The notes below the pieces were generated by a model. That model had not been told where the DNA came from and did no database searches. It saw nothing but the letters and a program-made list of their open reading frames with translations. A stretch of DNA of 64,000 nt, taken from positions 2,665,880 through 2,729,879 of the forward strand of contig CP064963.1 of assembly GCA_016699165.1 (NCBI GenBank), written 5' to 3'. The stretch's first letter is position 1, and each line of letters starts with the position of its first letter. Position numbers and translations under genes: made by a program. This DNA is from Candidatus Melainabacteria bacterium. GTDB taxonomy: Bacteria > Cyanobacteriota > Vampirovibrionia > Obscuribacterales > Obscuribacteraceae. Shown piece after piece: positions 1 to 64,000 of the stretch.

Positions 1-1923
1 AGTCAGCCTGTAGAGGGTCTTGACCGAACCGGCGATGATTGCCCAGACGTTGGGATCGTCTTCGTTCACGAAGAGTTTCACCATTGCCAGATAATCGGCC
101 GCAGATTCGACGCCGGCGCGAACGGCAGCCCAGCTGTCGTTCACCAGGTTGAAACGCTCCACCACATTCATCTTGTCGAGATTCGCCGCAAGCTTTGCGT
201 CGAGTTCCTTCGAGTAGACGACGCGGTAGAAGCCGTTGCCATCAGCGTTGAAGACGACATACTTGAAGTCGTTGCCGACATAAACGGTCTCGCTTGGCTT
301 GTCGAAAACGAACTTGCGCTCGACCACAGAGCCGTCAGCGCGCTCGGCGCGGAACATCACCGGAATGGGCCAGTACGTCTTGTCGCTCGGGTCGTCGATG
401 AATTGGAACCGACGCTGAGTGATGGTGACGCAGCCTTCTTCGTCGGCAGCCTTCACTTCCATCACCGGATGACCGGGCTTGAGCACCCAGTTATCCATGA
501 TGTGACGCACAGGCTCGTTGACCTCGAGGTCTTCGCTTGATTTCTCGAGAGCATCCCAGAGATCAGAGATCTTGGTGTTGCCGAAAATGTGCTTCTTGAA
601 GTAGGCCTGAAGCGCGTTGCGGAACACTTCGTCGCCGACGTAATAGTAGAGCTGGTGCATGACCGAGTGACCCTTCACATACGTGATGATGTCGAACATC
701 TCGTCGATCTGATCGGGGTGCTTGATGTCGGTCTGAATGGAGTGCGTGCTCTTCAGGCTGTCCGTGCGGAAAGCAGCGGCTCGCTGCAGAGCGAATTCTT
801 CATTCGCCTTCCATTCGGGCTTCCAGTTGTTGACGAACAGATACTCCATGAAGTTGGCGAAGGTCTCGTTGAGCCAGAGACCATCCCAGTCTTCCATCGT
901 GACAGTGTTGCCAAAATGGATGTTGTGGGCAGTCTCGTGAGCGACCACGAGCGCGACGCGGAAAATAGCCGCGAACGTCGCCGTTGCAAGATCCACCAGC
1001 AGAGCCGTTTCACGATAGGTGATACAGCCGTGGTTTTCCATGGCGCCGGCAGCGAAGTCCGGAATGGCGATGTGGTCAATCTTGTCGCCCTGGAACGGGA
1101 GCTTGAAATAGTTCTCGTAAAAATCAGTGCTGGCAGCGGCGACCTGGAGTCCAAACGACATCAGGTGTTCCCTTCCAGGAACAGCCCAGACGCGGATTTC
1201 CTTGCCGTTGACCATCACTGGCTTGGAAGAGACGAATTCGCCGACCACGAACGCCACAAGATAAGTGGACATCTTGATGGTCTTGGCGTAGCTCACACGC
1301 TTCTTGCCTTTGGAGACGAAGCCCGGGAGCGGGAATTCAGCCGAGCCGTCGTCGCTTGCGAGCAGCTCTTCCTTCACCACTTTGGTGTTGGAGAGGGCGG
1401 TGAGCGACTTGTCGACTATAAGGCTCACTTCGAATGTGGCTTTGCGATCCGGCTCATCCCAGCATGGAAAGGCGCGGCGCGCGTCGCAAGCTTCGAACTG
1501 CGTGACGGCAATAGTGTGTTGCTTACCGTCCTTGTCCTTCCAGAAGCTGCGATAGAAGCCCTTGAGGCGGTCGTTGAGAACGCCAGTGAACTTGGTGTGA
1601 AGCTTCCATTCGCCGGTGCCGATCACACCTTCGAAATTGAAAATGGCAATCTCGTTTGCAGCGTCGAAACTGACTCTGGCTGCAAGCCGAGTGCCGTCTT
1701 CGCGTTCGACAAATGAGTCGAAGATTTCGAGATCGGCTGAGTGCAGCTCGATCTGGCTCGTTTTCTCGAGCACACTGATTGAAACTTCTTGCCGACCGGC
1801 GAAGGTGAACTTCTCCAGGTCGGGGGCGATCTCAAGAACGTAGTGCGACGGAACGACATTGCGCGGCAGGCGCTTGTAGCGCGGTACCGACGGACTCGCT
1901 CCATCATTGAAACATTTACACAT
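1..1923 (-). CDS. pepN: M1-family aminopeptidase N (partial; C-terminus lies beyond the left edge)
   Basis: Absent from the ORF track because it runs off the window. The reverse frame is open from ATG (1923-1921) to position 1, 641 codons. My translation contains the GAMEN motif (AAGAMENHGCITYRE) and an HEXXH-18-E zinc site (HETAHNIHFGN...WLNETFA). The + strand ORF 589-1716 is its antisense shadow. Confidence 0.9.
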   Translation of the reverse strand, partial: MCKCFNDGASPSVPRYKRLPRNVVPSHYVLEIAPDLEKFTFAGRQEVSISVLEKTSQIELHSADLEIFDSFVEREDGTRLAARVSFDAANEIAIFNFEGVIGTGEWKLHTKFTGVLNDRLKGFYRSFWKDKDGKQHTIAVTQFEACDARRAFPCWDEPDRKATFEVSLIVDKSLTALSNTKVVKEELLASDDGSAEFPLPGFVSKGKKRVSYAKTIKMSTYLVAFVVGEFVSSKPVMVNGKEIRVWAVPGREHLMSFGLQVAAASTDFYENYFKLPFQGDKIDHIAIPDFAAGAMENHGCITYRETALLVDLATATFAAIFRVALVVAHETAHNIHFGNTVTMEDWDGLWLNETFANFMEYLFVNNWKPEWKANEEFALQRAAAFRTDSLKSTHSIQTDIKHPDQIDEMFDIITYVKGHSVMHQLYYYVGDEVFRNALQAYFKKHIFGNTKISDLWDALEKSSEDLEVNEPVRHIMDNWVLKPGHPVMEVKAADEEGCVTITQRRFQFIDDPSDKTYWPIPVMFRAERADGSVVERKFVFDKPSETVYVGNDFKYVVFNADGNGFYRVVYSKELDAKLAANLDKMNVVERFNLVNDSWAAVRAGVESAADYLAMVKLFVNEDDPNVWAIIAGSVKTLYRLT

Positions 1924-2626
1924 GTTTTTCTCCGATTGAGAGGTTGTACTAAGGGTTTAGAGGCAAAAATTAGTCATATTGTTGAAAGCTTACCGCTTTA
2001 GACATTCTGTTCGCTTTAAATAGAAGCGTTGCGCAGAATGACTTAACGGCATTGATCTTTCTCCACGACAAGATTCAGACCGAATTACTTCGGTTTTTAA
2101 AAGCTTGGATGTATCTTGTCACAAGTTAGATCAGAGTTTTCAAAGTTGATTAGAAAAGGGAATAGGGTCTGAAAAACTAACAGGTATTAGGGTCTTAGTT
2201 CAAATGCACTTATCAAGAATACTAATTAGATGTTGCTAGCCTTGCCTCTTGACCGATATGTAACTCGCGCAGCCTAGCGAATCTTGTCGTAGCGCACCAG
2301 TTTATATCTAACTCATATATTGAGAAATTTAGCTTATTACCTGTTTTCAGACCTTTTAGGCTTTGGCTCTTCCCTTGATAAGCGTACTGTCTCTTTCTTA
2401 GTATTGGGAGTTACCTCTCATAACCCAATCTAAAGCGCACCTCAAGAACTAGAGCTTTTAATTCACTCGAAAAACACTGTCTGACTCGTTTGTTTAAACG
2501 AGCCGGATACTGTCGTTCTTGCTCTGGTGCCTTCAGTTTGGACTGAGAAGTATTTCGTCAAATCCACCACTAAGCAGGAATTCACCTGCAGTGGTTCCAT
2601 CCTAACCAAACGAAAGGAAAGTCATT

Positions 2627-3691
2627 ATGATGAAAGACGGTATCATCCCGGGTTACATGCTCTACAGCGCGGCCCGGTCCAATCCGCAGAACCTGTTTGC
2701 CACCCGCACCATCGCCGAGACGCATGCTCTCTTCGCCAACGCGCAGACGAGCGGCGCCTTCATGGCCTCGAACCACGGCAAGAACAAGGGCGGTCGTCGT
2801 CACACCTGGGTCGGCTCCGACTCGGCGGTCAAGATCTTCGACGCCATGAACAAGCGCAGCCTCCCCGGCAAGCTCGTCCGCGGCGACAAGGATCCGGCCA
2901 CGTCCGACACCACGGTCAACAATGCCCACGCCTACCACGGCAACGTCCGCGACTTCCTCGTGAAGGTCCTCGGCGTCAAGGGCGTCAACAACGCCGGCAT
3001 GGACTTCGTCGGCACCGTGCACTACGGGTTCCAGTACTCGAACGCGTTCTGGGACGGCAAGCAGATGACCTACGGTGACGGCGACGGCAAGCTGTTCATC
3101 ACGTTCGTCATCCTCGACGTCGTCGGTCACGAGATCTTCCACGGCCGCACCGAGTTCACCTCGGGTCTGGAGTACTGGAACGAGTCCGGCGCCGCCAACG
3201 AGTCGGGCTCCGACATCGGCGGTGTGCTGGTTCGCCAGTTCACCAACAACGTCAAGTCGAAGGACGACTCCTGGCTCGTCGGCCCGGGTCTCTTCGGTCC
3301 CACGGTCAAGGGCAAGGCGCTCCGCGACATGCTCAACCCCGGCAAGGCCTACGACGATCCGAGCCTCGGCAAGGACCCGCAGCCCGACCACTACAGCCGG
3401 CGCTACAAGGGCGGCCAGGACAACGGCGGCGTCCATATCAACTCGGGGATCATGAACAAGGCCTTCGCCACGTTCGCCCTGAACGCCCCGAACTGCGACT
3501 TCGCCTTCGAGCGTCCCTTCCAGCCCTGGAAGGAAACGCTCTGGAGCGAGGACTCGTCCAAGCGTGTCGGCAAGAACGCCACGTTCCAGGACGTCGCCGA
3601 CAAGACCGTCGCCAATGCCCGCGCGTCGGAGCCGACCCTCGTGGCCGCGCTCATCGCAGCGTGGCAGGGTGTCGGCATCACGGTGAAGTAA
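2627..3691 (+). CDS. M4 (thermolysin-family) zinc metalloprotease, protealysin-like
   Basis: HEXXH (VVGHEIFHG), third zinc ligand box (GAANESGSDIGG) and DNGGVHINSGIMNKAF match thermolysin-family signatures. No signal peptide. The short N-terminal segment has IIPGYML, resembling the PPL motif of protealysin-like propeptides. AAAGGAAAG Shine-Dalgarno sequence upstream. Confidence 0.85.
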   Translation: MMKDGIIPGYMLYSAARSNPQNLFATRTIAETHALFANAQTSGAFMASNHGKNKGGRRHTWVGSDSAVKIFDAMNKRSLPGKLVRGDKDPATSDTTVNNAHAYHGNVRDFLVKVLGVKGVNNAGMDFVGTVHYGFQYSNAFWDGKQMTYGDGDGKLFITFVILDVVGHEIFHGRTEFTSGLEYWNESGAANESGSDIGGVLVRQFTNNVKSKDDSWLVGPGLFGPTVKGKALRDMLNPGKAYDDPSLGKDPQPDHYSRRYKGGQDNGGVHINSGIMNKAFATFALNAPNCDFAFERPFQPWKETLWSEDSSKRVGKNATFQDVADKTVANARASEPTLVAALIAAWQGVGITVK

Positions 3692-3727
3692 GGGCGCCAG
3701 CGCCTAAGCTTCACTGAGGTGGTAAGA

Positions 3728-3800
3728 CCCGGCAAGCAGGGGGCAAGTTCAGCATTATTAGCTGACTTGCTCTCTTGCTTTGCCGGGTTCTTATTTTTTC
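3728..3800 (+). terminator. Rho-independent terminator after the M4 protease gene
   Basis: Long imperfect inverted repeat (CCCGGCAAGCAGGGGGCAAGTTCAGC ... GCTGACTTGCTCTCTTGCTTTGCCGGG) followed by TTCTTATTTTTTC. Confidence 0.6.
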
Positions 3801-3872
3801 TCCCCCTTTACTACCTCGTATAGCATGTCAAGTGGACATACTAATAATGCACTCGAATAATCGGAGTAAAAA

Positions 3873-5171
3873 ATGGCTTCGTCTAAGAAGCTAGGAGTTG
3901 CGCTTGTTTTATGCATGTCGGCTCTTTCTCTGTTTGCGCTGTTCTCCCCATCGATCCAATGGTCGGGTCATCAAAAGCCGAAAGCGGACACCATGCCACT
4001 TTCTATCAAGGCTCAATTCCCCGACAAAATAGCCAATCGCATCTCGGTTCCCGCTCAGGGATCGACCGAAGACAGACGCACTGAGTTTTACGACTCGGAC
4101 AACGTCACTCTACGTCTGCGCGAGATTGTCTACAAGAACGGCGTCACATCTTACTTCCACTTCCGCAAAGACAAGAAAGCGGAGCGCATGGAAGAATTCT
4201 ATCCAGCCGAAAATGGCTCTCAGACCCGAGTGCTCAAAACCAAAGTGGTTTACGAAGACGATGGTGCACTTTTTGCCAGTCATCAAAGTTGGCGCCCAGA
4301 CAAAACCCTGCTCAAAGACGGTTCTCGTCAGGGCGACGGCACTTATCGCACCACCACCTATTTCGCAGACGGAGTGACGATCGAGCGCGTGCAGAACTTC
4401 ACCCGCAGGCGCGTTATGACCGATGAAACGGTTTATCGCACAGACGGTGTCAAAGCGCGCGTGATACTCGTCACTCAAAATGGCGACCGCGAAGTGACCT
4501 TGTTCCGCCAGGATGCGGCAAGCGAGATCGCGTACATGACCATGACCGTTTCGCGCTCTCAGTACTCGGGCGTCAAAGGCAATTTGTTTTCTCAAGACGG
4601 AACGAAAGTAATCGCTCGCTTCGAGAACGGTTCTTTCAAGACCGAATTCACCTATCTTGATGCCGCTGAAAAGCAGCATCTTTTAGTGCGGTACGAGCGC
4701 ACCGTCGCTGGTCATTTGACTGTCGAAACTATTGTGCAAGATGCGCAGGTCAAGCTCAGTCAAGTCTATTTGAGACGAAGCGGAAGTGCGCATGGTTGCG
4801 GCGGTTCATACGCCTTAAACTATGTAGACCAATACGCCGCCGATAACTCGGCGATGGGCAAACGACCTTTTCGTCGTATCAATCTAGCCGAGGATGAAGT
4901 GACCATCAAGTCGGTCGCCATCCCGGATCAATCTTTTTATTTCATGGGCAAGGGCACACTCTACGAGCTCTACCCAAGCGGTTTTGTGGCGAAGAAGAAA
5001 GTCTTCCAAAACCACAACACCATCTCGTCTGTCACCGATTACGCCGATGAGCAATATCGCGAACCGGCTACAGAAGTGACTGACCGCTCTATTTTCAAGC
5101 GCGCAGATTTCCAGTGCCCAGGACCACTTCCGGTCTGGAATCAGGAAAAACGCTCTTGGATCATCGACTAG
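3873..5171 (+). CDS. Secreted repeat protein, window paralog family P (member 1 of 5), function unknown
   Basis: GGAG Shine-Dalgarno sequence and a hydrophobic N-terminal signal/anchor. Shares FPDK(I/L) near the N-terminus, repeated Y-x-x-DG-x-T beta-hairpin-like units (TTTYFADGVTIERV) and C-terminal LYPSGF with ORF 5202-6434. Looser similarity to 11522, 19149 and 43390. Confidence 0.8.
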   Translation: MASSKKLGVALVLCMSALSLFALFSPSIQWSGHQKPKADTMPLSIKAQFPDKIANRISVPAQGSTEDRRTEFYDSDNVTLRLREIVYKNGVTSYFHFRKDKKAERMEEFYPAENGSQTRVLKTKVVYEDDGALFASHQSWRPDKTLLKDGSRQGDGTYRTTTYFADGVTIERVQNFTRRRVMTDETVYRTDGVKARVILVTQNGDREVTLFRQDAASEIAYMTMTVSRSQYSGVKGNLFSQDGTKVIARFENGSFKTEFTYLDAAEKQHLLVRYERTVAGHLTVETIVQDAQVKLSQVYLRRSGSAHGCGGSYALNYVDQYAADNSAMGKRPFRRINLAEDEVTIKSVAIPDQSFYFMGKGTLYELYPSGFVAKKKVFQNHNTISSVTDYADEQYREPATEVTDRSIFKRADFQCPGPLPVWNQEKRSWIID

Positions 5172-5201
5172 TCCAGTCTATATAACAAAAGGAGAACAGC
5201 T

Positions 5202-6434
5202 ATGTTCAAAGCAACATGGCGGTTGATTTTCGCGTCTCTGGCTTTGCTCTTGGTTCTGACAGCTTGCTCGTCTGAGCCACCGAATATGGTGCGGGAAGAT
5301 TTCCCCCAGAAGCTCTCAACTCGAGTGCGCATCAATTCACAGAAGCCACAGGAAGTCGACCGTTGGGTTTATATGAATGATAACGTCAAGACGCTGGAGC
5401 AAATCCAGTATGTCGACGGCGTCACCACTTACGTTTTCTTCCGGCCCGATGAGACGGCGGAGAAAATCGTCGAGATGCACCCAGTGCAGACCGGCGAGGA
5501 CAAACGTCGCCTCAAGACCGAGGTGATTTTCGAAGCCGACGGACTTGCCTACGCAAGCCACAAGGCACTGCGTCTGGATGGCACACTCATAAAAGAGGGT
5601 CGCCGTCTTGAAGACCGCACCTATTCGACCATCACATACTTTGAAGACGGCATCACCAAGCAGCGTGTTTCGGTCTACAAACCGGACAAGACGCTTGTGA
5701 GCGAACTTATGGTCGACCGCGACGGCACTAAGTTGCAAGAGACAGTTACCGACAAGGATAACTATCTCGTATCTCAAAGCTGGCGCCGAGACGGCACACT
5801 CTGGATGCAATACAAGAAGCCGCCCTATTCTTATGGTGGTGTCACCGGTGCATACTACGAGGCGGATGGAACTACCATCAAAGCCGAGTTCAGCATTACC
5901 GGCTGGCAGAATTCGATGAGCTTCCCTAACTTTTCTGGTTTGGGCAAGCGTCTCGACTTCTCGTTTGAAACCTATGGCCAAAAGCGCATGACCGTGCTAA
6001 TCTCGGACAGCGCCAGTGGAACTCCGCTCTACCAGCAGTTCTACGCACACGATGCGAAGACGCCGTTCGATTTGCGGGGCACTTACACCCTTGCATCGAT
6101 CGAACAATACGAGGGTACGGGCAACCGCTACAATCGCAAGCTCACGCGTCGCATCACCCTTGGCGCAGACGGCAAGTCTGTGGTCAAAATCTTCGTTCCG
6201 CAATCGCAGTGGTACGACTATAACGGGGTGGAGTACTCGCTCTATCCAAGCGGTTTTATCCAGTCGAAGAAGAATGTAGGTTGGAATTCTCAGCCCAACC
6301 CGCAGACTTTTGCAGACGGCGCTTACACCGACCCGATTGTGGTGGTGAATCAGCCCGAGCTGCTCCAGTTGCCTCAGGTGGAGAAGCTGTCCCTCCCGGA
6401 CATCAAGATGCCTGAAGTTTACTGGTACTGGTAA
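5202..6434 (+). CDS. Lipoprotein, paralog family P (member 2 of 5), function unknown
   Basis: AAAGGAGAA Shine-Dalgarno sequence. Lipobox-like signal MFKATWRLIFASLALLLVLTAC. Collinear similarity to 3873-5171 (FPQKL, TITYFEDGITKQRV, EYSLYPSGFIQSKK). Tandem with member 1. Confidence 0.8.
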   Translation: MFKATWRLIFASLALLLVLTACSSEPPNMVREDFPQKLSTRVRINSQKPQEVDRWVYMNDNVKTLEQIQYVDGVTTYVFFRPDETAEKIVEMHPVQTGEDKRRLKTEVIFEADGLAYASHKALRLDGTLIKEGRRLEDRTYSTITYFEDGITKQRVSVYKPDKTLVSELMVDRDGTKLQETVTDKDNYLVSQSWRRDGTLWMQYKKPPYSYGGVTGAYYEADGTTIKAEFSITGWQNSMSFPNFSGLGKRLDFSFETYGQKRMTVLISDSASGTPLYQQFYAHDAKTPFDLRGTYTLASIEQYEGTGNRYNRKLTRRITLGADGKSVVKIFVPQSQWYDYNGVEYSLYPSGFIQSKKNVGWNSQPNPQTFADGAYTDPIVVVNQPELLQLPQVEKLSLPDIKMPEVYWYW

Positions 6435-6457
6435 GCTTCGCCTCGCTCACTATCTCT

Positions 6458-6512
6458 GAAAGCAGCTGTCGACCTCGATTCTATATCGAGCGTCGGCAGT
6501 TGCTTTCTTTTT
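6458..6512 (+). terminator. Rho-independent terminator
   Basis: Long imperfect hairpin GAAAGCAGCTGTCGACCTCGAT...ATCGAGCGTCGGCAGTTGCTTTC followed by a T-run, 24 nt after the stop at 6434. Confidence 0.6.
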
Positions 6513-6593
6513 CGCCTCGCATTGCTACTTGATATAGTAAATCCTGGCTGACGGCTATTCGTGTTTTGGGCGTTTCGGGGCACGAATTATGAG

Positions 6594-6615
6594 AATATGC
6601 ATTTAAATGCATATT
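6594..6615. promoter_or_regulatory. 22-bp perfect palindrome AATATGCATTTAAATGCATATT (candidate operator)
   Basis: Checked base by base: the sequence equals its own reverse complement. Lies in the 530-bp spacer between 6434 and 6966. Confidence 0.3.
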
Positions 6616-6965
6616 TTAGGGGTGCTTTTTATGCTGCCCACAGCATAATTTAATTTTCCACCTCGGAGATGGGCGAGAATCTAATTTCCTTCCGCGTTCA
6701 GAATAAAAAACTACATACAAATAGTAGTTGGTTCTGAGGCTCATACGCATTTGCGACGGCACCATATTTAGTGGCACTACCCAACCAGTAATCATCTTAA
6801 ATAAAGTTTAGATTATAGATGTCCGGAAAAGCCCCTTTAATACCTTAAAGGTTCTTGACAGTACAGCTAGATTTCGTAAGCTTTACAGTCGGTATTCATG
6901 TCCACCCGAGGGATTCGCTCAAGCGACGCCTTCGTTAAGTTTCTAACCGCCAATAGGTGAAAACC

Positions 6966-7553
6966 ATGTCTAACACAATTGCCGCAAGTCCCACTGTAGT
7001 CATACTGGAAGAAAGCAAATACACTCCAGTTTCCGACGCCACTTTCGAATCCAGTTCGATTCTTGATGAAGCAATGGCTCTTCGTCAGATAGAAGGATTC
7101 AAATTGACCGGCGGCAATCCGCACGAAATCATTGATCTTTTGACTCAACTCTCTTTGCACTATGTCAAAGAAGGGAAATTCGACAAAGCTCTTTTGAGCT
7201 TGAAAGATGCCTGCAAATTAGCCGAAATCACTTATGGTCAGGAACATTCAGTTGTAGCTGAAATCATGGTCGAAATGGCATTCATCAATTTCAGTCAGCG
7301 TCGTTTTGAATCTGCTCGCACTTATCTTGAACCAGCAATCGCTATATATGAAAAGAACTTCGGTCTGATTAGCGACCAGGTAGCATTTGCTTTTCACAAG
7401 CTGGCCAAAGTCTATCAAGCGTCAGGTCAAATGCAGATGGCAGAAAAATACTGTCAGAAAGCGCTTTCCATCTACGAAAAGACATCCTGTCCGGACGATG
7501 AGCAAATCAATGCCGCTCGAAACGATTTGATAAAGATAAGACAATCGCAATAA
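6966..7553 (+). CDS. Tetratricopeptide-repeat protein (TPR_12/kinesin-light-chain-like repeats)
   Basis: Repeated A-x-x-Y/L-x-x-A-L-x-I-Y-E-K units (LEPAIAIYEKNFG, QKALSIYEKTSCPDD). ATG at 6966 has an AGGTGA Shine-Dalgarno sequence. The track start at 6957 is GTG. Confidence 0.8.
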   Translation: MSNTIAASPTVVILEESKYTPVSDATFESSSILDEAMALRQIEGFKLTGGNPHEIIDLLTQLSLHYVKEGKFDKALLSLKDACKLAEITYGQEHSVVAEIMVEMAFINFSQRRFESARTYLEPAIAIYEKNFGLISDQVAFAFHKLAKVYQASGQMQMAEKYCQKALSIYEKTSCPDDEQINAARNDLIKIRQSQ

Positions 7554-7578
7554 GCGTTAAATACAAAGTGAATTCGAG

Positions 7579-7612
7579 AAGAGAGATTGGTTGAAACCAG
7601 TCTCTCTTTTTT
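7579..7612 (+). terminator. Rho-independent terminator
   Basis: GAGAGATTGGTT...AACCAGTCTCTC stem followed by TTTTTT. Confidence 0.65.
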
Positions 7613-7860
7613 CACAGAAGATTTGCTGATAACAGTTAGCAAATATTGGTCTATTTAAAATAATAGAATTTAACTTGTTTTACTAACCAATAAATCTTTA
7701 GTTTAGGGTCTAAGTATCCGCACTTTTTTTATCAGGACAAAGTCCAACCCATCTTCTTTTGCTAATTTCGATTCTTTTTTGACAGTCCAAGACTGCCGAA
7801 AAGGGGCTCGACAAAGCAATAGAAATCTTTGTAGAAAACAAAAACGAAAGGTTGAATGCA

Positions 7861-8754
7861 ATGAAAATGCGAATTCTCTTCTCGGCAATGCTTACTCTGG
7901 CTCTCGCTCCCGAGCTCGCAATTGCTCAAGTTGCAACCAAACCTGCTGACGAAACATTGAATCCAATAATCGAAGAACTCGGAGTTCCAATCGGAAATCC
8001 CGCTCTGATCACTCAGGTTCTGGGACTGCAAGCAAAGCCACGCGGAGCGTGTGATCGTGCCCGTTTTGCGCCTAGCGTCACTGGTGTGGCGTTAGAGACT
8101 AATTGTGGCATCGATCTTGCACTGCACTATTTGCAAGCAAAAGAATCGACCGCACAAATTTTCGTTCGCACTCGCGGCACTGTTCTCTTCGGCACAGCCT
8201 TCAAAATCTGCCATGACGTGAGCAAACAATGCTTTTACGCAAGCAGCCTTCACGTCGCTGAAGTGGAAGATTATGTTGGCGTAGTCGCTTCGGACAATCA
8301 GACCGTTCAGTACACCAAAGTATTAGGGCGCAAGAAGGCGAAAGATGTTGTTCTTCTCGCCGTGCCCGATGGCGACACGCGTCCGGCATTCAAAATCGGC
8401 GCCCGTCCCAAACTCAATGAACCTGTTTTTCTCGTCGGTCATCCCTATGGATTTCCAGGCGACGTGATAACTACTGGGCAAGTAGCCTTTGAGAAGGCAA
8501 AAGCCTCGGCAACGCTACCGCAAGACGGGTCGTTACTCACCATCGACGACCTTTTCGTCATCGATGCTTATGTGCTTGAAGGCAATTCCGGTGGCCCGGC
8601 AATTAATGCCGCTGGCGAAGTTGTCGGAATCGATTGCATGGCATTTAATGCCCAGCCGACTTTGCCTAACGGCGGCGCGGTGATTGTTCCCATTGAGGAA
8701 GCAGTCAGTCTGATGAACGACGTCGTGGCATCACTGGCGGTGCCAGCAAAATAA
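7861..8754 (+). CDS. Secreted trypsin-like (S1/HtrA-type fold) serine protease
   Basis: Signal peptide MKMRILFSAMLTLALAPELAIAQ. Catalytic Ser box LEGNSGGPAINAAGEVVGI. GHPYGFPG motif typical of Trypsin_2-type domains. No PDZ domain seen. Confidence 0.8.
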   Translation: MKMRILFSAMLTLALAPELAIAQVATKPADETLNPIIEELGVPIGNPALITQVLGLQAKPRGACDRARFAPSVTGVALETNCGIDLALHYLQAKESTAQIFVRTRGTVLFGTAFKICHDVSKQCFYASSLHVAEVEDYVGVVASDNQTVQYTKVLGRKKAKDVVLLAVPDGDTRPAFKIGARPKLNEPVFLVGHPYGFPGDVITTGQVAFEKAKASATLPQDGSLLTIDDLFVIDAYVLEGNSGGPAINAAGEVVGIDCMAFNAQPTLPNGGAVIVPIEEAVSLMNDVVASLAVPAK

Positions 8755-8847
8755 TAGAAGTTGAGAGTTGAAGCATCGAAAGATGTTTCGACTCTCACTT
8801 TTATTACGTAAAGAGTATTTACTATACGTATTAATAAAACAGGTTTT

Positions 8848-8884
8848 TGAAAAAAGTGAAGGAGTGCTTTAACTAAGCATCTCC
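8848..8884 (-). terminator. Rho-independent terminator for the rhomboid gene
   Basis: On the minus strand, GGAGATGCTTAGTTAAAGCACTCC hairpin followed by TTCACTTTTTTC. Confidence 0.5.
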
Positions 8885-8912
8885 CTCACCCTTTTAGTTC
8901 AGTAGTTTGCGG

Positions 8913-10265
8913 TCACTGCTGATTTTGAGTGGCCATACTATCCAGGTAATTCGTCACCACCTGGAAAATGGCTTGCATTTCCATCTGACGCGTCACAGTT
9001 TGTTTCTGCGCCAGGGGAGTGAGAATGGCTTCAGTAGCCTGAAAAACCGCCTGCATGAAAGACTGAGCCTGATTGACAGGACCTAGTTTTTCCATTACCG
9101 GTGCCACCACCAAATCGAGTTCGGTAGTGTCGATTCTGAGGCCGCTGCTCATCGCTTTTGAAAGCGCATTCAGACTTGCTTGAAAAGCCTTATGCTCAGG
9201 CTCGACCAACTTAATTACGGTCTTAGCCGCGATGTTAGAGGTTTTGAGAGCGTCCATGAAATGACGCACCACATTGGCCTCTTTAATCGCTTCGTCTCCC
9301 GATGTGGTCTTGAGGTGGACATAAAGCTGAGCTTGGTTGTCCATCTCTTTGACACCAGCCTGGACTTTTGCAAGATTAGCCGCGACTTCCGGAGCCTGCA
9401 GAGCTTTATCCAGAGCCTCGGTTGACCATTTCAGATCTTGCGAAAGCTTAGAAACGAGCGTCTGATTTTCATACTTGAAAAAACGCTGCTCCAGAGATGG
9501 TGCCGATTTGCCGAAAGCAAACGAGACACCACTCGCGATGGCGACGGTGAGCAGAGCATAGCCGACCGCCTGTTTCCAGTTCGTTGCAAAAGCAGCTTCG
9601 GCACTAGCTTCCCGGCTGGATCGGCTTAGATGAAAACCGACCGCCCAACCAAGAGCAGTGCTAGCCAGATGCACAACCACGCCCATTTGAGCCGAACTTG
9701 TGATGACGTCGGACATGAGTCCAAGTGCAGCCAAAATATTCGGGGTCAAGAGCACAAGGGTGAATGCAAGCAGGCACCAGCCCCAGTTCGACCATTGAAT
9801 CGTTCTGGTGGCATACAGCACTTGATACATGCCGACAATGGTCATGATACCGCCGCTGGCACCAAAGACCAGAAGCGGTGCGCTTGGATCGGTGACCGAC
9901 CACTGCACAAGCGTTCCAAAGGCGCCGCCGACCAGGAACCAGAGCCAGAGGGCTTTGGCACCGAATCGTTTTTCGAGCGCATAACCAACCAGTCCAAGCG
10001 ACAACATATTCGATGCAAGATGCATCATGTTGCCGTGCAAGAACTGGTTAGATAGCGTAGTGAAGGCAGCGTAACCAATGCCAAGTAGGTCGAAATTGGC
10101 GATGCTGCGATTGGCCACTTCGTTGCTGAAAGCAAGAAAGCGCAGACTATTCATATCAGGCTCGATGCCGGCAGCGATGAGACCAAATGCATAGGCAAAG
10201 TTGACGAAAACGGCGCTTACCGCAATCGCCCAAACAGCCCAGACGGCTGATTTGCTTGAGTTCAT
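8913..10265 (-). CDS. Rhomboid-family intramembrane serine protease with a roughly 200-aa C-terminal soluble extension
   Basis: HGNMMHLASNML (H-x3-N box) and GASGGIMTIVG (GxSG catalytic Ser) within about 6 TM helices. AAAGGAAG Shine-Dalgarno sequence before the ATG at 10265. Confidence 0.85.
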   Translation of the reverse strand: MNSSKSAVWAVWAIAVSAVFVNFAYAFGLIAAGIEPDMNSLRFLAFSNEVANRSIANFDLLGIGYAAFTTLSNQFLHGNMMHLASNMLSLGLVGYALEKRFGAKALWLWFLVGGAFGTLVQWSVTDPSAPLLVFGASGGIMTIVGMYQVLYATRTIQWSNWGWCLLAFTLVLLTPNILAALGLMSDVITSSAQMGVVVHLASTALGWAVGFHLSRSSREASAEAAFATNWKQAVGYALLTVAIASGVSFAFGKSAPSLEQRFFKYENQTLVSKLSQDLKWSTEALDKALQAPEVAANLAKVQAGVKEMDNQAQLYVHLKTTSGDEAIKEANVVRHFMDALKTSNIAAKTVIKLVEPEHKAFQASLNALSKAMSSGLRIDTTELDLVVAPVMEKLGPVNQAQSFMQAVFQATEAILTPLAQKQTVTRQMEMQAIFQVVTNYLDSMATQNQQ

Positions 10266-10625
10266 TGAACTTCCTTTCTAGTTATAATTTTGATTGAATC
10301 GGCGAAAGACACCGTCAGTGCCGATTACACCTTGAAATGAGTCGATGCTGGTTATTTTTTTTCAGTGGGACGTTGTATGCACCGACGGGAAGAAAAGGGG
10401 GAGTGATAATTGACCGTAGAGAATTGCGGTTATACATAACAAGCACTTATTACTTATTACGCCTTACCACTTGACATTATAAGCGCGATATTATATTTAG
10501 ACGCTAGCGCAACTCTCACAGCTTTAATATGAAAGCTTTGAAGAAATCGCTTAAAGACATCTTTGACCGGGAAATTTCAATATATGACCGTAAATAAGTA
10601 GCAAGATAGAGAGACCTAAGGCTCA

Positions 10626-11330
10626 ATGGGAACTGATTTCGAAAAGTTTAAACTGGACGCTGGCCAGGCTTTCAGCCGAGGAGACTACGCTATGGCGTCG
10701 TCTACCTGGCTTAAGGCACTAGAAGAACTGGACCACACCGACGACAAAGACCCTCGCGTGGCGCTTACTCTAGACCAGTTAGCCGAGTCCTTGGCCAAGG
10801 AAAACCGGCAAGTAGAGGCTATTCCGGTCCTCAATCACTGTTTAGATTTAAAAGAAAAGACACTAGGTCCAGATCATCTGGAAGTGGCTAATACTCTTAA
10901 TAATTTGGCTGAGCTTTATTACTCTGTGGGCAATTTTGAAGACGCTCCTCCGCTTTCTGAGCGAATTATGGGCATCTACGAGAAAATTTTTGGCAGCGAT
11001 CATTTAGGCCTCGCCATGATTTCGACCTCTCTGGCACTTATTTATCACGGTCAGAAAAACTTCGCTAAGGCAGAGCCCTTCTACATCAGAGCTATGAGTA
11101 TTAAACAGAAAGCACTTGGTTATAACCATGCCGAAGTGGCTCTAATAATGGAAAATTACGCCGCTTTGTTATACGAAACAAACAGAGCAGAAGAAGCAGA
11201 CTCGCTCTGCACCGGCATTGGCACTGTTTCTGGACTGTGGAAATCAATTACCGCTCAGACAAGCCAGACCCTCACACAGGGATCGTTGCAGGGCAAACTT
11301 ACTCCATGGCGTGGCAAAAAACGCCCTTAA
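10626..11330 (+). CDS. Tetratricopeptide-repeat protein (TPR_12-like)
   Basis: Repeats such as LNNLAELYYSVGNFEDAPPLSERIMGIYEKIFGSDH and LALIYHGQKNFAKAEPFYIRAMSIKQKALGYNH. Confidence 0.8.
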   Translation: MGTDFEKFKLDAGQAFSRGDYAMASSTWLKALEELDHTDDKDPRVALTLDQLAESLAKENRQVEAIPVLNHCLDLKEKTLGPDHLEVANTLNNLAELYYSVGNFEDAPPLSERIMGIYEKIFGSDHLGLAMISTSLALIYHGQKNFAKAEPFYIRAMSIKQKALGYNHAEVALIMENYAALLYETNRAEEADSLCTGIGTVSGLWKSITAQTSQTLTQGSLQGKLTPWRGKKRP

Positions 11331-11521
11331 AGTTCTGAATTCAGAATTATTAACTGTAATTACTTAGTTTTACTGCTTTCAGTTTTTTAAAGCTGGAATT
11401 ATCTTTGTCTTTTTATCTAAATAGGCGTTCTTCTTCCAGACACCTAATTTCCATCTCTAAACTCAATCGACAGCTCTAAGCCATCACATCTGGTGATGCG
11501 TCTTCGACTGTCACAAACTGC

Positions 11522-12799
11522 ATGGAGACAATCATGCGCAAATGGATCATCATTTGCCTGGGTCTTGTTGTTGCAGGTGGTGCCGCGCTCTACCTGAGCG
11601 GAACACTGCCTCTGGGCAACAAGTCGCAGGAAGTATCTGTCGAGTTTCCCGACAAACTGAACGAGCGGATTTTCGTCTATCAAGGCGACCATGACCAGCG
11701 TCTTCGCAACATGGTCTACGCCGAGGACGGCAAGACGCCACTTTACGCAGAAACCGATTATGCAAACGGTGATACGGGCAAAGTCATCTTCCGCCCGGAT
11801 TTCACTGCACAATCGATTCTGCGTTTCTTCAACCCCACTCTCGTCAACGGCGAGAGGGTCGTGCGTTCGTCCTTCGTCATCGGCACAGACGGCCGCACGG
11901 TCATTGAACTCTCTGAATTCGACCTCAACAAAAAGCTCGTGCTCAAAGGCATGCGTCAGCCCGACGGCCAGTATACCGAGCGGAGATACGACGCAGACGG
12001 ACTGGTTACTCGCTATCGCCTTCTCAACAAGACGGCGATGATTTTCGGCGGGACGGCTTTCAGCGACTACATGGTCAATGCAGAATCGCTGTTCTATCCT
12101 GGCACAAGCTCGCTCCAGAGCCATTTCGTGCGGACTGAATCCTACATTACCGAGAAGACCACTTATCTTCTCTCTGGGGCAATCGAGACGTTCCTACGCA
12201 CGCAAGGAACTATCGAATCGGGCTATGCGCTCTGGCCTAACGGCAAGACGCGCGTATCTTTCGAGAAGCGCTCGGTGAGCTCCAGTTCGTGGTCGGTCGA
12301 ATACGGCGTGTACTCGAAGAGTTATGACCAGAGCGGTCAGCTCATCGACACACGCATGTTTCGCACCAGTGTCATGAGCGTGACGCTCAACCTGCCTGAA
12401 TTCGGCGAGGTGACGCAGAACTGGCGCCCCATCAACTCCGGCACCACCGGCGATGCCCTTATGAAGCAGGAGAATTACGCTTTGTACGAAGTGCTCCTGC
12501 CTGTGCTCGGTCCCTACAACAAGGTGACCGTCATTCTGGGCAAAGACGGCAAGCCGACCGACCTCTACCACCAGTACATGGAAGGCGATGCCGAAATCAA
12601 AGCCTTCATCAGTCTGCGTCCCGACGGCTCCTTCGCCAAAATCCGGACCTACAACACCTCGACCTTCAAGTCGGGGGAGACGGTCTTCATCGGCAACGAG
12701 GGCGGCTCTTTCCAGATGCCGGCTGAACTGCGCGAGGCAACTCATTTCGAGATTCCTCTGGTCAGACCGAATTCGCCGACCTATTCCTATCATCCCTAA
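11522..12799 (+). CDS. Secreted/anchored repeat protein, paralog family P (member 3 of 5)
   Basis: N-terminal TM/signal (MRKWIIICLGLVVAGGAALYL), FPDKLNERIF motif, and repeated DG-containing beta-hairpin-like units. The start could be ATG 11522 or 11534. Confidence 0.8.
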   Translation: METIMRKWIIICLGLVVAGGAALYLSGTLPLGNKSQEVSVEFPDKLNERIFVYQGDHDQRLRNMVYAEDGKTPLYAETDYANGDTGKVIFRPDFTAQSILRFFNPTLVNGERVVRSSFVIGTDGRTVIELSEFDLNKKLVLKGMRQPDGQYTERRYDADGLVTRYRLLNKTAMIFGGTAFSDYMVNAESLFYPGTSSLQSHFVRTESYITEKTTYLLSGAIETFLRTQGTIESGYALWPNGKTRVSFEKRSVSSSSWSVEYGVYSKSYDQSGQLIDTRMFRTSVMSVTLNLPEFGEVTQNWRPINSGTTGDALMKQENYALYEVLLPVLGPYNKVTVILGKDGKPTDLYHQYMEGDAEIKAFISLRPDGSFAKIRTYNTSTFKSGETVFIGNEGGSFQMPAELREATHFEIPLVRPNSPTYSYHP

Positions 12800-12816
12800 C
12801 CCGTAACGGATAGCCA

Positions 12817-13308
12817 GTGACAAACGGCTTACCAGAAGGGTTTATCGTTCGGGACGCAATGGTCCGGGACATCAAAGGCATCATCAAAATTGTTAATAGT
12901 AAGAACAATCGGGCCTCATTTGGTTGGGTCCCGCGAGTGGTTCTTGAAGATGCCATCAAGCGACAAAAATGCGATGGTGCTCAGTCGCAGCATCGCATCA
13001 AAGTTGTTTTGCGCATGCAAGGCAAAACCGAAGTGGTGGTGGCATGGACTCGTTCCTACCACCGCCGCGACGGTGTTACCTCGCTGCATGAACTGGGAGT
13101 AGCGGAAGATTGTCAGAGTGGTGGCATCGGCTCGTATCTCGTTAACGAGACGGTCGACGCCTGTCGCAAGCGCGGCATGACCATTCTGCGATTGAAGACA
13201 GTGGTCGGACTTCGTTCGAACGGCTACTATCCGCGCTTCGGCTTCGAGAAAGTGGGTTTGGAACGTGGACGTAAGCGCGAGCTAAACGTCTATGAACTGA
13301 GCCTTTGA
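12817..13308 (+). CDS. GNAT-family N-acetyltransferase
   Basis: Acetyl-CoA box LHELGVAEDCQSGGIGSYLV and C-terminal YYPRFGFEKVG. GTG start 17 nt after the previous stop; the start is uncertain. Confidence 0.75.
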   Translation: MTNGLPEGFIVRDAMVRDIKGIIKIVNSKNNRASFGWVPRVVLEDAIKRQKCDGAQSQHRIKVVLRMQGKTEVVVAWTRSYHRRDGVTSLHELGVAEDCQSGGIGSYLVNETVDACRKRGMTILRLKTVVGLRSNGYYPRFGFEKVGLERGRKRELNVYELSL

Positions 13309-13394
13309 ATACCTACCCTCCATCGTGATCTACAGAAAATAAAAGCGAGCAGCCGGCTTCCATAGTCGGCTGCTCCACGACGCAGGAGAACCAA

Positions 13395-15059
13395 ATGAAA
13401 TTCCTCCGTATCCTCACTCTCGTTATAATGAGCGCTCTGGGCGTTCTTCAGACTCATTCCGCCGCAGCACAGCTCTTCACCACTATCACTCGCGACGCTT
13501 ATGAGCACGAACTGCTCCAGAAACGGCTAGGCAAGCCAGGCATCGGCATTTCGTTTGTCTGGGTGAAACAGGTCGGCTCGAGCGGCCTCACCATCAGCGA
13601 AGTTGCCGAGGGTAGTCCGGCATTCAAGGCTGGCTTGCAGATTGGCGATCGAATTACCGCGATCGAAGGCAAAATCATTCTGGGAATGGAAGAAGAAATT
13701 GCGTCTAAGCTGCTTCGCGCCGACACCGGTCTGCCCCAGAGGTTCACCTACGTCCGCGACGGCGTCTACAAAGACGTCGCGCTGACGCGCGAAGATGGTT
13801 TGCTAGGCATAGGCTTCGCCAACGCGACACCCAGCTTCTATGCTCGAATCGAGCAGGTACTCAAGGGGCTTCCGGCCCAGCGAGCAGGACTCATGGAAGG
13901 CGATTTGCTGCTTGCAGTCGATAATATGACACTTGCAAGGTTCGGCAACTCAGATGAACTGCAGAGCTATCTCAGCCAGGGTGAACTGGGATCGCCGGTC
14001 ACTCTCACCATTTCGCGCAACATGGAGGTCTTCCAGATCAAGATGCTGCGCGATATCGTCCCCAACGTCTACGCGAAATACGGCGTTCAAATCTTCGCCA
14101 GCAGGCTGCGGACCAGCCGCTTCGCCACTCACGACTGGGCAGAGCTCAGCCTCTGGAATCTGGACTGGGTCGACCTTCTCAATCCGGACCTCAAGAACTT
14201 CGAGGGTAAGAAATACAACGCGCTGGATGAAGCACTCCTTCGTCTTTCAGACGAGAAATACGTGGTCTGGAATCTTCAGAATAATGTTTGGGCAAATGAC
14301 CCGGAGCAGACCGCACGCATCACAGCGCGCTTCATGAAGTCCGACGGATGGGTTCTTTCCTACAAAGACGACTCGACCGGCGCACTTACCACCTACAGGC
14401 GTAATGGCAGCGTTTTGAGCAAAGAAGTCAAAATCGGAGGCAAGACCGAAACCAGCGTGGTCGAGCAAGAACTCACAACCTTCGATGCAAAACTGGTCAT
14501 TCTGGTCAACGACAAGACAGAAAGCGGAGCGGTAGCTCTTGCCTATGCGCTCAGACTGTCGAAGTCTGCGCTCGTCGTAGGACAACAACCATTTGGTTCG
14601 ACCAGAATCACGCGCAACGTGAATCTCCAGCCAAACTTGTACGAGAAGATGGTTGTCGGCTCCTACAGGATGGAGAACGGCGGCGGCATCGGCGTAAGTG
14701 TCGACATCACAATCGACAGTCTTTCGTCCTTCAACACAACGACCGCCTTCAAACTGCTCGTCAAGCCTGACTTGCAGTGGTGGGAAAACGAGGAAAGTCT
14801 TGCCAATATCACCTTCAACGTGATTGGCGGAATCGTCCTTTTCTCATTCATCTGCATTGCCGTGCTCTTCACCCCCAAGTCGAATGGCTTCCCTGGTCTT
14901 AGACTGCGGAACGTTGCCTTTGGATTTCTGGTGGTGGAGGTGACGGTGATAGCAGCGGTGGCTTTCGTCGTCATGCTGACCCAGATGTTCTGGCCGACAA
15001 TGATCGTCTTCACCCTAGCGGTGGGCGTCATGGTTGGGCGCAGTATGCCGTCGAAATAA
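13395..15059 (+). CDS. Signal peptide + two PDZ domains + S41-peptidase-like domain + C-terminal TM anchors
   Basis: Two PDZ-like units (GLTISEVAEGSPAFKAGLQIGDRITAIEG; RIEQVLKGLPAQRAGLMEGDLLLAVDN). S41-like core LVILVNDKTESGAVALAYAL...VVGQQPFGST. Two or three hydrophobic helices at the C-terminus. Confidence 0.75.
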   Translation: MKFLRILTLVIMSALGVLQTHSAAAQLFTTITRDAYEHELLQKRLGKPGIGISFVWVKQVGSSGLTISEVAEGSPAFKAGLQIGDRITAIEGKIILGMEEEIASKLLRADTGLPQRFTYVRDGVYKDVALTREDGLLGIGFANATPSFYARIEQVLKGLPAQRAGLMEGDLLLAVDNMTLARFGNSDELQSYLSQGELGSPVTLTISRNMEVFQIKMLRDIVPNVYAKYGVQIFASRLRTSRFATHDWAELSLWNLDWVDLLNPDLKNFEGKKYNALDEALLRLSDEKYVVWNLQNNVWANDPEQTARITARFMKSDGWVLSYKDDSTGALTTYRRNGSVLSKEVKIGGKTETSVVEQELTTFDAKLVILVNDKTESGAVALAYALRLSKSALVVGQQPFGSTRITRNVNLQPNLYEKMVVGSYRMENGGGIGVSVDITIDSLSSFNTTTAFKLLVKPDLQWWENEESLANITFNVIGGIVLFSFICIAVLFTPKSNGFPGLRLRNVAFGFLVVEVTVIAAVAFVVMLTQMFWPTMIVFTLAVGVMVGRSMPSK

Positions 15060-15270
15060 TTTTCTGATGCATTGACTGGAATTTGATAGTTCACCATATA
15101 TGGTGGCTATCATTTTCCAGTCCTTGCGTTTTTAAAAGTTATTACTATAAGTTTTAGTAAAACTAGATTTCAAAAAAGAACGGTAACCGCTGCAGAGCAA
15201 TTAAGCTCCACAGCGGCACCGCCTTAGTTCGATTCAGCAAAGCGAAGTTGCGCTTATGCCGACGCCGAGA

Positions 15271-15507
15271 TTACTTCTTGGCGTTGGCAGCACACTTCGG
15301 GCAGCCGGCCTTCTTCTGGCACGTGCCGGACTTGTCGCCCTTGCACTTGTCGCCGCAGGCATGATCGCTCTTCGACTGGTCGCCTTCAGACGCACCCTTG
15401 CCGGACTTGTCCTTCAGCTTGTCGAGGGCGTCCTTGTTCTGCTTGTGAGCCCAGGCTTCCTCGGCGTTGTAGCCGTTGCCGTTCTTCGCATCCTTCATGT
15501 CGGACAT
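15271..15507 (-). CDS. Small Lys/Cys-rich protein (78 aa), possible metal-binding protein
   Basis: AAAGGAAT Shine-Dalgarno sequence before the ATG. C-terminal HACGDKCKGDKSGTCQKKAGCPKC has 5 Cys and 1 His in 24 residues. The + ORF 15256-15552 is its antisense shadow. Confidence 0.6.
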   Translation of the reverse strand: MSDMKDAKNGNGYNAEEAWAHKQNKDALDKLKDKSGKGASEGDQSKSDHACGDKCKGDKSGTCQKKAGCPKCAANAKK

Positions 15508-15610
15508 GATGTATTCCTTTCGTTTGCTGTATCAGCAGTTTGGGATGATTGAACAGAGAGTAAAATCCCGAACCGAGAGCTTGTGCACTCGGCTCGGTGG
15601 AGAGAATAAC

Positions 15611-16630
15611 CTACCTCAGCTTCGGCAGAACCGAAGCGAGCGCGCCGTTGATGGCATCACGCTTCTTGAAGTAGACAACGCCCATTCCCATGACGCCGGC
15701 GCCAAGAAGAGCGACCGAACTCCAGAGCATGAGTGCATTGTCGGCGAAGAGCTGGAACGACAGGTAGAAGGGATACCAGAACGTACCCACCACACCAAAG
15801 ACCAGGAAGATTGTCCGCTTCAGCATAGCCGAAAGCAGAATGAAGCCGACGTTGACTGCAACGAAAAGCAGCTTGCCAGCTTCACCGCCAAGACCCAGCT
15901 GAGTCCAGGCGAACCAGAATGTGGTCAGACCAAACAGATAACCCCAGAAGCTGAAGTCTTCCGTTTGGTTCTTCTCGAGGCTGAAAGCGGTTGCACAGAG
16001 CAGACCGCCAAAGACCATATCGAGGATGAGAGCATTGTGGCTTGCCCAGCCAAAGAACCAGCCGTTGCCCGAAGGTGTGACCATATCGATGACGATTGTG
16101 GCCATGACCCAGAGCGAGCCGTAAAGCGGCATGGTCAGGAACGGGAAGCGCACCGCTTTCAGCGCAACCAAGCTTGCGGCGGCAGCAGAGCCGAAGATGA
16201 TGAGGCTCTCGGTGTTATAGTCCATGCCGGTCTTGAGGAATTCGTGAATGAATCCCCAGACGGCGACAGGAACTGCGACGACCGCCACAGTGGACAAGAG
16301 TCCGCCGGCGAGCTTCAGATTGTACTTGTGCCACATCAGCATGCCAGCCACGCCGAAGACGACAACGCTCGAAAGAGCGCCGGTCAACATAGCCGGGAAA
16401 TGGTACTTGTCAGCGACGAGTCCCAGGATGATAGGCAGAGCAATCACGAGGAAGGCACCACCAACGCTCATGATGATGTTGGCCAGGTCCAGTTTGGAAC
16501 CAGCCGAAGCGGCGTTGGCGGCCAGATATTCCCAGATGTTGGCCACGTCGAACGGCTTGCCCTGGGCGGCAAGTGACTTGGCAGCGGCGTCGAGTTCTTC
16601 GCGGCCTACTGCACGTTTGTCTTGACTCAT
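15611..16630 (-). CDS. Polytopic membrane protein (339 aa), function unknown
   Basis: I place the start at ATG 16630 (MSQDKRAV...). The longer track ORF, extending to 16894, would overlap the upstream gene 16662-16997. About 9 hydrophobic helices follow a roughly 45-aa soluble head. Confidence 0.7.
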   Translation of the reverse strand: MSQDKRAVGREELDAAAKSLAAQGKPFDVANIWEYLAANAASAGSKLDLANIIMSVGGAFLVIALPIILGLVADKYHFPAMLTGALSSVVVFGVAGMLMWHKYNLKLAGGLLSTVAVVAVPVAVWGFIHEFLKTGMDYNTESLIIFGSAAAASLVALKAVRFPFLTMPLYGSLWVMATIVIDMVTPSGNGWFFGWASHNALILDMVFGGLLCATAFSLEKNQTEDFSFWGYLFGLTTFWFAWTQLGLGGEAGKLLFVAVNVGFILLSAMLKRTIFLVFGVVGTFWYPFYLSFQLFADNALMLWSSVALLGAGVMGMGVVYFKKRDAINGALASVLPKLR

Positions 16631-16661
16631 GGGTTTTTCCCTTTGAGTTAGTGTTTCTAGT

Positions 16662-16997
16662 TCAGATGAATTCCATGGGATAACGCTCCCGTGGATCCCA
16701 ATTTTCTTTGAGCACTTCAACCATGTGCACACACTGCGGCCAGTCACCATTAGCGGTGGCATCGGCAATCGCTTTGAGAGCAGCCTCGCGATCCTGGGTA
16801 ATTCCAGGATAATCGAGACTGCCTGATGTGACACCTTGCGGAAGAAAACCATAAAAATCCGTTGTCTGCACCACCTTGTAGGCAAAATTGCCAATCAGGT
16901 AGGTCTGCCCGGAGAACGGGACACCGGGCAGTTTGTCAGGCCAGGTCGGGGAATAACTACCCGTCGCGAGCTTGAACAGAATCAATGAGCGTTTCAT
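16662..16997 (-). CDS. Hypothetical soluble protein (111 aa)
   Basis: ATG lies 6 nt after the stop of 17004-17585, and the stop lies 31 nt before the next start. Operon position supports coding. No family recognised. Confidence 0.6.
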   Translation of the reverse strand: MKRSLILFKLATGSYSPTWPDKLPGVPFSGQTYLIGNFAYKVVQTTDFYGFLPQGVTSGSLDYPGITQDREAALKAIADATANGDWPQCVHMVEVLKENWDPRERYPMEFI

Positions 16998-17003
16998 GGC
17001 TCA

Positions 17004-17585
17004 TCAGTGGAACAGGCCGCCGCCGCGCAGGGACATGCGCTGCTTGTAAGCCGCAAGGTCTTTGCGGTTGACGGCGTAGAGACCGATGGCGGGTGACGGC
17101 GGCGGATAAGACGCCACAATCATCCAGTCGTAAACGTGACCGATAGACTCGGTACGATACATCAGGCGATAGAGCATATTCACGTCGGCATCACTGAACT
17201 TGCCAGATTCGATGCAAGCGTAGATGTCTCCGCGGACATAGTTGCCGTCGCCGTTCTTGTCCAGCTTGTCGAAATTGGCGAGTGCGAATTCGACAATTGC
17301 CGGAGCGGCTTCGGCGTCCTTGTTACGGAAATACGAAACCACATAGGTAAGCGCTGCCGAATTGAGGAAGCCAACCAATGCGAATTCCCAGATGATCGCG
17401 TCCTTGAGGACGAAGAAGGAGAACGGAACGGAAACGGCGGTGGCGATGAAAAGAGTGATGCTTTCAGCCGCGACAAAGCCGGAGTTTCCGTTTTTGCCGT
17501 AAAGTTCCGAGAAAAGGCCAAGCGTGATAGCGGAGAGAACAAGAATTCCAGCGCTATACGATGCCAGGACAACCAGCTCATACAT
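17004..17585 (-). CDS. Membrane-anchored EF-hand protein (paralog of 48418-49020)
   Basis: Three N-terminal TM helices, then a 12-residue EF-hand loop DKNGDGNYVRGD (nt 17226-17261). Shares IGHV and YAVNRKDLAAY boxes with 48418-49020. Confidence 0.7.
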   Translation of the reverse strand: MYELVVLASYSAGILVLSAITLGLFSELYGKNGNSGFVAAESITLFIATAVSVPFSFFVLKDAIIWEFALVGFLNSAALTYVVSYFRNKDAEAAPAIVEFALANFDKLDKNGDGNYVRGDIYACIESGKFSDADVNMLYRLMYRTESIGHVYDWMIVASYPPPSPAIGLYAVNRKDLAAYKQRMSLRGGGLFH

Positions 17586-18165
17586 GGCGGTTTTCCTTTC
17601 TATTTAGGGTGTGCGTTTGGTATTTAGAAGTTAAAAACGGTGTTGAGAGAATTAAATGGAGGTGCTTATACTCGTAGGTTTAATAGAGTGATTCCCAATT
17701 AGATTTTTTGCATAAATCACTAGCCATAGGAAGAAATAAGGTTATGGCTTAAAACTTTGCGCCGACGAAAGTTAGCACAGCTGCACTAGCTCAGCGATAC
17801 ACTTCTCAACAAAAACAATTTCTTTCGTTTTGAATATTAACGAAAACGAAAAAAACCAATTCAAACCTAGCCACCACAAGCGGTAGCAAGATTATTTAGA
17901 AAAGCTGAAAAACTAAGCATATCTTAGAAAAATAGAGTTCATCTATTTGTATAAATACGGTTTTAGTGATGCTCTTATCAGTAGTGTAAGTCATCTTTTT
18001 TTCACCCCCATCTGGTTCGTTTATCCTTTCGGTACTCCAAAATAGCTCTCAACATCGCAGTTTTCGATCGCCACTTTGTGGCAGGAGTTGTTCTGAAGTC
18101 TGATGAGGAAACCAAATGGACATTAAACACCCTATATGTGCAACCTACTAAACTGGAGGTGCCCT

Positions 18166-18708
18166 ATGCGCAAATCCTACGGTAACGCGTATTCCCGCGA
18201 CTATAAGCTTCAATGTAATGAGCGTGGTCTGATCGGACTCGTCACTTACCCCGACGGCCGGCTGCGCTTCTTCGAGTACGATTCGGACGGCGTCCCCAAC
18301 AAGATGACTGACGTCGACTTCATCATCCACACTCGCATCAACTCAGATACCTGGCTCACCTGCAAGGGCGAACGCTGGCAAGGCAAGGTCGAGGTGGCCC
18401 AGACAGACTCGGATCAGTGCCTTCCCGGCACCGCCCTTGTCACCAAATACGATGGCGCCTTCGTTGCCAGCGAATCGGTCTATTTCCCGCACGGCATCTG
18501 GATCGAAAGCGACTATATGCGCGATCGGACCGAGATCAAGCGAAGCGTTCAGTTCTTGAACGGCAACAATTTCAACTATTCTCGACACGACCGCAATTCG
18601 CTCTGGATGGCGAACGGCGACATGGTCGAAATGCTTCCCGACACCCCATTCGCCTACGCTCTTCCCTGGCTATGCCCCGTCTTCATGGGCACGACTGCGT
18701 CGGCTTAG
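18166..18708 (+). CDS. Hypothetical protein with a single YD/RHS-like repeat
   Basis: GGAGGTG Shine-Dalgarno sequence before ATG 18166. YPDGRLRFFEYDSDG resembles a YD repeat. No other recognisable domain. Confidence 0.6.
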   Translation: MRKSYGNAYSRDYKLQCNERGLIGLVTYPDGRLRFFEYDSDGVPNKMTDVDFIIHTRINSDTWLTCKGERWQGKVEVAQTDSDQCLPGTALVTKYDGAFVASESVYFPHGIWIESDYMRDRTEIKRSVQFLNGNNFNYSRHDRNSLWMANGDMVEMLPDTPFAYALPWLCPVFMGTTASA

Positions 18709-19148
18709 AGTAGGCGATACATTCGCTTCTACACCACGGCAGCTACTTTAGGAGTGCAAGATTAACCTCTTGCACTCCTGCTGCTTAGGCAATTTATGTT
18801 TGTATCTAAAATTACTAAATGTTATCGTAAAGTGTTCAAAAACAAATTGGTCAACTGTCCAATTTCAATACCTAGCGCTAGTTACGCAAATTGCTAGCGA
18901 ATCCTCTTCTTGGCAGCCATGACTAAGTTGACATATTAGTAAGCCATTATGAACATTTTCTTTGTTTTCTTAATTACCACTTTTTACTAGGGTGAAATTC
19001 TCTCTCTTATCTCTCTACAGATTTCACTTCAAGAACCGCTAATACTCTGCAAATCTTCATTTCTTTCTCTCGTGTCTAACGAGGAAGGTTTGTACGGTCT
19101 TTGCTTCTTGAAACTTGTCTGAGACATAAAAAAACGAAAGGAACCTCA

Positions 19149-20522
19149 ATGAAACGATCTATCACTATCGTTTTGTCGACCGCCACATTGGCTGTCGCAG
19201 TTCTAGCCTTGGGTCTGCACAAGCAGTCCTCGGCTGATGAAGGAAATTTTCCGGACACCGTGCCGTGGCCGGCAAAGCCGATGTCGAATGTCTTCCTGCC
19301 CCCCAAGGGGTCTGGCAAGTCGTTCATTCTTCAGCGCTTCAAAATGGTTAAAGAGCCCGGGTTCAGCCATGAATGGCGCCAACTCGACTCTGCCACCATC
19401 CAGTGGGACGAATCTCACTTGTCGATAATTGAAGACCAGGATTACCGACGCGACATGTCGGTAAGTAAGAGCGTCAAGCACTTTCCTGGTATCACCATCG
19501 AAGACCGAGGTGGCTTGCGCCGCATCGCTCAATACGATATCGACGGCACCTTCCTCAAGCACCAGGTGTATCGCAAAGACGGCACACTTGAACGCCAGGG
19601 AGAATTCGTCAAGAAAAGCGACCAGTACGTCCAGACTTATTACTTCGAAGATGGTAAGACCATTCAACGCTCGCGTATCTTCTTTCGGGAGATCAGAACG
19701 GAGAACGTCAACATCGAAAAGGATGGTAAGAGCTGGGTTGAGACAATCTCTATTCCGACCAAGAAATTCAAACTCTTGAAGGAGGAGGTTTTTCAGCGTA
19801 CCGAAAAAGGCGTCATTCCCGAATCAGAAGTCTGGTTCATCCAGGGAGGCGGCGGTTATTTCAAGAAGGTTTTCAACGCCGAAGGTCAAAAAATCGGCAG
19901 TGTTAGTCAGGGCGCCAATGTCAAAGAACACGGCGAAATTTACAGCCCCGACGGAAAAAACCTTCTGGTCGAATACGATTTGGCTTATGGCATGCAGCCG
20001 GGCACAATGACCTACTTCCGATTGGACGGCACCATGTGGCAATCTCGCATGATGGTTCTTGGCGCCACCAACATTCTCATTTACGATGAGACCGGCAAAA
20101 AGGTCCTCTACAAGCAGATTTGGCGTGAACGCCCGTCTGTGGACGGCAAGCCTGCATACAGTATTCTCTCCAGAGTGGAACTGTACGATCCGGTTACTCA
20201 TGAGCAATCTGTCACCATTAACATGGTGAACAACGGATCGCTTATCGACTACGTTTACTACCGCCTACCCAACGGAAAGTTGCTCTACAAATTCCTCGAC
20301 AAAGATGGCTACATCGTTCGAACCGAGTTGCGTAACGGCAACAAGGTGGAAGAAACCGATACATCAAGCGTCAGGGAAAAGCTTTCTTTCAAGGAAGCAC
20401 TGTTCAAGCGCGACGATCCCATTAAGCTCACGGATTACAACTTCAACGATCCACGAGCACCGGCCTGGACTTATGACTATGAAGACCAGGTCTATCCCAA
20501 AATCGGCGATTACATTCCGTAA
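19149..20522 (+). CDS. Secreted repeat protein, paralog family P (member 4 of 5)
   Basis: AAAGGAAC Shine-Dalgarno sequence and ATG 19149 (MKRSITIVLSTATLAVAVLALG signal). FPDTV motif and QTYYFEDGKTIQRSRIF repeat unit, as in members 1 and 2. The track ORF start at 19101 is an upstream alternative. Confidence 0.8.
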   Translation: MKRSITIVLSTATLAVAVLALGLHKQSSADEGNFPDTVPWPAKPMSNVFLPPKGSGKSFILQRFKMVKEPGFSHEWRQLDSATIQWDESHLSIIEDQDYRRDMSVSKSVKHFPGITIEDRGGLRRIAQYDIDGTFLKHQVYRKDGTLERQGEFVKKSDQYVQTYYFEDGKTIQRSRIFFREIRTENVNIEKDGKSWVETISIPTKKFKLLKEEVFQRTEKGVIPESEVWFIQGGGGYFKKVFNAEGQKIGSVSQGANVKEHGEIYSPDGKNLLVEYDLAYGMQPGTMTYFRLDGTMWQSRMMVLGATNILIYDETGKKVLYKQIWRERPSVDGKPAYSILSRVELYDPVTHEQSVTINMVNNGSLIDYVYYRLPNGKLLYKFLDKDGYIVRTELRNGNKVEETDTSSVREKLSFKEALFKRDDPIKLTDYNFNDPRAPAWTYDYEDQVYPKIGDYIP

Positions 20523-20538
20523 GTTGGGAAGTTGAGAA

Positions 20539-20579
20539 GCAAGGTCAGGAACACAAATCCTGACTTTGCTTTCTTTTTC
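20539..20579 (+). terminator. Rho-independent terminator
   Basis: GCAAGGTCAGGA / TCCTGACTTTGC stem followed by TTTCTTTTTC. Confidence 0.65.
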
Positions 20580-20902
20580 GCACAACGCTACTATCAAACC
20601 TAATACAGATGTAACACCAAAGCAACGCATAGCGTCGTTTGGCGAGGGCAACACAAACTTATCCATAAATTACTCCCGAGCTTTAGTTGACGACCTTCAC
20701 GAGGCTCAGGGGGTTGTCTTTCACTGCCAAAATAATCGATTCAAAATCAAAAATATAAGTCCTTGGTCTTTAAATGGAATAAGCAAGTCACTAGATTTAG
20801 ACATCAATATTTTTCTTGCCATTTCTGCACTTAGAACCAAAACCTCATTCACCTCTTAACTTGAACCCCCTTCATGTCTCTTCTTGCAAGAAAGGATTCG
20901 CC

Positions 20903-21145
20903 ATGAGTTCAAGCACTAAAGCTGCAATCACCGCTTCTATCGTTCGTCGATCTGGGTCTGGTATTTCTGGTCGCATTCATTTTCAATCGTCTATTTCCCC
21001 GCAAGTAATCACCTCAACAGATGCTCGCGATGCGCAAGCCAATGCAGGTTATCACCCGCTTGGTTACGACTTCATCGGCTTCTCGTGCCAACAGGTTGAA
21101 GGCGGTTATCAGGCAACCTGGAGTTGTGCTGCAAGCTGCGACTAA
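20903..21145 (+). CDS. Small hypothetical protein (80 aa)
   Basis: AAAGGA Shine-Dalgarno sequence before ATG 20903. C-terminus has three Cys (FSCQQVEGGYQATWSCAASCD). No family recognised. Confidence 0.45.
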   Translation: MSSSTKAAITASIVRRSGSGISGRIHFQSSISPQVITSTDARDAQANAGYHPLGYDFIGFSCQQVEGGYQATWSCAASCD

Positions 21146-21387
21146 ATATTTTTCTGTTTGCATTGGCACAGGGGCGAATTTTAAATTCCCCCTGTCGCCT
21201 CCTTTTAATTCGCATTCTTGCTATAAAGCATAGTAAAAATAAACGTGTTCAGTTCACTCATCTCTGAAAGCCCTGCAGGGGCGTCACTTATAGTAGACAC
21301 CGTAGACGATCCGGCACATTTTAACCGTCAAAACCAAATGAATTTGGCCCATTAACAGTCCATTTCGGCCGATTTATCAACGTCGGT

Positions 21388-21396
21388 TGGTATAAT
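21388..21396 (+). promoter_or_regulatory. Candidate extended -10 promoter element (TGGTATAAT)
   Basis: TGnTATAAT match about 120 nt upstream of the response-regulator ATG. No convincing -35 box. Confidence 0.3.
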
Positions 21397-21514
21397 GATG
21401 CTATTCAAGAAAAGTCACTTAAATCATACAGCAAAGATTCAGACTGATACCGCTTTTAGTATCATCCCAGCAGGTTCGAACCAAGTAGATAGTCTAGTGT
21501 AGTGAAAAGACAAT

Positions 21515-21889
21515 ATGGCAAGCCGCGTCCTAATAATTGGTGATGATGCCAATCTCACAGACTTTTTGATTGCAAGAATCAAAGAGTACGGTTTGGAAGT
21601 TGAATGCGCCATAAACACGAACGAGGCGATGGATTTTTTGTTTCAAAACAATTACAGCTTGATCTTTATGGACATGCAAACTCCCGGCTTGAGCGGTTAT
21701 AGCCTTGGTAGTTCTATTCGCAAGTTCGAACATTACAAAGCGAAACTGGCAGTGCCAATCATTGCTATATGCGAATCTCCAGACGAATCAAAATGTTTGA
21801 CCAGCGGTATTAACCTATGCATATCCAAGCCTTTATCAGCTGAAAAACTCTCAGACTCAGTATCTAAACTGCTTCCCCACAGGGTCTAG
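21515..21889 (+). CDS. Stand-alone response-regulator receiver (CheY-like) protein
   Basis: IIGDD acidic pocket, phospho-acceptor context LIFMDMQTPGLSG, and conserved Lys in CISKP. No output domain and no kinase gene nearby. Confidence 0.85.
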   Translation: MASRVLIIGDDANLTDFLIARIKEYGLEVECAINTNEAMDFLFQNNYSLIFMDMQTPGLSGYSLGSSIRKFEHYKAKLAVPIIAICESPDESKCLTSGINLCISKPLSAEKLSDSVSKLLPHRV

Positions 21890-21999
21890 ATCTAGGCAGA
21901 TTTTTCACTTCGTGCAATAGTAGTTATAGGCAGTCTTCGCAAATGCTGTCTGGAAGCCAACTGTATCACCTAATTAGTAGAAAAGGCGCGTAACACCTG

Positions 22000-23013
22000 T
22001 TGCGCCATCAAGGTTTGGACTCTTTGAAATTTTGGACCAGATCACCGTTAACATCAACGGTCAGACTTGTTGTTCTGACAGTGATCCTGAATTTATTTAG
22101 TTCTAGCGTCCCTGTTGCCAGTGAGGATATCTCGCCATATATAAGAACTTATGACGAGGTCTGGCAATTAGTTGATGAACACTTCCTTTTCAGAGATCGT
22201 TTAAAAGGATGGACAAACTGGCGCCATAGATTCGATTCTGAATTAACTGACAAAGAACAGCTCGACCAGTCAATTGCAGCCATGCTTGGATCTTTAAAAG
22301 ACACCTACACTTTTTATAGAGACAGCGATGCCACCACGGCTAGACGGGCACTAGATAACGAAAAAGATGTAGTTACATATAAAAAATTAGCAGACCGAAT
22401 TGGATATATTCGCATTTCTGGATTCTGCTCCAAGCTCTGTATTCGAGAATTGAGCGTCGCTTTGACAAATCTCAAGGACTGTCAGGGATATATTTTGGAC
22501 TTGCAGGACAATAGCGGAGGATGCGTTGATATTGCTTTTGAATCGTTCGCTCTATTCAGTCCCCAGGGCGATTTCGTTTCAATGAAAGGTACAAGCGTGG
22601 GCGAATCAAGCCCGGAAAAATGGTATTTAGAAAAAAACAAAGCTCTAATAGAATCAGATGGAGACGTAGCAGAATCGCTCAGATTGCCGAACTACACCGG
22701 CAACAAACCACTTGTTGTACTGATTAATGAAAACACGCGCTCCGCCGCAGAGATGCTGGCTGGAGCACTGCAAGACAATGGCAGAGCAATTTTACTTGGC
22801 AGACAATCTTTTGGAAAAGGAATTGTGCAACGAGTATGGGACTTGCCCGACAACACCTCAGTCAAGATTTCATCAGCTTATTACTACTTGCCCCTGGGAA
22901 GGGCAATTCATGGAGTGGGAGTCAAACCAGACATAGTAGTAGACAAAGAGCCGCTTCTAGACAAAGCGAGTACTTTGATTAGGTCAAAACAAATTGCCAA
23001 AATAGGCAACTAA
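22000..23013 (+). CDS. S41-family C-terminal processing peptidase (no PDZ domain evident)
   Basis: ILDLQDNSGG box, Ser box LVVLINENTRSAAEMLAGALQD and Lys box GRQSFGKGIVQ. Only TTG starts are available (22000, 22015, 22024), so the N-terminus is uncertain. Confidence 0.8.
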   Translation: MRHQGLDSLKFWTRSPLTSTVRLVVLTVILNLFSSSVPVASEDISPYIRTYDEVWQLVDEHFLFRDRLKGWTNWRHRFDSELTDKEQLDQSIAAMLGSLKDTYTFYRDSDATTARRALDNEKDVVTYKKLADRIGYIRISGFCSKLCIRELSVALTNLKDCQGYILDLQDNSGGCVDIAFESFALFSPQGDFVSMKGTSVGESSPEKWYLEKNKALIESDGDVAESLRLPNYTGNKPLVVLINENTRSAAEMLAGALQDNGRAILLGRQSFGKGIVQRVWDLPDNTSVKISSAYYYLPLGRAIHGVGVKPDIVVDKEPLLDKASTLIRSKQIAKIGN

Positions 23014-23015
23014 TT

Positions 23016-24488
23016 TTAGTAGGCTCTGCCAAAAACCACTTTGCGTGAGGTTTCACGCCCGGTATAGAGACACTTGCCGCTTTCAATTGCATGTCCTTCT
23101 TTGTGAAAAGGAATAGTTCTGATTGTGGCTTTAGTTTCGTCTTTGATTTTACCTTCGTCTTGGGTGGTCCCGTCCCAGAAAGCTTCTACAAAGACGTTTT
23201 TGTCTTTGAGAGTGGCCTTAAGCTCGTCATAGGTATTAACTTTGACAGTGTTTTTAGAACGAAATTCTAGTGCTCGATTAAAAATACTCTTCTGAATAGT
23301 GATCATCAGTCCAGACAATTCGTTGCTCAAACTAGCAAGGGCCAGGTTGCGAATTTTCTCTCCTGTGTCACGACGAGCCAACTCAACTACATTATTGGCC
23401 ATGTCTTTGGGACCGATATTGAGACGAACAGGAACTCCCTTCTGCTCCCAATAATTGAATTTAAATCCAGGAGTGAGATTGTCGCGATCGTCCAAGTGAA
23501 CGCGGAAATCTTCTTTGAGAGTGCCAAAGACAGACTTACAATATTCAAGTACCTTTGTGCGCTCTTCATCCGATTTGTAGATAGGAACAATCACAATTTG
23601 AATAGGAGCAATTCTGGGCGGCAGAATGAGACCTTTATCGTCGCCATGACCAAGCACAACGGCTCCTACCAAACGAGTAGAAGCCCCCCAACTGGTTTGA
23701 TAAGCATGTTCAAGTTGACCTTCGGTATTCTGGAATTGAATCTCGAATGCCTTGGCGAAATTTTGACCAAGATAATGAGAAGTGCCTGCTTGCAGAGCCT
23801 TACCATCGCGCATCATGGCTTCGATACAATAAGTGCGAACTGCTCCAGCAAAACGCTCGCGCTCTGTCTTCTCACCGGTCAAGACTGGCAATGCAAGCCA
23901 CTCTTCTGACAAAACGCGATAGCACTCAAGCATTTTCATCGCTTCTTCTTCGGCTTCTTGCGCGGTTGCATGCGCAGTATGCCCTTCTTGCCACAAAAAC
24001 TCGGTAGTACGCAAAAATAGCCTGGTACGCATTTCCCAACGAACAACATTAGCCCATTGATTAATGAGAATAGGCAAATCGCGCCAGGATTGGACCCATT
24101 TTGCAAACATGTGATTTATGATGGTTTCAGAAGTTGGACGCACGATGTAGGGCTCTTCCAATTTCTTGCCGCCACCATGAGTAACAACGGCACATTCTGG
24201 GGCAAATCCTTCAACGTGCTCTTTTTCTTTGTTCAGAAAAGATTCGGGAATGAAAAGTGGAAAATAGGCATTTTGGTGACCCGTGTCCTTGATCATTTTG
24301 TCGAGCGCTTTTTGAATGTGTTCCCAAAGGGCATATCCATATGGTCTGATCACCATACAGCCTTTGACTGGCGCATAATCTGCCAGCTCAGACTCGATTA
24401 TAGTTTTGGTGTACCAGGCGGAACGGTCATCGGCGCCGTCTTCACGTTCCATTTGCTCTTGATCCAAGGTATTTTCCTTGACTTCCAT
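23016..24488 (-). CDS. proS: Proline--tRNA ligase, archaeal/eukaryote-like type
   Basis: Class II aaRS motifs (YFPLFIP, RPTSET, FLRTTEFLWQEGHTAH) and a C-terminal ProRS-C domain ending ...VVFGRAY. ATG at 24488 preferred over TTG at 24503. Confidence 0.95.
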   Translation of the reverse strand: MEVKENTLDQEQMEREDGADDRSAWYTKTIIESELADYAPVKGCMVIRPYGYALWEHIQKALDKMIKDTGHQNAYFPLFIPESFLNKEKEHVEGFAPECAVVTHGGGKKLEEPYIVRPTSETIINHMFAKWVQSWRDLPILINQWANVVRWEMRTRLFLRTTEFLWQEGHTAHATAQEAEEEAMKMLECYRVLSEEWLALPVLTGEKTERERFAGAVRTYCIEAMMRDGKALQAGTSHYLGQNFAKAFEIQFQNTEGQLEHAYQTSWGASTRLVGAVVLGHGDDKGLILPPRIAPIQIVIVPIYKSDEERTKVLEYCKSVFGTLKEDFRVHLDDRDNLTPGFKFNYWEQKGVPVRLNIGPKDMANNVVELARRDTGEKIRNLALASLSNELSGLMITIQKSIFNRALEFRSKNTVKVNTYDELKATLKDKNVFVEAFWDGTTQDEGKIKDETKATIRTIPFHKEGHAIESGKCLYTGRETSRKVVFGRAY

Positions 24489-24588
24489 TTTGAAGCCTCG
24501 CAATTTTCGGGTATAAAACAGGCAATAGTTATACTAATAAGTGACTCTGAGCACAACCTCGCCACTTCTTATTGATAAGGCAAGTAAC

Positions 24589-25842
24589 ATGCAACTCTCC
24601 GGCGACCTCACAAAAGTAAGCGTTCCAAATCTATTGCAGTTGGTGCGAACTGGTGCATTGACTGGAATAATCGCTTTCAACAAAGACATGAATTCAGCAA
24701 CCGTAATGGTCGACAATGGCTATCCATGCCATGCTGAAGCAGAAGGTCAGCAGGGACTGGAAGCGCTTTTGGAATTGTTTTTGTGGAATGCAGGCTCGTT
24801 TGCTTTCAACGAAGAAGACGCCAATTACATTTCGGTCTGTACTGATTTTGAGCTGACTAAATGCACTCTGGAGTACATTCTCAAAGAAGGTATGCATTAT
24901 GTAGAGAGCAAGAAATTTCTTGAAGACATCGGCGTCTCGATGCATTCAATTTTAAAACCGATTGAGAAAACAAAAAAGATTCACCCGCCAGAAATGTCTT
25001 TACTCGACGGCAAGAAAACGCTCCAGGACGCACTTGGTCCGCTCAATTTATCTAAGTCAATGTTTGTCACTACCGTTGCTGACTGGATCATGGACGAATT
25101 AGCCGAGCCAGTTTCGCTTGGTGCAAACAAAGCCGAAGCTGTAAATCAGTCAGATACAGTCCCCGGACAGAATCAAAGATCAGGCGAATTGAAAGATGTG
25201 GAATCTATTAGGTTGCCACCATGGGTGGTAGCGCGCTTACGTCAAGAAAATAGTAATATTTCCAAAGCGATTGAAAACATGGTTGTCTGGACAGATAGAG
25301 CTAAAATATGGCTCTATCAGCTTGAAGGCGATTTTGGCAAAATACGCTCCGTATTAGATCGCGAACAACCAGGAGCAATTTCTGCTCTACCATCCCAAAC
25401 GGCTCTTGGACCTGCATCCGGCACCGAATACGGTGACGTACTCACTTTTACTGACGATATGGAAAACTATCCAGAATGCGGATCGGCTTCAGTCGACACC
25501 GATGAACCGGCTGAGATGCAAGAAGATCTATCTAGTTCTATTCCAGGTTCCATGCCTGCCTCTATGCCACCTGCCATGCCCTTTAGTCAAGATTCTTATT
25601 TGCAAGGCAGTGGTGGATACTCATACGGTTATGGCTCGGGAATGAGCAGCCTTGGCTACTTAGGGCAAGGTCGCAGCAATTTTTCTTCCTTTGGCGGAAT
25701 GCGCAGACATTCCTATTCATCTGATGCCACAATGTTCAGTCTAGACCATCGCTCATACGACAAAGACGTTATGAGTAATCAAAGACAGCCTGAATTGCCT
25801 CATATGGAAGTCGTTTACGACAGTGACGACGGTGGATTGTAA
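24589..25842 (+). CDS. DUF4388-domain protein with a G/S/Y/M-rich low-complexity C-terminus
   Basis: N-terminus MQLSGDLTKVSVPNLLQLVRTGALTGIIAF matches the DUF4388 signature (G-x-L-x4-L-x-(D/N)-L-L-Q-L). C-terminal GSGGYSYGYGSGMSSLGYLGQG. Confidence 0.7.
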   Translation: MQLSGDLTKVSVPNLLQLVRTGALTGIIAFNKDMNSATVMVDNGYPCHAEAEGQQGLEALLELFLWNAGSFAFNEEDANYISVCTDFELTKCTLEYILKEGMHYVESKKFLEDIGVSMHSILKPIEKTKKIHPPEMSLLDGKKTLQDALGPLNLSKSMFVTTVADWIMDELAEPVSLGANKAEAVNQSDTVPGQNQRSGELKDVESIRLPPWVVARLRQENSNISKAIENMVVWTDRAKIWLYQLEGDFGKIRSVLDREQPGAISALPSQTALGPASGTEYGDVLTFTDDMENYPECGSASVDTDEPAEMQEDLSSSIPGSMPASMPPAMPFSQDSYLQGSGGYSYGYGSGMSSLGYLGQGRSNFSSFGGMRRHSYSSDATMFSLDHRSYDKDVMSNQRQPELPHMEVVYDSDDGGL

Positions 25843-25850
25843 TTGTTAGA

Positions 25851-26708
25851 TCAAGGCTTAGATTTAACTGGGCTTATGACATTGGTTGGCATCAGACGAC
25901 TTTTTTCCAAACCTAGCTCATAGCCCTGGTTTTGCTTAATTGTCTGAGCGTTAATATAATGCTTAGTCAAATCCAAAATTGTTACTTTAGACGAATCAAG
26001 ATCTTTCATTTCGTGCAGTTCAGATGGGCTATGTCCCGACAACACGCAATACAAGCTCACCGCCGCCGTCCAGTCATACAAGTCATTTACAAATACAAGA
26101 CTAGGTTCGACTTTATTTTCTTTTGCTGTTTCTTGAGCGAAAATAAATCCGTCCGACGCTGGCGCGATGAGAATACCAAGTCTTTGTGCCAATTTGCGCG
26201 ACATTGCGCTTATCACTTCCTGTCTAATTTTTAGAGATTGATCTCCGATCAATTTTACAGTTTCATCAATAGGCAAAGCTAAAAGAACAACTCTTGCCCC
26301 TCTGGCCTTACACTGGGCCGCTACTCGCTTAAGACGCTCTAGCCACTCAATTGGTTTTTGATGAAAATCAAGACCCGACATTTCTAAAATAACAAAATCC
26401 CATTCCTTGCGCGAAGCTAAAGTAGTCTTCAGTTCTTCGTCATTACCCGACAGGCTGATTTCAAGCTTTCTTTCTTGCCTTGAATCGACAGCCATGGACG
26501 AGACCATTTTTGAAATATTTTGCAATTCTTTATTTTGACCGGACAAAATTAGATGGACAGGAGCGTTCGCTACTTTCACCTTATTCTGGTTATTAAAATA
26601 ATCGGTCAACACTCCAAAGACCCAGGTCGACAAAGCAACCACAGCAAGCACAATTGCCGCCCAGATATAGGGTGGTATTCGCTGTAACAATGGGCTTTCT
26701 TCACTCAT
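25851..26708 (-). CDS. N-terminally membrane-anchored hypothetical protein (285 aa)
   Basis: One TM (IWAAIVLAVVALSTWVFGVL). ATG lies 5 nt after the btpA stop, implying co-transcription. No family recognised. Confidence 0.65.
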   Translation of the reverse strand: MSEESPLLQRIPPYIWAAIVLAVVALSTWVFGVLTDYFNNQNKVKVANAPVHLILSGQNKELQNISKMVSSMAVDSRQERKLEISLSGNDEELKTTLASRKEWDFVILEMSGLDFHQKPIEWLERLKRVAAQCKARGARVVLLALPIDETVKLIGDQSLKIRQEVISAMSRKLAQRLGILIAPASDGFIFAQETAKENKVEPSLVFVNDLYDWTAAVSLYCVLSGHSPSELHEMKDLDSSKVTILDLTKHYINAQTIKQNQGYELGLEKSRLMPTNVISPVKSKP

Positions 26709-26713
26709 TATAA

Positions 26714-27517
26714 TTAACGTGCTGCTTTTACAGCATTGACAAAATCTCGCACCCTATCTACGTCTACAGGCTGTTCCAACTGCCCTCTGCGTTTGAGCGT
26801 GGTACCGACTATGATGCCGTCAGCAACCGACAATAAATCTTTGACATTCTCTTGAGTCGACCCGCTTCCTATAAAAATTGGCGCTTCAGGCATAGCTTTA
26901 CGCACTTTTTTCAAGTCGTTCATATCTGGAGTTTGACCAGTTCCAGTTCCACTTACTATTAATGCGTCGCCACCAGCTCGAAGCATAGTATCTTTGGCAG
27001 ATAAAGCAATGTCTGTACCTTCGCCTAGCGGATAAGCATGTTTGACCATGACGTCGGCAAATATTTTTATATTGTCGCTCATCAATTGTCTTCTATACAT
27101 GAGTACGTTGCGGGCGTCACTCTCTATGATGCCCTGGTCTGTAACCATGGCTCCACTCAAAACGTTTATTCTTACGTAGTCTGCACCACATACAGTGGCA
27201 ATAGCCAATGCCGTCAAAGCATCGTTGCGAAGAACATTGACCCCGATTGGTAAATTGGTAACTCCAGAAACCCTCTTGACAGCCAAGGTTAGAGCACAAG
27301 CGGTAGAAACATCTACACGGTCTTTGGCAAAAGGAGCATCAAAAAAGTTTTCGATGATAATTGAGTCGATTCCGCCCGAAGCAAGCGCCAAAGCTTCCTG
27401 TTCAGCTCTTAGCAACACCTCTTCCAGATCTCCCATCCACCGTGGTGAGCCAGGTAAAGGCAAGAGATGGATCACGCCGATGACCGGTTTTTTCGATTTA
27501 AAAATAGTTTCCAACAT
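26714..27517 (-). CDS. btpA: BtpA/SgcQ-family TIM-barrel protein
   Basis: N-terminal KPVIGVIHLLPLPGSP and internal IIIENFFDAPF, GVNVLRND and GADYVRINV boxes typical of the BtpA family. Confidence 0.85.
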   Translation of the reverse strand: MLETIFKSKKPVIGVIHLLPLPGSPRWMGDLEEVLLRAEQEALALASGGIDSIIIENFFDAPFAKDRVDVSTACALTLAVKRVSGVTNLPIGVNVLRNDALTALAIATVCGADYVRINVLSGAMVTDQGIIESDARNVLMYRRQLMSDNIKIFADVMVKHAYPLGEGTDIALSAKDTMLRAGGDALIVSGTGTGQTPDMNDLKKVRKAMPEAPIFIGSGSTQENVKDLLSVADGIIVGTTLKRRGQLEQPVDVDRVRDFVNAVKAAR

Positions 27518-27782
27518 TTCAAAATGCCCTTGACAACAGAGTTTAGCGAGGTTCGCGCACTTAAAAATTATATGATGAGTTTGTTGTTGACATGGGACTA
27601 AGCAACTTAATAAGCTTCGGAGTCCTTTTTAAATTCCACTAGCGAGAAATATCTTCTGATTTCTCCTCTTTAGCTAATTATCCTATTTTTGCCAAACAAA
27701 GTTCGAGGTAATGCCTTCTGGGACTGCTCGCACTTTGTTTCATCCCACACGGGTCAACATTTAACTAGAGAAAGGCACTCAA

Positions 27783-28901
27783 ATGGCCGATATCTTCTCA
27801 CTGTCCGCCATGCTTGGAAGCATGACGGGAGTGACCACGATGCTGCTTGGGCTCGTTCTCCTGATTCTCGTTCACGAGGCAGGACACTGGCTGGTCGCAC
27901 GTTACTACGGGTTCAAGACACCCGTCTTTTCCATCGGGTTCGGAACCCGAAATATGTCTTGGGTGCTTGGCACCTTCTGGGAAACCGAATTCCGCATAAC
28001 CCCGTTTCTTCTCGGCGGCTATGTTTCTATTCCCGAACTACAAGACGAGTCGACCATGCTCGAGCTGCAGAAGCAGTCCGGCGGCGACGCGTCCAAAGTC
28101 CAGTACAAGGTCTTCCCGGTCTATCAGCGCATGCTGGTTGCCATTGCTGGCATCGTCATGAACGTTCTCACCGCGCTCGTTATCTTCGCCGCCCTCTTCT
28201 TCTTTGTCGGCAAGATGACTGCAACTCCGACCACTCAAGTGGCTGGATTCGCCGAGCAGGTCACAATCGCGCGTGACGCCGGCATACAGTTGCAAGACGT
28301 TATTGTCACCGTCAACGGTGTCAAAACCGATTCGCCGCAACTGGTCATGCAGACTCTGCAGACTCGCAAGAATCTGGTCACTCAAATCGGCGTCAATCGC
28401 GGCGGAAGCCCGGTCGAAGTCTCGGTCACACCCAATGACAAAGGACAGATTGGTATCGCATTCACCCTCAAAGTGGAAGCGAACAAGCTCTCCTTCGGCT
28501 CGGCACTGGTCGAAAGCGGCAAGACAACCTATGACGCGATCGCCGGCATGTTCCATGGTTTGGGCATGATGGTGGGGCTGGTCGAAAAGCCTCAGGGCGC
28601 TGAAATGCGAGGCATCATCGGCATTGTGCAGATGGGCAGCGACGCTTACAGCATGGGTTGGTACCAATTCAACTGGCTGCTAGCCATGATCAGCCTCAAT
28701 CTGGCGGTGATGAACATTTTGCCCATTCCTGCCCTCGACGGCGGACACATGCTCTTCTTCACCATCGAAGGACTGCGCGGCAAGCCGGTTAACCCTGCCT
28801 TGAAGGGACGGGTGACCTTGCTTTTCGTGGCCATGCTGATGCTGCTCTTCGTCTACATGACGGGTGCAGATCTTCTGCGAATTTTTGGAATCAGTTTCTG
28901 A
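27783..28901 (+). CDS. rseP: RIP (site-2) zinc metalloprotease RseP, M50 family
   Basis: HEAGHWLVARYYG (HEXXH), internal PDZ-like segment, and NILPIPALDGGH (NxxPxxxLDG). Confidence 0.9.
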   Translation: MADIFSLSAMLGSMTGVTTMLLGLVLLILVHEAGHWLVARYYGFKTPVFSIGFGTRNMSWVLGTFWETEFRITPFLLGGYVSIPELQDESTMLELQKQSGGDASKVQYKVFPVYQRMLVAIAGIVMNVLTALVIFAALFFFVGKMTATPTTQVAGFAEQVTIARDAGIQLQDVIVTVNGVKTDSPQLVMQTLQTRKNLVTQIGVNRGGSPVEVSVTPNDKGQIGIAFTLKVEANKLSFGSALVESGKTTYDAIAGMFHGLGMMVGLVEKPQGAEMRGIIGIVQMGSDAYSMGWYQFNWLLAMISLNLAVMNILPIPALDGGHMLFFTIEGLRGKPVNPALKGRVTLLFVAMLMLLFVYMTGADLLRIFGISF

Positions 28902-28995
28902 TTCTTTCAAGATTGAGAGTGGAGGCTAGTTTAATTTAGCCTCCCTCCTTCATTTGCCTCTATTGAAACTCTACAAAACAAAAAGGAACACAACA

Positions 28996-29172
28996 ATGGA
29001 CCTCTCACCCATCGGCTGGATCACCCTCATCGGCGTGGTTCTTCTCATCGCATCAGTGCCCCTTGGTCAAGCAAGAAGCGGCACCCCAACGCACAACCTG
29101 GCGAACGCCATGACCCTCATCGGCGCGCTCGGACTTCTCATTGGTCTTGGCGCCTGGATGTTCGGCGGCTAA
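28996..29172 (+). CDS. Small two-TM membrane protein (58 aa)
   Basis: AAAAGGAAC Shine-Dalgarno sequence before ATG 28996. Two hydrophobic helices. Followed by a strong terminator. Confidence 0.5.
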   Translation: MDLSPIGWITLIGVVLLIASVPLGQARSGTPTHNLANAMTLIGALGLLIGLGAWMFGG

Positions 29173-29197
29173 TTCCAATCTGATTTATTACGCTCAG

Positions 29198-29240
29198 ACA
29201 GGAGAGAAAGGCTTCAATAGCTCTTTCTCTCCTGTTTTTT
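29198..29240 (+). terminator. Rho-independent terminator
   Basis: Perfect 13-bp stem ACAGGAGAGAAAG / CTTTCTCTCCTGT followed by TTTTTT. Confidence 0.7.
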
Positions 29241-29355
29241 GTCCGTAATTTTTAAGAATTCATTTTATTAAAACTTATAGTAGCAAAGCGTACTAATCCT
29301 GTTTGCTCTAGAATAGTGACACTGGTCAAATTGTTATTGCTCCAAGACTCAAGTT

Positions 29356-30417
29356 ATGCGCCTTTCGCTAGTACACGATAGAAGATTTCAAAATCACGTT
29401 AATCCGGCTTCTCATCCAGAATCGGTCAAACGCCTAAGTGTGTTTGATAAATACTTTCAAGAAAGCTCACTACCTGGCAAAGTAAGCGAAATTGAACCTG
29501 TTGAAGCGAGTGAAGACGAAATTGCCATGGTTCATTCTAGTGCTTATGTTGAAAAGCTCAAAGAATGCTCTGAAATAGCCGAATACAGCAATCAACTGGT
29601 GGCAATTGACGGCGATACTTATTTGAGTCCCAAAACGTATGAAACAGCTAAATTAGCTGCAGGAGCTGGTCTCACCTCACTAAAAAACATGTCTGACAAC
29701 AATATCGATTCCAGTTTTGTCGCTGTCCGTCCACCCGGTCACCACGCACTAGCCGCTAAAGGAATGGGTTTTTGTCTTTTCAACAATGTAGCGGTCACGG
29801 TACGCAACGCTCAGAAACAGGGCTTCAATCGAGTCTTCGTGCTTGATTGGGATGTTCATCATGGCAACGGAACTGAGGCCATTTTTTACGATGATCCCTC
29901 CGTGTTTTTTTTATCACTACATCAATTTCCTTTCTGGCCGCCGAAATCGGGTTGGTACAAAGACGACGGCAAAGAAGATGGAAAAGGATACAATCTCAAT
30001 GTTCCACTTCCTGCAGGTACTGGAGATCGTGGTTATAAGCGAGCCTTTGAACAAATTGTAGAACCGGTTTGTGAACAATTCCAGCCCGATTTAATTCTAG
30101 TGTCTGCCGGATACGATGCGCACATCTTCGATCCTTTAGGCCAGCAGCAAATTTCAACCGCCGGATTTTCAGACCTGACAAACTCAGTATCTAAATTGCG
30201 AGACAAAACAAAAAGCAACGTTATCTGTTTTCTCGAAGGTGGTTATAACACGCAAGCTTTAGCCGAGTCGGTCATTGCTACTATGAACACACTCGAAAAT
30301 GGTGGCACCGAGTATGACACTATAAAGAGAACGATGGACGAAGACCCCAATCAAGTTGATGAGCGGATTCTTGATGTTAAGAAACATTTTGCTCAATACT
30401 GGTCGAGCTTAAAATAG
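29356..30417 (+). CDS. Histone-deacetylase-family (AcuC/class II HDAC-like) amidohydrolase
   Basis: RPPGHHA, GFCLFNNVAV, VLDWDVHHGNGT and EGGY boxes. Confidence 0.9.
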   Translation: MRLSLVHDRRFQNHVNPASHPESVKRLSVFDKYFQESSLPGKVSEIEPVEASEDEIAMVHSSAYVEKLKECSEIAEYSNQLVAIDGDTYLSPKTYETAKLAAGAGLTSLKNMSDNNIDSSFVAVRPPGHHALAAKGMGFCLFNNVAVTVRNAQKQGFNRVFVLDWDVHHGNGTEAIFYDDPSVFFLSLHQFPFWPPKSGWYKDDGKEDGKGYNLNVPLPAGTGDRGYKRAFEQIVEPVCEQFQPDLILVSAGYDAHIFDPLGQQQISTAGFSDLTNSVSKLRDKTKSNVICFLEGGYNTQALAESVIATMNTLENGGTEYDTIKRTMDEDPNQVDERILDVKKHFAQYWSSLK

Positions 30418-30758
30418 CTCCCTCTAAATTAAGATGAGCTCATTATGGCAATTAGCTAGCACAGCTAGCAGAGCCCCTCTCCAATATTTATTTATATGAG
30501 AAACCTTGTACAGAGCTATGTTTTGAGTTCAAGAAAGAGAAATAAACCCTTTTTCTAACCCCTTTATCATAAACATCTTTCGTAACGTTCATTGTCTGTA
30601 TATACGCCATAGCATAGGGTCAAATTATCTTTCGTTTCTCAAAACATTCAGTCGTAAATCCAAATCCCCTTTGCCTTTATCTAAAACGTATCCGTCACCG
30701 AATCGCTTTCCATGCGGTTCAAGCGATCACGAATAAGTACGAAAGGAATGCTACTCAG

Positions 30759-31925
30759 ATGGCCAAATCTAGACTGGCAGATCGAATCGGTCTCATCTTT
30801 CCTTCGAACATCCGCGGTGCCATGCGGCTCAATGCAGCTGCTACCGCCGCGGGTACCGTTGTGAATTTGGCGCAGGGTCTGCCCGAATTCAACTCGGACG
30901 AGATTCTGAAGGGCTATGCCATCGACGCAATCAACGCCAATTACGACAAATATCTGGATACCTGGGGACATCCTCCCTTGCGACAAGCGATTTCCGCCAA
31001 GTACAAGGCGCACTACAATCGCACTGTCGATGCCGAGCAGGAAGTTGTCGTCACCTGCGGCACAAGCGAAGCGATTGCACTTGCCATTTTTTCGCTCGTC
31101 AATCCCGGCGATGAAGTCATCGTCTTGGAGCCGTTCTACGAGAACTATCCGCCCAACATCGTCACCGCTGGCGGTGTCCCTCGTTTCGTCAAACTGCACG
31201 CGCCTGATTGGACATTCGACCGCAAAGAGCTTGCAGCCGCGTTCAACAAGCGCACGCGCGCCATCATTCTCAACACTCCGCACAATCCGACGTCGCGCGT
31301 GTTCACCAAGGACGAGCTCGAATTCATCGCCTCGCTCTGCGTCAAGTGGGATGTGATGGCAATCACCGACGAAATCTACGAGCACATGGTGTTCGATGGA
31401 GAACGTCATCTTGCTCTCGCCAACGTGCCTGGCATGGAAGATCGCACCATCACTTGCAGCGGTGTGTCCAAGACTTTCAACGTGACGGGCTGGCGCATCG
31501 GCTGGGCAGTTGCTCCCAAAGACGTTTGCTACGCGATGCAGCGCCTGCACGACTACACCACCCTCGTTGCACCGTCAGCCTTCCAGGTTGCCGCCATCAA
31601 GGCACTTTCACTGCCCCAGTCGTTCTACGACGACCTCACGCTCAAGTATGAGGCGCTGCGCGACGAGTTCGCCGGCTATGTCGAGAACGCCAATTTCAAA
31701 TTCATTCAGCCTCAAGGAACTTACTTCCTCTACGCCGACGCCTCGCATCTGGGATTCGAGGACGACAAGGCTACCACCGAGTATTTGCGCACTCAGAAGG
31801 GACTTGCTGTGGTCGCTGGTTTTGGGTTTTATCGCCCCAACACTCGCACTCAGCACATTCGCTTTTGCTTTGCCAAGTACCCCGCAACTCTGAGGCTTGC
31901 CGGCGAAAAGCTGGCGACCCTCTAA
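30759..31925 (+). CDS. Class I/II PLP-dependent aminotransferase (YbdL/kynurenine-aminotransferase-like)
   Basis: NLAQGLPEF, LNTPHNPT and PLP-Lys box SGVSKTFNVTGWRIGW. Confidence 0.9.
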   Translation: MAKSRLADRIGLIFPSNIRGAMRLNAAATAAGTVVNLAQGLPEFNSDEILKGYAIDAINANYDKYLDTWGHPPLRQAISAKYKAHYNRTVDAEQEVVVTCGTSEAIALAIFSLVNPGDEVIVLEPFYENYPPNIVTAGGVPRFVKLHAPDWTFDRKELAAAFNKRTRAIILNTPHNPTSRVFTKDELEFIASLCVKWDVMAITDEIYEHMVFDGERHLALANVPGMEDRTITCSGVSKTFNVTGWRIGWAVAPKDVCYAMQRLHDYTTLVAPSAFQVAAIKALSLPQSFYDDLTLKYEALRDEFAGYVENANFKFIQPQGTYFLYADASHLGFEDDKATTEYLRTQKGLAVVAGFGFYRPNTRTQHIRFCFAKYPATLRLAGEKLATL

Positions 31926-31942
31926 ATCTCAGGAGAGGCCAC

Positions 31943-32185
31943 ATGTCTCAAGAAGGAATCCTTCTCACGTCCAAAGACCCCGATGGTTTTGGCGGCGAAC
32001 TCAAATGGGTCAATCCCAAAACGAATCGCCAACATTCGCTTCGGGTGGTGATGAATTTCAACTGGCTTTTTGCCGACGACAAGTCGGGCATGAAGAAGTG
32101 GAACGCCACCATCGATGGTCAACCCGCTGGCGACTACAACGGTCCTCTCAACGAGGTTTTCGAAGAGCTGAAGAAGAAGGTCTAG
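31943..32185 (+). CDS. Small hypothetical protein (80 aa)
   Basis: AGGAGAGG Shine-Dalgarno sequence and an ATG 17 nt after the aminotransferase stop. No family recognised. Confidence 0.55.
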   Translation: MSQEGILLTSKDPDGFGGELKWVNPKTNRQHSLRVVMNFNWLFADDKSGMKKWNATIDGQPAGDYNGPLNEVFEELKKKV

Positions 32186-32312
32186 AGCGAACCTAGCTGT
32201 CTCTAGATTTTGAAAAGAAGACTGGCGTGTGGACATTTTTTGTCCTGCGTCAGTTTTCTTTTTCTAAAAAGCATTTCTACTACTTCATCTCGTTGAACGT
32301 AAATCAAAAGAG

Positions 32313-32372
32313 AAAGTGGAGAAGGGCTGTTTAATAAACAGCCACCACTCCTCTTTCTCCTTTCTTGCCTAG
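32313..32372. repeat. Copy 1 of a 60-nt terminator-like palindromic element
   Basis: 52 of 60 positions identical, ungapped by hand count, to 39091-39150. Core hairpin GGCTGTTT-AAT-AAACAGCC nested in GGAG...CTCC. Lies between convergent genes. Confidence 0.6.
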
Positions 32373-32379
32373 GCTACCT

Positions 32380-32898
32380 TCAGGCGAAGGCTGTACGCTG
32401 ATAGGCTTGCTCTGCAGCAGTCAAAACTGGGTGTTGTGGCATCAAGTTTTTGCGTCGTATATCGAGCGACTTGCAAAACCATGAGGCCGCGGCCGTCGAA
32501 CATCCCTTCGAATCCAAGATGCATCCCTTCATGTAGAAGAGATCAGCGGCGCCGAGGTTGAAAAGCCCGGAGTGCCCTCCAAAGAGTTGGATGAGAGAGT
32601 CGACGAGTTCCAGACAGTCGTTGAAACGTCCAAGCTGCCAGCGGACCAACAGCAGGTCCGAATTCGCTCTCATGCGGTTCTGCCAGTCGTCTTGCACGAA
32701 AGTCGTCGAAATAGCCTTGTGGGCGTCAGTGAGAGCACGCTCGACTTGATTGAGATCCGAGCTGGCTGAAGCTCTGAGTCGAGCTTTGGTCGCCTCGCGA
32801 GGCGGGGCCGGAAATGGCTTGTTCAGGTGGATCTCAACGAAATGGGGCAGGAATTTTGCCGCCACTTCAAGATCTGTCCGTGGAACTGTGTTAGCCAT
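32380..32898 (-). CDS. Hypothetical protein (172 aa), helical-repeat-like
   Basis: Clean ORF with an ATG start. No family recognised. Confidence 0.55.
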   Translation of the reverse strand: MANTVPRTDLEVAAKFLPHFVEIHLNKPFPAPPREATKARLRASASSDLNQVERALTDAHKAISTTFVQDDWQNRMRANSDLLLVRWQLGRFNDCLELVDSLIQLFGGHSGLFNLGAADLFYMKGCILDSKGCSTAAASWFCKSLDIRRKNLMPQHPVLTAAEQAYQRTAFA

Positions 32899-33154
32899 GC
32901 AGATATTCTCCTATCGTTTCAGGTGATTCTCATGCGACGAGAAGTAGAAAGGCGATATCAAGCCCATAGAGCTTTGACTTGGAGATAGAAAATAAAGTTA
33001 TTACAGCTTGGTTCTTGAAAGCAGATTACAGAAAACAATAAGTAATCGCACTCTATGTCAAAGAAAGTTTAATCCCTAGTTTTACTTGTCTAATAAATGC
33101 TCTTTTAATACTTGTTTTGCAAAAATACTGTTAGCAGAGTTAGCGCAATTTATC

Positions 33155-34624
33155 CTATTTGCATTTGAGATAAGTGGAAAACTTAGATATTCGATTAACG
33201 AGAGTTTCCTCAGAATGGAGACTGAATGGAAGTAAGAACTCATTTGTTCTGGGGCTTTGCAAATAATAAGGTGTAGTTGCAGTGATCGAAAGTCCGGCAA
33301 GTTCAGCTGACTTTAGAATGTTTTCTTTTTCAAATACCTCCGAAAATCTTATGCAGAGATGAAGAGAAGCGCTTTGTTTTGGAATTTCTATGTGGTCTCT
33401 CAGGGTGCTCAATAAGCCTTCCATCGCACTAATACGTCTTTTTTCGAAAGTACTTTTTGATTTTTTGATGTGTCTTTCAAGATGCCCTTCTGAGATGAAA
33501 CGAGCCAATGCTTTTTGTTCTAACATTGAAAATTGAATATCAGCAAACTGTTTTGCTTTGCGACATAAATACACCAATTGTGGTGGCACTATGAGCACTC
33601 CCAAGGTGACTAGGGGATAGAGGAGTTTCCAGAAGCAGTATCCGTAAAAAACGTTTGCTCCAGAGCCTAATGCCTGTAATGCTGGATCAACTGGTGAAAC
33701 GTAGTTATAGTCGCCTTCCCAACCTTCTTCCCAGATCAATACTTCATTTTTTTCTGCCCATTCGACTAAATCTTGCTTTCGGGTGTAGGTCAGCTTAATT
33801 CCTGTGGGATCTTGAACGGGAGTAGTGTAAACAAGCTTTGGTTTGCTCTTTAGCTTGAACAACTCAGAAACGATCATTCCCTCATTGTCTATGTCAATTG
33901 GTACTAAGGTGGCTCCGCAAGAAGAAAAATAATTACGAGGGTCATTGTAGCTGGGGTTTTCTATCGCTACTACGTCTCCAGGATTTAGCAAAATACGGCT
34001 AACAAACATAAGTGACTCTTTGCAATTAGCAAAAATCAATACTTGCTCAGGAGAACATTTAATAGCTCTAGAACGGCTTAAATACTGGCTTATAGCTTCA
34101 CGACAAGTATATAGTCCAAAGTCATCGGGACTCCAATCTACAGACCGGCTTCCTAACTCGTTACACTCTTGGGTCAAAATTCTCTTCCATGTCTTTAGCG
34201 GCAGACTGTCAATCGGCGGCGCACCAAAATTCACCTTTTCATTGTCTACTGCCGAAGCACACTCGGTGCTGGAATTCGAAAGCGATAAAATTCGTTGAGA
34301 GAATTCTGAAAAATAAGCAGGTTCGCTTATTTGACTGTCAGAAAAGCGTTCGAAGAAATCCGCCTGGGCTAAAACTCTTCCACTAACATAAGTCCCCCCG
34401 CCAGCACGACTTTCAAGATAACCCTGACTGAGAAGGTCCTCGTAAGCCTTCACAACAGTCGCTCTTGATATTTTGAGATCCTCAGACAAGCTATAGGTTG
34501 AAGGTAACTTTAAGCCTTTGCTTAAAACACCTGAATCAATGCGTTCTTGGAGAGATCTTGCTATCTGCAAAAACAAAGGAACAGAAGATTCCTTGTCTAT
34601 ATTGAGAGGAAAATTCATGCTCAC
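33155..34624 (-). CDS. MocR/GabR-type regulator (GntR HTH fused to an aminotransferase-like domain)
   Basis: N-terminal winged-helix VPLFLQIARSLQERIDSGVLSKGLKLPSTYSLSEDLKISRATVVKAYEDLLSQGYLESRAGGGTYV, followed by a roughly 350-aa fold-type-I aminotransferase-like domain. Confidence 0.9.
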   Translation of the reverse strand: MSMNFPLNIDKESSVPLFLQIARSLQERIDSGVLSKGLKLPSTYSLSEDLKISRATVVKAYEDLLSQGYLESRAGGGTYVSGRVLAQADFFERFSDSQISEPAYFSEFSQRILSLSNSSTECASAVDNEKVNFGAPPIDSLPLKTWKRILTQECNELGSRSVDWSPDDFGLYTCREAISQYLSRSRAIKCSPEQVLIFANCKESLMFVSRILLNPGDVVAIENPSYNDPRNYFSSCGATLVPIDIDNEGMIVSELFKLKSKPKLVYTTPVQDPTGIKLTYTRKQDLVEWAEKNEVLIWEEGWEGDYNYVSPVDPALQALGSGANVFYGYCFWKLLYPLVTLGVLIVPPQLVYLCRKAKQFADIQFSMLEQKALARFISEGHLERHIKKSKSTFEKRRISAMEGLLSTLRDHIEIPKQSASLHLCIRFSEVFEKENILKSAELAGLSITATTPYYLQSPRTNEFLLPFSLHSEETLVNRISKFSTYLKCK

Positions 34625-34809
34625 AATTTCAACTCCATGAGCAGACTGGTTACTTCAATTCAACACAGTCTAGTTTTATCTCCACTACACTAACATAAGC
34701 TAATTAAGCCAGAAGCACTTGAGAGTCTTAAAACAATTCTTCTAGACTAATCCTCTCTTTATCTCTCCAAAACCAACTTCAAATCGCAAAAAGAAAGGCA
34801 CTAAACATC

Positions 34810-35469
34810 ATGACCGAATCCACTCACATGGGAAGGATACTGTCGGGATTCACTCTTTGCCCTACCTGCCTGATTACAAATCGCCGCCAGGAAGAGCGAA
34901 TGGCTCAATCGGCAGAGTTTGATCGGGTATTTTGTTTCTCTTGTTTGCGGTCAAGCAATCAAATCAAACCGGCACATGCTGACACTATCAAAGCTCTTCC
35001 GGCTGCTTTTGCTAACCTTGTTGCTGGCTTAATTAGCTACCAACACACTCAGAGAAATTCTCAAGTCGTAATTCCCTATCGTCTGATGCATATCTGGGGA
35101 ATCAACTCATCGAACGCGGGAGTTGAAGCCCTTGCTTCTGAGCACCAGCGAATGAAGCTCGAATTTCAGCTCGACAGAAACAAGGGCGATGATTTGATTG
35201 AGCTTTATTTGACCAAGCAACCTCTTGAAGATTCGCCATTTTTCGCTCTCAGTCGGCCAGCTGTCAATTACGAAATCAAAAAGCACTTGTCGGATGTTGA
35301 AATACCACCATCTCGTTTGAAAGCTCTCAAAGAGTTCGTTTCTCGTGGTTTCACTTTCAAAAGTGTTGACGTCGCCACTTGCATTTGCAGAGTCACGTTA
35401 ATCTGCGAAGGCAAGAACAAAGCGACAAGCGACGCTCCAGAAGCCCATTTTAAGTGGCATTACTGTTGA
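34810..35469 (+). CDS. Hypothetical protein with an N-terminal CxxC...CxxC zinc-ribbon-like motif
   Basis: CPTCLITN...FCFSCL. Divergent from the MocR regulator. Hairpin TCCCGGTGC...GCACCGGGA lies downstream (35491-35525). Confidence 0.55.
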   Translation: MTESTHMGRILSGFTLCPTCLITNRRQEERMAQSAEFDRVFCFSCLRSSNQIKPAHADTIKALPAAFANLVAGLISYQHTQRNSQVVIPYRLMHIWGINSSNAGVEALASEHQRMKLEFQLDRNKGDDLIELYLTKQPLEDSPFFALSRPAVNYEIKKHLSDVEIPPSRLKALKEFVSRGFTFKSVDVATCICRVTLICEGKNKATSDAPEAHFKWHYC

Positions 35470-35822
35470 GCGGAGAAATTTAAATAAGTGTCCCGGTGCT
35501 GACCTATCCTAGGTTGGCACCGGGATTTCGACACTCCTCACTTTTTTAAAAGTGCCTTATCTATTTATTCATATAGTAGATAAGTGGTTTTTTAGAAATG
35601 AAGACGTGAACGGCTCAAAAGAGAAGCATAAGTTACCACCCGTCGCGGCGGGTAGTGGAAGAGATATTCGGTTCACCGCGATTAGAACCGAGTCTCTGTA
35701 GATTTAAATTTCTAGGTTCCCACACAATAAGAACTGTCACGGAGTAGAAGTCACAATTTCTGAGGTTGAGCCCCCGGGGATGGAGTCGACGCCGAGCGTC
35801 GACTCCGGAGTCACAGCCTCGC

Positions 35823-36080
35823 TTACGCGGGCTGCGCGAACTCCCCTCTCTCGAACCAGTCGGCGAGTGCCTGGAGGCACGCATCCACATCCTCGCCTTC
35901 CGCGACAATTCGGCCCGTTGTTATCGCTTGCCACTTGGTGGCAGGCGGCTCCTGAACGCTTTGTTCGGGGGCCACCAGGGCGACAACGATGGACGTCTTT
36001 GTTACGGGGTCGAATCCGTGAAGGCACCGCAAGCGGTGCACGCCTTGAGAGAAGTTGATTCGATCCATAACCTTGGTCAT
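35823..36080 (-). CDS. Small hypothetical protein (85 aa) on a G+C-rich islet
   Basis: Canonical AAGGAG Shine-Dalgarno sequence 7 nt before the ATG. Perfect 10-bp hairpin GGAGTCGACG-CCGAG-CGTCGACTCC (35781-35805) just downstream. Flanks are A+T-rich. Confidence 0.6.
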   Translation of the reverse strand: MTKVMDRINFSQGVHRLRCLHGFDPVTKTSIVVALVAPEQSVQEPPATKWQAITTGRIVAEGEDVDACLQALADWFERGEFAQPA

Positions 36081-36738
36081 GGGTTAGCTCCTTTGGTAAA
36101 GATGGGACGACCCCATCCCGAGAGGCTCAGCCTAATTGACACCAAGAGATACAACCTCGCGCCGTGCGAAATGATATTTTCTATGAGGCGCTATTTAACT
36201 GGATTTTGGTTTGAATGGTTTTGGTGTCGATAAGTTGAAAATGAATAACTAAGACTTTCATGAAACAGGCTTAATAGTCAAGATGTGATTGATTCCTTGA
36301 GGCTTTAAGCCTGGTTTCAAAAATAAAAAACTCAAATAAAACTTAGCGCAGTTAGCGATAGAAAAAGTTGCGCTATGTACGCTAAGGGAGATGATTGGTA
36401 ATAGTGTTCAAGAGAATTTGCGAATTCGGTTTTATCCGTTTTAATAATGTGTTCTAAAAATACCAAGTCCATAAGTACTAGCCACAAGCGCTTTGAAGGA
36501 CTTATCGAAACGTGTATTTAATAAAACACCCCGATTAGCTTTCATGATGGATGTATGAACTAAGTCAGGATTAACTTCTAAAATAGGTGAAAACAGCGAT
36601 AAGGTTCGCTTATTCACCCCAGCACGTCTTTTGTTTCTTGTAGGTTTTTCCCCTAGTCAAATTCGAAGTTTTGAAATCACTCTCTGGCTCTTAGAGCCAC
36701 TGAACTGAGCCTAGGACAAAAAAGAAAAGGACCATCAA

Positions 36739-37287
36739 GTGAAGAACGCTACCAACATTACGCTTGGCGTATTCGCCTCTGCGGTGATCGGTGTTCTCTA
36801 TGCCATCATCGTCAATACCATATTCGACCGCTACATGATCGGCTATGACTTCGGCAGTTCGCTTATCGCTGGAGCCATGTTCGGTTCCTTCATCGGCTTG
36901 CCGGTCAGCATGAACTTCCTCACTTCTCATGGTTGGCTGGGTACTGCTGCATCTGCAATGGTCATGCTGCTCGTGTCGTCCACCCTCAGCCCTGTTGCAG
37001 TCTCGACTCTCGTCGCGCCTGTTGTCGTCTACGCGGCATTCACCCAGTTGCTCTTGTACTTCAGCAACACCGACTATTTCTCGAAATTCGAGATGTCGGT
37101 TTTTCCCACTCTCGCTCTGGGATTCCTCATCGGCGCGGGTCTGTATCTGCTGAACACCTACATCGGCTTCAACGCTGGCTTCAAGTGGACGGGATTCTTC
37201 ATCATCTCGACACTTGGCGCTTTGTGCGGATTGGCGACAACTTTCACGCTCGTCATTCGCACCATGGATTTTCGCATCCCCTCGTGA
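36739..37287 (+). CDS. Multi-pass membrane protein (182 aa), function unknown
   Basis: GTG start and 5-6 hydrophobic helices. The antisense ORF 36691-37446 is rejected. Confidence 0.65.
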   Translation: MKNATNITLGVFASAVIGVLYAIIVNTIFDRYMIGYDFGSSLIAGAMFGSFIGLPVSMNFLTSHGWLGTAASAMVMLLVSSTLSPVAVSTLVAPVVVYAAFTQLLLYFSNTDYFSKFEMSVFPTLALGFLIGAGLYLLNTYIGFNAGFKWTGFFIISTLGALCGLATTFTLVIRTMDFRIPS

Positions 37288-37393
37288 AGCCTGACTGAAT
37301 GCAGACCTAAACAGCGGGTCTAGCCGGTCTGCTTCCAAACTGATCCCGACAATATCTAGAACCAACCGCAAATTCCAAACGGAAAGAAAAAAC

Positions 37394-37795
37394 ATGACCA
37401 CCCCGACACTCCCTCTTCCGCAGTACGTCGAAAATGTTCTGACCATCGCAATTCGCAGCGTTCTTCAGGGTCAGGCCTCTGGCGTTCGAATTCGATTCAT
37501 TGCCGACGACGTCAGGCAACAGCCGCTGTGGCTGGAATTCGATGCGCTACCTGTGGAAAATAGTGATGCAAGCAACACCGCGCTCGATTATTGGCTGCGG
37601 TCCATTGACCCCGATTCGCTCTTCGGGCAGAACCATAGCTTCAGCCAACAGGACGGCGATGCGTTCAAGCTCATCGAGCCGGCAAAGGCGTATTTGCTCT
37701 TGCAACTCGCGAACAAGTCCTCCATTCAGGTCACGTACAAGTTCAGCTGGTCTGACGCAAGCCCCGACTCCGAGGTGGAGTCTCGTTGGCCGTAG
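37394..37795 (+). CDS. Hypothetical soluble protein (133 aa)
   Basis: ATG start in the same orientation and composition as its neighbours. No family recognised. Confidence 0.55.
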   Translation: MTTPTLPLPQYVENVLTIAIRSVLQGQASGVRIRFIADDVRQQPLWLEFDALPVENSDASNTALDYWLRSIDPDSLFGQNHSFSQQDGDAFKLIEPAKAYLLLQLANKSSIQVTYKFSWSDASPDSEVESRWP

Positions 37796-37950
37796 GGTCG
37801 AACAATTAAAGTCTCTTTTGATCTCTATCTCTTCCAAACCGAAACAAGCACCTCAAGCGCCACTACCTGAGACGAAGCTTCTCATCTTACAGACACCAGT
37901 TGTCTGATGATTATTTTGGCGCTTGTCGGAAGAACAAATCGGAGCTGTAA

Positions 37951-38199
37951 ATGTGCAATAAAACTGACTCCAGATCGAATGGAACTGTTCAGGCAGTGAC
38001 AAACGCAGGTTCCTCAGATCACGTGAAGCCGGCTTCAACGCTGTGCTTCGAATGTGACTCACCCCTCACGCGAGGAGGTCAAAAATACGGGCCCATTTGC
38101 CTCACCTGCAATCCCGAGTTCGCCCAGCGCTGCAGCGATGTAGGCTGCGGGCGTCTACTCTGGGATTGCCAGTGCATCAATCCACATTCGTGGGAGTAG
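37951..38199 (+). CDS. Cys-rich small protein (82 aa), double zinc-ribbon-like
   Basis: CFEC-x15-CLTC, then C-x4-C-x6-C-x-C: eight Cys in the C-terminal 50 residues. Confidence 0.55.
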   Translation: MCNKTDSRSNGTVQAVTNAGSSDHVKPASTLCFECDSPLTRGGQKYGPICLTCNPEFAQRCSDVGCGRLLWDCQCINPHSWE

Positions 38200-38303
38200 G
38201 CCGGTAGAGGTGTGGAGAACTGTCTTGTTAATTACAAGGCAAGCGGTTCTCCGCACTATCGAAAACCCAGAAACCAGACAGAGAATACAAAAGGAGACGC
38301 AGC

Positions 38304-38600
38304 ATGAATGATGTCGGAACTGTTCACGGCATATTTACCGTTCTTGGTCTGTTTGCTTTCGTTCTCTGCATTCACCTTGGTCATCGAAAGAAGGTAGACT
38401 GGGAGAAAGATTCGAACAATCGCTGGCTTCATGTCATCGGTAGGTTCAAGTATGTCGCTTTCTTCTTGGCGGTCGCCATTGCAGGCGCGTTCTTCGTCAA
38501 CGGTTTCTATGCTGTCGGCGCTTGGATCGCCTGTGTCGGTGCCTTTCTGGACGCCTTCGTCTTCGACTTCATGCCGCGACCTCGCAATCGCGGCTGGTGA
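38304..38600 (+). CDS. Small three-TM membrane protein (98 aa)
   Basis: AAAGGAGA Shine-Dalgarno sequence upstream. Three hydrophobic helices. Confidence 0.6.
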   Translation: MNDVGTVHGIFTVLGLFAFVLCIHLGHRKKVDWEKDSNNRWLHVIGRFKYVAFFLAVAIAGAFFVNGFYAVGAWIACVGAFLDAFVFDFMPRPRNRGW

Positions 38601-38653
38601 TACCAATTTAGAATCTTCTCTACCCCGTTCAACAGCAAAAGAAAGTTCACTAA

Positions 38654-38914
38654 ATGACAGACAACAACGATCTTCCGGTGATCGACTTAACCGGAAAGGC
38701 CCCAGTGACCGCCATGTCTCTGGCCTCAAACACATCTCCGCCGCACTACACTGGCAGCGTGCTCGTCCAGGTCCGGGCCGGCAGCGCCAAGGAAGCGATG
38801 GAGTTCGGGCGGAAGCTCAAGAACTTCAAGCTCGACGAGTCTTACGGTCCCATCGAAATGGGCGGCGGCACCTGGCTGATCAAGGGCACTGCCTCCGGTG
38901 AAGTCACGGACTGA
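38654..38914 (+). CDS. Hypothetical small protein (86 aa)
   Basis: ATG lies 53 nt after the previous stop. An 11-bp hairpin GAGGTTGGGGA...TCCCCAACCTC lies downstream (38954-38984). Confidence 0.55.
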   Translation: MTDNNDLPVIDLTGKAPVTAMSLASNTSPPHYTGSVLVQVRAGSAKEAMEFGRKLKNFKLDESYGPIEMGGGTWLIKGTASGEVTD

Positions 38915-39090
38915 TCTCCAGGTCTGTGTTTTGATCGTTGAGTAATGCTAAAGGAGGTTGGGGATTTTAACAGTCCCCAACCTCTGCGCATTCTAATTGG
39001 CCTCGCCAAAATTGCAGCTTTCAATTGGTGCCATATTTTTTAAGCAGGATGTTACTAAAACCTATAGTATTTTTTTGGGAATGAAGAGAG

Positions 39091-39150
39091 AGAGAGGAGA
39101 AGGGCTGTTTATAAAACAGCCACAACTCCCCTTTCCCCTTACTTGCCTAG
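39091..39150. repeat. Copy 2 of the 60-nt terminator-like palindromic element
   Basis: 52 of 60 identical to 32313-32372. Core GGCTGTTT-ATA-AAACAGCC. Its last 12 nt overlap the stop and final codons of gene 39139-39498. Confidence 0.6.
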
Positions 39151-39498
39151 CTTGAGACCGAGATTGTATCCCAGTCCGCCGCAGGCACCGACTCCTGCCA
39201 TGATAGCGAGGATACTTGCGACCAGTCCCGATTCACGGACCCACACCTGAGGCGGAAGTCCGACTGAGACAAAGATTGCCGCAAGGACCGTCAGGATGAA
39301 CGCAGGCTTCACGAACGACAGCACCAAATTCGGTGCCGAAAAAGCGACGGTGTACATCGCCACCACGCCGAGAAAAACGCCCATGCCGATGGTCTCGATG
39401 GCCCCGGTAGGAATGTGATAGACGGTGCTGTTGGCGACCAGATAGGCAGCCGCAGTGAACACCACGCAAAGAATACTGCCGAGAATTCGACCGTTCAT
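39139..39498 (-). CDS. Four-TM small membrane protein, tandem paralog A (119 aa)
   Basis: AGGAGACAAAA Shine-Dalgarno sequence before ATG 39498. N-terminal NGRILGSILC and C-terminal GACGGLGYNLG boxes shared with B-E. Its ATG overlaps the TGA of B (ATGA). Confidence 0.75.
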   Translation of the reverse strand: MNGRILGSILCVVFTAAAYLVANSTVYHIPTGAIETIGMGVFLGVVAMYTVAFSAPNLVLSFVKPAFILTVLAAIFVSVGLPPQVWVRESGLVASILAIMAGVGACGGLGYNLGLKLGK

Positions 39499-39863
39499 TT
39501 TTGTCTCCTCTTTGTCAGGTTGAAACCAAGATAGAAACCAAGTCCGCCAAGAGAACCAATCAAAGCCACACAAAGCACGATGCTGAACATCTTTGTCCAA
39601 CTGTCATCGAACGCACCTTGCGGTTCGGTCATACCAAAAGCAATCAACATCAAGACCGCAACTGCAAGCGCAGGCTTTGTGATGGAACCTACAAGCGATG
39701 GTTTTGAGAAAGCCACGCTGTAAGTGGCAATCAGTCCAAGTGCAAAGCCGGCTCCAAGGTTTGACCAGTAGAAGGTCGCGCCCGTGAACCAGCTATGCAC
39801 AAGGAAGAACGCGACGGTTGTTACCGTCGCGCAAAGGATGCCGCCTAAAAGACGACCGTTCAC
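39495..39863 (-). CDS. Four-TM small membrane protein, tandem paralog B (122 aa)
   Basis: Clear paralog of A (VNGRLLGGILC..., GSLGGLGFYLG). The only plausible start is GTG 39863, 5 nt after the stop of C. The His/Arg-rich upstream part of track ORF 39495-40259 overlaps C out of frame and is rejected. Confidence 0.65.
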   Translation of the reverse strand: MNGRLLGGILCATVTTVAFFLVHSWFTGATFYWSNLGAGFALGLIATYSVAFSKPSLVGSITKPALAVAVLMLIAFGMTEPQGAFDDSWTKMFSIVLCVALIGSLGGLGFYLGFNLTKRRQK

Positions 39864-39868
39864 CGACT

Positions 39869-40243
39869 TCAGTCGCCGATGAACTTGGCAGCAGCAGGCT
39901 TGGCGGCGAACTTGTAGCTCTGACCGCCGATGGCGCCGGTAGCGACCACCGCGAGCGTGGTGATGATGAAGCGCGAAAGGTCGAGACCGCTCGTGCCGAA
40001 TGCCTGGATCATGACGACCGAGACGACCGTCCACAGCACAGCCATGGTGCCGATGCCGACAGCCAGGGGGGCGCTTCCTTGACGGATGATGGCGATTGCC
40101 GCACCGCAAATGATACCAGCGGCACCACCGACCATGAGAGCGGGAATCGGGCTGATGGTGCCCATTCCCAGAAGACCGCCGACATAGACGGTCAGGATCA
40201 TGGCGACTGCGCAGGCGAGAATTCCCTTGATTTTGCTGGACAT
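39869..40243 (-). CDS. Four-TM small membrane protein, tandem paralog C (124 aa)
   Basis: SKIKGILACAV N-terminus, Gly-zipper-rich helices and C-terminal ATGAIGGQSYKF. Confidence 0.7.
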   Translation of the reverse strand: MSSKIKGILACAVAMILTVYVGGLLGMGTISPIPALMVGGAAGIICGAAIAIIRQGSAPLAVGIGTMAVLWTVVSVVMIQAFGTSGLDLSRFIITTLAVVATGAIGGQSYKFAAKPAAAKFIGD

Positions 40244-40382
40244 TACTTTTCTCCTTCATGTTTTGGAGTTTAGCTTCGTGCGTTTTGAAGAGATGAATGG
40301 CAGTGAGAGAGGAAAAGAAAAGCGCGACTCAAATCTGTCTTAAGCCGCGGTTGTCGTTCCCTTCTCTCCGTCTTGCAAATTC

Positions 40383-40751
40383 TCAGTCCAGATGCGTCGA
40401 GTATCTGAGCTTGCCAGAACCCCAGCCGTAACCCAATCCCGAAATGGCACCATGAATGATGGCAGCGAGAATGGGTGCGAAAATCACGTACGCACCAACC
40501 AGGACGACACCCTGGAAGTAAACAACGTAGATCACTTCTGCCAGCCACAAGAGCATGGCCGTTACGATTCCGGTGCTTACCGGATTTTCATCGAGGACGG
40601 CACACATAATGCCGATCGCCAGTCCGGCGACGCCGCCGCCCAGGGCAGAGCCGAGCACATCGGTCGAACCCGTCATGACAAACTGAATGACGGTAGAGGC
40701 AACAGCAGCGAAGATGACGCAAAGGACGATACCATAGAGTTTCTTCAACAT
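40383..40751 (-). CDS. Four-TM small membrane protein, tandem paralog D (122 aa)
   Basis: GAAGGAGACAAGCT Shine-Dalgarno sequence before ATG 40751. LKKLYGIVLC N-terminus and HGAISGLGYGWG C-terminal box. Confidence 0.75.
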   Translation of the reverse strand: MLKKLYGIVLCVIFAAVASTVIQFVMTGSTDVLGSALGGGVAGLAIGIMCAVLDENPVSTGIVTAMLLWLAEVIYVVYFQGVVLVGAYVIFAPILAAIIHGAISGLGYGWGSGKLRYSTHLD

Positions 40752-40788
40752 AGCTTGTCTCCTTCTGTTTTGGGTGTGTGGTGACAGG

Positions 40789-41139
40789 TTAGACGCGGGC
40801 GCCCAGCTTGTAGCCGAAACCAGAGGCAGCACCGATGGCAGACATCACAGCAGCGATCCACACCAGTTCGAGTGAGATAGCGGGCGCTTGAGCGACGCCG
40901 ATGTAGACGAAGAAGGCTCCCAGCCCAAGGCAGGTGAACATGGTCACCATCACACCCATGAAGATGGGATTGACGAATTTGAACACGGCACAGCCGATGC
41001 CGATGATGAGCCCGCTTACAGCACTGACAGTGACAACAGCGGGGTAGTTGGCGGTGGTGCCCAGAGCGATGAAATTGCAGATCACCCAGGCGGCGGTGCA
41101 GACGGCGGCAGAGGCGAGGATTCCGATGAGCTTGTTCAT
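40789..41139 (-). CDS. Four-TM small membrane protein, tandem paralog E (116 aa)
   Basis: GAAAGGAAT Shine-Dalgarno sequence before ATG 41139. MNKLIGILASAAVC N-terminus and GAASGFGYKLG C-terminal box. Confidence 0.75.
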   Translation of the reverse strand: MNKLIGILASAAVCTAAWVICNFIALGTTANYPAVVTVSAVSGLIIGIGCAVFKFVNPIFMGVMVTMFTCLGLGAFFVYIGVAQAPAISLELVWIAAVMSAIGAASGFGYKLGARV

Positions 41140-41228
41140 GTGTTGATTCCTTTCATTTGGATGTGCGAGGCAGACAACCTCAAGCGTTCGCACTTGCGCT
41201 TTTGGTCTCATTCCAAAATCGAGAAAAA

Positions 41229-41801
41229 CTAGCGCTCGAAAGCGCTCTTGTAGGCGGCTCTTGCAGTGTGGTCGTAAACGGCACTCAAGAGAAAGGCGCA
41301 GACGCAACCGTAGAGGCACTGCTGCAAGTCGGCTGCCGGAGCTAGCTTAAGTGCAGCGAGCACCGGCTGAAAGATAAAGCCTGCGCACATGGCTGAGAAC
41401 ATTTGCGCTGGAGATTCGCTTTTCACCGCAGAGACCATGAAGATGGTCGCTGACATGAACGCCGAATAGAAGGCTGCCTGCAGAAGCCCTTCCTTCCAGG
41501 TCGGCGCAAAGAGCGGCGCTCCAAGCAAGAGGCTGATGGCGGCATAAGCGCCGGCACCAATGGCGGTGAACCAGGCCATTCCCAACCATGGATGGCGTCC
41601 GGCGAAGAGGGCAGGCAGAAGCTCGATCCAGACCGAAGTCCAGAGACCGAAAGCTCCGCCGACCAGTGCCCAGACGAACACAGGCGAGAGATCGAAGGTC
41701 TTGTACAGCATGAGCTGAATCAAGACGTATCCAACCGGAGCAAGGACTGCCGACCAGATGATGCTTACCAGAGTGACTCGCCCAATCATCGAGAGCGTCA
41801 T
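41229..41801 (-). CDS. Multi-pass membrane protein F (190 aa), function unknown
   Basis: About six hydrophobic helices. Same strand and composition as the array and the GH15 gene. Confidence 0.65.
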   Translation of the reverse strand: MTLSMIGRVTLVSIIWSAVLAPVGYVLIQLMLYKTFDLSPVFVWALVGGAFGLWTSVWIELLPALFAGRHPWLGMAWFTAIGAGAYAAISLLLGAPLFAPTWKEGLLQAAFYSAFMSATIFMVSAVKSESPAQMFSAMCAGFIFQPVLAALKLAPAADLQQCLYGCVCAFLLSAVYDHTARAAYKSAFER

Positions 41802-41887
41802 TAGAACACCTCATGAGTTACGTTGTTGATGGATAGCGAACGGGCAGCCGAATTTCTTCGACTTCCCGCTCCCCACTTAGAGTCGAA

Positions 41888-43276
41888 TCAGGCTGCGGCT
41901 CGCGAAGGAGCCGACGCCAGATCTTTGTGCTTCTGCGCGACAAGACTGTTGTGCATCTGCACCACAGATAGTGCCAGCATGGACTGTGCCCATGCAAGCG
42001 GTTCGTTGGCATCGGGCACCCATTCGCCGGTCTTCTGGTCGATGATCCAGGCTTCCGGAATCATCCAGCGCTTGGAGACAGAGGCAAGCGCGCGGTTGAA
42101 GTGCATGACCTGCTTGTCGTAGTACCGGGTTTCGCCGGTGCGCTGGAAAAGCTCGCCATAGATGTACGACATCTGCGGCGAACCGTGACACCACTGCGCT
42201 TCGCTGCCACGCGGGAACTGGCGATTGATGCGCCCATCCCACGTGTCCCACTCGTAGCGAGCGATGCCGATGGGAGCCATCAACACGCGCTCGATGTTCT
42301 CGAGGATAGCGACTGTGTTTGCGTCGTCCAGAATGGGACGACCACAAAACGCCGCCAGCAGAATCGGGTTGATCTGAGCGAGATCGACCTGGCGTTCACC
42401 GCCGCCGTCTGCACGGATGAATTCCCGAGTGCCGAGCTCACGCAGCCGCTCTTCGCACTTCTGCGCCATCTCCAAAACGCCTTTGGCTTCGTGGAGATAG
42501 GTGTTGCCATTGCGCGTAGTGCGCATCGGCCCATGCTTGAGCATGAAGTCGTACTGCTCGCGGAAGCTGATAAGTGCACACGCGATGCTCGACCAGTGCT
42601 CTGCCACGCGATCCTCCCAGGCGCCCAGGTCGAAGTCGGCCCAGACGTTGATTTTCCAGAAGTAGGCGTGGAGCAGAGTGGCGAAATCGGTCAGTTGCGC
42701 CGGGTGCTCACCGTCGGAAAGCTTCATCCTGCCAGTATTCAAAGCATGGAACAGGAGGAAGTTGATGAAGGACAGTGAATCGTTCTGACCGTGTCCCCAC
42801 GGGTCGCCGACTTCGTGGAGCGAAATCGGATTGTAGCGGATATGAGGACGATGGAAGTAGTCCTTGGGATAGCCGCTGTGACCTTCGTGGATAATGTCGA
42901 GGAAGCGATGCTCACCCTTCTGGTGATGGATGACGCTTGCAAGCAAGCCACGCTTCCACTGATCGCCGGGCAAGTTCAGACCGGCATTCAGATCGGGATT
43001 CTCGGCGAACGACAACTCAGCCAAACACTGCATGATGTTGTCGCGATCCCAGTGGAACACGAGCAGCCCGTCGACAGCGTTTTCGAGAGTATGCTCGAGA
43101 TCGAGCACGCTCACTGCCGAATGACCGCCGCTCTTATATCGTCGCACTTTGATTGTGTTGTTGGCGATGAGGGCCTTGCGCACGCAATCGAGGTCGGCGA
43201 GGGAATAAGCCGGACGAATCAGTTTGCCCAGCTCAGCGTTCTGCGCCGTTGAGGCGCTGGAGCTTGTAACACTCAT
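41888..43276 (-). CDS. GH15-like glycoside hydrolase (glucoamylase/glucodextranase-type (alpha/alpha)6 barrel)
   Basis: DPWGHGQNDSLSF, DLGAWEDRV (acid-catalyst WE box) and EPLAWAQSM boxes resemble GH15 signatures. No signal peptide. Confidence 0.7.
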   Translation of the reverse strand: MSVTSSSASTAQNAELGKLIRPAYSLADLDCVRKALIANNTIKVRRYKSGGHSAVSVLDLEHTLENAVDGLLVFHWDRDNIMQCLAELSFAENPDLNAGLNLPGDQWKRGLLASVIHHQKGEHRFLDIIHEGHSGYPKDYFHRPHIRYNPISLHEVGDPWGHGQNDSLSFINFLLFHALNTGRMKLSDGEHPAQLTDFATLLHAYFWKINVWADFDLGAWEDRVAEHWSSIACALISFREQYDFMLKHGPMRTTRNGNTYLHEAKGVLEMAQKCEERLRELGTREFIRADGGGERQVDLAQINPILLAAFCGRPILDDANTVAILENIERVLMAPIGIARYEWDTWDGRINRQFPRGSEAQWCHGSPQMSYIYGELFQRTGETRYYDKQVMHFNRALASVSKRWMIPEAWIIDQKTGEWVPDANEPLAWAQSMLALSVVQMHNSLVAQKHKDLASAPSRAAA

Positions 43277-43389
43277 CTTAGTGTCCTTTCGTGATGGAGT
43301 TAAGTGTTGGGTTGCATTAGCGAATGGTTAGAACGACACGCGAACCAGCTTTTATACTGAATTCACGCGCGGTTACTCCGAGTTGAATC

Positions 43390-44586
43390 TCAACGTTCGC
43401 TTGGCGCGTACTCCACCACCTGCGGTGGCAGGTAATCGAACTGGTGGATTTTGAGCCAGGTGGGGTTGAGCACCACTGGTAGTGCGACCTTATCGGTCGG
43501 CGCGTATACTATCTCGCCAATGACAGTGCCTCGTGGATCGCGATGAACTCGCTTAGCCAGAAAACCATCTTCACGCACGTGGAAGATGTAGTCGGCGCCT
43601 TTGAAACCGTTGCCATCCAGGTATTGAGTAACCTGTTTGAGCTTGCCGGTTTTCTCGTCAAACTCGGCTTTGAAAATGGCTGCACCATTGACATAGGCGG
43701 TCGTGTGGAAAAGCATCGCCGACTTGTCGGCGGTTGCCGGCATCCAGCGCTGCTCAAGGTGAGTCGGGCTTGTTTCTTTGCCCAGAACCGAGTACCAGGG
43801 CGAGGTGCCGATTGCACCGAATACCTGATGTTCTTCTTCCATTTTGCCATCGGCGTCAAAGAGCTTGATGGTGGTGCCATCCGAGTTCTGCTCGACGAAG
43901 ACCCTGCTTTTCACCCCGTCAGGGTAATACCAGAACTCTTTGTACATCCGCTGTTGATGCACATGTCGGGCGGTGACTCGCCGGTCGGGACCGTACTTAA
44001 TCCGCTCGAAACCGTCCTTGATCCGACGGAAAGTCTCAACCAGAGCCATGTCCGCACCAAACTCGTCGGACAGAATTTTGCTCCACTTGGTGGTCTTGCT
44101 CAGGTTGCGATCGAACGATTCGAACTTCTTGAGCAAGCCGTCGGTCCCTGGATGATAAGTCCAGCGATGAGACAGCTCAGGCGTGACCATCGTGGTGCGA
44201 CGCAGAACCTCGCCTTGAAGCGAATATTCGACGTCGCTCAAATAGTCGGCGCCGGTCGCATCGAAAAGAGCATGACGAATCAGAACTCGTGTGCCGTCGA
44301 CTGGCTTCGAGAACGTCTTCGCTTCAGACAAAATGCCGTTTGGACTGAACCAGAAATTCTGGTTTGTACCGTCCGGCAAATCGACAGAAGCGAACTTCTT
44401 GGTGATGCGATCAGCCTGTAGTTCAACTTGACGAAACTCTTCTCCTTTTGGAACGCGAATCTTGTTGTCGAAGTTCAATTGCCATGTCTTGAAAGACTGG
44501 GCAGTTAAACTCGGCTGCGGCACGCAAACGAAAGCTGCAGCTGCGACACACGCGAATAAAGCGATCCACAAGAGCATCCGTTTCAT
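43390..44586 (-). CDS. Secreted repeat protein, paralog family P (member 5 of 5)
   Basis: Signal MKRMLLWIALFACVAAAAFV, FDNKIRVP motif, and DG-containing repeat units (FWYYPDGVKSRVFVEQNSDGTTIKLFDADGK). Confidence 0.8.
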   Translation of the reverse strand: MKRMLLWIALFACVAAAAFVCVPQPSLTAQSFKTWQLNFDNKIRVPKGEEFRQVELQADRITKKFASVDLPDGTNQNFWFSPNGILSEAKTFSKPVDGTRVLIRHALFDATGADYLSDVEYSLQGEVLRRTTMVTPELSHRWTYHPGTDGLLKKFESFDRNLSKTTKWSKILSDEFGADMALVETFRRIKDGFERIKYGPDRRVTARHVHQQRMYKEFWYYPDGVKSRVFVEQNSDGTTIKLFDADGKMEEEHQVFGAIGTSPWYSVLGKETSPTHLEQRWMPATADKSAMLFHTTAYVNGAAIFKAEFDEKTGKLKQVTQYLDGNGFKGADYIFHVREDGFLAKRVHRDPRGTVIGEIVYAPTDKVALPVVLNPTWLKIHQFDYLPPQVVEYAPSER

Positions 44587-44944
44587 GGGATTCTCCCTTA
44601 GTTAGGGGTGGTTGGTGTATGGGTGAGAAGTTGATGGTAAGTGTGCATCATGCGCAAAACGCGCGCGAAATGAAAACTGTGAATTGGGTTCTAATCGGTT
44701 ACTGGAAGAATTTACCGGAAAATATAAATGAGAAAGACAATGTCCCGAACCTACAAAAAGCTCATGACAACCTACAAGCTAAATAAATCTCATAGGAAAC
44801 TCTTTGTTTAAGCCAATCTAAACTATTGTCAAGGTGAAAGCCTATTAATATAGGCGAATCCTACTATAACACTTCGTACAATAACGGCCAAAACAAAGGC
44901 AATGGGAGGAGAGAATAATCTCCAACCCATTCCTTTGCCTCAAA

Positions 44945-46183
44945 TCACGCCCAGGCGCGGAACTTCATCAAGTAGAAGTAGACCAGCGTGAAGAGCAACA
45001 CAGCCACTCCACTAACGCAAAGCGTGATGGTGAGCCCGAATTGACTAGCCATTCCACCTGCCATCAAACCGGCAAGCGGTCCTACGCCAAGCATTGACAC
45101 CGAGAAAGCGCCCATGATGCGACCGCGCGCACCAGGTGAGACTGCTAGCTGAACGGCCGACTGACCGCAATTCAACTGAACCGCACCCGCCGCGCCAGCC
45201 AGATACGCTCCTAAAAGCGAGACAGCAAGCGAGGACGACATAGCCAGAATCAAGACTGCCACTGAAAGTACAAGACAGGCATAGCCGATTCCATAGCGCA
45301 AGCGCTTAGGGTCGACACCGGCCACAAGAAGCGATCCCGAGAGGGCTCCAATACCACCGGCACAAGCCATGAAGCCCATCGTGGTCGCGCTCCCGTGCAG
45401 GAACTTGTCCACTATGACCGGCATGAGCACGTTGTACTGAGTACCAAATATGGTGACAATTGCCATCATACCAAGCGACGAGGCGATACGTGGATCTTTG
45501 AGGAAGGTGAGCAGATTCTGCCCATCTCCACCATTCTTCTTGCGCTCGATTATTGCCTGCGGGTCACTTTCGCTGCGTGTGCGAATCATGTGCAGAGTAA
45601 TAAGCGGAGCCAGAAAACTGACTGCGTTCAAAGCAAAACACACTCCTTCACCCCACAGGACAATCACTAATCCAGCCAAGGCGGGGCCTAGCATTCGGCA
45701 GGTGTTCCAAATGGCGGAAGAGAGCGCAAGGGCGTTTGTGAGACGCTCGGGTTCGACCAGATCTGGTGCAAACGACTGTCTTGCAGGAAACGAAACGGCA
45801 GTGATGGTGCCGCCAATGAAAGCTAGCACGAGCAAGCTCGTCATATCGATGTTACCGGTGAGAGTCATCACCGCAAGCACGCCTGACTGGAACATAGCCA
45901 GAGCCTGACAGGCGATAAGAATCTTGCGCCGGTTGAATCTATCCGCCAGAATTCCTCCAGGGTAGCTGAAGAGCAGCATGGGGAGCGTGTTGGCGAATGT
46001 CGCCATTCCCAAGGCCGCTGGCGAGTCTGTGAGCTTGTACACAAGCCACGGAAGAGCAATCATCTGCATCCATGTGCCGATGATCGAGATAACTTGGCCG
46101 ATGGCATAAACACGGAAATTCCGGTTATCCATCGACTGGAAAGTATTCTTCAGCCACTGATGGGCTTTTTGATTCCAGGTCAT
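44945..46183 (-). CDS. MFS transporter (EntS/MFS_3 'transmembrane secretion effector' type)
   Basis: RNFRVYAIGQVISIIGTWMQMIALPWLV...GGILADRFNRRKILI and about 12 TM. ATG 46183 preferred over the track start at 46270. Confidence 0.85.
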   Translation of the reverse strand: MTWNQKAHQWLKNTFQSMDNRNFRVYAIGQVISIIGTWMQMIALPWLVYKLTDSPAALGMATFANTLPMLLFSYPGGILADRFNRRKILIACQALAMFQSGVLAVMTLTGNIDMTSLLVLAFIGGTITAVSFPARQSFAPDLVEPERLTNALALSSAIWNTCRMLGPALAGLVIVLWGEGVCFALNAVSFLAPLITLHMIRTRSESDPQAIIERKKNGGDGQNLLTFLKDPRIASSLGMMAIVTIFGTQYNVLMPVIVDKFLHGSATTMGFMACAGGIGALSGSLLVAGVDPKRLRYGIGYACLVLSVAVLILAMSSSLAVSLLGAYLAGAAGAVQLNCGQSAVQLAVSPGARGRIMGAFSVSMLGVGPLAGLMAGGMASQFGLTITLCVSGVAVLLFTLVYFYLMKFRAWA

Positions 46184-46306
46184 GATTTCGCCTCTTGCAA
46201 AAGAGTGAGTTTGGTGTGATTTAGAAAGTGCGAAAAACGGCATCAGGGCTGGATGCCCCGATGCCGCCATTACTTCAGCTAGCGATTGCTAACGCGCTTT
46301 CGTTGC

Positions 46307-46666
46307 TCAGTTCGAGCTTGAGCGGTTGAGAGTGTTGTGCAGAACGGCGTTGCCGATCCAGAAGAGGATGCCGGCAAGAAACGCCGCGCCGAACGAAGAA
46401 ACGCTCAGATACTGCGGGAAAAGCCAGCCCATCGCTTGGATGCTGAGCGCAGGGAAAAGCAGATAAGCGAAGATGCCCAGTCCCAGAGTGCCGATGGTGA
46501 AGATCGCCAGACCCAGGTTGACGAGGTATACGACGAGTCCGAAGAGGAGACCGGCGACCACACCTTCTGGCCAGAACGAGCCGTGGAAGGTGATGCCGCT
46601 GACGACTGGGAGAAGGAAGACGAAGAGGAACGCGTTTACGAGAACGCGCATGATGAGGCTTTGCAT
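46307..46666 (-). CDS. DUF360 / phage-holin-4_2-family four-TM membrane protein
   Basis: 119 aa. Layout LVNAFLFVFLLPVVSGITFHGSFWPEGVVAGLLFGLVVYLVN...LFWIGNAVL is typical of DUF360. Confidence 0.65.
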   Translation of the reverse strand: MQSLIMRVLVNAFLFVFLLPVVSGITFHGSFWPEGVVAGLLFGLVVYLVNLGLAIFTIGTLGLGIFAYLLFPALSIQAMGWLFPQYLSVSSFGAAFLAGILFWIGNAVLHNTLNRSSSN

Positions 46667-47243
46667 GTTAATGCATTCCTTGTGTTTGGTTGATTTGATT
46701 TGAAGTTAGAAGCTGTGCAAAGAGATTAGAAACACCAAAAGAGTTGGCGAGAAAAGAAAAGACTCTGAGACTTTCAAATATTTGACCCACTTGATTCAAG
46801 AGTGTTGAAGAAGTGAGAGCGGGTAGAAGAGTGTATTAGTAATATTATTACTAGATACTCATGATTTAAGCACCTAGCGCAGCTGCATGAGCCACTTTTG
46901 AGACAGCAAGATTAGAGTCGCTTAAGAATCAAAAAGATGCGTCTAAATCACCCTTTAAGTACCCCACAAAGCCAATTTCTGGTATCATATATAGTGTCAT
47001 TGATTACAATTCAGACTTTAAAGCACTATAAAATGTGAACTCATGTTTATATAAGCGCAGTTTTATTAGGGGACTCAAAAGCTTTTCCATAGGGTGAAGT
47101 TATCACTTGTTTTACTTTCTTTTAGCCTCTACCTGAACCCAACCAACCCTAAATTCTCTATCTCTTGCAGTTTTTTTTCGCAGTCACAACGCTGCGTAGA
47201 GCTGCACCCTCATCATCAACCTCCAAACGAAATGGAGTAATGC

Positions 47244-47720
47244 ATGACTGGTAACAATGGGACTGGAACCAAAGGTCGAGATCGTTCTCACTTGAGAGTT
47301 GTGCCTGCAGCAGGTCTTCCGGCACCGGAAACCACTTTGCCGCAGACCAACACTGGCTACTCTGCATGGGATCCCAATCGTACTCCTCCGTCGTCAAAGC
47401 TGGTCGAAATCGTTCGCGAACTGATCGCAAACGGTATCGTGCGAGTCAACACCGGCAAATCTCGCGAGGAGCGCTTCAAGTTCACCTGCTCCAAAACAGG
47501 CGAATTCGGCTGGATCATCGTCACTCGCTTCGATGCAAATCACATCATGGTGAGATCCAACGATGGACAGATGGACATCGGCAAACCGCCAAGCTTTCAT
47601 CGTACTGGCAAACGCGAACAGGCGCATGGCTTCATCATCGACGTCATGGCGCATCTTTGCCAGTTCATCGGCAACTACCAGCAAATCAAAATCTCGCACG
47701 AGCTCGACTTGGACACGTAG
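47244..47720 (+). CDS. Hypothetical protein (158 aa)
   Basis: GGAG Shine-Dalgarno sequence before the ATG. First gene of a three-gene + strand operon. Confidence 0.6.
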   Translation: MTGNNGTGTKGRDRSHLRVVPAAGLPAPETTLPQTNTGYSAWDPNRTPPSSKLVEIVRELIANGIVRVNTGKSREERFKFTCSKTGEFGWIIVTRFDANHIMVRSNDGQMDIGKPPSFHRTGKREQAHGFIIDVMAHLCQFIGNYQQIKISHELDLDT

Positions 47721-47763
47721 CGGGATTCGCTCTCAATCGTCAACTGCAACATCGGAAAAAGAT

Positions 47764-48381
47764 ATGAGCAAAATCAGTTACTGGCATTGCATGCCGGTGA
47801 ATCTCATTTCCGGTCCGGTTCTCGTTCCCGACCCCAAGTATTCCGACACCGACTTTCTGCCGGGGTACAAGTGGCTCGAGAATCACATCGGATATTTTCC
47901 GCTCTTCATGGCAGCGGGAAACGAAGACCAGGCGCCGTATAACGCTGGGTACAACAATCAGTGGCGCGTGGTTTTATCCTCTCGTTACTGCAAAGAGAAG
48001 AAGCGTGTTGTCGCAATTTCTCGTCGAGCGAAAGGAGATGTTCTCAACTTCGCCATGTTCCGCTTTGACAAACTGCCTGAAGTTTGCTGTTTTCTCGACA
48101 GCTCCTGGTGGTCGGTCGGAGTTTTGACTCCTCATCTCAACCACGAAGTACCCAGAGAAAGCGAAGTGCGTTCTGTGCTGAAGCGCTCCTGGAGCCATGC
48201 TCGTTGGTTGCGTGAAATCCGCAACGACAAAATCTCAGCCGAACTTGTCGTACCCAAACTCGACCTGCGTGATGCAGCTGAAGTCTGGGTGCGCAACAAG
48301 AAGGCAAAAGCACATTTGGAAAAGCTCGGCTTCAAAAATGTGCAGGTGCGTCGCATTCCTGTCGAAGCGCCCTGGTACTAA
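47764..48381 (+). CDS. Hypothetical protein (205 aa)
   Basis: ATG 47764 (MSKISYWHC...). The longer track ORF from 47563 overlaps the preceding gene. Confidence 0.6.
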   Translation: MSKISYWHCMPVNLISGPVLVPDPKYSDTDFLPGYKWLENHIGYFPLFMAAGNEDQAPYNAGYNNQWRVVLSSRYCKEKKRVVAISRRAKGDVLNFAMFRFDKLPEVCCFLDSSWWSVGVLTPHLNHEVPRESEVRSVLKRSWSHARWLREIRNDKISAELVVPKLDLRDAAEVWVRNKKAKAHLEKLGFKNVQVRRIPVEAPWY

Positions 48382-48417
48382 GTCTGGCACTAGCTCTTTC
48401 AAGAAAGGAGGGCTTCT

Positions 48418-49020
48418 GTGTTAATACAAATCGCATACGCTTTAGCCCTCGCTCCTGTAAGTTACTTCGGAGTGAGAGCTGTCTCCTTACATTACCAGCG
48501 AGAACTCGGCGACAAAGGTGTGATGGTGATGCGGTGCCTTCAGGCGCTGCTCATTTTCACACCATTCCTTGCCGCGCTTAGTCCGTGGAGCAACCTCTAC
48601 AGTGTGTCGGTGATACCGATCACCCTGTTGATTCCGCTTTGGGCCGGACATGAATTGTACGTGGACTTTCTGGCCTTTCGTGAAAGAAGAAAGAAATTAC
48701 GGCTCTTCGTCAAAGTGCTTGAATCTTTCATCGAACACGATTTCGAGTCGATCGACAAAGATGGTGATGATTCGCTCAGTGAGCAGGACATCGTCAATGC
48801 GTCGATTAGCTTCAGTCAGCACGAGCCCGACAAAGCTGCAGCCTTAGAACAGCTTCTGGTCAACATCGCCGACGTGGGACACATTGTCGGTGTGATAGAA
48901 CAGGAAACATATTCTGGGGACACTTTGATTGGATCGGTTAGGCGAAACATTTATGCCGTAAGGAAAAGCGACCTTCGTAAGTATCCTGCAACCTTGCGGT
49001 CTAAATTCCAAACATGGTGA
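48418..49020 (+). CDS. Membrane-anchored EF-hand protein (paralog of 17004-17585)
   Basis: AAGAAAGGAGGG Shine-Dalgarno sequence before GTG 48418. Three TM helices. EF-hand loop DKDGDDSLSEQD (nt 48754-48789). VGHI and YAVRKSDLRKY boxes. Confidence 0.7.
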   Translation: MLIQIAYALALAPVSYFGVRAVSLHYQRELGDKGVMVMRCLQALLIFTPFLAALSPWSNLYSVSVIPITLLIPLWAGHELYVDFLAFRERRKKLRLFVKVLESFIEHDFESIDKDGDDSLSEQDIVNASISFSQHEPDKAAALEQLLVNIADVGHIVGVIEQETYSGDTLIGSVRRNIYAVRKSDLRKYPATLRSKFQTW

Positions 49021-49185
49021 CTCGATAATTGGATGAGATGAAACTGTTCAGAGGAATTTTCCTTTGAACGTTTCACCTCATTCCAATTTTCAAAGTTTAT
49101 ACTATTACCGATAGTAAGACTAAATTTAAAAAGTAGAAGTGAAGGAGGTCTCGTTTATAAACGAAAACCAACTTCACTTCAAACT

Positions 49186-49434
49186 TCACTGCCCCTGGGA
49201 ATTGGGACAGTTCTGCGCATCAGCACCAGCACACGGGTCACCATATTCGGCACTACCGATTGGAACCTCTGTGCCGTCTTCCTCAACGAGGAAGGCTTCG
49301 GCGGTGCCACAGCATTTGGGATGCTCGACTTCGATGTCGTGCGGTCCCGGCTGCAACACCTGGTCGAACTTGACCTGGCCGTTGTACTTTACACGCAGGT
49401 GGAACGGCTCTTTTGGATCCATCTGAATCCGCAT
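49186..49434 (-). CDS. Small hypothetical protein (82 aa), last gene of the phosphoesterase operon
   Basis: AGGAGAG Shine-Dalgarno sequence before the ATG. Four Cys (KCCG...PCAGADAQNC). Confidence 0.6.
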   Translation of the reverse strand: MRIQMDPKEPFHLRVKYNGQVKFDQVLQPGPHDIEVEHPKCCGTAEAFLVEEDGTEVPIGSAEYGDPCAGADAQNCPNSQGQ

Positions 49435-49509
49435 GAGTCTCTCCTGCTGTTATTGATTGCAGTTAAGAGAGACAGGCTTTTAGCCTGCCTCTCCAGCGGT
49501 AGAGTCGAA

Positions 49510-50634
49510 TTACTTCTTCGACTTCGCCTTGGCCGGAGCCTTGGCTTTTGTCGACTTGGAAGCCGGCGCAAGCGACAGCTCCTCGCCACGCGGCAAGCAG
49601 CACGCTTTGTCCTCGGTGTAGACCTTGCCGTCCACGACGAACGAGCGACGCCCGTCCTTGCCGCGGATGATAGGCACAGCCTGACCGAAGATTTCGCCGT
49701 CGACGACGACGCCAGTCCAGAAGCCTGAAGCGCGGCGATCGTAGTCACGCAGGTGCCCCATGCGAACAGGGTCCCACAGATAACCGACCTCGTGCGCCTC
49801 GAAGTAGTTCAGCTTCGGAGCCGGAACGGTGTCGCCCGAGTTGGTGAACCAACCCGAAGCAACCTTGCCGTCGAAGGAGCGGATGATGTTGAGACCACGC
49901 TGCTCCCACTCGATCAAAGCGGCATCACCCGGATGACGACGACGGAAGTCGCCAATCATGAACAGGTATTTGCCGTTGACCAGAATTGCCGAGCCGAAGC
50001 GCAGCACCTGAACCAGCGGTTCATCCTTGAGACCGAGCAACTCGTCCAGCCTGCGCGGGAGCGAGCGAGTCGGGTCGGAGGGAAGGTCGCTTGGGTAATC
50101 GTAGTCTTCCTTCTCCATCGCCTTGGAAATCTCGCGCGAGGAGCGGGCGTCGCGATGACGCTTCACCTGCTCAATCCACTCGAGAAGACGCACTTCGTTG
50201 CCCATCGAAAGATGGGTCGCCGAAGGCAAATAGAAGAACTTCGAACCCGAAGCTTTCTGGATGGACTTGATGAAATCGCCGCAGCTCTCGCCGAGGGCGA
50301 GAATCTGGTCTTCGAATCCGCCGGTTTCCATAGCCTTGCGAATTTCGGGCGAGTCGGGATAGTCGTGGAGGAAGTTGGATTCATCCTCCCCGATGGCCTT
50401 GAAGGCCTCTTCGTCGATCAGTCCGCCGAGCCCGATGACCACCGACTTGGAGTCGGAGACGTACTTCAAGACCTGTTCGGTCATGTTGCGGTCATGGTTC
50501 GGGAAATAGACGTGACCAATCGCGGTAATGCGAGTGCCGTTCGGCAGCTTGAGCCGGTTGATGCCAGCTTCCGCCAGTGACGTCTTGGGGTCTTCCTTGA
50601 CGACGACACTCTTGAATTGGGTAACTTTCGACAT
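49510..50634 (-). CDS. Degenerate metallophosphoesterase-like paralog with a Lys/Ala-rich C-terminal tail
   Basis: Collinear with 51438-52406 (LPNGTRITAIGHVYFPNHD vs LPDGTRIVFIPDMHAPAHN; FVVDGKVYTEDK vs LVYDGKVYRSSDR), but the metal-ligand boxes are substituted. Tail is SKSTKAKAPAKAKSKK. Confidence 0.7.
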   Translation of the reverse strand: MSKVTQFKSVVVKEDPKTSLAEAGINRLKLPNGTRITAIGHVYFPNHDRNMTEQVLKYVSDSKSVVIGLGGLIDEEAFKAIGEDESNFLHDYPDSPEIRKAMETGGFEDQILALGESCGDFIKSIQKASGSKFFYLPSATHLSMGNEVRLLEWIEQVKRHRDARSSREISKAMEKEDYDYPSDLPSDPTRSLPRRLDELLGLKDEPLVQVLRFGSAILVNGKYLFMIGDFRRRHPGDAALIEWEQRGLNIIRSFDGKVASGWFTNSGDTVPAPKLNYFEAHEVGYLWDPVRMGHLRDYDRRASGFWTGVVVDGEIFGQAVPIIRGKDGRRSFVVDGKVYTEDKACCLPRGEELSLAPASKSTKAKAPAKAKSKK

Positions 50635-50652
50635 GTGATAAATCCTTTCGAA

Positions 50653-51414
50653 TTAGAGCAGGAGGTCGCGCGCCGCGAGTTCCGAATAGAACTCGAGAAC
50701 TGCGGGACCGACCTGGCTCAGGTTGTCGAGGCACACCACGTTGGGTGCGGTGATACCAATGTTGTACGGCTGCGGAACGAGGAGAGCAACATTGCCCGTC
50801 TGACCCACACCGACCGCCGTCTCGGACGAATCCTCGACGATGAGCGGAATGTGATTAGAGATCATGTTGTATTTCTTCTCGCCCGGGCGCATGAAGCGCA
50901 AGTCGCGATTGGCATTGAGGCCAAGCCGCTCGACGAGTGCCTTGGTCACGCCCTGTGCGACACCGTAGTGGAAGCCGGCAGCGTTGCTGTCGGGGCGGGT
51001 ATCGGAAGCGCCCGGAGTCCAGGTCCAGATCTTGGGATTCAGACCAGCGTCCTTCAGGGACTTCAAAGTAGCAACCGACTCCTTGTAGAAAGGCAGGTCG
51101 CCGTAGCCGTCAACAGCCTTGCGGGCGAAGTTGACGAAATCAGCCAGAAACTGCTCGTCGGTCATCGGATTGTCCGGGTCAAACTGCATGTGATACAAGC
51201 CGATGCTTTTGGCATCGATCTTGAACCCATGCGTGTTGTTGACGTGACGGACGAACGGTCCGGTCCAATCGACGAGGGTATTGTGAAGGTCGAAAACGAC
51301 ATCCCGGGACCACTTGAAGTCGGTTCCGGGTTTGAGGATGCTGCGGGGAATGTTCAAGCTCGGACCCTTATAGCCCGAAACGCGACTCCGCGCAACTTTC
51401 TTGTTGGTGCTCAT
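50653..51414 (-). CDS. HAD-superfamily-like protein (5'(3')-deoxyribonucleotidase/NT5C-like layout)
   Basis: Motif-I-like VVFDLHNTLVDW (D-x-H instead of D-x-D) and motif-IV-like LIVEDSSE. AAAGGAG Shine-Dalgarno sequence. The family call is from memory of motif layout only. Confidence 0.5.
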   Translation of the reverse strand: MSTNKKVARSRVSGYKGPSLNIPRSILKPGTDFKWSRDVVFDLHNTLVDWTGPFVRHVNNTHGFKIDAKSIGLYHMQFDPDNPMTDEQFLADFVNFARKAVDGYGDLPFYKESVATLKSLKDAGLNPKIWTWTPGASDTRPDSNAAGFHYGVAQGVTKALVERLGLNANRDLRFMRPGEKKYNMISNHIPLIVEDSSETAVGVGQTGNVALLVPQPYNIGITAPNVVCLDNLSQVGPAVLEFYSELAARDLLL

Positions 51415-51437
51415 TTTGCACTCCTTTCTTGTGAGGC

Positions 51438-52406
51438 TTAGCGGTCGCTAGACCGGTACACCTTGCCGTCGTAGACGAGGGTGTACTTGGAAGCGTCGCC
51501 CACCTGCTTGATCGGCAGAACCTGCAAGTGAACCTTGCCACCTGCGATGGTGCCTGTGCCGATGGCCGGATGCCAGTTGTTGAGGAGGTTGGAATAACCC
51601 ATATACGGGTGATTCACATCCACCACGTGACCGAGTTCGATGGCGACGATGGTCTTCTCACCGACCTGACGGACACGCATGCCCGCGCGGTGAGTGTGAC
51701 CCTGCACCAGAGAACGTCCGATACGCTCGGCATCAGCCAAGGGGCTTGCACCGGGCTTGGGACGCACGATATAGCCATGACGGAACTGCATATCGGCGTT
51801 GACGATCATGCCACCGCCGTAGCCACCACGCTCGTGGATGTCGTAAATGAAGCTGATCGGGTCGCCCGGCTTGTAGCCGAGAAGACCGTGGAACGAAAGC
51901 AGCGGCTCGCGCGACTGGAAGTCGACGATGTTCGCGATACCAGATGCGGGGTCAGTCAGATAACGGCGGAAGCGGTCATCGTGATTGCCCGTGCTGACAA
52001 TGATGCGAACGAGGCAGACGAGGTCCTCGGCGAGCCAGTCAATCAGGCGACGGGTCTCATCGAGTTCGAACTGCGCATGAGCGACCGTACGCGGCGGCTT
52101 GGGCCAACGCGAGAGCCAGAAGAGATCGGAGATATCTCCGATGTACTTGATGATGTGCGGCTGGAAATCAAGCAAGAACTGCTTGATACCCCAGAGCATC
52201 AACTGGTTATGAGCCGGAGCGTGCATGTCGGGAATGAAAACAATGCGCGTGCCGTCAGGCAGCGTGAGAGGCATCACTCCAGAAAAGCTGAGATAACTGA
52301 ACGAATTCTCGTTATCCCGAAGAATTCGGTCCATGATCTTGCGATCATAGTCCGAGACAGTACGTTTCGCCCGGATGATTGTGGGCGCTTGAAGCGAACG
52401 CTTCAT
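51438..52406 (-). CDS. Calcineurin-like metallophosphoesterase
   Basis: All canonical boxes are present: IPDMHAP (DxH), IGDISD (GDxxD), TGNHDD (GNH[DE]) and GHTHRAG (GHxH). GAAGGAGAC Shine-Dalgarno sequence before ATG 52406, preferred over the track start at 52433. Confidence 0.8.
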   Translation of the reverse strand: MKRSLQAPTIIRAKRTVSDYDRKIMDRILRDNENSFSYLSFSGVMPLTLPDGTRIVFIPDMHAPAHNQLMLWGIKQFLLDFQPHIIKYIGDISDLFWLSRWPKPPRTVAHAQFELDETRRLIDWLAEDLVCLVRIIVSTGNHDDRFRRYLTDPASGIANIVDFQSREPLLSFHGLLGYKPGDPISFIYDIHERGGYGGGMIVNADMQFRHGYIVRPKPGASPLADAERIGRSLVQGHTHRAGMRVRQVGEKTIVAIELGHVVDVNHPYMGYSNLLNNWHPAIGTGTIAGGKVHLQVLPIKQVGDASKYTLVYDGKVYRSSDR

Positions 52407-53465
52407 AACGGGTCTCCTTCGTATGCGCTGCAACCATTTACGTGATGAGGTCTAAGTTCTCATTACCGTGAGGTTGTACAGACGCGGGTTGATTTTGAAA
52501 TCAGGAAATTCCTCTGTTTCGAGGGGCTTATCTAAAAACCGGCTTATCCTTAAAGCCTTTATAGGGCTCATAAGGTACTTAGTACTGGCTGGTTCTTTTC
52601 CGAAGTTTGGAGGAGATAAGCTCTTTGATAGAAACAAATATGGAACGCGCAAAGCCTAAAAGACTGGAGAACCACTATTCAAGGTTAAAGACTTCTTGAC
52701 ATCAACCCTTTTGCATGAAGATTTGAACTGGAAGACTAGACCAATAGCGGCGCTAGTTAACCTTGACATCAAACCGAGTCCGAAAACGCTTTATTTTCAA
52801 TATTTTTCAGCCTTTTTCGCGCCTGCAATTATCCCTTGATAACCATCCTGCGCTAACTTCGCGCGTTTGTTAAGCGTTTTCGTAATTAGGTCAAGAACAA
52901 AAGTCCACAAATCGAGGAAGTGATTAAAAAGCCGAGATTTCAAGCGAGCTTTACATTTGCTTTATTTTCGCCTCTTGAAATAGCTATATAATTTTCCTAA
53001 AAAGCTCCTATTTTATAAAACCAAATAAGCATGTGTTAATGATCGCTATCTACTCACTGCATACAGTAAGCAACTCCCAAAGACTTAACGCAAAACCAGA
53101 TTAAACTCAACTTTGAAGCTTTTAGCGGCTTTAAGAATTTCGTTTTATACGCAATTGGTAGTTCGTACTTTTGAAGTGGTAGCGTATTTGGTGCAGTCAA
53201 GATTCATTTTCGCATCAAATACAGTATCGAATACGACACCGATTTAACAAAAATGGAAATAACAATGACGCAAGGTGCTCATTCAAGTTGAATCCCAATT
53301 TGCGCAATTCTCATTTCGCCTAGACCTACTAAACTTTTTGTTCTACTTACCATAGTTATCAAAAGGCTTAGCGTCCACATCCTCATGGGATCTCCTCAAA
53401 TGCAGCCCAATACAACCCCTCTTGCCCATCCTGATATGATAGTTTGGTCTTCGCGAGGAATCACT

Positions 53466-54038
53466 ATGCAACTCTTGGTCGACCGCATCAAATCTGACGC
53501 TAAACACCTTGGAAAAGGAGTTATCAAAGTTGATTCATTCATGAATCACCAAATCGATCCAGTGCTCATGAAAGCGATAGGTGAAGAGTTCGCCAAAAGA
53601 TTTTCAGATACAAATCCCACTCTCATATTAACTGCAGAGACAAGCGGAATAGCACCAGCTGTTGCTGCTGGAATGTTTTTAAAAATACCAGTTGTGTTTG
53701 CCCGAAAACACCAGCCAATAACAATGGCTCAGGAACCTTATCGCGAGGTCTCAGTCTCGCCTACACATAATAAAGAAGTCGAATTCGTAGTTTCCACCGA
53801 ATATCTAAAAGCAACCGACAGAGTGCTTATCATCGACGATTTCCTTGCTTCCGCCAAAACTATTGTGGCTTTGTCATTGATGGTGCAAAAAAGCGGTGCT
53901 GAGCTTGTAGGCATTGGAGCCGTAATAGAAAAAGTATATGCCAACGGTCGCGAACAAATTCGTCATCTTACTGTGCCAGTTGAGACACTTGCTAAAGTGC
54001 TTGAATGCAAGGATGACTTAATTATTCTTGGACTCTAA
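53466..54038 (+). CDS. xpt: Xanthine phosphoribosyltransferase
   Basis: MQLLVDRIKSDAKHLGKGVIKVDSFMNHQIDP..., PRPP box VLIIDDFLASAKT. Start at ATG 53466 gives the usual roughly 190-aa length. Confidence 0.9.
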   Translation: MQLLVDRIKSDAKHLGKGVIKVDSFMNHQIDPVLMKAIGEEFAKRFSDTNPTLILTAETSGIAPAVAAGMFLKIPVVFARKHQPITMAQEPYREVSVSPTHNKEVEFVVSTEYLKATDRVLIIDDFLASAKTIVALSLMVQKSGAELVGIGAVIEKVYANGREQIRHLTVPVETLAKVLECKDDLIILGL

Positions 54039-54327
54039 TAAGTTACTCTAATGATGCCAAAACTTCTGACACAATGAGCTTATGCATAGCTACGCTAGTC
54101 AAATGCATTTTGAATCTCTAGGTGGATATCGACAATAGCCAAATATTAATTGACTTACCTGACCACTTTTTTCTAAATTAAAAACATCCTTCGTTAAGCA
54201 CACATTTTTCTCTCTAAAGAACAAAGCATCGCTAATATCTTCAACCATAACAATGACTCAAGTCATTTCATTGGTTATTGTCGAAATTAGCGATACAGTC
54301 AAACTTAACAGCCATGGAAGGTGTTTA

Positions 54328-55038
54328 ATGACCGCACTTAAACACACTACCGATCAAGCTGCTACTGTGAATACACTGACGGCTAGCTTCAAAAGAAGCA
54401 CCAGAGATAAAACCACAGTCTTCACTTACGTGATGGGCAGGGTTGCTTTTTTGGAGGACAGAAAGCTTTGGGGTATTCACTCTGGAGACCTGTGGGAATT
54501 ACAAGTTCGATCTTCAAATCCCGCAGGAACAGTTTATTTTGTTCGGCCTATCAAGATTATCGCAGCCGCTCAGGACGGGGATGTGCTAAACGGTCTCGAC
54601 TACGAGGCGGTGAGGGACTCACGTCTTGCACTATCTCACTTGCGTACCTGGAAAAAACTTTTGTCCAGTGATCAATTTTTAAATGGAAATATGAATCTAT
54701 GCTTGCATCATCTGAAACTGCTTTCGAGTTACTTGAGGAACAATTCACTATCCTCCAAACTCAAAGTAAATCTTTCCAAAACTATCATGCATTCATTGTC
54801 CCAGCTGAAAATCACTCAAGAGCCCGTTTCACTTGAGTTGCTCTGGGAATCTCTTGAAACGATCGCATCTTGCACCAGTAGTAACCCTGATAGGATTCAT
54901 TCTCTTCGCCGACTAATTAAACTCTACGATTCAGGTTTCAATCAGCATGCCAAATTATCCAGCGACACTAAAGTCAGGCTTCTTTTAGACCTGCAAAACG
55001 CCCTTCAACCCAAAGCGGGGAAAAGGGACGCGCTGTGA
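54328..55038 (+). CDS. Hypothetical protein (236 aa)
   Basis: GGAAGGTG Shine-Dalgarno sequence before ATG 54328 (the track start at 54253 has none). Leu/Ser-rich helical C-terminus. No family recognised. Confidence 0.5.
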   Translation: MTALKHTTDQAATVNTLTASFKRSTRDKTTVFTYVMGRVAFLEDRKLWGIHSGDLWELQVRSSNPAGTVYFVRPIKIIAAAQDGDVLNGLDYEAVRDSRLALSHLRTWKKLLSSDQFLNGNMNLCLHHLKLLSSYLRNNSLSSKLKVNLSKTIMHSLSQLKITQEPVSLELLWESLETIASCTSSNPDRIHSLRRLIKLYDSGFNQHAKLSSDTKVRLLLDLQNALQPKAGKRDAL

Positions 55039-55205
55039 GATTTCTATTCAGGCATTCTCGTTGAAATCGCAGCAAGACTAAAACTAAATACATGCAAAAT
55101 TAGAGAGAGGAGAAATACAAATCTCAATCTCCTCTCTCTTTTATCCTATCCACCAAAGTACTCAGTTTGAATTGAACTTCAATCAAAAATCTGAAAGGAA
55201 ACACA

Positions 55206-55451
55206 ATGGCAATGGTCTCCTTGACTGTTGTTTGCTGGCTTGTCACCATTGGTTTGTTCATGGCAATAATGTCCAAGATGACCAAATTCAGCATCTATAA
55301 ACATTTGAGAACGCTTGAAACCAAATTAGAGCTACCTGGTTTCTGGGCTCCAGAATACATCATCATTTTTCTAGGGCTTCCCGCAGGTGTTAGCCTATGC
55401 ACAGCCTTACTGGCAACTGCAAAACTGGGCAACTTACTAAGCCTCCGTTGA
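55206..55451 (+). CDS. Small two-TM membrane protein (81 aa)
   Basis: GAAAGGAAAC Shine-Dalgarno sequence before the ATG. Two hydrophobic helices. Confidence 0.5.
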   Translation: MAMVSLTVVCWLVTIGLFMAIMSKMTKFSIYKHLRTLETKLELPGFWAPEYIIIFLGLPAGVSLCTALLATAKLGNLLSLR

Positions 55452-55511
55452 GTTTCAGCGAAATATATACCTAGCTGACATGTGGAGTAGTGGACTCAGC
55501 CAGAAAATTGA

Positions 55512-55538
55512 CCAGGGAGCATAAATAATGCTCCTTGG
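55512..55538 (+). terminator. Hairpin terminator candidate
   Basis: CCAGGGAGCAT-AAATA-ATGCTCCTTGG (11-bp stem with one G-U pair). Only a short T tract follows. Confidence 0.45.
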
Positions 55539-55612
55539 TTGATCGATGAAGTCTTCTCAAAAAAAAGGTGTAAGTATTCGTTTAACACTGGAGAGTAAGT
55601 TTTCCTGTAAAA

Positions 55613-57562
55613 CCGTCTATTTTTGCCGATTTTCATACTTTTTCTGACCTTTTTGCCACTTTAAATCGCTTTGCACAGGTGGAGGTACGATTTTGGAAAG
55701 GCAAAACGTGCCACGTTGTTTCATCTGCACTCCACAACGAGGCTCACAGCATTGAGGTGTTCGCCGTGTCTCTTCAAAGACAAAGTTTTTATTATAGATT
55801 ATAGTAAAACAATTTAACCTGCATAATTCACGAGAGTGATACTAAAGTAAGTTGAAATGCCCTGTCATTTGGCTGATTATCTGTGTTTACCACAACCCAG
55901 ACGCAGCAAAAAAGCAAGGCAATTCAGATGACAGAGTGTACAAAACCAGACGCCAACCTTCAACTTAAGTTTGACTTCGAAATCGGTAAACCGGTAATAG
56001 GGGCGTTTGATGGCGGATTAATTAGTACTGATGGAGGTCTTGGTCTGCTACGGTTTGCAGACGATGCGTTAAAATTGACTGAGTTTGCAAGTATTTGCAT
56101 CAAAGAAAAGCGCCGTCCAGACGTCCTCAAGCACTCGTTGCAAGATTTACTGAGGCAAAGAATTTATGCCATAGCCGCTGGATACGAAGACGCAAATGAC
56201 GCCAGCAGTCTACGTTATGACCCAATGCACAAGCTGGTGCTAGGGCGCGCAACAAGCGATCGAAATCTAGCATCCCAGCCCACAATCAGTCGTCTAGAGA
56301 ATTCCGTCACTTCTGAAGAGCTGAGTTTTTTACAAGATTTACTGGTGCACACATATATCAAGAAACACAAAAAGCCGCCAAAGAAGCTGGTTTTAGACTT
56401 AGATACGACGTGCGATCCGGTGCATGGTTATCAGCAGCTTTCTTTCTACAATGCTTTCTATTCTACGTTTTGCTATATTCCGATGTTTGTTTTTGACCAG
56501 CACGGTTATCCTTTAGCGTCCCTGCTGAGACCTGGAAATGCTGATGTTGGCGGTGATGCGGCAAGAGTACTTCGAAATTTATTCAAGATATTACGTTCAA
56601 CGTGGAAAAACGTTCCAATTGAATTCCGTGCTGACGCTGCATTTTGCCGTCGGGAAGTTTATCAAGTTTGCGAAGAATTCAAAGTCGTTTATTTTATCGG
56701 GCTCAAATCAAATCACAATCTTCGCTGTCTAGCAAAGGATTTGAGTGATTCAACCAAGCACGAGTTTGAATCAATTTACGGAGTTTTGCCACAGCAAGAC
56801 AAAACCGCTTGGCGCAGAAAGCAAGAAAAGATGCGGTTCTCCAGCAAAGCAGAAGGTCGCGTTCAAGAAATTAAAGAGTCTGAGGCCTACATCCGAAAAG
56901 TAGGAGAACTGGCTTGGAGAGGCAGAGGATACACTCACGATATGCGCGTAATTTGCCGAGCTGATTACTCCGAAGACGGGCTGGATCTTCGTTTTGTGGT
57001 GACCAACCACTCGGGTGGTAATCCTAGGTGGTTGTATGAAACCAAGTATTGTCGCCGAGGACAGTGTGAAAACTGGATTAAAGAATTGAAAATGGTAGAG
57101 GTAGATCGGCTTAGCTGCCAGGAGTTCAATGCCAACCAATTTCGTCTTTTAGAATATACTTTTGCCTATATTCTTCTAAGAGAGCTTAGGGAGCGACTTT
57201 CAAAAAATGAGTCTAGAATTTCAATTCAAACCTTCGTGTTGCAATTCATCAAAATCGGAGTGTTAGTGCGGGAATCGGTCCGCAGAATTTCACTTCATTG
57301 GACTAGCGCTTACCCGCGGCAACAATCGTTCGCCGCATTAAATCTCGGTTTTATTTGAACTTCTAAAAATCTATCTGCAAAACTGCCCTGCCCATCTCAA
57401 AGGCTGGTTTCACAGCGTCTGATGTCTGAGTAAAAATGGCTTGTACACAAAGTCTCAGAACAAAACTTAGAAGAGCTTACAAAATATCGCCTCGGAAACT
57501 AAACACCTGACTAATTGTTCAAATAAATTAGCTTGTCATACTATATGCATGAATAGACCGGG
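55613..57562 (+). mobile_element. IS1380-family insertion sequence (boundaries tentative)
   Basis: Contains the IS1380-type transposase. Candidate imperfect terminal inverted repeats are CCGTCTATTTTTGCC (55613-) and the reverse complement of the right end, CCGGTCTATTCATGC (-57561): about 13 of 16 positions with one gap. TAAAA occurs next to both ends (55608-55612 and 57564-57568), which is weak evidence in A+T-rich DNA. Confidence 0.5.
55883..57358 (+). CDS. IS1380-family DDE transposase
   Basis: N-terminal FDGGLISTDGGLGLLRFAD...LLRQRIYAIAAGYEDANDA...LASQPTISRLEN is the hallmark of IS1380-family transposases. DDE candidates are LDLDTT, FRADAAF and NWIKELK. The start is GTG 55883 or ATG 55928. 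Confidence 0.9.
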   Translation: MFTTTQTQQKSKAIQMTECTKPDANLQLKFDFEIGKPVIGAFDGGLISTDGGLGLLRFADDALKLTEFASICIKEKRRPDVLKHSLQDLLRQRIYAIAAGYEDANDASSLRYDPMHKLVLGRATSDRNLASQPTISRLENSVTSEELSFLQDLLVHTYIKKHKKPPKKLVLDLDTTCDPVHGYQQLSFYNAFYSTFCYIPMFVFDQHGYPLASLLRPGNADVGGDAARVLRNLFKILRSTWKNVPIEFRADAAFCRREVYQVCEEFKVVYFIGLKSNHNLRCLAKDLSDSTKHEFESIYGVLPQQDKTAWRRKQEKMRFSSKAEGRVQEIKESEAYIRKVGELAWRGRGYTHDMRVICRADYSEDGLDLRFVVTNHSGGNPRWLYETKYCRRGQCENWIKELKMVEVDRLSCQEFNANQFRLLEYTFAYILLRELRERLSKNESRISIQTFVLQFIKIGVLVRESVRRISLHWTSAYPRQQSFAALNLGFI

Positions 57563-57600
57563 TTAAAAGCAAAAAGTACGAAAAGTATAAGAAGGTGCAA

Positions 57601-57625
57601 CCAGAACCCGAAGGCGGGGTTCTGG
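57601..57625 (-). terminator. Hairpin terminator candidate for 57721-58017
   Basis: CCAGAACCC-GAAGGC-GGGGTTCTGG. On the minus strand it is followed by the T-rich TTGCACCTTCTTATACTTTT. Confidence 0.4.
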
Positions 57626-57720
57626 CTGCGATTGGCAGATGGTCGCTTGTTAAGAGCGAACACATCTAAAGGTAACTAGCTATTGCCTTCGCTAATTTCC
57701 TTTGACGTCAGAGCTGACGA

Positions 57721-58017
57721 CTACTTCTTGTCGCCGGCGGGAGCCGCGGGAGAAGCGGGCTTCGGATCGGGACCCTTGGAGGGGGCCGACGCCGGAGCCG
57801 GGCCGGTCTCCTCGGACTCGATGCCGCTGGTGGCCTTGAGGCGGAACGTCCGCTGCTCGCCGTCGATGTCGGAGCTGCCTTCCATGGTGACGGAAGTCAG
57901 AGCCTTGCCCTTCGCCGCGTTGGCGTGGACTCGGGTGGTCTCCTTGTCGGCGGCAGCCTTCACGGTGTCGATACGGCCGGCGCGCTCGTCGTTCAGCTGC
58001 TGTTGGGTCTTAGCCAT
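57721..58017 (-). CDS. Small hypothetical protein (98 aa), G+C-rich, Pro/Ala-rich C-terminus
   Basis: AAGAAGGAC Shine-Dalgarno sequence before ATG 58017 (MAKTQQQLNDERAG...). Very G+C-rich compared with its flanks. Adjacent to the IS1380 element. Confidence 0.55.
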   Translation of the reverse strand: MAKTQQQLNDERAGRIDTVKAAADKETTRVHANAAKGKALTSVTMEGSSDIDGEQRTFRLKATSGIESEETGPAPASAPSKGPDPKPASPAAPAGDKK

Positions 58018-58325
58018 GGTGTTGTAGTCCTTCTTTGAGAGTCCCCACTTGGGAGGACGGTTTACTACTGAATCTTCTATCAACCTCACAACGCCCTTTC
58101 CGAATCCTTAGCCATACGTCTCGATACACAAGTCTCCAGAGGAAACTTGGTATTTAGCTTTTAACTGACGAGATGGATGTTTCGGGGTTTTGGTAGGAGG
58201 CTCGTTGTTTTGGTGGGTTGATGAAGATAATTCGACCTTATGCCTGTAAGTAGGGCGAAACAAAATTAAATGCCGTTAAAGATCGGGGTCGAGCGGATTA
58301 AATCCGACCTTAACTACTAGCGCAG

Positions 58326-58973
58326 CTAGGCTACTTCGCGGGCAGAATATGGTAAAAGCACACCCCTTACTGCGTTCTTGAACTTTTTGAAGCGCAGTCC
58401 GGTTGTGATCGTTTCATTATCGAGGCTGAACTGCAAAGGTGACTCGAACATCGAGCGAAGCAATTTAGCCGGCAATTCCAATTGCACACCACCAAGTGGA
58501 ACCTGGTTTGTGACATTGGTCAAATTGATGCCTTTGTAGACAGGCGGATCGGCATTGACCGAAAATCCAACCTTCTCAAGGCTTCTTGCAAGTCGTTCTT
58601 TCAAAGGACGATTGAGCCCACCTATATAGATGGACTCGTCGCCTTCGTCGAACATACAGTGCACTGAGATTGCCACTTGCGATTGTGCAAGCAAGGCGCT
58701 CAGTTTGCGATGACGAAACCGAGTCGAGGTGATGTGCAAGTCCAGCGGATTGGTCGTGACCAGACCCTGGAAGTCGAACAGATTGAACTGAGTTCCAGCT
58801 ATTGCAAGACCAAGCGCCGAGGTTCCAGGTTCGATAAATCCACCATGAGGGCTGATTATCGTAATTGGGCTCTTGCGGTCGATTGTGCGTATGCGGTAAC
58901 TAGTCCCTTCTTTATGTTCGGCTTGCATCATTGCCATCGACGGGTATTTGTCTTTTCCTGTCGTAGGTGACAT
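58326..58973 (-). CDS. Poly-gamma-glutamate hydrolase-like (DUF867/PghP) zinc hydrolase
   Basis: ISPHGGFIEPGTS (HGG-x-E-x-GT box), VAISVHCM and GGVQLELP match the PghP/YjqB family layout. Confidence 0.8.
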   Translation of the reverse strand: MSPTTGKDKYPSMAMMQAEHKEGTSYRIRTIDRKSPITIISPHGGFIEPGTSALGLAIAGTQFNLFDFQGLVTTNPLDLHITSTRFRHRKLSALLAQSQVAISVHCMFDEGDESIYIGGLNRPLKERLARSLEKVGFSVNADPPVYKGINLTNVTNQVPLGGVQLELPAKLLRSMFESPLQFSLDNETITTGLRFKKFKNAVRGVLLPYSAREVA

Positions 58974-59155
58974 GAAAGATTCTCCGTCTGGTGAGACAGT
59001 TTGCTAGAGAGAGCGGGAATTAGGTATTGGTTTTACTGTCGGTGGGTGATTCTTGTATGGAGAGATAAAAAAGTGCACCTTAAGATAGACTGCATCAAAA
59101 TTCCAGATCTACGCTTTACTACTTGTTCTTATAGAGATTGAATGCGATTTGGCCA

Positions 59156-60115
59156 CTATTGGTTAGCGCGATTAGCGCCACCTCTCAACAACACTTTCAC
59201 TGCGTCCAATTTACTTAGATCATCAAGCGAGCTATCTTTCAAAACTTGCTGAATTAAACCAACTCTTGCAGGACTCAAATCGAGTTTTATCACATCCTCG
59301 TCTTTGACCAGATCAAGACAACGTGCCCAGCCGCGCATTTCAGGATCGAACAATGCTCGGCCAATATCGCCGTCGTAAACCTGATTTACTTTAGCTACAA
59401 AACCTTGTGCCAGTGGGCCTGCAGTAGAAGTCGAATTAAGCTGAGCTGGCGAAGAAATAGGAGAAGAAATAGATTGAATGGGATGGTGACTGGATCGATT
59501 ACGCTTTGATACCACATTTGGTGCCAGAGGAGGCATCTGTCCAGGAGCTGTAATTGGTCCCATGTCCTGAGATGGCGAGTTAGAAATTTCACCTGAAATT
59601 GGTGTCCTGAGCGGATCGATAAAATAATTGGGTTGAGCAGGTGCAGAAGCTAAAGTATTTGGCGGCACTGAGTTTTGCCAGGTAGCATGCGTGTTTTGAT
59701 CAACTCCCATCGCTCCAGCACGCACCGGTCTTGTGCGTTGTCTTGGTTGATACCACGGCTCAGGATCGTAATAAGTCTCGGGAGCATAAGGATAGTTAGA
59801 CGGGTCCTGCATTGCATAATTCATAGTATTGCTGTAATTCTGGTAATTACCATAATTATAGTTATATGGTGACGCCAGTGTTCTTGTCGTAGCTCTATAC
59901 AAGCTATTTTGCAACGTATACAACGGATAAGAACTATAAGGTCCTCTGTTCATGAAAGAGAAACCAAAATAGGGAACAGCAGACAAAAGTCCTGGCACAA
60001 AGTTGCCATATCCGCCGGGATAAAAATAAGCCTGCGCCGAGCTATTCTGCCAAAAGAGGCAAAGGGTAAGCAGTATGGCTGATTTCTTTAGTTTTTTCAG
60101 ACCTGAGGCTTTCAT
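59156..60115 (-). CDS. Secreted protein with a Tyr/Asn/Pro/Gln-rich low-complexity region and a structured C-terminal domain
   Basis: Signal MKASGLKKLKKSAILLTLCLFWQNSSAQA. PYNYNYGNYQNYSNTMNYAMQDPSNYPYAPETYYDPEPWYQP. Confidence 0.65.
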   Translation of the reverse strand: MKASGLKKLKKSAILLTLCLFWQNSSAQAYFYPGGYGNFVPGLLSAVPYFGFSFMNRGPYSSYPLYTLQNSLYRATTRTLASPYNYNYGNYQNYSNTMNYAMQDPSNYPYAPETYYDPEPWYQPRQRTRPVRAGAMGVDQNTHATWQNSVPPNTLASAPAQPNYFIDPLRTPISGEISNSPSQDMGPITAPGQMPPLAPNVVSKRNRSSHHPIQSISSPISSPAQLNSTSTAGPLAQGFVAKVNQVYDGDIGRALFDPEMRGWARCLDLVKDEDVIKLDLSPARVGLIQQVLKDSSLDDLSKLDAVKVLLRGGANRANQ

Positions 60116-60119
60116 GCCT

Positions 60120-61244
60120 TTATTTTAGGGCCTGAACCTTATCTGTGACAGATTTTTTTTGGGCAACTATTTGTTTGAGTGCAAAAAGGGTCATTCCAAT
60201 TTCGCGCTCGAACATATAACCCATGTGGCCAACACGAAAGACTTTGTCTTTTAAATCGTCTTGAGCGTTAGCCACAATAATGTTGTATTTCTGCTTTAGC
60301 TCTTTGCGAATTTCAGGAACGGTGATGCCATCGGGCGGAACCAAGGCAGTTACACTTGGTGATGCCCATTCTTCTTTAACGAAAAGCCCAAAACCCATGT
60401 CTTTGGACTGGCTACGCAATAAATCGCGCAAGTGGAGATGGCGAGCAAAAATCTGATCTTTGCCTTCGCCTTTCATCATTTGAAGCGATTTTTGCAAAGC
60501 GCGCATCAATGAAACTGCCGGAGTAAAGGGAGTTGTTTGCTCAGCCTGAAATTTTCTATATTTACCAAGGTCGAAGTAAAAGCGAGGCGTGGTGCACTTT
60601 TCGTAAGCCTGCCAAGCTTCTTTTGATACATATAAGAGTGAAAGTCCAGGTGGAAGCATTAGCGCTTTTTGACTGCCAGTGAAGACCATGTCTAACTTCC
60701 ATTCATCAATAGGCAATTTAGTAGCGCCAAAACTTGTGACAGCGTCTACAAGAATAAGAGCACCAGCAGCTTTCACCACTTTTGCTATTTTCTCAAGGTC
60801 GTTTATCACTCCAGTGGAAGTTTCGTTGTGAGTGACTGTGACCGCTTTAAAAGACTGATCTTTCATTTTTTCAGCTACTGTATCAGCATCAATTGCTTCG
60901 CCGTTAGCGACGCGTAAACGCTCTACTTGAGCGCCAAAGGCTTCTGCAACTTTAGCGAAACGCTCACCAAAGGATCCGCAAACAAGACTCAAAACTTTGT
61001 CGCCTTTGTTTATAACATTGCAAATACTAGCTTCCATTGCCCCTGTTCCCGAGGCGGTGAAAAGCATTGGAGCTTCTTTGGTCTCACCTAGCCATTTTAA
61101 ATCTTCTAGCACTTGCTCAATACATTGGCTGAAATCTTCACTTCTGTGTCCAATTAACTGGCGAGCGCATTCTTGCAATATTTCGTCAGGCACAGGAGTA
61201 GGACCGGGGATCATCAAAAAAGTTTGGGCCCTGGTTGCTTCCAT
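60120..61244 (-). CDS. Class V PLP aminotransferase (serine-pyruvate/alanine-glyoxylate type)
   Basis: MIPGPTPVPDEIL N-terminus and PLP-Lys box FTGSQKALMLPPGLS. Confidence 0.9.
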   Translation of the reverse strand: MEATRAQTFLMIPGPTPVPDEILQECARQLIGHRSEDFSQCIEQVLEDLKWLGETKEAPMLFTASGTGAMEASICNVINKGDKVLSLVCGSFGERFAKVAEAFGAQVERLRVANGEAIDADTVAEKMKDQSFKAVTVTHNETSTGVINDLEKIAKVVKAAGALILVDAVTSFGATKLPIDEWKLDMVFTGSQKALMLPPGLSLLYVSKEAWQAYEKCTTPRFYFDLGKYRKFQAEQTTPFTPAVSLMRALQKSLQMMKGEGKDQIFARHLHLRDLLRSQSKDMGFGLFVKEEWASPSVTALVPPDGITVPEIRKELKQKYNIIVANAQDDLKDKVFRVGHMGYMFEREIGMTLFALKQIVAQKKSVTDKVQALK

Positions 61245-61258
61245 ATCTGTTCTCCTTT

Positions 61259-61648
61259 TTACTGCACGCCTGCTAAATGCGCCGGTTCCAAAATGGGAAA
61301 TTTTTGCTTGGTCTGGCTTACTTGATCAGCTTCGGGACCTTCAAAACATTCGACTGTTTTAATCACGTTGCGCTCGACTGTTATAAGCGCAATCTGTACT
61401 TGAGGATAACAGTCTTGCCAGGTCTGGCAGCGAATGTTGTCGCAATTGTAATAACCAACAGTCTTGATTACATCCGCGTCTAAAGGAATTGCGCTGGGGC
61501 GGCAATTTTCTCCTCCCCAGCGCAATTCGTCACCGATTTTGTAAGTGTGATGAGCAACCTGCCCTAATTTGAAACCAACGCCCGATACCACTTTTTCCTG
61601 GCATGCAGGGCATTCAATTCCGCCATAGAGTGTGTTAAACAGGTGCAA
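61259..61648 (-). CDS. Hypothetical Cys-containing protein (129 aa)
   Basis: Only a TTG start, overlapping the Leu-dehydrogenase stop by 14 nt. CPAC ... CDNIRC zinc-ribbon-like pairs. Weak ribosome-binding site. Confidence 0.45.
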   Translation of the reverse strand: MHLFNTLYGGIECPACQEKVVSGVGFKLGQVAHHTYKIGDELRWGGENCRPSAIPLDADVIKTVGYYNCDNIRCQTWQDCYPQVQIALITVERNVIKTVECFEGPEADQVSQTKQKFPILEPAHLAGVQ

Positions 61649-62720
61649 AGGCTCTATCTACCGACTTTTTTGCAGCCAGCTTCTGCTCAGCAAGGGCATC
61701 CGCGGCTTCGTGAGGTGGGATCGATTTGTTCTTGGATGTTTCCAGAACATCTAAGATTGTATCGTACACCTTGGTTACTTTTGATACGACTGCTTCTTTG
61801 TTGTAACCATCGAGTTCAGCTGCTACGTTAATCAAGCCGCCAGCGTTGATGGCGTAATCAGGAGCGTAAACAACACCTTTTTTGAACAACTCGATACCGT
61901 CTTCGTTTGCTTCCAACTGGTTGTTGGCGCTACCAGCTACGATTTTGCATTTGAGCATTGGAATTGTTCTGGAATTGAGAATGGCACCCAGAGCGCAAGG
62001 CGAGAAGATATCGCAATCGGTCGAGTAAATCTCGTCTGGAGCGACAACTGTAGCGCCAAATTGTTCTTGCACTTTTTTCAGTTGTTCTGGATAAATGTCT
62101 GTTACAACCAACTTGGCTCCAGCAGCTGAAAGATAGCTGCAGAGGTGATAGCCGACGTTACCTACACCCTGGACGGCAACTTTGACGCCTTCGAAGCTTT
62201 CGCCCATTCCGGCGAATTTCAAAGCGGCTTTCATACCGCGGAAAGTACCAAATGCAGTCATGTCTGAAGGATCGCCCGAACCGCCTTCGTTAGATCCACC
62301 AACAGCAGAGTCGCACACGGTGCGCATTGTGTCGATATCTTTGACAGTCATGCCGACGTCTTCAGCAGTTATGTAACGGCCGTTGAGTGACTGAACCGCT
62401 TTACCAAAAGCGAGTAAAAGTTTTTCGTTTTTGTCTGCTCTAGCGTCACCGATGATGACAGCTTTTCCGCCGCCTAATTTCAAACCGGCAACCGCAGCTT
62501 TGTAAGTCATACCGCGTGAAAGACGAAGAACATCTTTGAGCGCTTCTTGCTCACTTGCATATTTCCACATGCGGCAACCGCCAAGGGCAGGTCCCAACAC
62601 AGTGCTATGGATTCCAATAATGGCTTTAAGTCCGGTTTCCTTATCATGGAAAAAACAAACTTGTTCGTGCCCCAAAGTGCTCAAATCTTCAAAAATTCCG
62701 GTCATTGATGGAAACTCCAT
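61635..62720 (-). CDS. Leucine (Glu/Leu/Phe/Val-family) dehydrogenase
   Basis: GLKAIIGIHSTVLGPALGGCRMW, LSRGMTYKAAVAGLKLGGGKAVI (catalytic Lys box) and NAD fold VAVQGVGNVG. The start may be the ATG five codons in (62705). Confidence 0.9.
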   Translation of the reverse strand: MEFPSMTGIFEDLSTLGHEQVCFFHDKETGLKAIIGIHSTVLGPALGGCRMWKYASEQEALKDVLRLSRGMTYKAAVAGLKLGGGKAVIIGDARADKNEKLLLAFGKAVQSLNGRYITAEDVGMTVKDIDTMRTVCDSAVGGSNEGGSGDPSDMTAFGTFRGMKAALKFAGMGESFEGVKVAVQGVGNVGYHLCSYLSAAGAKLVVTDIYPEQLKKVQEQFGATVVAPDEIYSTDCDIFSPCALGAILNSRTIPMLKCKIVAGSANNQLEANEDGIELFKKGVVYAPDYAINAGGLINVAAELDGYNKEAVVSKVTKVYDTILDVLETSKNKSIPPHEAADALAEQKLAAKKSVDRAFAPV

Positions 62721-62857
62721 AAGTTGTTACCGAAACATTTTGACATCGAAATATATGCTCACTTGAAAATCGTTATCTTATCGCAACTTTCTTGTAGAGC
62801 ATGATCTAATGGGGCATTTGGAGCGTTAGTCCATAGCAAGGGCAGATTAAACTCGCT

Positions 62858-63628
62858 TTACTTATCTGACTTCTTTCTAGCCAAATAGAGAGTAGTTGCG
62901 TAAGACAGAGTAATCAAGCCATCTTTAGAGTGTTGAGCAAACACCTCTTTAATTTCGCTCTGAGCTTTTTTTAATTGCTCACCTTCGTGCGGCATATAAG
63001 AGGTTGAAAATGCACGACCGATTAAGGCATCCAGATCGAGTGACTGCGAATTAGTGAATTCAAAAACTCCGACCATCTCAAACAAATTACTCAAAATCAA
63101 ATCCTTGCCCGACGCTCCGCGCTTGAGCTCGATGGCAGGGTCATTGCTGTATTTAATAACGACATTTCCGTAAGCAGCGGTGGCTTCTATTTTATGATCG
63201 CGCTCATTCCATATAAGGGCGCAGTAACCGTCGTTTTTTAAAATTCGACTAAATTCAGCCAGCGATTCGTTGGAGCGAAACCAGTGAAAGGCCTGCGCGC
63301 ATAAAACTAAATTGGCACATGAATCTGGCAAACCAGTCGCCTCTGCGGTGCCTGAGCGATACTCTACAGTGCCACCACTTGTAGTATCGTTTTCTTTAGC
63401 CTGAGACAACATGTCCTCGTTTGGTTCCACCCCAATTACATGCACACCGGCGCGAGCGAAAAGGCGAGAAGAAATACCGGTTCCGCAGCCAACATCGGCG
63501 ATAGTCGAACCAGCCTTGAGTTGACCCGTCTCAAAAATGTAGTCAACAGCACTTTGGGGATAGCTTGGTCTTGATTTTGAATAAGATTGAGCCAGACCCG
63601 AAAAGCGTTCTGAAGTGGATTTTTTCAT
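62858..63628 (-). CDS. Class I SAM-dependent methyltransferase
   Basis: Motif I IADVGCGTGISSRLFA and post-I VIGVEPNEDML. ATG 63628 preferred over the longer track ORF. Confidence 0.85.
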   Translation of the reverse strand: MKKSTSERFSGLAQSYSKSRPSYPQSAVDYIFETGQLKAGSTIADVGCGTGISSRLFARAGVHVIGVEPNEDMLSQAKENDTTSGGTVEYRSGTAEATGLPDSCANLVLCAQAFHWFRSNESLAEFSRILKNDGYCALIWNERDHKIEATAAYGNVVIKYSNDPAIELKRGASGKDLILSNLFEMVGVFEFTNSQSLDLDALIGRAFSTSYMPHEGEQLKKAQSEIKEVFAQHSKDGLITLSYATTLYLARKKSDK

Positions 63629-63661
63629 AAAAACTGTTTTCCGAATTGCTAGACTATAAAT

Positions 63662-64000
63662 ATGGTGCAAATGGATTTCGACTATAAAGCCTTTGGCAAC
63701 GAAACAGCCCGCGAATGGCTGCGTACGTTGTTTCCATCGTCTACCGACGAGCACATAATACGTGCTTTTCTAGCAGTAGTCCAATCAGAATCTTTTGTAG
63801 ACGCTCAAGATGCAGAGCGCGCAGTGGCAGCAGCCGAAATGGTGGCGCTCTCGCATGGCTTAGGCGCTACCGATAACCCGCAAGAATGTGGCATGTGGGT
63901 GAGAAGAAACAATTACAAAGCTGCGCCTGAATTAGTAACAGCCGCTGTCGAAGTAATTGAGCGCATTTTTTCTAATTCTGAACTTAAAGAACTCTGGGAA
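63662..64000 (+). CDS. DUF4259-like protein (partial; continues beyond the right edge)
   Basis: Absent from the ORF track because there is no stop in the window. Open frame of 113 codons from ATG 63662. FGNETAREWL and AVAAAEMVALSHGLG resemble the DUF4259 pattern (FdND.a.DWl ... AAElVAa..G). Confidence 0.5.
   Translation, partial: MVQMDFDYKAFGNETAREWLRTLFPSSTDEHIIRAFLAVVQSESFVDAQDAERAVAAAEMVALSHGLGATDNPQECGMWVRRNNYKAAPELVTAAVEVIERIFSNSELKELWE

Follow-up and report, generated by a model that had tools for sequence, protein, structure and literature searches.

We tentatively propose that six neighbouring genes of the Obscuribacterales, non-photosynthetic cyanobacteria known mostly from metagenome-assembled genomes, form one operon-like unit that encodes a multi-subunit complex lying wholly within the membrane, a reading to which we assign a probability of roughly 0.45. 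Both the physical assembly of such a complex and any activity it may have are what we infer. The genes lie in a stretch of 64,000 nucleotides from a Candidatus Melainabacteria bacterium (contig CP064963.1), analysed here as a whole and referred to as the window. They are listed with the adjoining gene upstream.

41888 to 43276, minus strand: GH15-like gene of (alpha/alpha)6 type, 462 aa; the Pfam GH15 match (E = 1.8e-4) narrowly misses the cut-off
41229 to 41801, minus strand: gene F, polytopic membrane protein of 190 aa with roughly six helices, no homologue of A-E
40789 to 41139, minus strand: gene E, 116 aa, E-type; ATG start, Shine-Dalgarno GAAAGGA; dN/dS 0.11-0.42
40383 to 40751, minus strand: gene D, 122 aa, D-type, nearest relative E; Shine-Dalgarno AAGGAG
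39869 to 40243, minus strand: gene C, 124 aa, C-type; Shine-Dalgarno GAAGGAG
39495 to 39863, minus strand: gene B, 122 aa, A/B-type; GTG start, without Shine-Dalgarno sequence
39139 to 39498, minus strand: gene A, 119 aa, A/B-type; Shine-Dalgarno GAGGAG inside B

The initial annotation had described A to E as five minus-strand open reading frames, and all five are present at the positions it gave. Its view that C, B and A are tightly coupled is supported by the junctions: the TGA stop codon of C is followed after 5 nt by the GTG of B, and the ATG of A overlaps the stop codon of B (ATGA). AGGAG-like Shine-Dalgarno sequences precede E, D, C and A, B being the gene that lacks one. Despite this and its GTG start, B is a real gene, because its dN/dS is 0.17-0.32, its ortholog at the related locus L021 starts with ATG at that very position, 5 nt past the stop, and at L023, in another species, a GTG stands 9 nt after the C-type stop codon. 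B and A share 39% identity over their full length. The limits of the unit, set at 39139-41139, proved too small, since the upstream gene F belongs to it; F lies directly 5' of the array wherever the upstream flank was recovered, that is in 5 of 5 related loci (L001/L010, L021, L022, L018 and L023). Furthermore, F is distributed as narrowly as the arrays, with only 12 clusters among 5.8 billion proteins, and several contigs carry both. No Pfam domain was found in F, a sequence search of the PDB with it gave nothing, and its AF2 model is of low confidence (pLDDT 64).

Association with the GH15-like gene holds across species, as orthologs with 79-93% identity occur at L018, L021 and L022, but the gene is dispensable: it is missing from two near-identical strains (L001/L010) whose arrays are intact, and in which window positions 41831-43379 are replaced by 502 bp with a sixth family member (P0050). 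By sequence, the best PDB match of the GH15-like protein was not significant (E 0.8). Several hairpins accompany the genes.

41841 to 41868, minus strand: 28-nt hairpin CGGGAAGTCGAA-GAAA-TTCGGCTGCCCG, between the GH15-like gene and F
40323 to 40349, minus strand: terminator-like hairpin followed by a T-rich stretch, in the 139-nt spacer between D and C, a pattern match only
39858 to 39884, minus strand: stem-loop of 10 pairs; its loop contains the stop codon of C, and its 3' arm the GTG with which B begins
39103 to 39121, minus strand: perfect 8-bp hairpin GGCTGTTT-TAT-AAACAGCC, 18 nt past the A stop codon, read from the sequence

The 60-nt segment containing the C/B stem-loop folds at -24.1 kcal/mol; its architecture is as expected if translation of B depends on ribosomes finishing C, which is the function we infer for it. 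Judged by its pattern, the hairpin in the D-C spacer may divide the array, or attenuate it, between F-E-D and C-B-A, and the hairpin past A is likely the 3' end of the transcript. The element between the GH15-like gene and F was also found after a 398-aa gene in L001/L010. Rfam gave no riboswitch match within 36000-48000, and there are no tRNA genes in the window.

That A to E are true paralogues, as originally claimed, is borne out by shuffle-controlled Smith-Waterman comparisons and by hhalign, in both of which their similarity exceeds that of transmembrane composition. Against whole-sequence shuffles, eight of the ten pairs reach z of at least 4, and seven of these eight keep it when shuffling is confined to blocks of 10 residues (the A/E pair drops to 3.2); in the control, two unrelated small membrane proteins of the window gave z of at most 3.2. 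Between ortholog groups, hhalign probabilities are 85-99% in 5 of 10 pairs (A/B 99%, D/E 97%, C/E 96%, C/D 95%, A/E 85%), while A/C and B/E are not significant pairwise and are connected only transitively. The shared N-terminal box is real, as is the C-terminal one, which reads G-[AS]-x-x-G-x-G-Y-[KN]-[LF]. Among 50 family members, little or no variation is seen at G43, G101 and G105 (numbered as in D), and small-residue motifs are conserved in helix 2 (G-x3-G-x3-G) and at the cytoplasmic end of helix 4 (G-A-x-x-G-x-G-Y-K). Kinship of the family with F, with a 182-aa membrane protein and with the neighbouring PF04020 protein was rejected, the family profile giving hhalign probabilities below 1%.

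The common four-helix topology proposed for the five proteins is likewise supported, by the AF2 model of D (pLDDT 90.8; helices 2-27, 32-53, 57-79 and 87-112) and by the charge bias of all five, with 3-6 lysines and arginines inside versus 0-1 outside. This bias places both termini of A-E in the cytoplasm, a prediction from sequence only. The loops comprise 2-10 residues, soluble domains are absent, and no acidic or basic residue is conserved in 50% or more of the family at any alignment position. Hence, we consider ion-coupled transport a less plausible role than a structural or channel-like one.

No curated family had been recognised for these proteins, and scans of A-E, F and neighbouring proteins against Pfam, NCBIfam, PADLOC and PHROG likewise returned nothing above threshold. 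When the 50 family members were compared with Pfam and NCBIfam, only sub-threshold matches appeared, the sole recurrent one being TIGR04086 (NCBIfam; 6 of 50 members, best E 0.0013) and its Pfam counterpart DUF3792 (4 of 50, best E 0.0073). In P0056, the TIGR04086 match with an alignment displayed, the correspondence is colinear and full length (residues 5-109 on profile positions 4-110 of 115; E 0.11, 12.7 bits versus a cut-off of 30); none of A-E matches either profile. Literature searches on DUF3792, TIGR04086, YrzE and Obscuribacter membrane proteins gave nothing of relevance. By sequence, the best PDB match of the family profile was SemiSWEET, which is not significant (E 0.13). In Foldseek, the D model matched best Tim22 in the PDB (E 0.89, TM 0.35) and an unnamed 120-aa protein among viral structures (E 0.043, TM 0.53), both of which we regard as non-specific helical bundles. 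Phage_holin_4_2 (PF04020/DUF360) was rejected as well, with no Pfam, PHROG or viral contig match and a hhalign probability of 0.4% between the family profile and the PF04020 protein at 46307-46666. The CrcB/Fluc fluoride channel, whose genes are often preceded by a fluoride riboswitch, was matched by one member only (E 0.63), and Rfam gave no match in 36000-48000.

When 1.84 billion proteins were searched exhaustively, 51 family clusters emerged, in which all named members belong to Obscuribacterales/Melainabacteria. Scans of GTDB representative genomes and of viral contigs found no family members, and a metagenome scan added two loci. We considered seven distinct array loci (L001, L010, L013, L018, L021, L022 and L023) with 3-7 copies each; thus the five genes are present in the window, but the number is not fixed. 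The arrangements are as follows.

Window: F-E-D-C-B-A
L022: F'-F-E-D-C-B-A
L021: F-E2-C2-E-D-C-B-A
L018: F'-F-E'-C'-D'
L023: F'-F-E'-C'-A'
L013: E'-C'-A'

The order E-type, C-type, then A- or D-type is kept between loci, although orthologs across the six arrangements have diverged to 30-50% identity. The C-type occurs in all arrays, and the extra copies of L021 are an adjacent pair of one E-type and one C-type gene. In a neighbour-joining tree, built without support values from short hydrophobic sequences, array members separate by type into deep clades that span species, instead of grouping by genome, and best-hit assignments agree. The window's five copies trace back to roughly three ancient types (E/D, C and A/B). 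Other Obscuribacterales carry single-copy members without F in unrelated contexts. The absence of toxin and ATPase genes nearby, noted in the initial annotation, extends to the array loci, where we found no toxin, ATPase, defence or phage family; this result covers annotated families, so that unannotated toxins are possible. Secretion and integrase or mobile-element families are also missing beside array loci, beside single-copy loci and in the window. The sole exception comes from L020, where a gene of the TacA1 antitoxin family lies roughly 6 kb away from P0077, an atypical family member.

The genes A-E are under purifying selection (dN/dS about 0.1-0.6), with values of up to 0.4-0.8 in C- and E-type genes and below 1 throughout. 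The locus is variable among strains. D occurs in two allele classes, and compared with L010 its product has 78% amino acid identity and its dS is 0.475, versus 0.01-0.13 in neighbouring genes. An F allele has been replaced between near-identical strains (dS 0.31 versus 0-0.02 alongside), and dS peaks in the middle of the locus, where the 398-aa gene, F, E and D reach 0.7-1.3 versus 0.09-0.34 in the flanks. At L018, identity is 32-42% for the array proteins versus 79% for the product of the GH15-like gene. Near-identical strains appear to swap alleles and cassettes here, part of which could be chimeric metagenome assembly. A mosaic pattern like this is met more typically at loci of conflict than in housekeeping complexes.

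In the complex that we propose, the larger component would be F, which has approximately six helices and is sometimes accompanied by its paralogue F'; the four-helix proteins would supply paralogous subunits, in no fewer than three types that separated long ago (E/D, C, A/B). The subunits would pack via the conserved small-residue motifs of helix 2 and helix 4 and stand parallel in the membrane, since all termini are predicted to be cytoplasmic. Gene order, the coupling of B to C, whose stop codon lies 5 nt before a GTG start enclosed in a hairpin, and the ATGA overlap from B to A could provide balanced output, possibly helped by hairpins that separate parts of the operon. Duplications of the E/D and A/B types on a three-type core would account for the five copies in the window. 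Several observations argue for this reading: composition, type order and linkage to F are kept across the six arrangements; the tight junction between C-type stop and A/B-type start recurs (L021, L023); every gene is under purifying selection; the type clades span species, and the L021 extras form an E+C-type pair; F is co-distributed with the arrays; and array loci lack toxin, ATPase, defence and phage families. The single-copy members are consistent with a homo-oligomer giving rise to a hetero-oligomer, as commonly happens. On the other side, copy numbers of 3-7 and single copies without F imply that the stoichiometry is not rigid, and the allele and cassette mosaicism, the dN/dS of 0.4-0.8 in C- and E-type genes and the unsupported tree also count against a complex.

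As regards function, the comparative data appear to favour hetero-oligomer subunits over immunity proteins. An immunity array, in which each paralogue would neutralise, inside the membrane, a different membrane-acting toxin of competitors, such as a pore-forming bacteriocin or a contact-dependent or secreted effector, and F would serve as one more immunity protein or in an accessory role, is unlikely yet credible. Indeed, colicin A/B-type pore-former immunity proteins are likewise small and membrane-embedded, as are the array proteins almost wholly, with their short loops. The changing copy number, the allele swaps, cassette replacement and mid-locus dS peak in near-identical strains, the divergence of array proteins at L018, far faster than that of their neighbours, and a CPBP/Rce1-like protease gene adjoining the L013 array would all suit such a role. 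However, toxin, secretion-system and mobile-element genes were not found beside any examined array locus, PADLOC gave no match, and dN/dS stays below 1. Moreover, three types in the same order after F across species are not expected of orphan immunity islands, and translational coupling suggests stoichiometric co-production. The same conservation of type order and F linkage would be unexpected if the genes were redundant copies in tandem by duplication history, encoding small membrane proteins that act independently, as monomers or homo-oligomers, in overlapping roles, for instance in stress or envelope functions or as a distant TIGR04086/DUF3792 (YrzE-like) branch; so would the long maintenance of ancient types under purifying selection. 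Single-copy members without F in unrelated contexts, flexible copy number and the weak TIGR04086 (6/50) and DUF3792 (4/50) matches speak for independent proteins, although these matches are far below curated cut-offs, and we hold this explanation, too, to be improbable though deserving of attention.

We give very little credence to an SMR/DMT-like transporter or a flippase of lipid-linked sugars built from paired four-helix subunits (EbrAB, ArnE/ArnF), maybe acting with the GH15-like enzyme and an MFS protein. Size, helix number and adjacent coupled paralogues resemble SMR, a glycoside-hydrolase-like neighbour is kept in four species or strains, and weak matches exist in Foldseek (Gdx-Clo, TM 0.43, E 4.5; viral EamA/SMR, E 0.6-3.7) and for protein A alone to EmrE (NCBIfam, E = 0.087, 13.3 bits versus a cut-off of 162). 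All these matches are non-significant, however, and Pfam SMR matched 0 of 50 members. SMR proteins are defined by a membrane-embedded glutamate in helix 1, where neither A-E nor the family consensus has an acidic residue; A-E have the same predicted orientation by K+R bias, not that of antiparallel pairs; there is no riboswitch, and the L001/L010 arrays are intact without the GH15-like gene. Finally, F and E/C/A(D) might form a hetero-oligomeric inner-membrane machine not seen before and confined to non-photosynthetic cyanobacteria, whose subunits co-existing strains exchange under frequency-dependent selection, as could happen if phage DNA or membrane-acting toxins enter through the complex or are stopped by it at the membrane. 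Such a modular barrier with shuffled alleles would be of a new kind, but we consider this reading quite improbable.

Whichever reading holds, the family comprises confidently folded, selectively maintained membrane proteins without a detectable relative in curated libraries, and as such is part of the genomic dark matter. What is gained is a well-delimited family, a unit boundary corrected to take in F, and a testable model. If the proposed complex is true, it would be a lineage-specific membrane machine, experimentally tractable via its conserved types and coupled translation. If strain swapping is real and not an assembly artefact, the locus would also mark strain-level conflict or adaptation in wastewater communities.

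Compared with known systems, the array proteins share small size and glycine-rich helices with GlsB/YeaQ/YmgE, proteins of about 80 aa and three helices, and they were rightly set apart from these, having 116-124 aa and four helices and no match to Transgly_assoc (PF04226) in any of 50 members at E up to 1. TIGR04086/DUF3792 proteins are uncharacterised four-helix proteins of about 120-146 aa, mostly from Firmicutes; length and helix count are similar, but scores are far below curated cut-offs and the taxonomic range is another. Since that family is itself uncharacterised, membership would explain nothing. In SMR pairs and ArnE/ArnF-type heterodimers, too, four-helix subunits of 105-125 aa are paralogous, act as hetero-oligomers and come from genes that lie side by side and often overlap; the array resembles them in helix number, size and adjacent paralogous genes, yet has at least three types and a six-helix partner instead of a pair, and no significant sequence or fold match. 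With colicin and bacteriocin immunity proteins the array has in common small, membrane-embedded, lineage-specific products, tandem diverged copies and variation in copy number and alleles. Immunity families in Pfam and PADLOC show no sequence similarity to the array proteins, and array loci differ in being without cognate toxin, secretion and mobility genes and in keeping their type order and their linkage to F across species.

The initial annotation had placed five small paralogous genes, A to E, on the minus strand, and in the DNA each open reading frame is found exactly at its assigned position. The genes and the associated hairpins are:

39139-39498, minus strand: open reading frame A
39495-39863, minus strand: open reading frame B, GTG start
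39869-40243, minus strand: open reading frame C
40383-40751, minus strand: open reading frame D
40789-41139, minus strand: open reading frame E
39884-39858, minus strand: stem-loop of 10 pairs, with the C stop within its loop and the B start codon within its 3' arm
40349-40323, minus strand: terminator-like hairpin with T-rich tail, within the 139-nt D-C spacer
39121-39103, minus strand: perfect 8-bp hairpin downstream of A

Locus tags are IPG59_12570 for A, IPG59_12585 for D and IPG59_12595 for F, the upstream gene for a 190-aa polytopic membrane protein (41229-41801, minus strand). AGGAG-like Shine-Dalgarno sequences precede E, D, C and A, that of A (GAGGAG) lying within B. As first described, 5 nt separate the TGA stop of C from the GTG of B, which has no Shine-Dalgarno sequence, and an ATGA overlap joins B and A. 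The doubt that these start signals had cast on B is settled at the sequence level, because its dN/dS is 0.17-0.32, its ortholog in locus L021 has an ATG at the identical position 5 nt past the stop, and an A-type gene in another species again uses GTG, 9 nt past the C-type stop. Furthermore, dN/dS is 0.1-0.6 for each of A-E and F (orthologs in loci L001, L010, L021 and L022). For the comparison with L018, a more distant locus lacking orthologs of A and B, the values of F, E, D and C are 0.23-0.79.

Full-length BLASTP identity is 39% for A-B and 31% for D-E, the remaining pairs giving weak yet colinear matches, and Smith-Waterman z is at least 4 in eight of the ten pairs against whole-sequence shuffles. 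Compositional bias of membrane segments had been considered as a source of the shared boxes; under shuffling within 10-residue blocks, which keeps the hydropathy profile, seven of these eight pairs retain z of at least 4 and A-E drops to 3.2. For two small membrane proteins from elsewhere in the window that are unrelated to the family, z is at most 3.2. Ortholog-group profiles (hhalign) connect A-B at 99%, D-E at 97%, C-E at 96%, C-D at 95% and A-E at 85%, B being tied to C, D and E solely via A, while F, a 182-aa membrane protein of the window and the PF04020 protein at 46307-46666 all stay under 1% when compared with the family profile. A-E are real genes and the observation holds.

The AlphaFold2 model of D (30-sequence alignment; pLDDT 90.8, pTM 0.82) has helices at residues 2-27, 32-53, 57-79 and 87-112 with very short loops, and mapping by alignment extends the four-helix topology to all five proteins, as had been predicted. 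In this mapping, Lys and Arg number 3-6 on the side of the N-terminus, loop 2 and C-terminus versus 0-1 on the opposite side in each of the five, a uniform bias which points to an N-in/C-in orientation with all five parallel to each other. Across 50 members the N-terminus is kept basic, helix 2 carries G-x3-G(-x3-G), helix 3 opens with a Pro and helix 4 closes with G-A-x-x-G-x-G-Y-[KR]; G101 (D numbering) never varies, and conservation of G43 and G105 is 90% or higher. No position of the family alignment has an acidic or basic residue conserved to 50%.

No model of Pfam, NCBIfam, PADLOC or PHROG matched, which bears out the initial view that no known family carries this signature. A PDB sequence search returned nothing significant, and the best Foldseek hits of the D model had E 0.89 against PDB and 0.043 against viral models. 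Searching all 1.84 billion cluster representatives by profile (E <= 0.001) yielded 51 proteins, the source-named ones all from Melainabacteria, Obscuribacterales or 'Cyanobacteria bacterium' MAGs. Fifty have 99-133 aa and match over nearly their full length, except for two truncated products; the other (P0077, L020 8001-8600) has 199 aa, with about 1.5 four-helix units fused in one chain, and its neighbourhood is a long series of small unannotated genes (100-207 aa). TIGR04086 is matched by 6 of 50 members (best E 0.0013) and DUF3792 by 4 of 50, all sub-threshold; the sole alignment displayed is full-length and colinear, at 12.7 bits versus a cut-off of 30. This similarity to an uncharacterised family, the only one to recur, is a lead, not membership.

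Gene orders at the window and related loci are as follows:

Window: PF04020 protein, MFS, 398-aa secreted repeat protein, GH15-like, F, E, D, C, B, A
L022: window order plus an F paralogue (F'-F)
L021: GH15-like, F, E2, C2, E, D, C, B, A (seven members)
L001 and L010 (near-identical strains): 398-aa gene, G (P0050, C-type), F, E, D, C, B, A (six members), without the GH15-like gene
L018 (more distant species): cytidine-deaminase-like gene between two 398-aa homologues, then GH15-like, F', F, E', C', D'
L023: F', F, E', C', A'
L013: E', C', A'

Identity of L018 to the window is 79% for the GH15-like protein and 56% for F. Elsewhere in the order, L007, L012, L015 and L016 carry a single-copy member without F in unrelated contexts; in L007 (9468-9821) this member, P0060, has as neighbours a NupC-type nucleoside transporter and a 117-aa membrane protein of the MamF/MmsF family (PF09685). 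Directly beside the L013 array, on the opposite strand, is a gene for a CPBP/Rce1-like intramembrane protease (1575-2264).

By BLAST assignment and in an NJ tree, array members group by type, in deep clades common to several species, which assigns the window genes to E/D, C and A/B types; the five represent about three ancient types, with E/D and A/B each duplicated. The F family is an orphan of 12 clusters within the arrays' narrow lineage, several contigs holding both, and its low-confidence model (AlphaFold2 pLDDT 64) suggests about six helices. The five genes first described stand, and F should be counted as part of the functional unit. F, single-copy in the window, is a tandem pair of diverged paralogues (~31-33% identical) in L018 (6758-7908), L022 (5387-6519) and L023 (139-1280), the called reading frames overlapping by 4 nt in L018 and L023.

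Flanks of L001 are 99% identical to the window in DNA, and F alone has diverged (dS 0.31 versus 0-0.02 for array genes). Window 41831-43379, encoding the 462-aa GH15-like protein, is swapped, as a cassette between strains with 99% identical flanks, for 502 bp in L001 (7167-7668) and L010 (9903-10404) that encode a sixth paralogue, P0050 (123 aa); a common 23-nt match, part of a 28-nt hairpin (window 41868-41841), shows that the swap consists of two indels, one to each side of the hairpin element. Against L010 only D is a different allele (78% amino acid identity, dS 0.475; neighbours 0.01-0.13), and in the comparison with L022 the highest dS values, 0.73-1.31, are those of the 398-aa gene, F, E and D (flanking genes 0.09-0.34). 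Such localized peaks and swaps indicate a hot spot of recombination and diversity; chimeric metagenome assembly could contribute to the pattern.

Several neighbours deserve mention. The 398-aa protein (43390-44586, minus strand) carries a signal or anchor at its N-terminus and gives weak matches to MORN_2/YwqK-like repeats. It changes rapidly from strain to strain (75% identity, dS ~1 versus L022), and its gene is doubled around the cytidine-deaminase-like gene in L018. YwqK-type proteins in Bacillus are immunity partners of deaminase toxins, and by this analogy the 398-aa protein might be conflict-related. An MFS_3 transporter (44945-46270) and a 119-aa four-helix PF04020 (Phage_holin_4_2/DUF360) protein (46307-46666) share the strand of the array and precede it, in synteny kept in L001, L010, L018 and L022; the latter was ruled out as a relative of the array family (hhalign probability 0.4%). 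Four small plus-strand ORFs converge on the array (36739-37287, 37394-37795, 38304-38600 and 38654-38914), two encoding membrane proteins of 182 and 98 aa; they match no family, all are kept in L001 and L022 (87-100% identity, dN/dS 0.1-0.8), and together they add another lineage-specific block of unannotated genes. G+C is 53-57% over the array and GH15-like gene (38000-44000) versus 44-49% in 32-38 kb and 46-48 kb, which may come from membrane-protein coding rich in Gly, Ala and Val, or from a separate origin of this stretch.

We tentatively propose, at a probability of roughly 45%, that F and the four-helix paralogues would assemble as one hetero-oligomeric complex lying wholly within the membrane, with subunit expression balanced through operon order and translational coupling. 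This reading is favoured mainly because type composition, order and linkage to F are conserved across species with 30-50% ortholog identity, and further because every copy is under purifying selection, the extra E2-C2 pair is adjacent in L021, and no toxin, ATPase, defence or phage gene was found at the array loci, extending the earlier remark that neither toxin nor ATPase lies nearby. Copy-number variation, allele swapping and rapid protein divergence would also suit an array of immunity proteins, which we consider unlikely given that no toxin partner was found and that conserved gene order is not predicted by it.

Similarly doubtful is that the genes encode small membrane proteins acting independently or redundantly, perhaps as a remote branch of DUF3792. 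The mechanism of the module of F and paralogues is one we infer, and evidence to date shows no new kind of biology; the observation is nonetheless real, the family unannotated and the locus well defined and amenable to testing. An SMR-like transporter or flippase is very improbable, since the defining SMR features open to testing (an HMM match, an acidic residue in helix 1 and an antiparallel topology) were each sought and none was found.

Follow-up and report, generated by a model that had tools for sequence, protein, structure and literature searches.

The metallophosphoesterase (MPE) fold is known from inactive scaffolds, namely the B-subunits of the eukaryotic DNA polymerases alpha, delta and epsilon and Vps29 of the retromer, and pairs of an active and a dead enzyme are familiar from eukaryotes, where polymerase B-subunits and pseudophosphatases provide examples, whereas bacterial cases have received little study. 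In the MPE phosphatase domain of CthPnkp, the HAD phosphatase of T4 Pnkp and E. coli CpdB, phosphodiesterase and phosphomonoesterase chemistry is brought to bear on nucleotide 3' ends via MPE and/or HAD domains. Motif I of the HAD phosphatases reads D-x-D-x-[TV], the first Asp being the nucleophile and the Asp at position +2 the general acid/base. The characterised members of the actinophage MPE clade (PHROG 221) are phosphodiesterases or exonucleases: D29 gp66 is a 2',3'-cyclic nucleotide phosphodiesterase, A10ZJ24 gp48 is both a phosphodiesterase and a DNA nuclease, and Bxb1 gp47, which is required for DNA replication and has limited exonuclease activity, also has a non-catalytic role as a protein partner (PMC12287305, PMC11795197). 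The roles of these phage proteins in replication, recombination directionality and host DNA degradation are only now emerging, and the locus described here ties them to cellular biology.

This locus belongs to the Obscuribacterales, a non-photosynthetic cyanobacterial order that is uncultured and poorly understood, and lies in a 64-kb window (the whole stretch of DNA that was analysed). Its features are the following.

51438..52406, minus strand: p1, MPE of 322 aa, of the actinophage gp47/gp66-type clade (MPE motifs, phrog_221)
50653..51414, minus strand: p2, predicted HAD-fold, NT5C-like phosphatase homolog of 253 aa with motif I D42-L-H44 (AF2 model, Foldseek)
49510..50634, minus strand: p3, MPE paralog of 374 aa, predicted to be catalytically dead (hhalign against the p1 family, AF2 model)
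49513..49560, minus strand: C-terminal tail of p3, rich in Lys, Ala and Pro, SKSTKAKAPAKAKSKK (direct reading of the sequence)
49186..49434, minus strand: p4, orphan ORF of 82 aa with four Cys (adjoins the trio, outside the conserved unit)
52407..53195, minus strand: A+T-rich non-coding region upstream of p1, putative leader/promoter (G+C content, identity to the same-species contig L001 and the sister species L042)

The four ORFs are separated, as calculated from their coordinates, by 23, 18 and 75 nt and each is preceded by a Shine-Dalgarno site (AGGAG for p1, AAGGAG for p2, AAGGA for p3 and AGGAG for p4), a layout that the initial annotation had described and that inspection of the ORFs and sites bore out. 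That annotation had also taken all four genes as one operon, a proposal that had to be reduced to the first three. No p4 homolog was found by tblastn in more than 30 related loci, p4 had no match in any profile library searched, and the sister species L042, with 82% identity in p3, lacks p4 and has only ~200 nt after p3. As judged from the loci compared, p4 is outside the system.

The p1 protein carries the DMH, GDISD, GNHDD and GHTH motifs, and D60, H62, G90-D91, D94, G140-N141-H142, H210 and G236-H237-T238-H239 are invariant in 29 homologs, in agreement with the earlier reading that every calcineurin-like phosphoesterase box is present. Its match to Pfam PF00149 is weak (18.9 bits for a cut-off of 21.5), and most of its homologs carry a precomputed PF00149 match. 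The phrog_221 HMM matches residues 51-301 of p1 with an E-value of 1.8e-37, and in tblastn 81-93% of the p1 length aligned at 26-29% identity with annotated actinophage MPEs in 1101 phage records. The resemblance to Bxb1 gp47, D29 gp66 and A10ZJ24 gp48 covers the whole catalytic domain and all five MPE motifs. No solved structure was close in sequence to p1 or p2, and a p1 profile search of the PDB returned weak matches, to two glycoside hydrolases (E ~0.01) and to the cyclic-nucleotide phosphodiesterases Rv0805 and Icc. These comparisons identify p1 as an MPE of the actinophage clade with a predicted complete dinuclear-metal site. Two phage loci were inspected: in Mycobacterium phage GaugeLDP the p1 homolog lies between the DNA primase and RNR/ThyX genes, and in Streptomyces phage GiJojo it has a MazG-like pyrophosphohydrolase gene as its neighbour, with an RNA ligase gene and a tRNA array close by. 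Neither of them combines the MPE with a dead paralog and a HAD enzyme, as the trio formed by p1, p2 and p3 does; furthermore, unlike the phage genes, this trio is chromosomal and vertically inherited.

The AF2 model of p2 (pLDDT 85) comprises a Rossmannoid HAD core and a helical cap, with a 16-residue insertion of low confidence at residues 135-150. When compared to the PDB with Foldseek, it gave 169 matches at E<=1e-3, the best 50 of these 169 being all of HAD fold. The best superpositions were obtained with the 5'(3')-deoxyribonucleotidases mdN and cdN (TM 0.71-0.74, rmsd ~4 A), and the best E-values went to HAD members that are not phosphatases, haloacid dehalogenases among them. The profile libraries gave little: no Pfam match at E<=1, a single NCBIfam match, to TIGR01428, of 14.6 bits for a cut-off of 125, and a precomputed PF06941 match on one p2 homolog (P0221). 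On the strength of the model, p2 has the HAD fold of the 5'(3')-deoxyribonucleotidases (NT5C, PF06941; human mdN and cdN) and shares with them the HAD core, the helical cap, the predicted Asp nucleophile, the Lys of motif III and the acidic pair of motif IV, from which it differs by the insertion, by scores below the Pfam and NCBIfam thresholds and by its motif I, VVFDLHNTLV. In the 25 aligned Obscuribacterales p2 sequences, D42, H44, K180 and E194-D195 are invariant and T131 is nearly so; D-x-H replaces D-x-D in all 25, which upholds the earlier reading of p2 as an NT5C-like protein with His for the second Asp. We found no description in the literature of His replacing the Asp+2 general acid/base in HAD phosphatases, and this residue could signify altered or lost phosphatase chemistry. 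By contrast, L044, a metagenomic locus that has diverged deeply, encodes a p2 ortholog whose D-A-D and D-D motifs are the canonical ones, indicating that the HAD partner was ancestrally an ordinary phosphatase and that the His is a derived change. With this D-x-D outgroup ortholog as a control, p2 offers a natural experiment in HAD catalysis.

The p3 protein is collinear with p1 (two BLASTP HSPs, E ~1e-5) and hhalign aligned it to the p1 family over 270 columns with a probability of 99.4% and an E-value of 6e-22. In this alignment, D60, H62, D91, N141, H142, H210, H237 and H239 of p1 correspond to H41, Y43, G71, A139, T140, I227, F254 and G256 of p3. None of the eight metal/catalytic residues is left in p3, as the initial annotation had suspected from the substituted ligands; members at 24-35% identity lack them as well, and the former ligand positions vary across the family. 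Other parts of the sequence are retained, both p3-specific invariant motifs (HDR 47-49, GDFRRR 228-233, HE.G 281-284, RDYDRR 296-301 and DGRR 327-330) and the non-ligand motifs P-x-H, R-x-x-P-G and E-x-G, which hhalign found to be common to p1 and p3. The AF2 model of p3 (pLDDT 82, pTM 0.81) gave significant Foldseek matches in the PDB to MPE-fold proteins exclusively, at low TM-scores (0.28-0.38), including the Pol delta B-subunit and Vps29 (3e0j, 6tny, 5w8m), PP5 and calcineurin. In BFVD the matches were predominantly MPE/phosphoesterase proteins, the best being phage MPEs with E-values down to 3e-13, on which the model superposes best. Taken together, the alignments identify p3 as an ancient paralog of p1 in which every metal/catalytic residue has been lost, yet which is strongly constrained. 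In this it is comparable to the polymerase B-subunits and Vps29, conserved non-catalytic proteins of MPE fold without metal ligands; by contrast, p3 has no detectable sequence relationship to them and shares a bacterial operon with its active paralog. The p3 family counts 67 representatives among 1.84 billion protein clusters and has no Pfam model or name; with so few representatives it is effectively a marker of the Obscuribacterales.

The C-terminal tail of p3 had been described as histone-like. It is indeed rich in Lys, Ala and Pro in the window protein, and p3 is the sole ORF with a strongly basic C-terminus among the 57 non-overlapping window ORFs of at least 100 aa, but this feature does not define the family: of 95 full-length members, 59 have a basic C-terminus and 24 an acidic one, while 9 have no tail and 3 end in some other way. 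The deep-branching p3 of L044 has no tail. Since a third of the family has an acidic tail or none, the basic tail cannot be essential to the core mechanism.

The initial annotation had named co-occurrence of the genes in other genomes as a check, and p1, p2 and p3 were found in 26 of the 26 species-level Obscuribacterales loci with room for the trio, always together and in the order p1-p2-p3, with a p2-p3 gap of 11-31 nt in 24 of them. Even in L044, at 25-29% identity, the order is kept, p1 is intact and p3 is dead. Across the order the trio occupies one conserved chromosomal position, with RNR, DnaJ-like and Bat/VWA genes as neighbours. When loci are compared in pairs, the identities of p1, p2 and p3 correlate with one another at r = 0.91-0.95, compared to 0.66-0.82 with the neighbouring DnaJ-like (J-like) gene, values that are confounded by phylogeny. 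The trio is best explained as a chromosomal, vertically inherited three-gene operon specific to the Obscuribacterales (class Melainabacteria/Vampirovibrionia). An active bacterial enzyme beside a dead paralog, stable across an order and down to ~25% identity, makes a tractable case of a pseudoenzyme. That the genes could not be assigned to a described system still holds, as neither p2 nor p3 had a match in Pfam, NCBIfam (above cut-off) or PADLOC and no literature on the module was found.

The reading that we favour, at somewhat less than even confidence, is that the trio constitutes a two-step phosphoesterase module acting on nucleotide or nucleic-acid phosphoesters, with p1 for the diesters, p2 for the monoesters and the dead p3 as a non-catalytic partner. 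The p1 protein would cleave a phosphodiester, which might for instance be a 2',3'-cyclic phosphate, the end of a nucleic acid or some other diester of a nucleotide. Next, p2 would take off the phosphomonoester so formed, the invariant His44 serving as general acid/base in place of the Asp+2. The p3 protein would be a non-catalytic subunit paired with p1; the conserved Arg-rich motifs of p3, joined in most lineages by the polycationic tail, may serve to bind or target the polyanionic substrate. A putative p1-p3 heteromeric complex is plausible. The MPE and HAD chemistry, together with the phage p1 homolog that has an RNA ligase and a tRNA array in its vicinity, recalls the end-healing and 2',3'-cyclic phosphate pathways, by analogy only; unlike in those pathways, none of the loci links the trio to a kinase, a ligase or a 5'-nucleotidase C-terminal domain. 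It is also possible, with considerable doubt, that the trio forms a hitherto undescribed heteromeric nucleic-acid or signalling-nucleotide machine of non-photosynthetic cyanobacteria, in which p3 would dimerise with p1 and gate or target it on a polyanionic substrate, p2 would finish the reaction via its His, and the degenerate J-protein that most genomes encode upstream and a structured leader RNA in one clade would be further regulatory parts.

We regard it as unlikely that the three products are physically independent proteins, co-regulated for the scavenging of phosphate or nucleotides, with p3 acting alone to bind a ligand or to regulate, as a sensor of some phosphorylated metabolite. The differing folds and roles of the trio products and the invariant Arg, Asp and His motifs of p3, which are unrelated to the p1 ligands and would suit a new binding site, are compatible with such independence, whereas the strict co-occurrence of p1 and p3, extending to L044, and the retention of the non-ligand motifs that they share, suggestive of a conserved architecture and interface, argue against it.

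A link to phages or defence islands had been raised for the operon, and a phage-derived conflict module (defence, toxin or counter-defence) would have p1 as a nuclease effector and p3 as its inhibitor or sensor. Among characterised proteins, the nearest relatives of p1 come from phages, and one of these degrades host DNA; in the window, the neighbours normally found upstream of the trio have been lost, and a strain-variable, IS-bearing segment lies ~0.8 kb away; and in L044 the trio is far more diverged than the adjacent J-like gene (28% compared to 52%). Within the Obscuribacterales, however, the trio evolves at about the same rate as the J-like gene, and it keeps its single syntenic position among housekeeping neighbours. 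In PADLOC-DB v2, p2, p3 and p4 had no match and p1 had only a chance-level one to IetS (E 0.032, 10 bits), a search of 50,697 phage genomes and of IMG/VR contigs yielded no relatives of p2 or p3, and the locus showed no DNA match to phages. The trio is not a phage or defence element, the suggested link did not survive these searches, and an origin as a conflict module appears quite improbable.

It is likewise hardly probable that p1 is a protein phosphatase acting with the degenerate J-protein encoded upstream, p3 being a pseudophosphatase adaptor and p2 an unrelated small-molecule phosphatase. In 23 loci, and in L044 too, the gene directly upstream of p1 is the DnaJ-like one, in which G-P-[HYQN] replaces HPD, and PP5 and calcineurin are among the structural matches of p3. 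By contrast, p1 is devoid of the PPP signatures GDxHG and GDxVDRG, and its sequence relatives are phage phosphodiesterases and exonucleases; 500-700 nt separate the J-like gene from p1, and the absence of this gene from the window indicates that the linkage is not obligatory. That p1 is an LpxH/LpxG-type UDP-2,3-diacylglucosamine hydrolase of lipid A synthesis is disfavoured as extremely improbable, given that the JGI automatic name "UDP-2,3-diacylglucosamine pyrophosphatase LpxH" carried by P0168 of the p1 family is also carried by P0070 of the ligand-less p3 family and is thus a generic MPE label, that p1 had no NCBIfam match of any kind (LpxH included), that LpxH was not retrieved by the PDB profile search and that no lpx genes lie nearby.

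Upstream of the trio favoured here as a phosphoesterase module, about 1 kb of A+T-rich non-coding DNA had been noted; the gap spans 978 nt (52407-53384) with 39% G+C, compared to 58% in the operon. No Rfam match was found in this region. It holds a single sigma-70-like site at 53039-53010, promoter-like matches being no more frequent than expected by chance. The region upstream of p1 is 98.4% identical to the same-species contig L001 as far as 53195, and it retains 70% identity across ~550 nt to the sister species L042.

The four minus-strand ORFs that the initial annotation had grouped as an operon are found in the ORF listing at exactly the coordinates claimed, with gaps of 23, 18 and 75 nt:

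51438-52406, minus strand, p1, intact metallophosphoesterase (MPE), 322 aa
50653-51414, minus strand, p2, HAD/NT5C-like protein, 253 aa
49510-50634, minus strand, p3, ligand-less paralog of p1, 374 aa
49186-49434, minus strand, p4, four-Cys ORF, 82 aa

A purine-rich Shine-Dalgarno sequence precedes every start (AGGAG for p1, AAGGAG for p2, AAGGA for p3 and AGGAG for p4). The A+T-rich non-coding DNA claimed upstream of p1 was also recovered, as 978 nt without a convincing ORF and with a G+C content of 39% compared to 58% for the operon; it contains one sigma-70-like match, not above chance. The assignment of p4 as the fourth gene of the operon did not stand. No match to p4 was obtained in the profile libraries and no homolog was found across more than 30 related loci. 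The sister species (p3 82% identical) lacks it; there, the next gene, a convergent one, follows p3 at a distance of only about 200 nt. p4 is an orphan ORF lying beside the operon and outside it. Six nt past the stop codon of p4 starts an inverted repeat whose two 9-bp arms, GAAGTGAAG...CTTCACTTC, match perfectly and enclose a 27-nt loop (49136-49180); located between p4 and a convergent 200-aa gene (48418-49020), this repeat might be a bidirectional, though non-classical, terminator.

The calcineurin-like phosphoesterase motifs initially read in p1 are complete, as all canonical MPE residues (D60, H62, G90-D91, D94, G140-N141-H142, H210 and G236-H237-T238-H239) are invariant in an alignment of 29 homologs. 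The Pfam PF00149 score of p1 is slightly under the cut-off, and PHROG 221 ('metallo-phosphoesterase') covers the entire domain (E 1.8e-37). Using tblastn, p1 matched 1101 phage records, nearly all from actinophages, at 26-29% identity. Its homolog is flanked by DNA primase and RNR/ThyX genes in Mycobacterium phage GaugeLDP, and adjoins a MazG-like pyrophosphohydrolase gene in Streptomyces phage GiJojo, with an RNA ligase and a tRNA array nearby. This phage family includes D29 gp66, cited in PMC12287305 as a 2',3'-cyclic nucleotide phosphodiesterase, and A10ZJ24 gp48, a DNA-degrading phosphodiesterase (PMC12287305). Bxb1 gp47 serves as recombination directionality factor, a role for which its phosphoesterase activity is dispensable (PMC12287305); it is also required in phage DNA replication, is Mre11- and PolD-DP1-like and has limited exonuclease activity (PMC11795197). 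By sequence, p1 is an intact metallophosphoesterase of a phage-related phosphodiesterase/exonuclease clade.

BLASTP aligned p3 with p1 in two collinear HSPs (E about 1e-5), and in a profile-profile comparison the two families aligned across 270 columns (probability 99.4%, E 6e-22). In this alignment none of the eight ligands is retained, D60, H62, D91, N141, H142, H210, H237 and H239 of p1 corresponding to H41, Y43, G71, A139, T140, I227, F254 and G256 of p3, which bears out the proposed collinear paralog with substituted metal-ligand positions. These eight positions are also variable across the p3 family, and every ligand is missing in its most distant relatives (24-35% identity). The AF2 model of p3 is confident (pLDDT 82, pTM 0.81) and its structural matches are MPE folds only. 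In the PDB, it matched aq_1956, PP5, calcineurin, Mre11 and PolD DP1, and also the Pol delta B-subunit and Vps29, two MPE scaffolds known to be inactive; TM-scores were low throughout, whereas phage MPEs in BFVD matched far better (E 3e-13; TM 0.74 to a Streptomyces phage MPE). Several motifs are invariant and specific to p3 (HDR 47-49, GDFRRR 228-233, HE.G 281-284, RDYDRR 296-301 and DGRR 327-330), and the non-ligand motifs P-x-H, R-x-x-P-G and E-x-G are common to p3 and p1. p3 is thus a dead paralog of p1, under strong constraint despite the ligand loss.

The histone-like, Lys/Ala/Pro-rich C-terminal tail noted earlier in p3 is present, and a genome-wide habit was ruled out because p3 alone bears such a tail among the 57 ORFs of the window. 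As a family feature, however, it was not retained: among 95 full-length family members, 59 have a basic tail and 24 an acidic one, 9 lack the tail and 3 fit none of these classes, which rules out a constant tail. The p3 tail is a lineage-specific addition, made in some lineages.

No curated HMM library matched p2 above threshold. Its AF2 model (pLDDT 85) displays a HAD core with a helical cap and superposes best on the 5'(3')-deoxyribonucleotidases of human and mouse, with TM 0.71-0.74 and an rmsd of about 4 Å. Residues D42, H44, K180 and E194-D195 are invariant in 25 homologs; p2 therefore keeps its nucleophile as well as the Lys and the acidic pair, and has a conserved His in place of the general acid/base, the second Asp of motif I (D-x-D). 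It is, as first proposed, a HAD protein of NT5C-like type in which His occupies this position. A literature search found no account of a D-x-H motif I, or of His at this position, in HAD phosphatases.

Word-indexed searches yielded 108 clusters for p3, 84 for p1 and 34 for p2, with source names, where given, nearly all Melainabacteria/Obscuribacterales. When 1.84 billion representatives were searched exhaustively with the p3 HMM profile, only 67 proteins scored at E<=1e-3, beyond which p1-like MPEs blend in. An identical p3 is carried by contigs from MAG assemblies and metagenomes, and the named homologs are Candidatus Obscuribacterales/Melainabacteria. Scanning one genome per GTDB species identified 28 loci, almost all labelled Obscuribacterales, including Ca. 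Obscuribacter phosphatis; the other labels comprise two 'Proteobacteria' and one 'Planktothrix', which are probably mislabelled MAGs, and one plain 'bacterium'. The order p1-p2-p3 on a single strand was observed in all 26 loci with room for the trio, the p2-p3 gap being 11-31 nt in 24 of them; conservation of the gene neighbourhood was confirmed for these three genes and not for p4. In other loci the surroundings are chromosomal and syntenic, with a DnaJ-like gene upstream (joined in one clade by a class II ribonucleotide reductase) and a holin_4_2-family gene and VWA/TPR (Bat-like) genes downstream on the opposite strand. The DnaJ-like, RNR and VWA neighbours conserved elsewhere were not found in the 64-kb window.

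A metagenome scan with a 6-sequence alignment of the most distant p3 relatives recovered one locus, L044, with the gene order DnaJ-like, p1, p2, p3. Its trio shares only 25-29% identity with the window proteins, and its DnaJ-like gene about 51% with the Obscuribacterales copies. L044 p1 has the complete motif set, p3 has neither ligands nor tail, and motif I of p2 reads D-A-D and its motif IV D-D. The dead paralog is therefore ancient; the ancestral HAD partner was a canonical phosphatase, and the His is a derived change fixed in Obscuribacterales.

Nearly all other genomes have the DnaJ-like (J-like) gene directly upstream of p1 (L007:4698-5693, L031:3413-4411, L044:2541-3539 and 20 further loci). 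It adjoins the trio even in L044, for all the divergence of that locus, and has no homolog in the window. Its product is itself a degenerate J-protein, in which G-P-[HYQN] replaces the catalytic H-P-D tripeptide of J-domains and the DnaJ_C domain is kept.

From the intact MPE, the HAD protein with its kept catalytic core, the conserved dead paralog, the strict co-occurrence and the tight spacing, we infer, tentatively, a two-step phosphoesterase module for nucleotide or nucleic-acid substrates. p1 would hydrolyse a diester, p2 would then remove the monoester, and p3 would accompany p1 as a partner with no catalysis of its own, binding or targeting the polyanionic substrate. Divergence correlates among p1, p2 and p3 with r = 0.91-0.95, versus 0.66-0.82 with the J-like gene, values that are confounded by phylogeny and fit co-evolution. 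An unlikely alternative is that the enzymes work independently and that p3 is a binding protein in its own right. A conflict module is less likely still: within the trio, phage relatives are known for p1 only, and they are distant. In 50,697 phage genomes, blastn gave no match to the operon and tblastn no relative of p2 or p3; scans of IMG/VR viral contigs with the p3 and p2 profiles were equally empty, and a phage or prophage origin was rejected. A defence system was rejected too, a PADLOC search having given no match, and within Obscuribacterales the trio and its J-like neighbour evolve at about equal rates; the suggested link to phage or defence islands was thus not borne out. We give equally little credence to p1 as a protein phosphatase working with the J-like protein. 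LpxH-like lipid A chemistry is scarcely credible.

Sequence searches of the PDB (phmmer and hmmsearch, all three families) gave chance-level matches only, and a literature search found nothing on the trio operon or on MPE pseudoenzyme heterodimers. Each protein falls in a known superfamily; the three-gene architecture is undescribed and the p3 family is without model or name. The trio offers a testable pseudoenzyme-plus-enzyme module from an uncultured lineage.

In clade 2, a group of Obscuribacterales loci, a conserved and apparently structured leader element with three hairpins lies about 170-260 nt upstream of p1 (L010:5931-6030, L030:4939-5036, L034:4953-5027, L036:4933-5008 and L031:4870-4987). 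Hairpin P1 (GGGCU/AGCCC) is invariant, P2 reads CUUACC/GGUAAG or CUGGCC/GGUCGG by locus with a variable insert, and P3 is GGCCUC/GAGGCU; one compensatory and two wobble changes in P2 provide thin covariation support, from about 2 effective sequences. The element had no Rfam match at E<=1, and its covariance model matched clade 2 only, with none in the window, clade 1 or L044. An Rfam search of the window found no family in the 978-nt gap, and a riboswitch there was rejected on these two null searches. The clade-1 loci L007, L015, L017, L020, L022, L026, L039 and L041 carry hairpins in the last 30-60 nt before the p1 start, with GCCUC-loop-GAGGC directly against the Shine-Dalgarno sequence (e.g. 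GCCTCCGAATCATGACTGAGGCGAGAAGGAG), and CUUGC-UCCG-GCAAG recurs further upstream in clade-1 loci. The window (52519-52534) and the sister species have instead a CCUC-GAAACA-GAGG hairpin about 115 nt upstream of p1. These hairpins suggest operon control at translation or leader level, differing by clade.

About 0.8 kb upstream of p1 begins a strain-variable segment (53195-57563), whose flanks are 98-99% identical to the same-species contig L001. Within it, an xpt-like phosphoribosyltransferase (53385-54038) is only 85% identical to L001, and a 261-aa ORF (54253-55038) and a DDE_Tnp_1_4 IS transposase (55883-57358) stand in place of about 2.5 kb of small ORFs. Elsewhere on the minus strand, a tandem array at 39139-41319 encodes about five small polytopic membrane proteins, each of about 120 aa, which are paralogous to one another and have no Pfam annotation; their N-termini are alike (e.g. 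MNGRILGSILCVVFTAAAYLV, VNGRLLGGILCATVTTVAFFLV, MLKKLYGIVLCVIFAAVASTV and MNKLIGILASAAVCTAAWVI), and their L001 counterparts are called genes of 116-124 aa.
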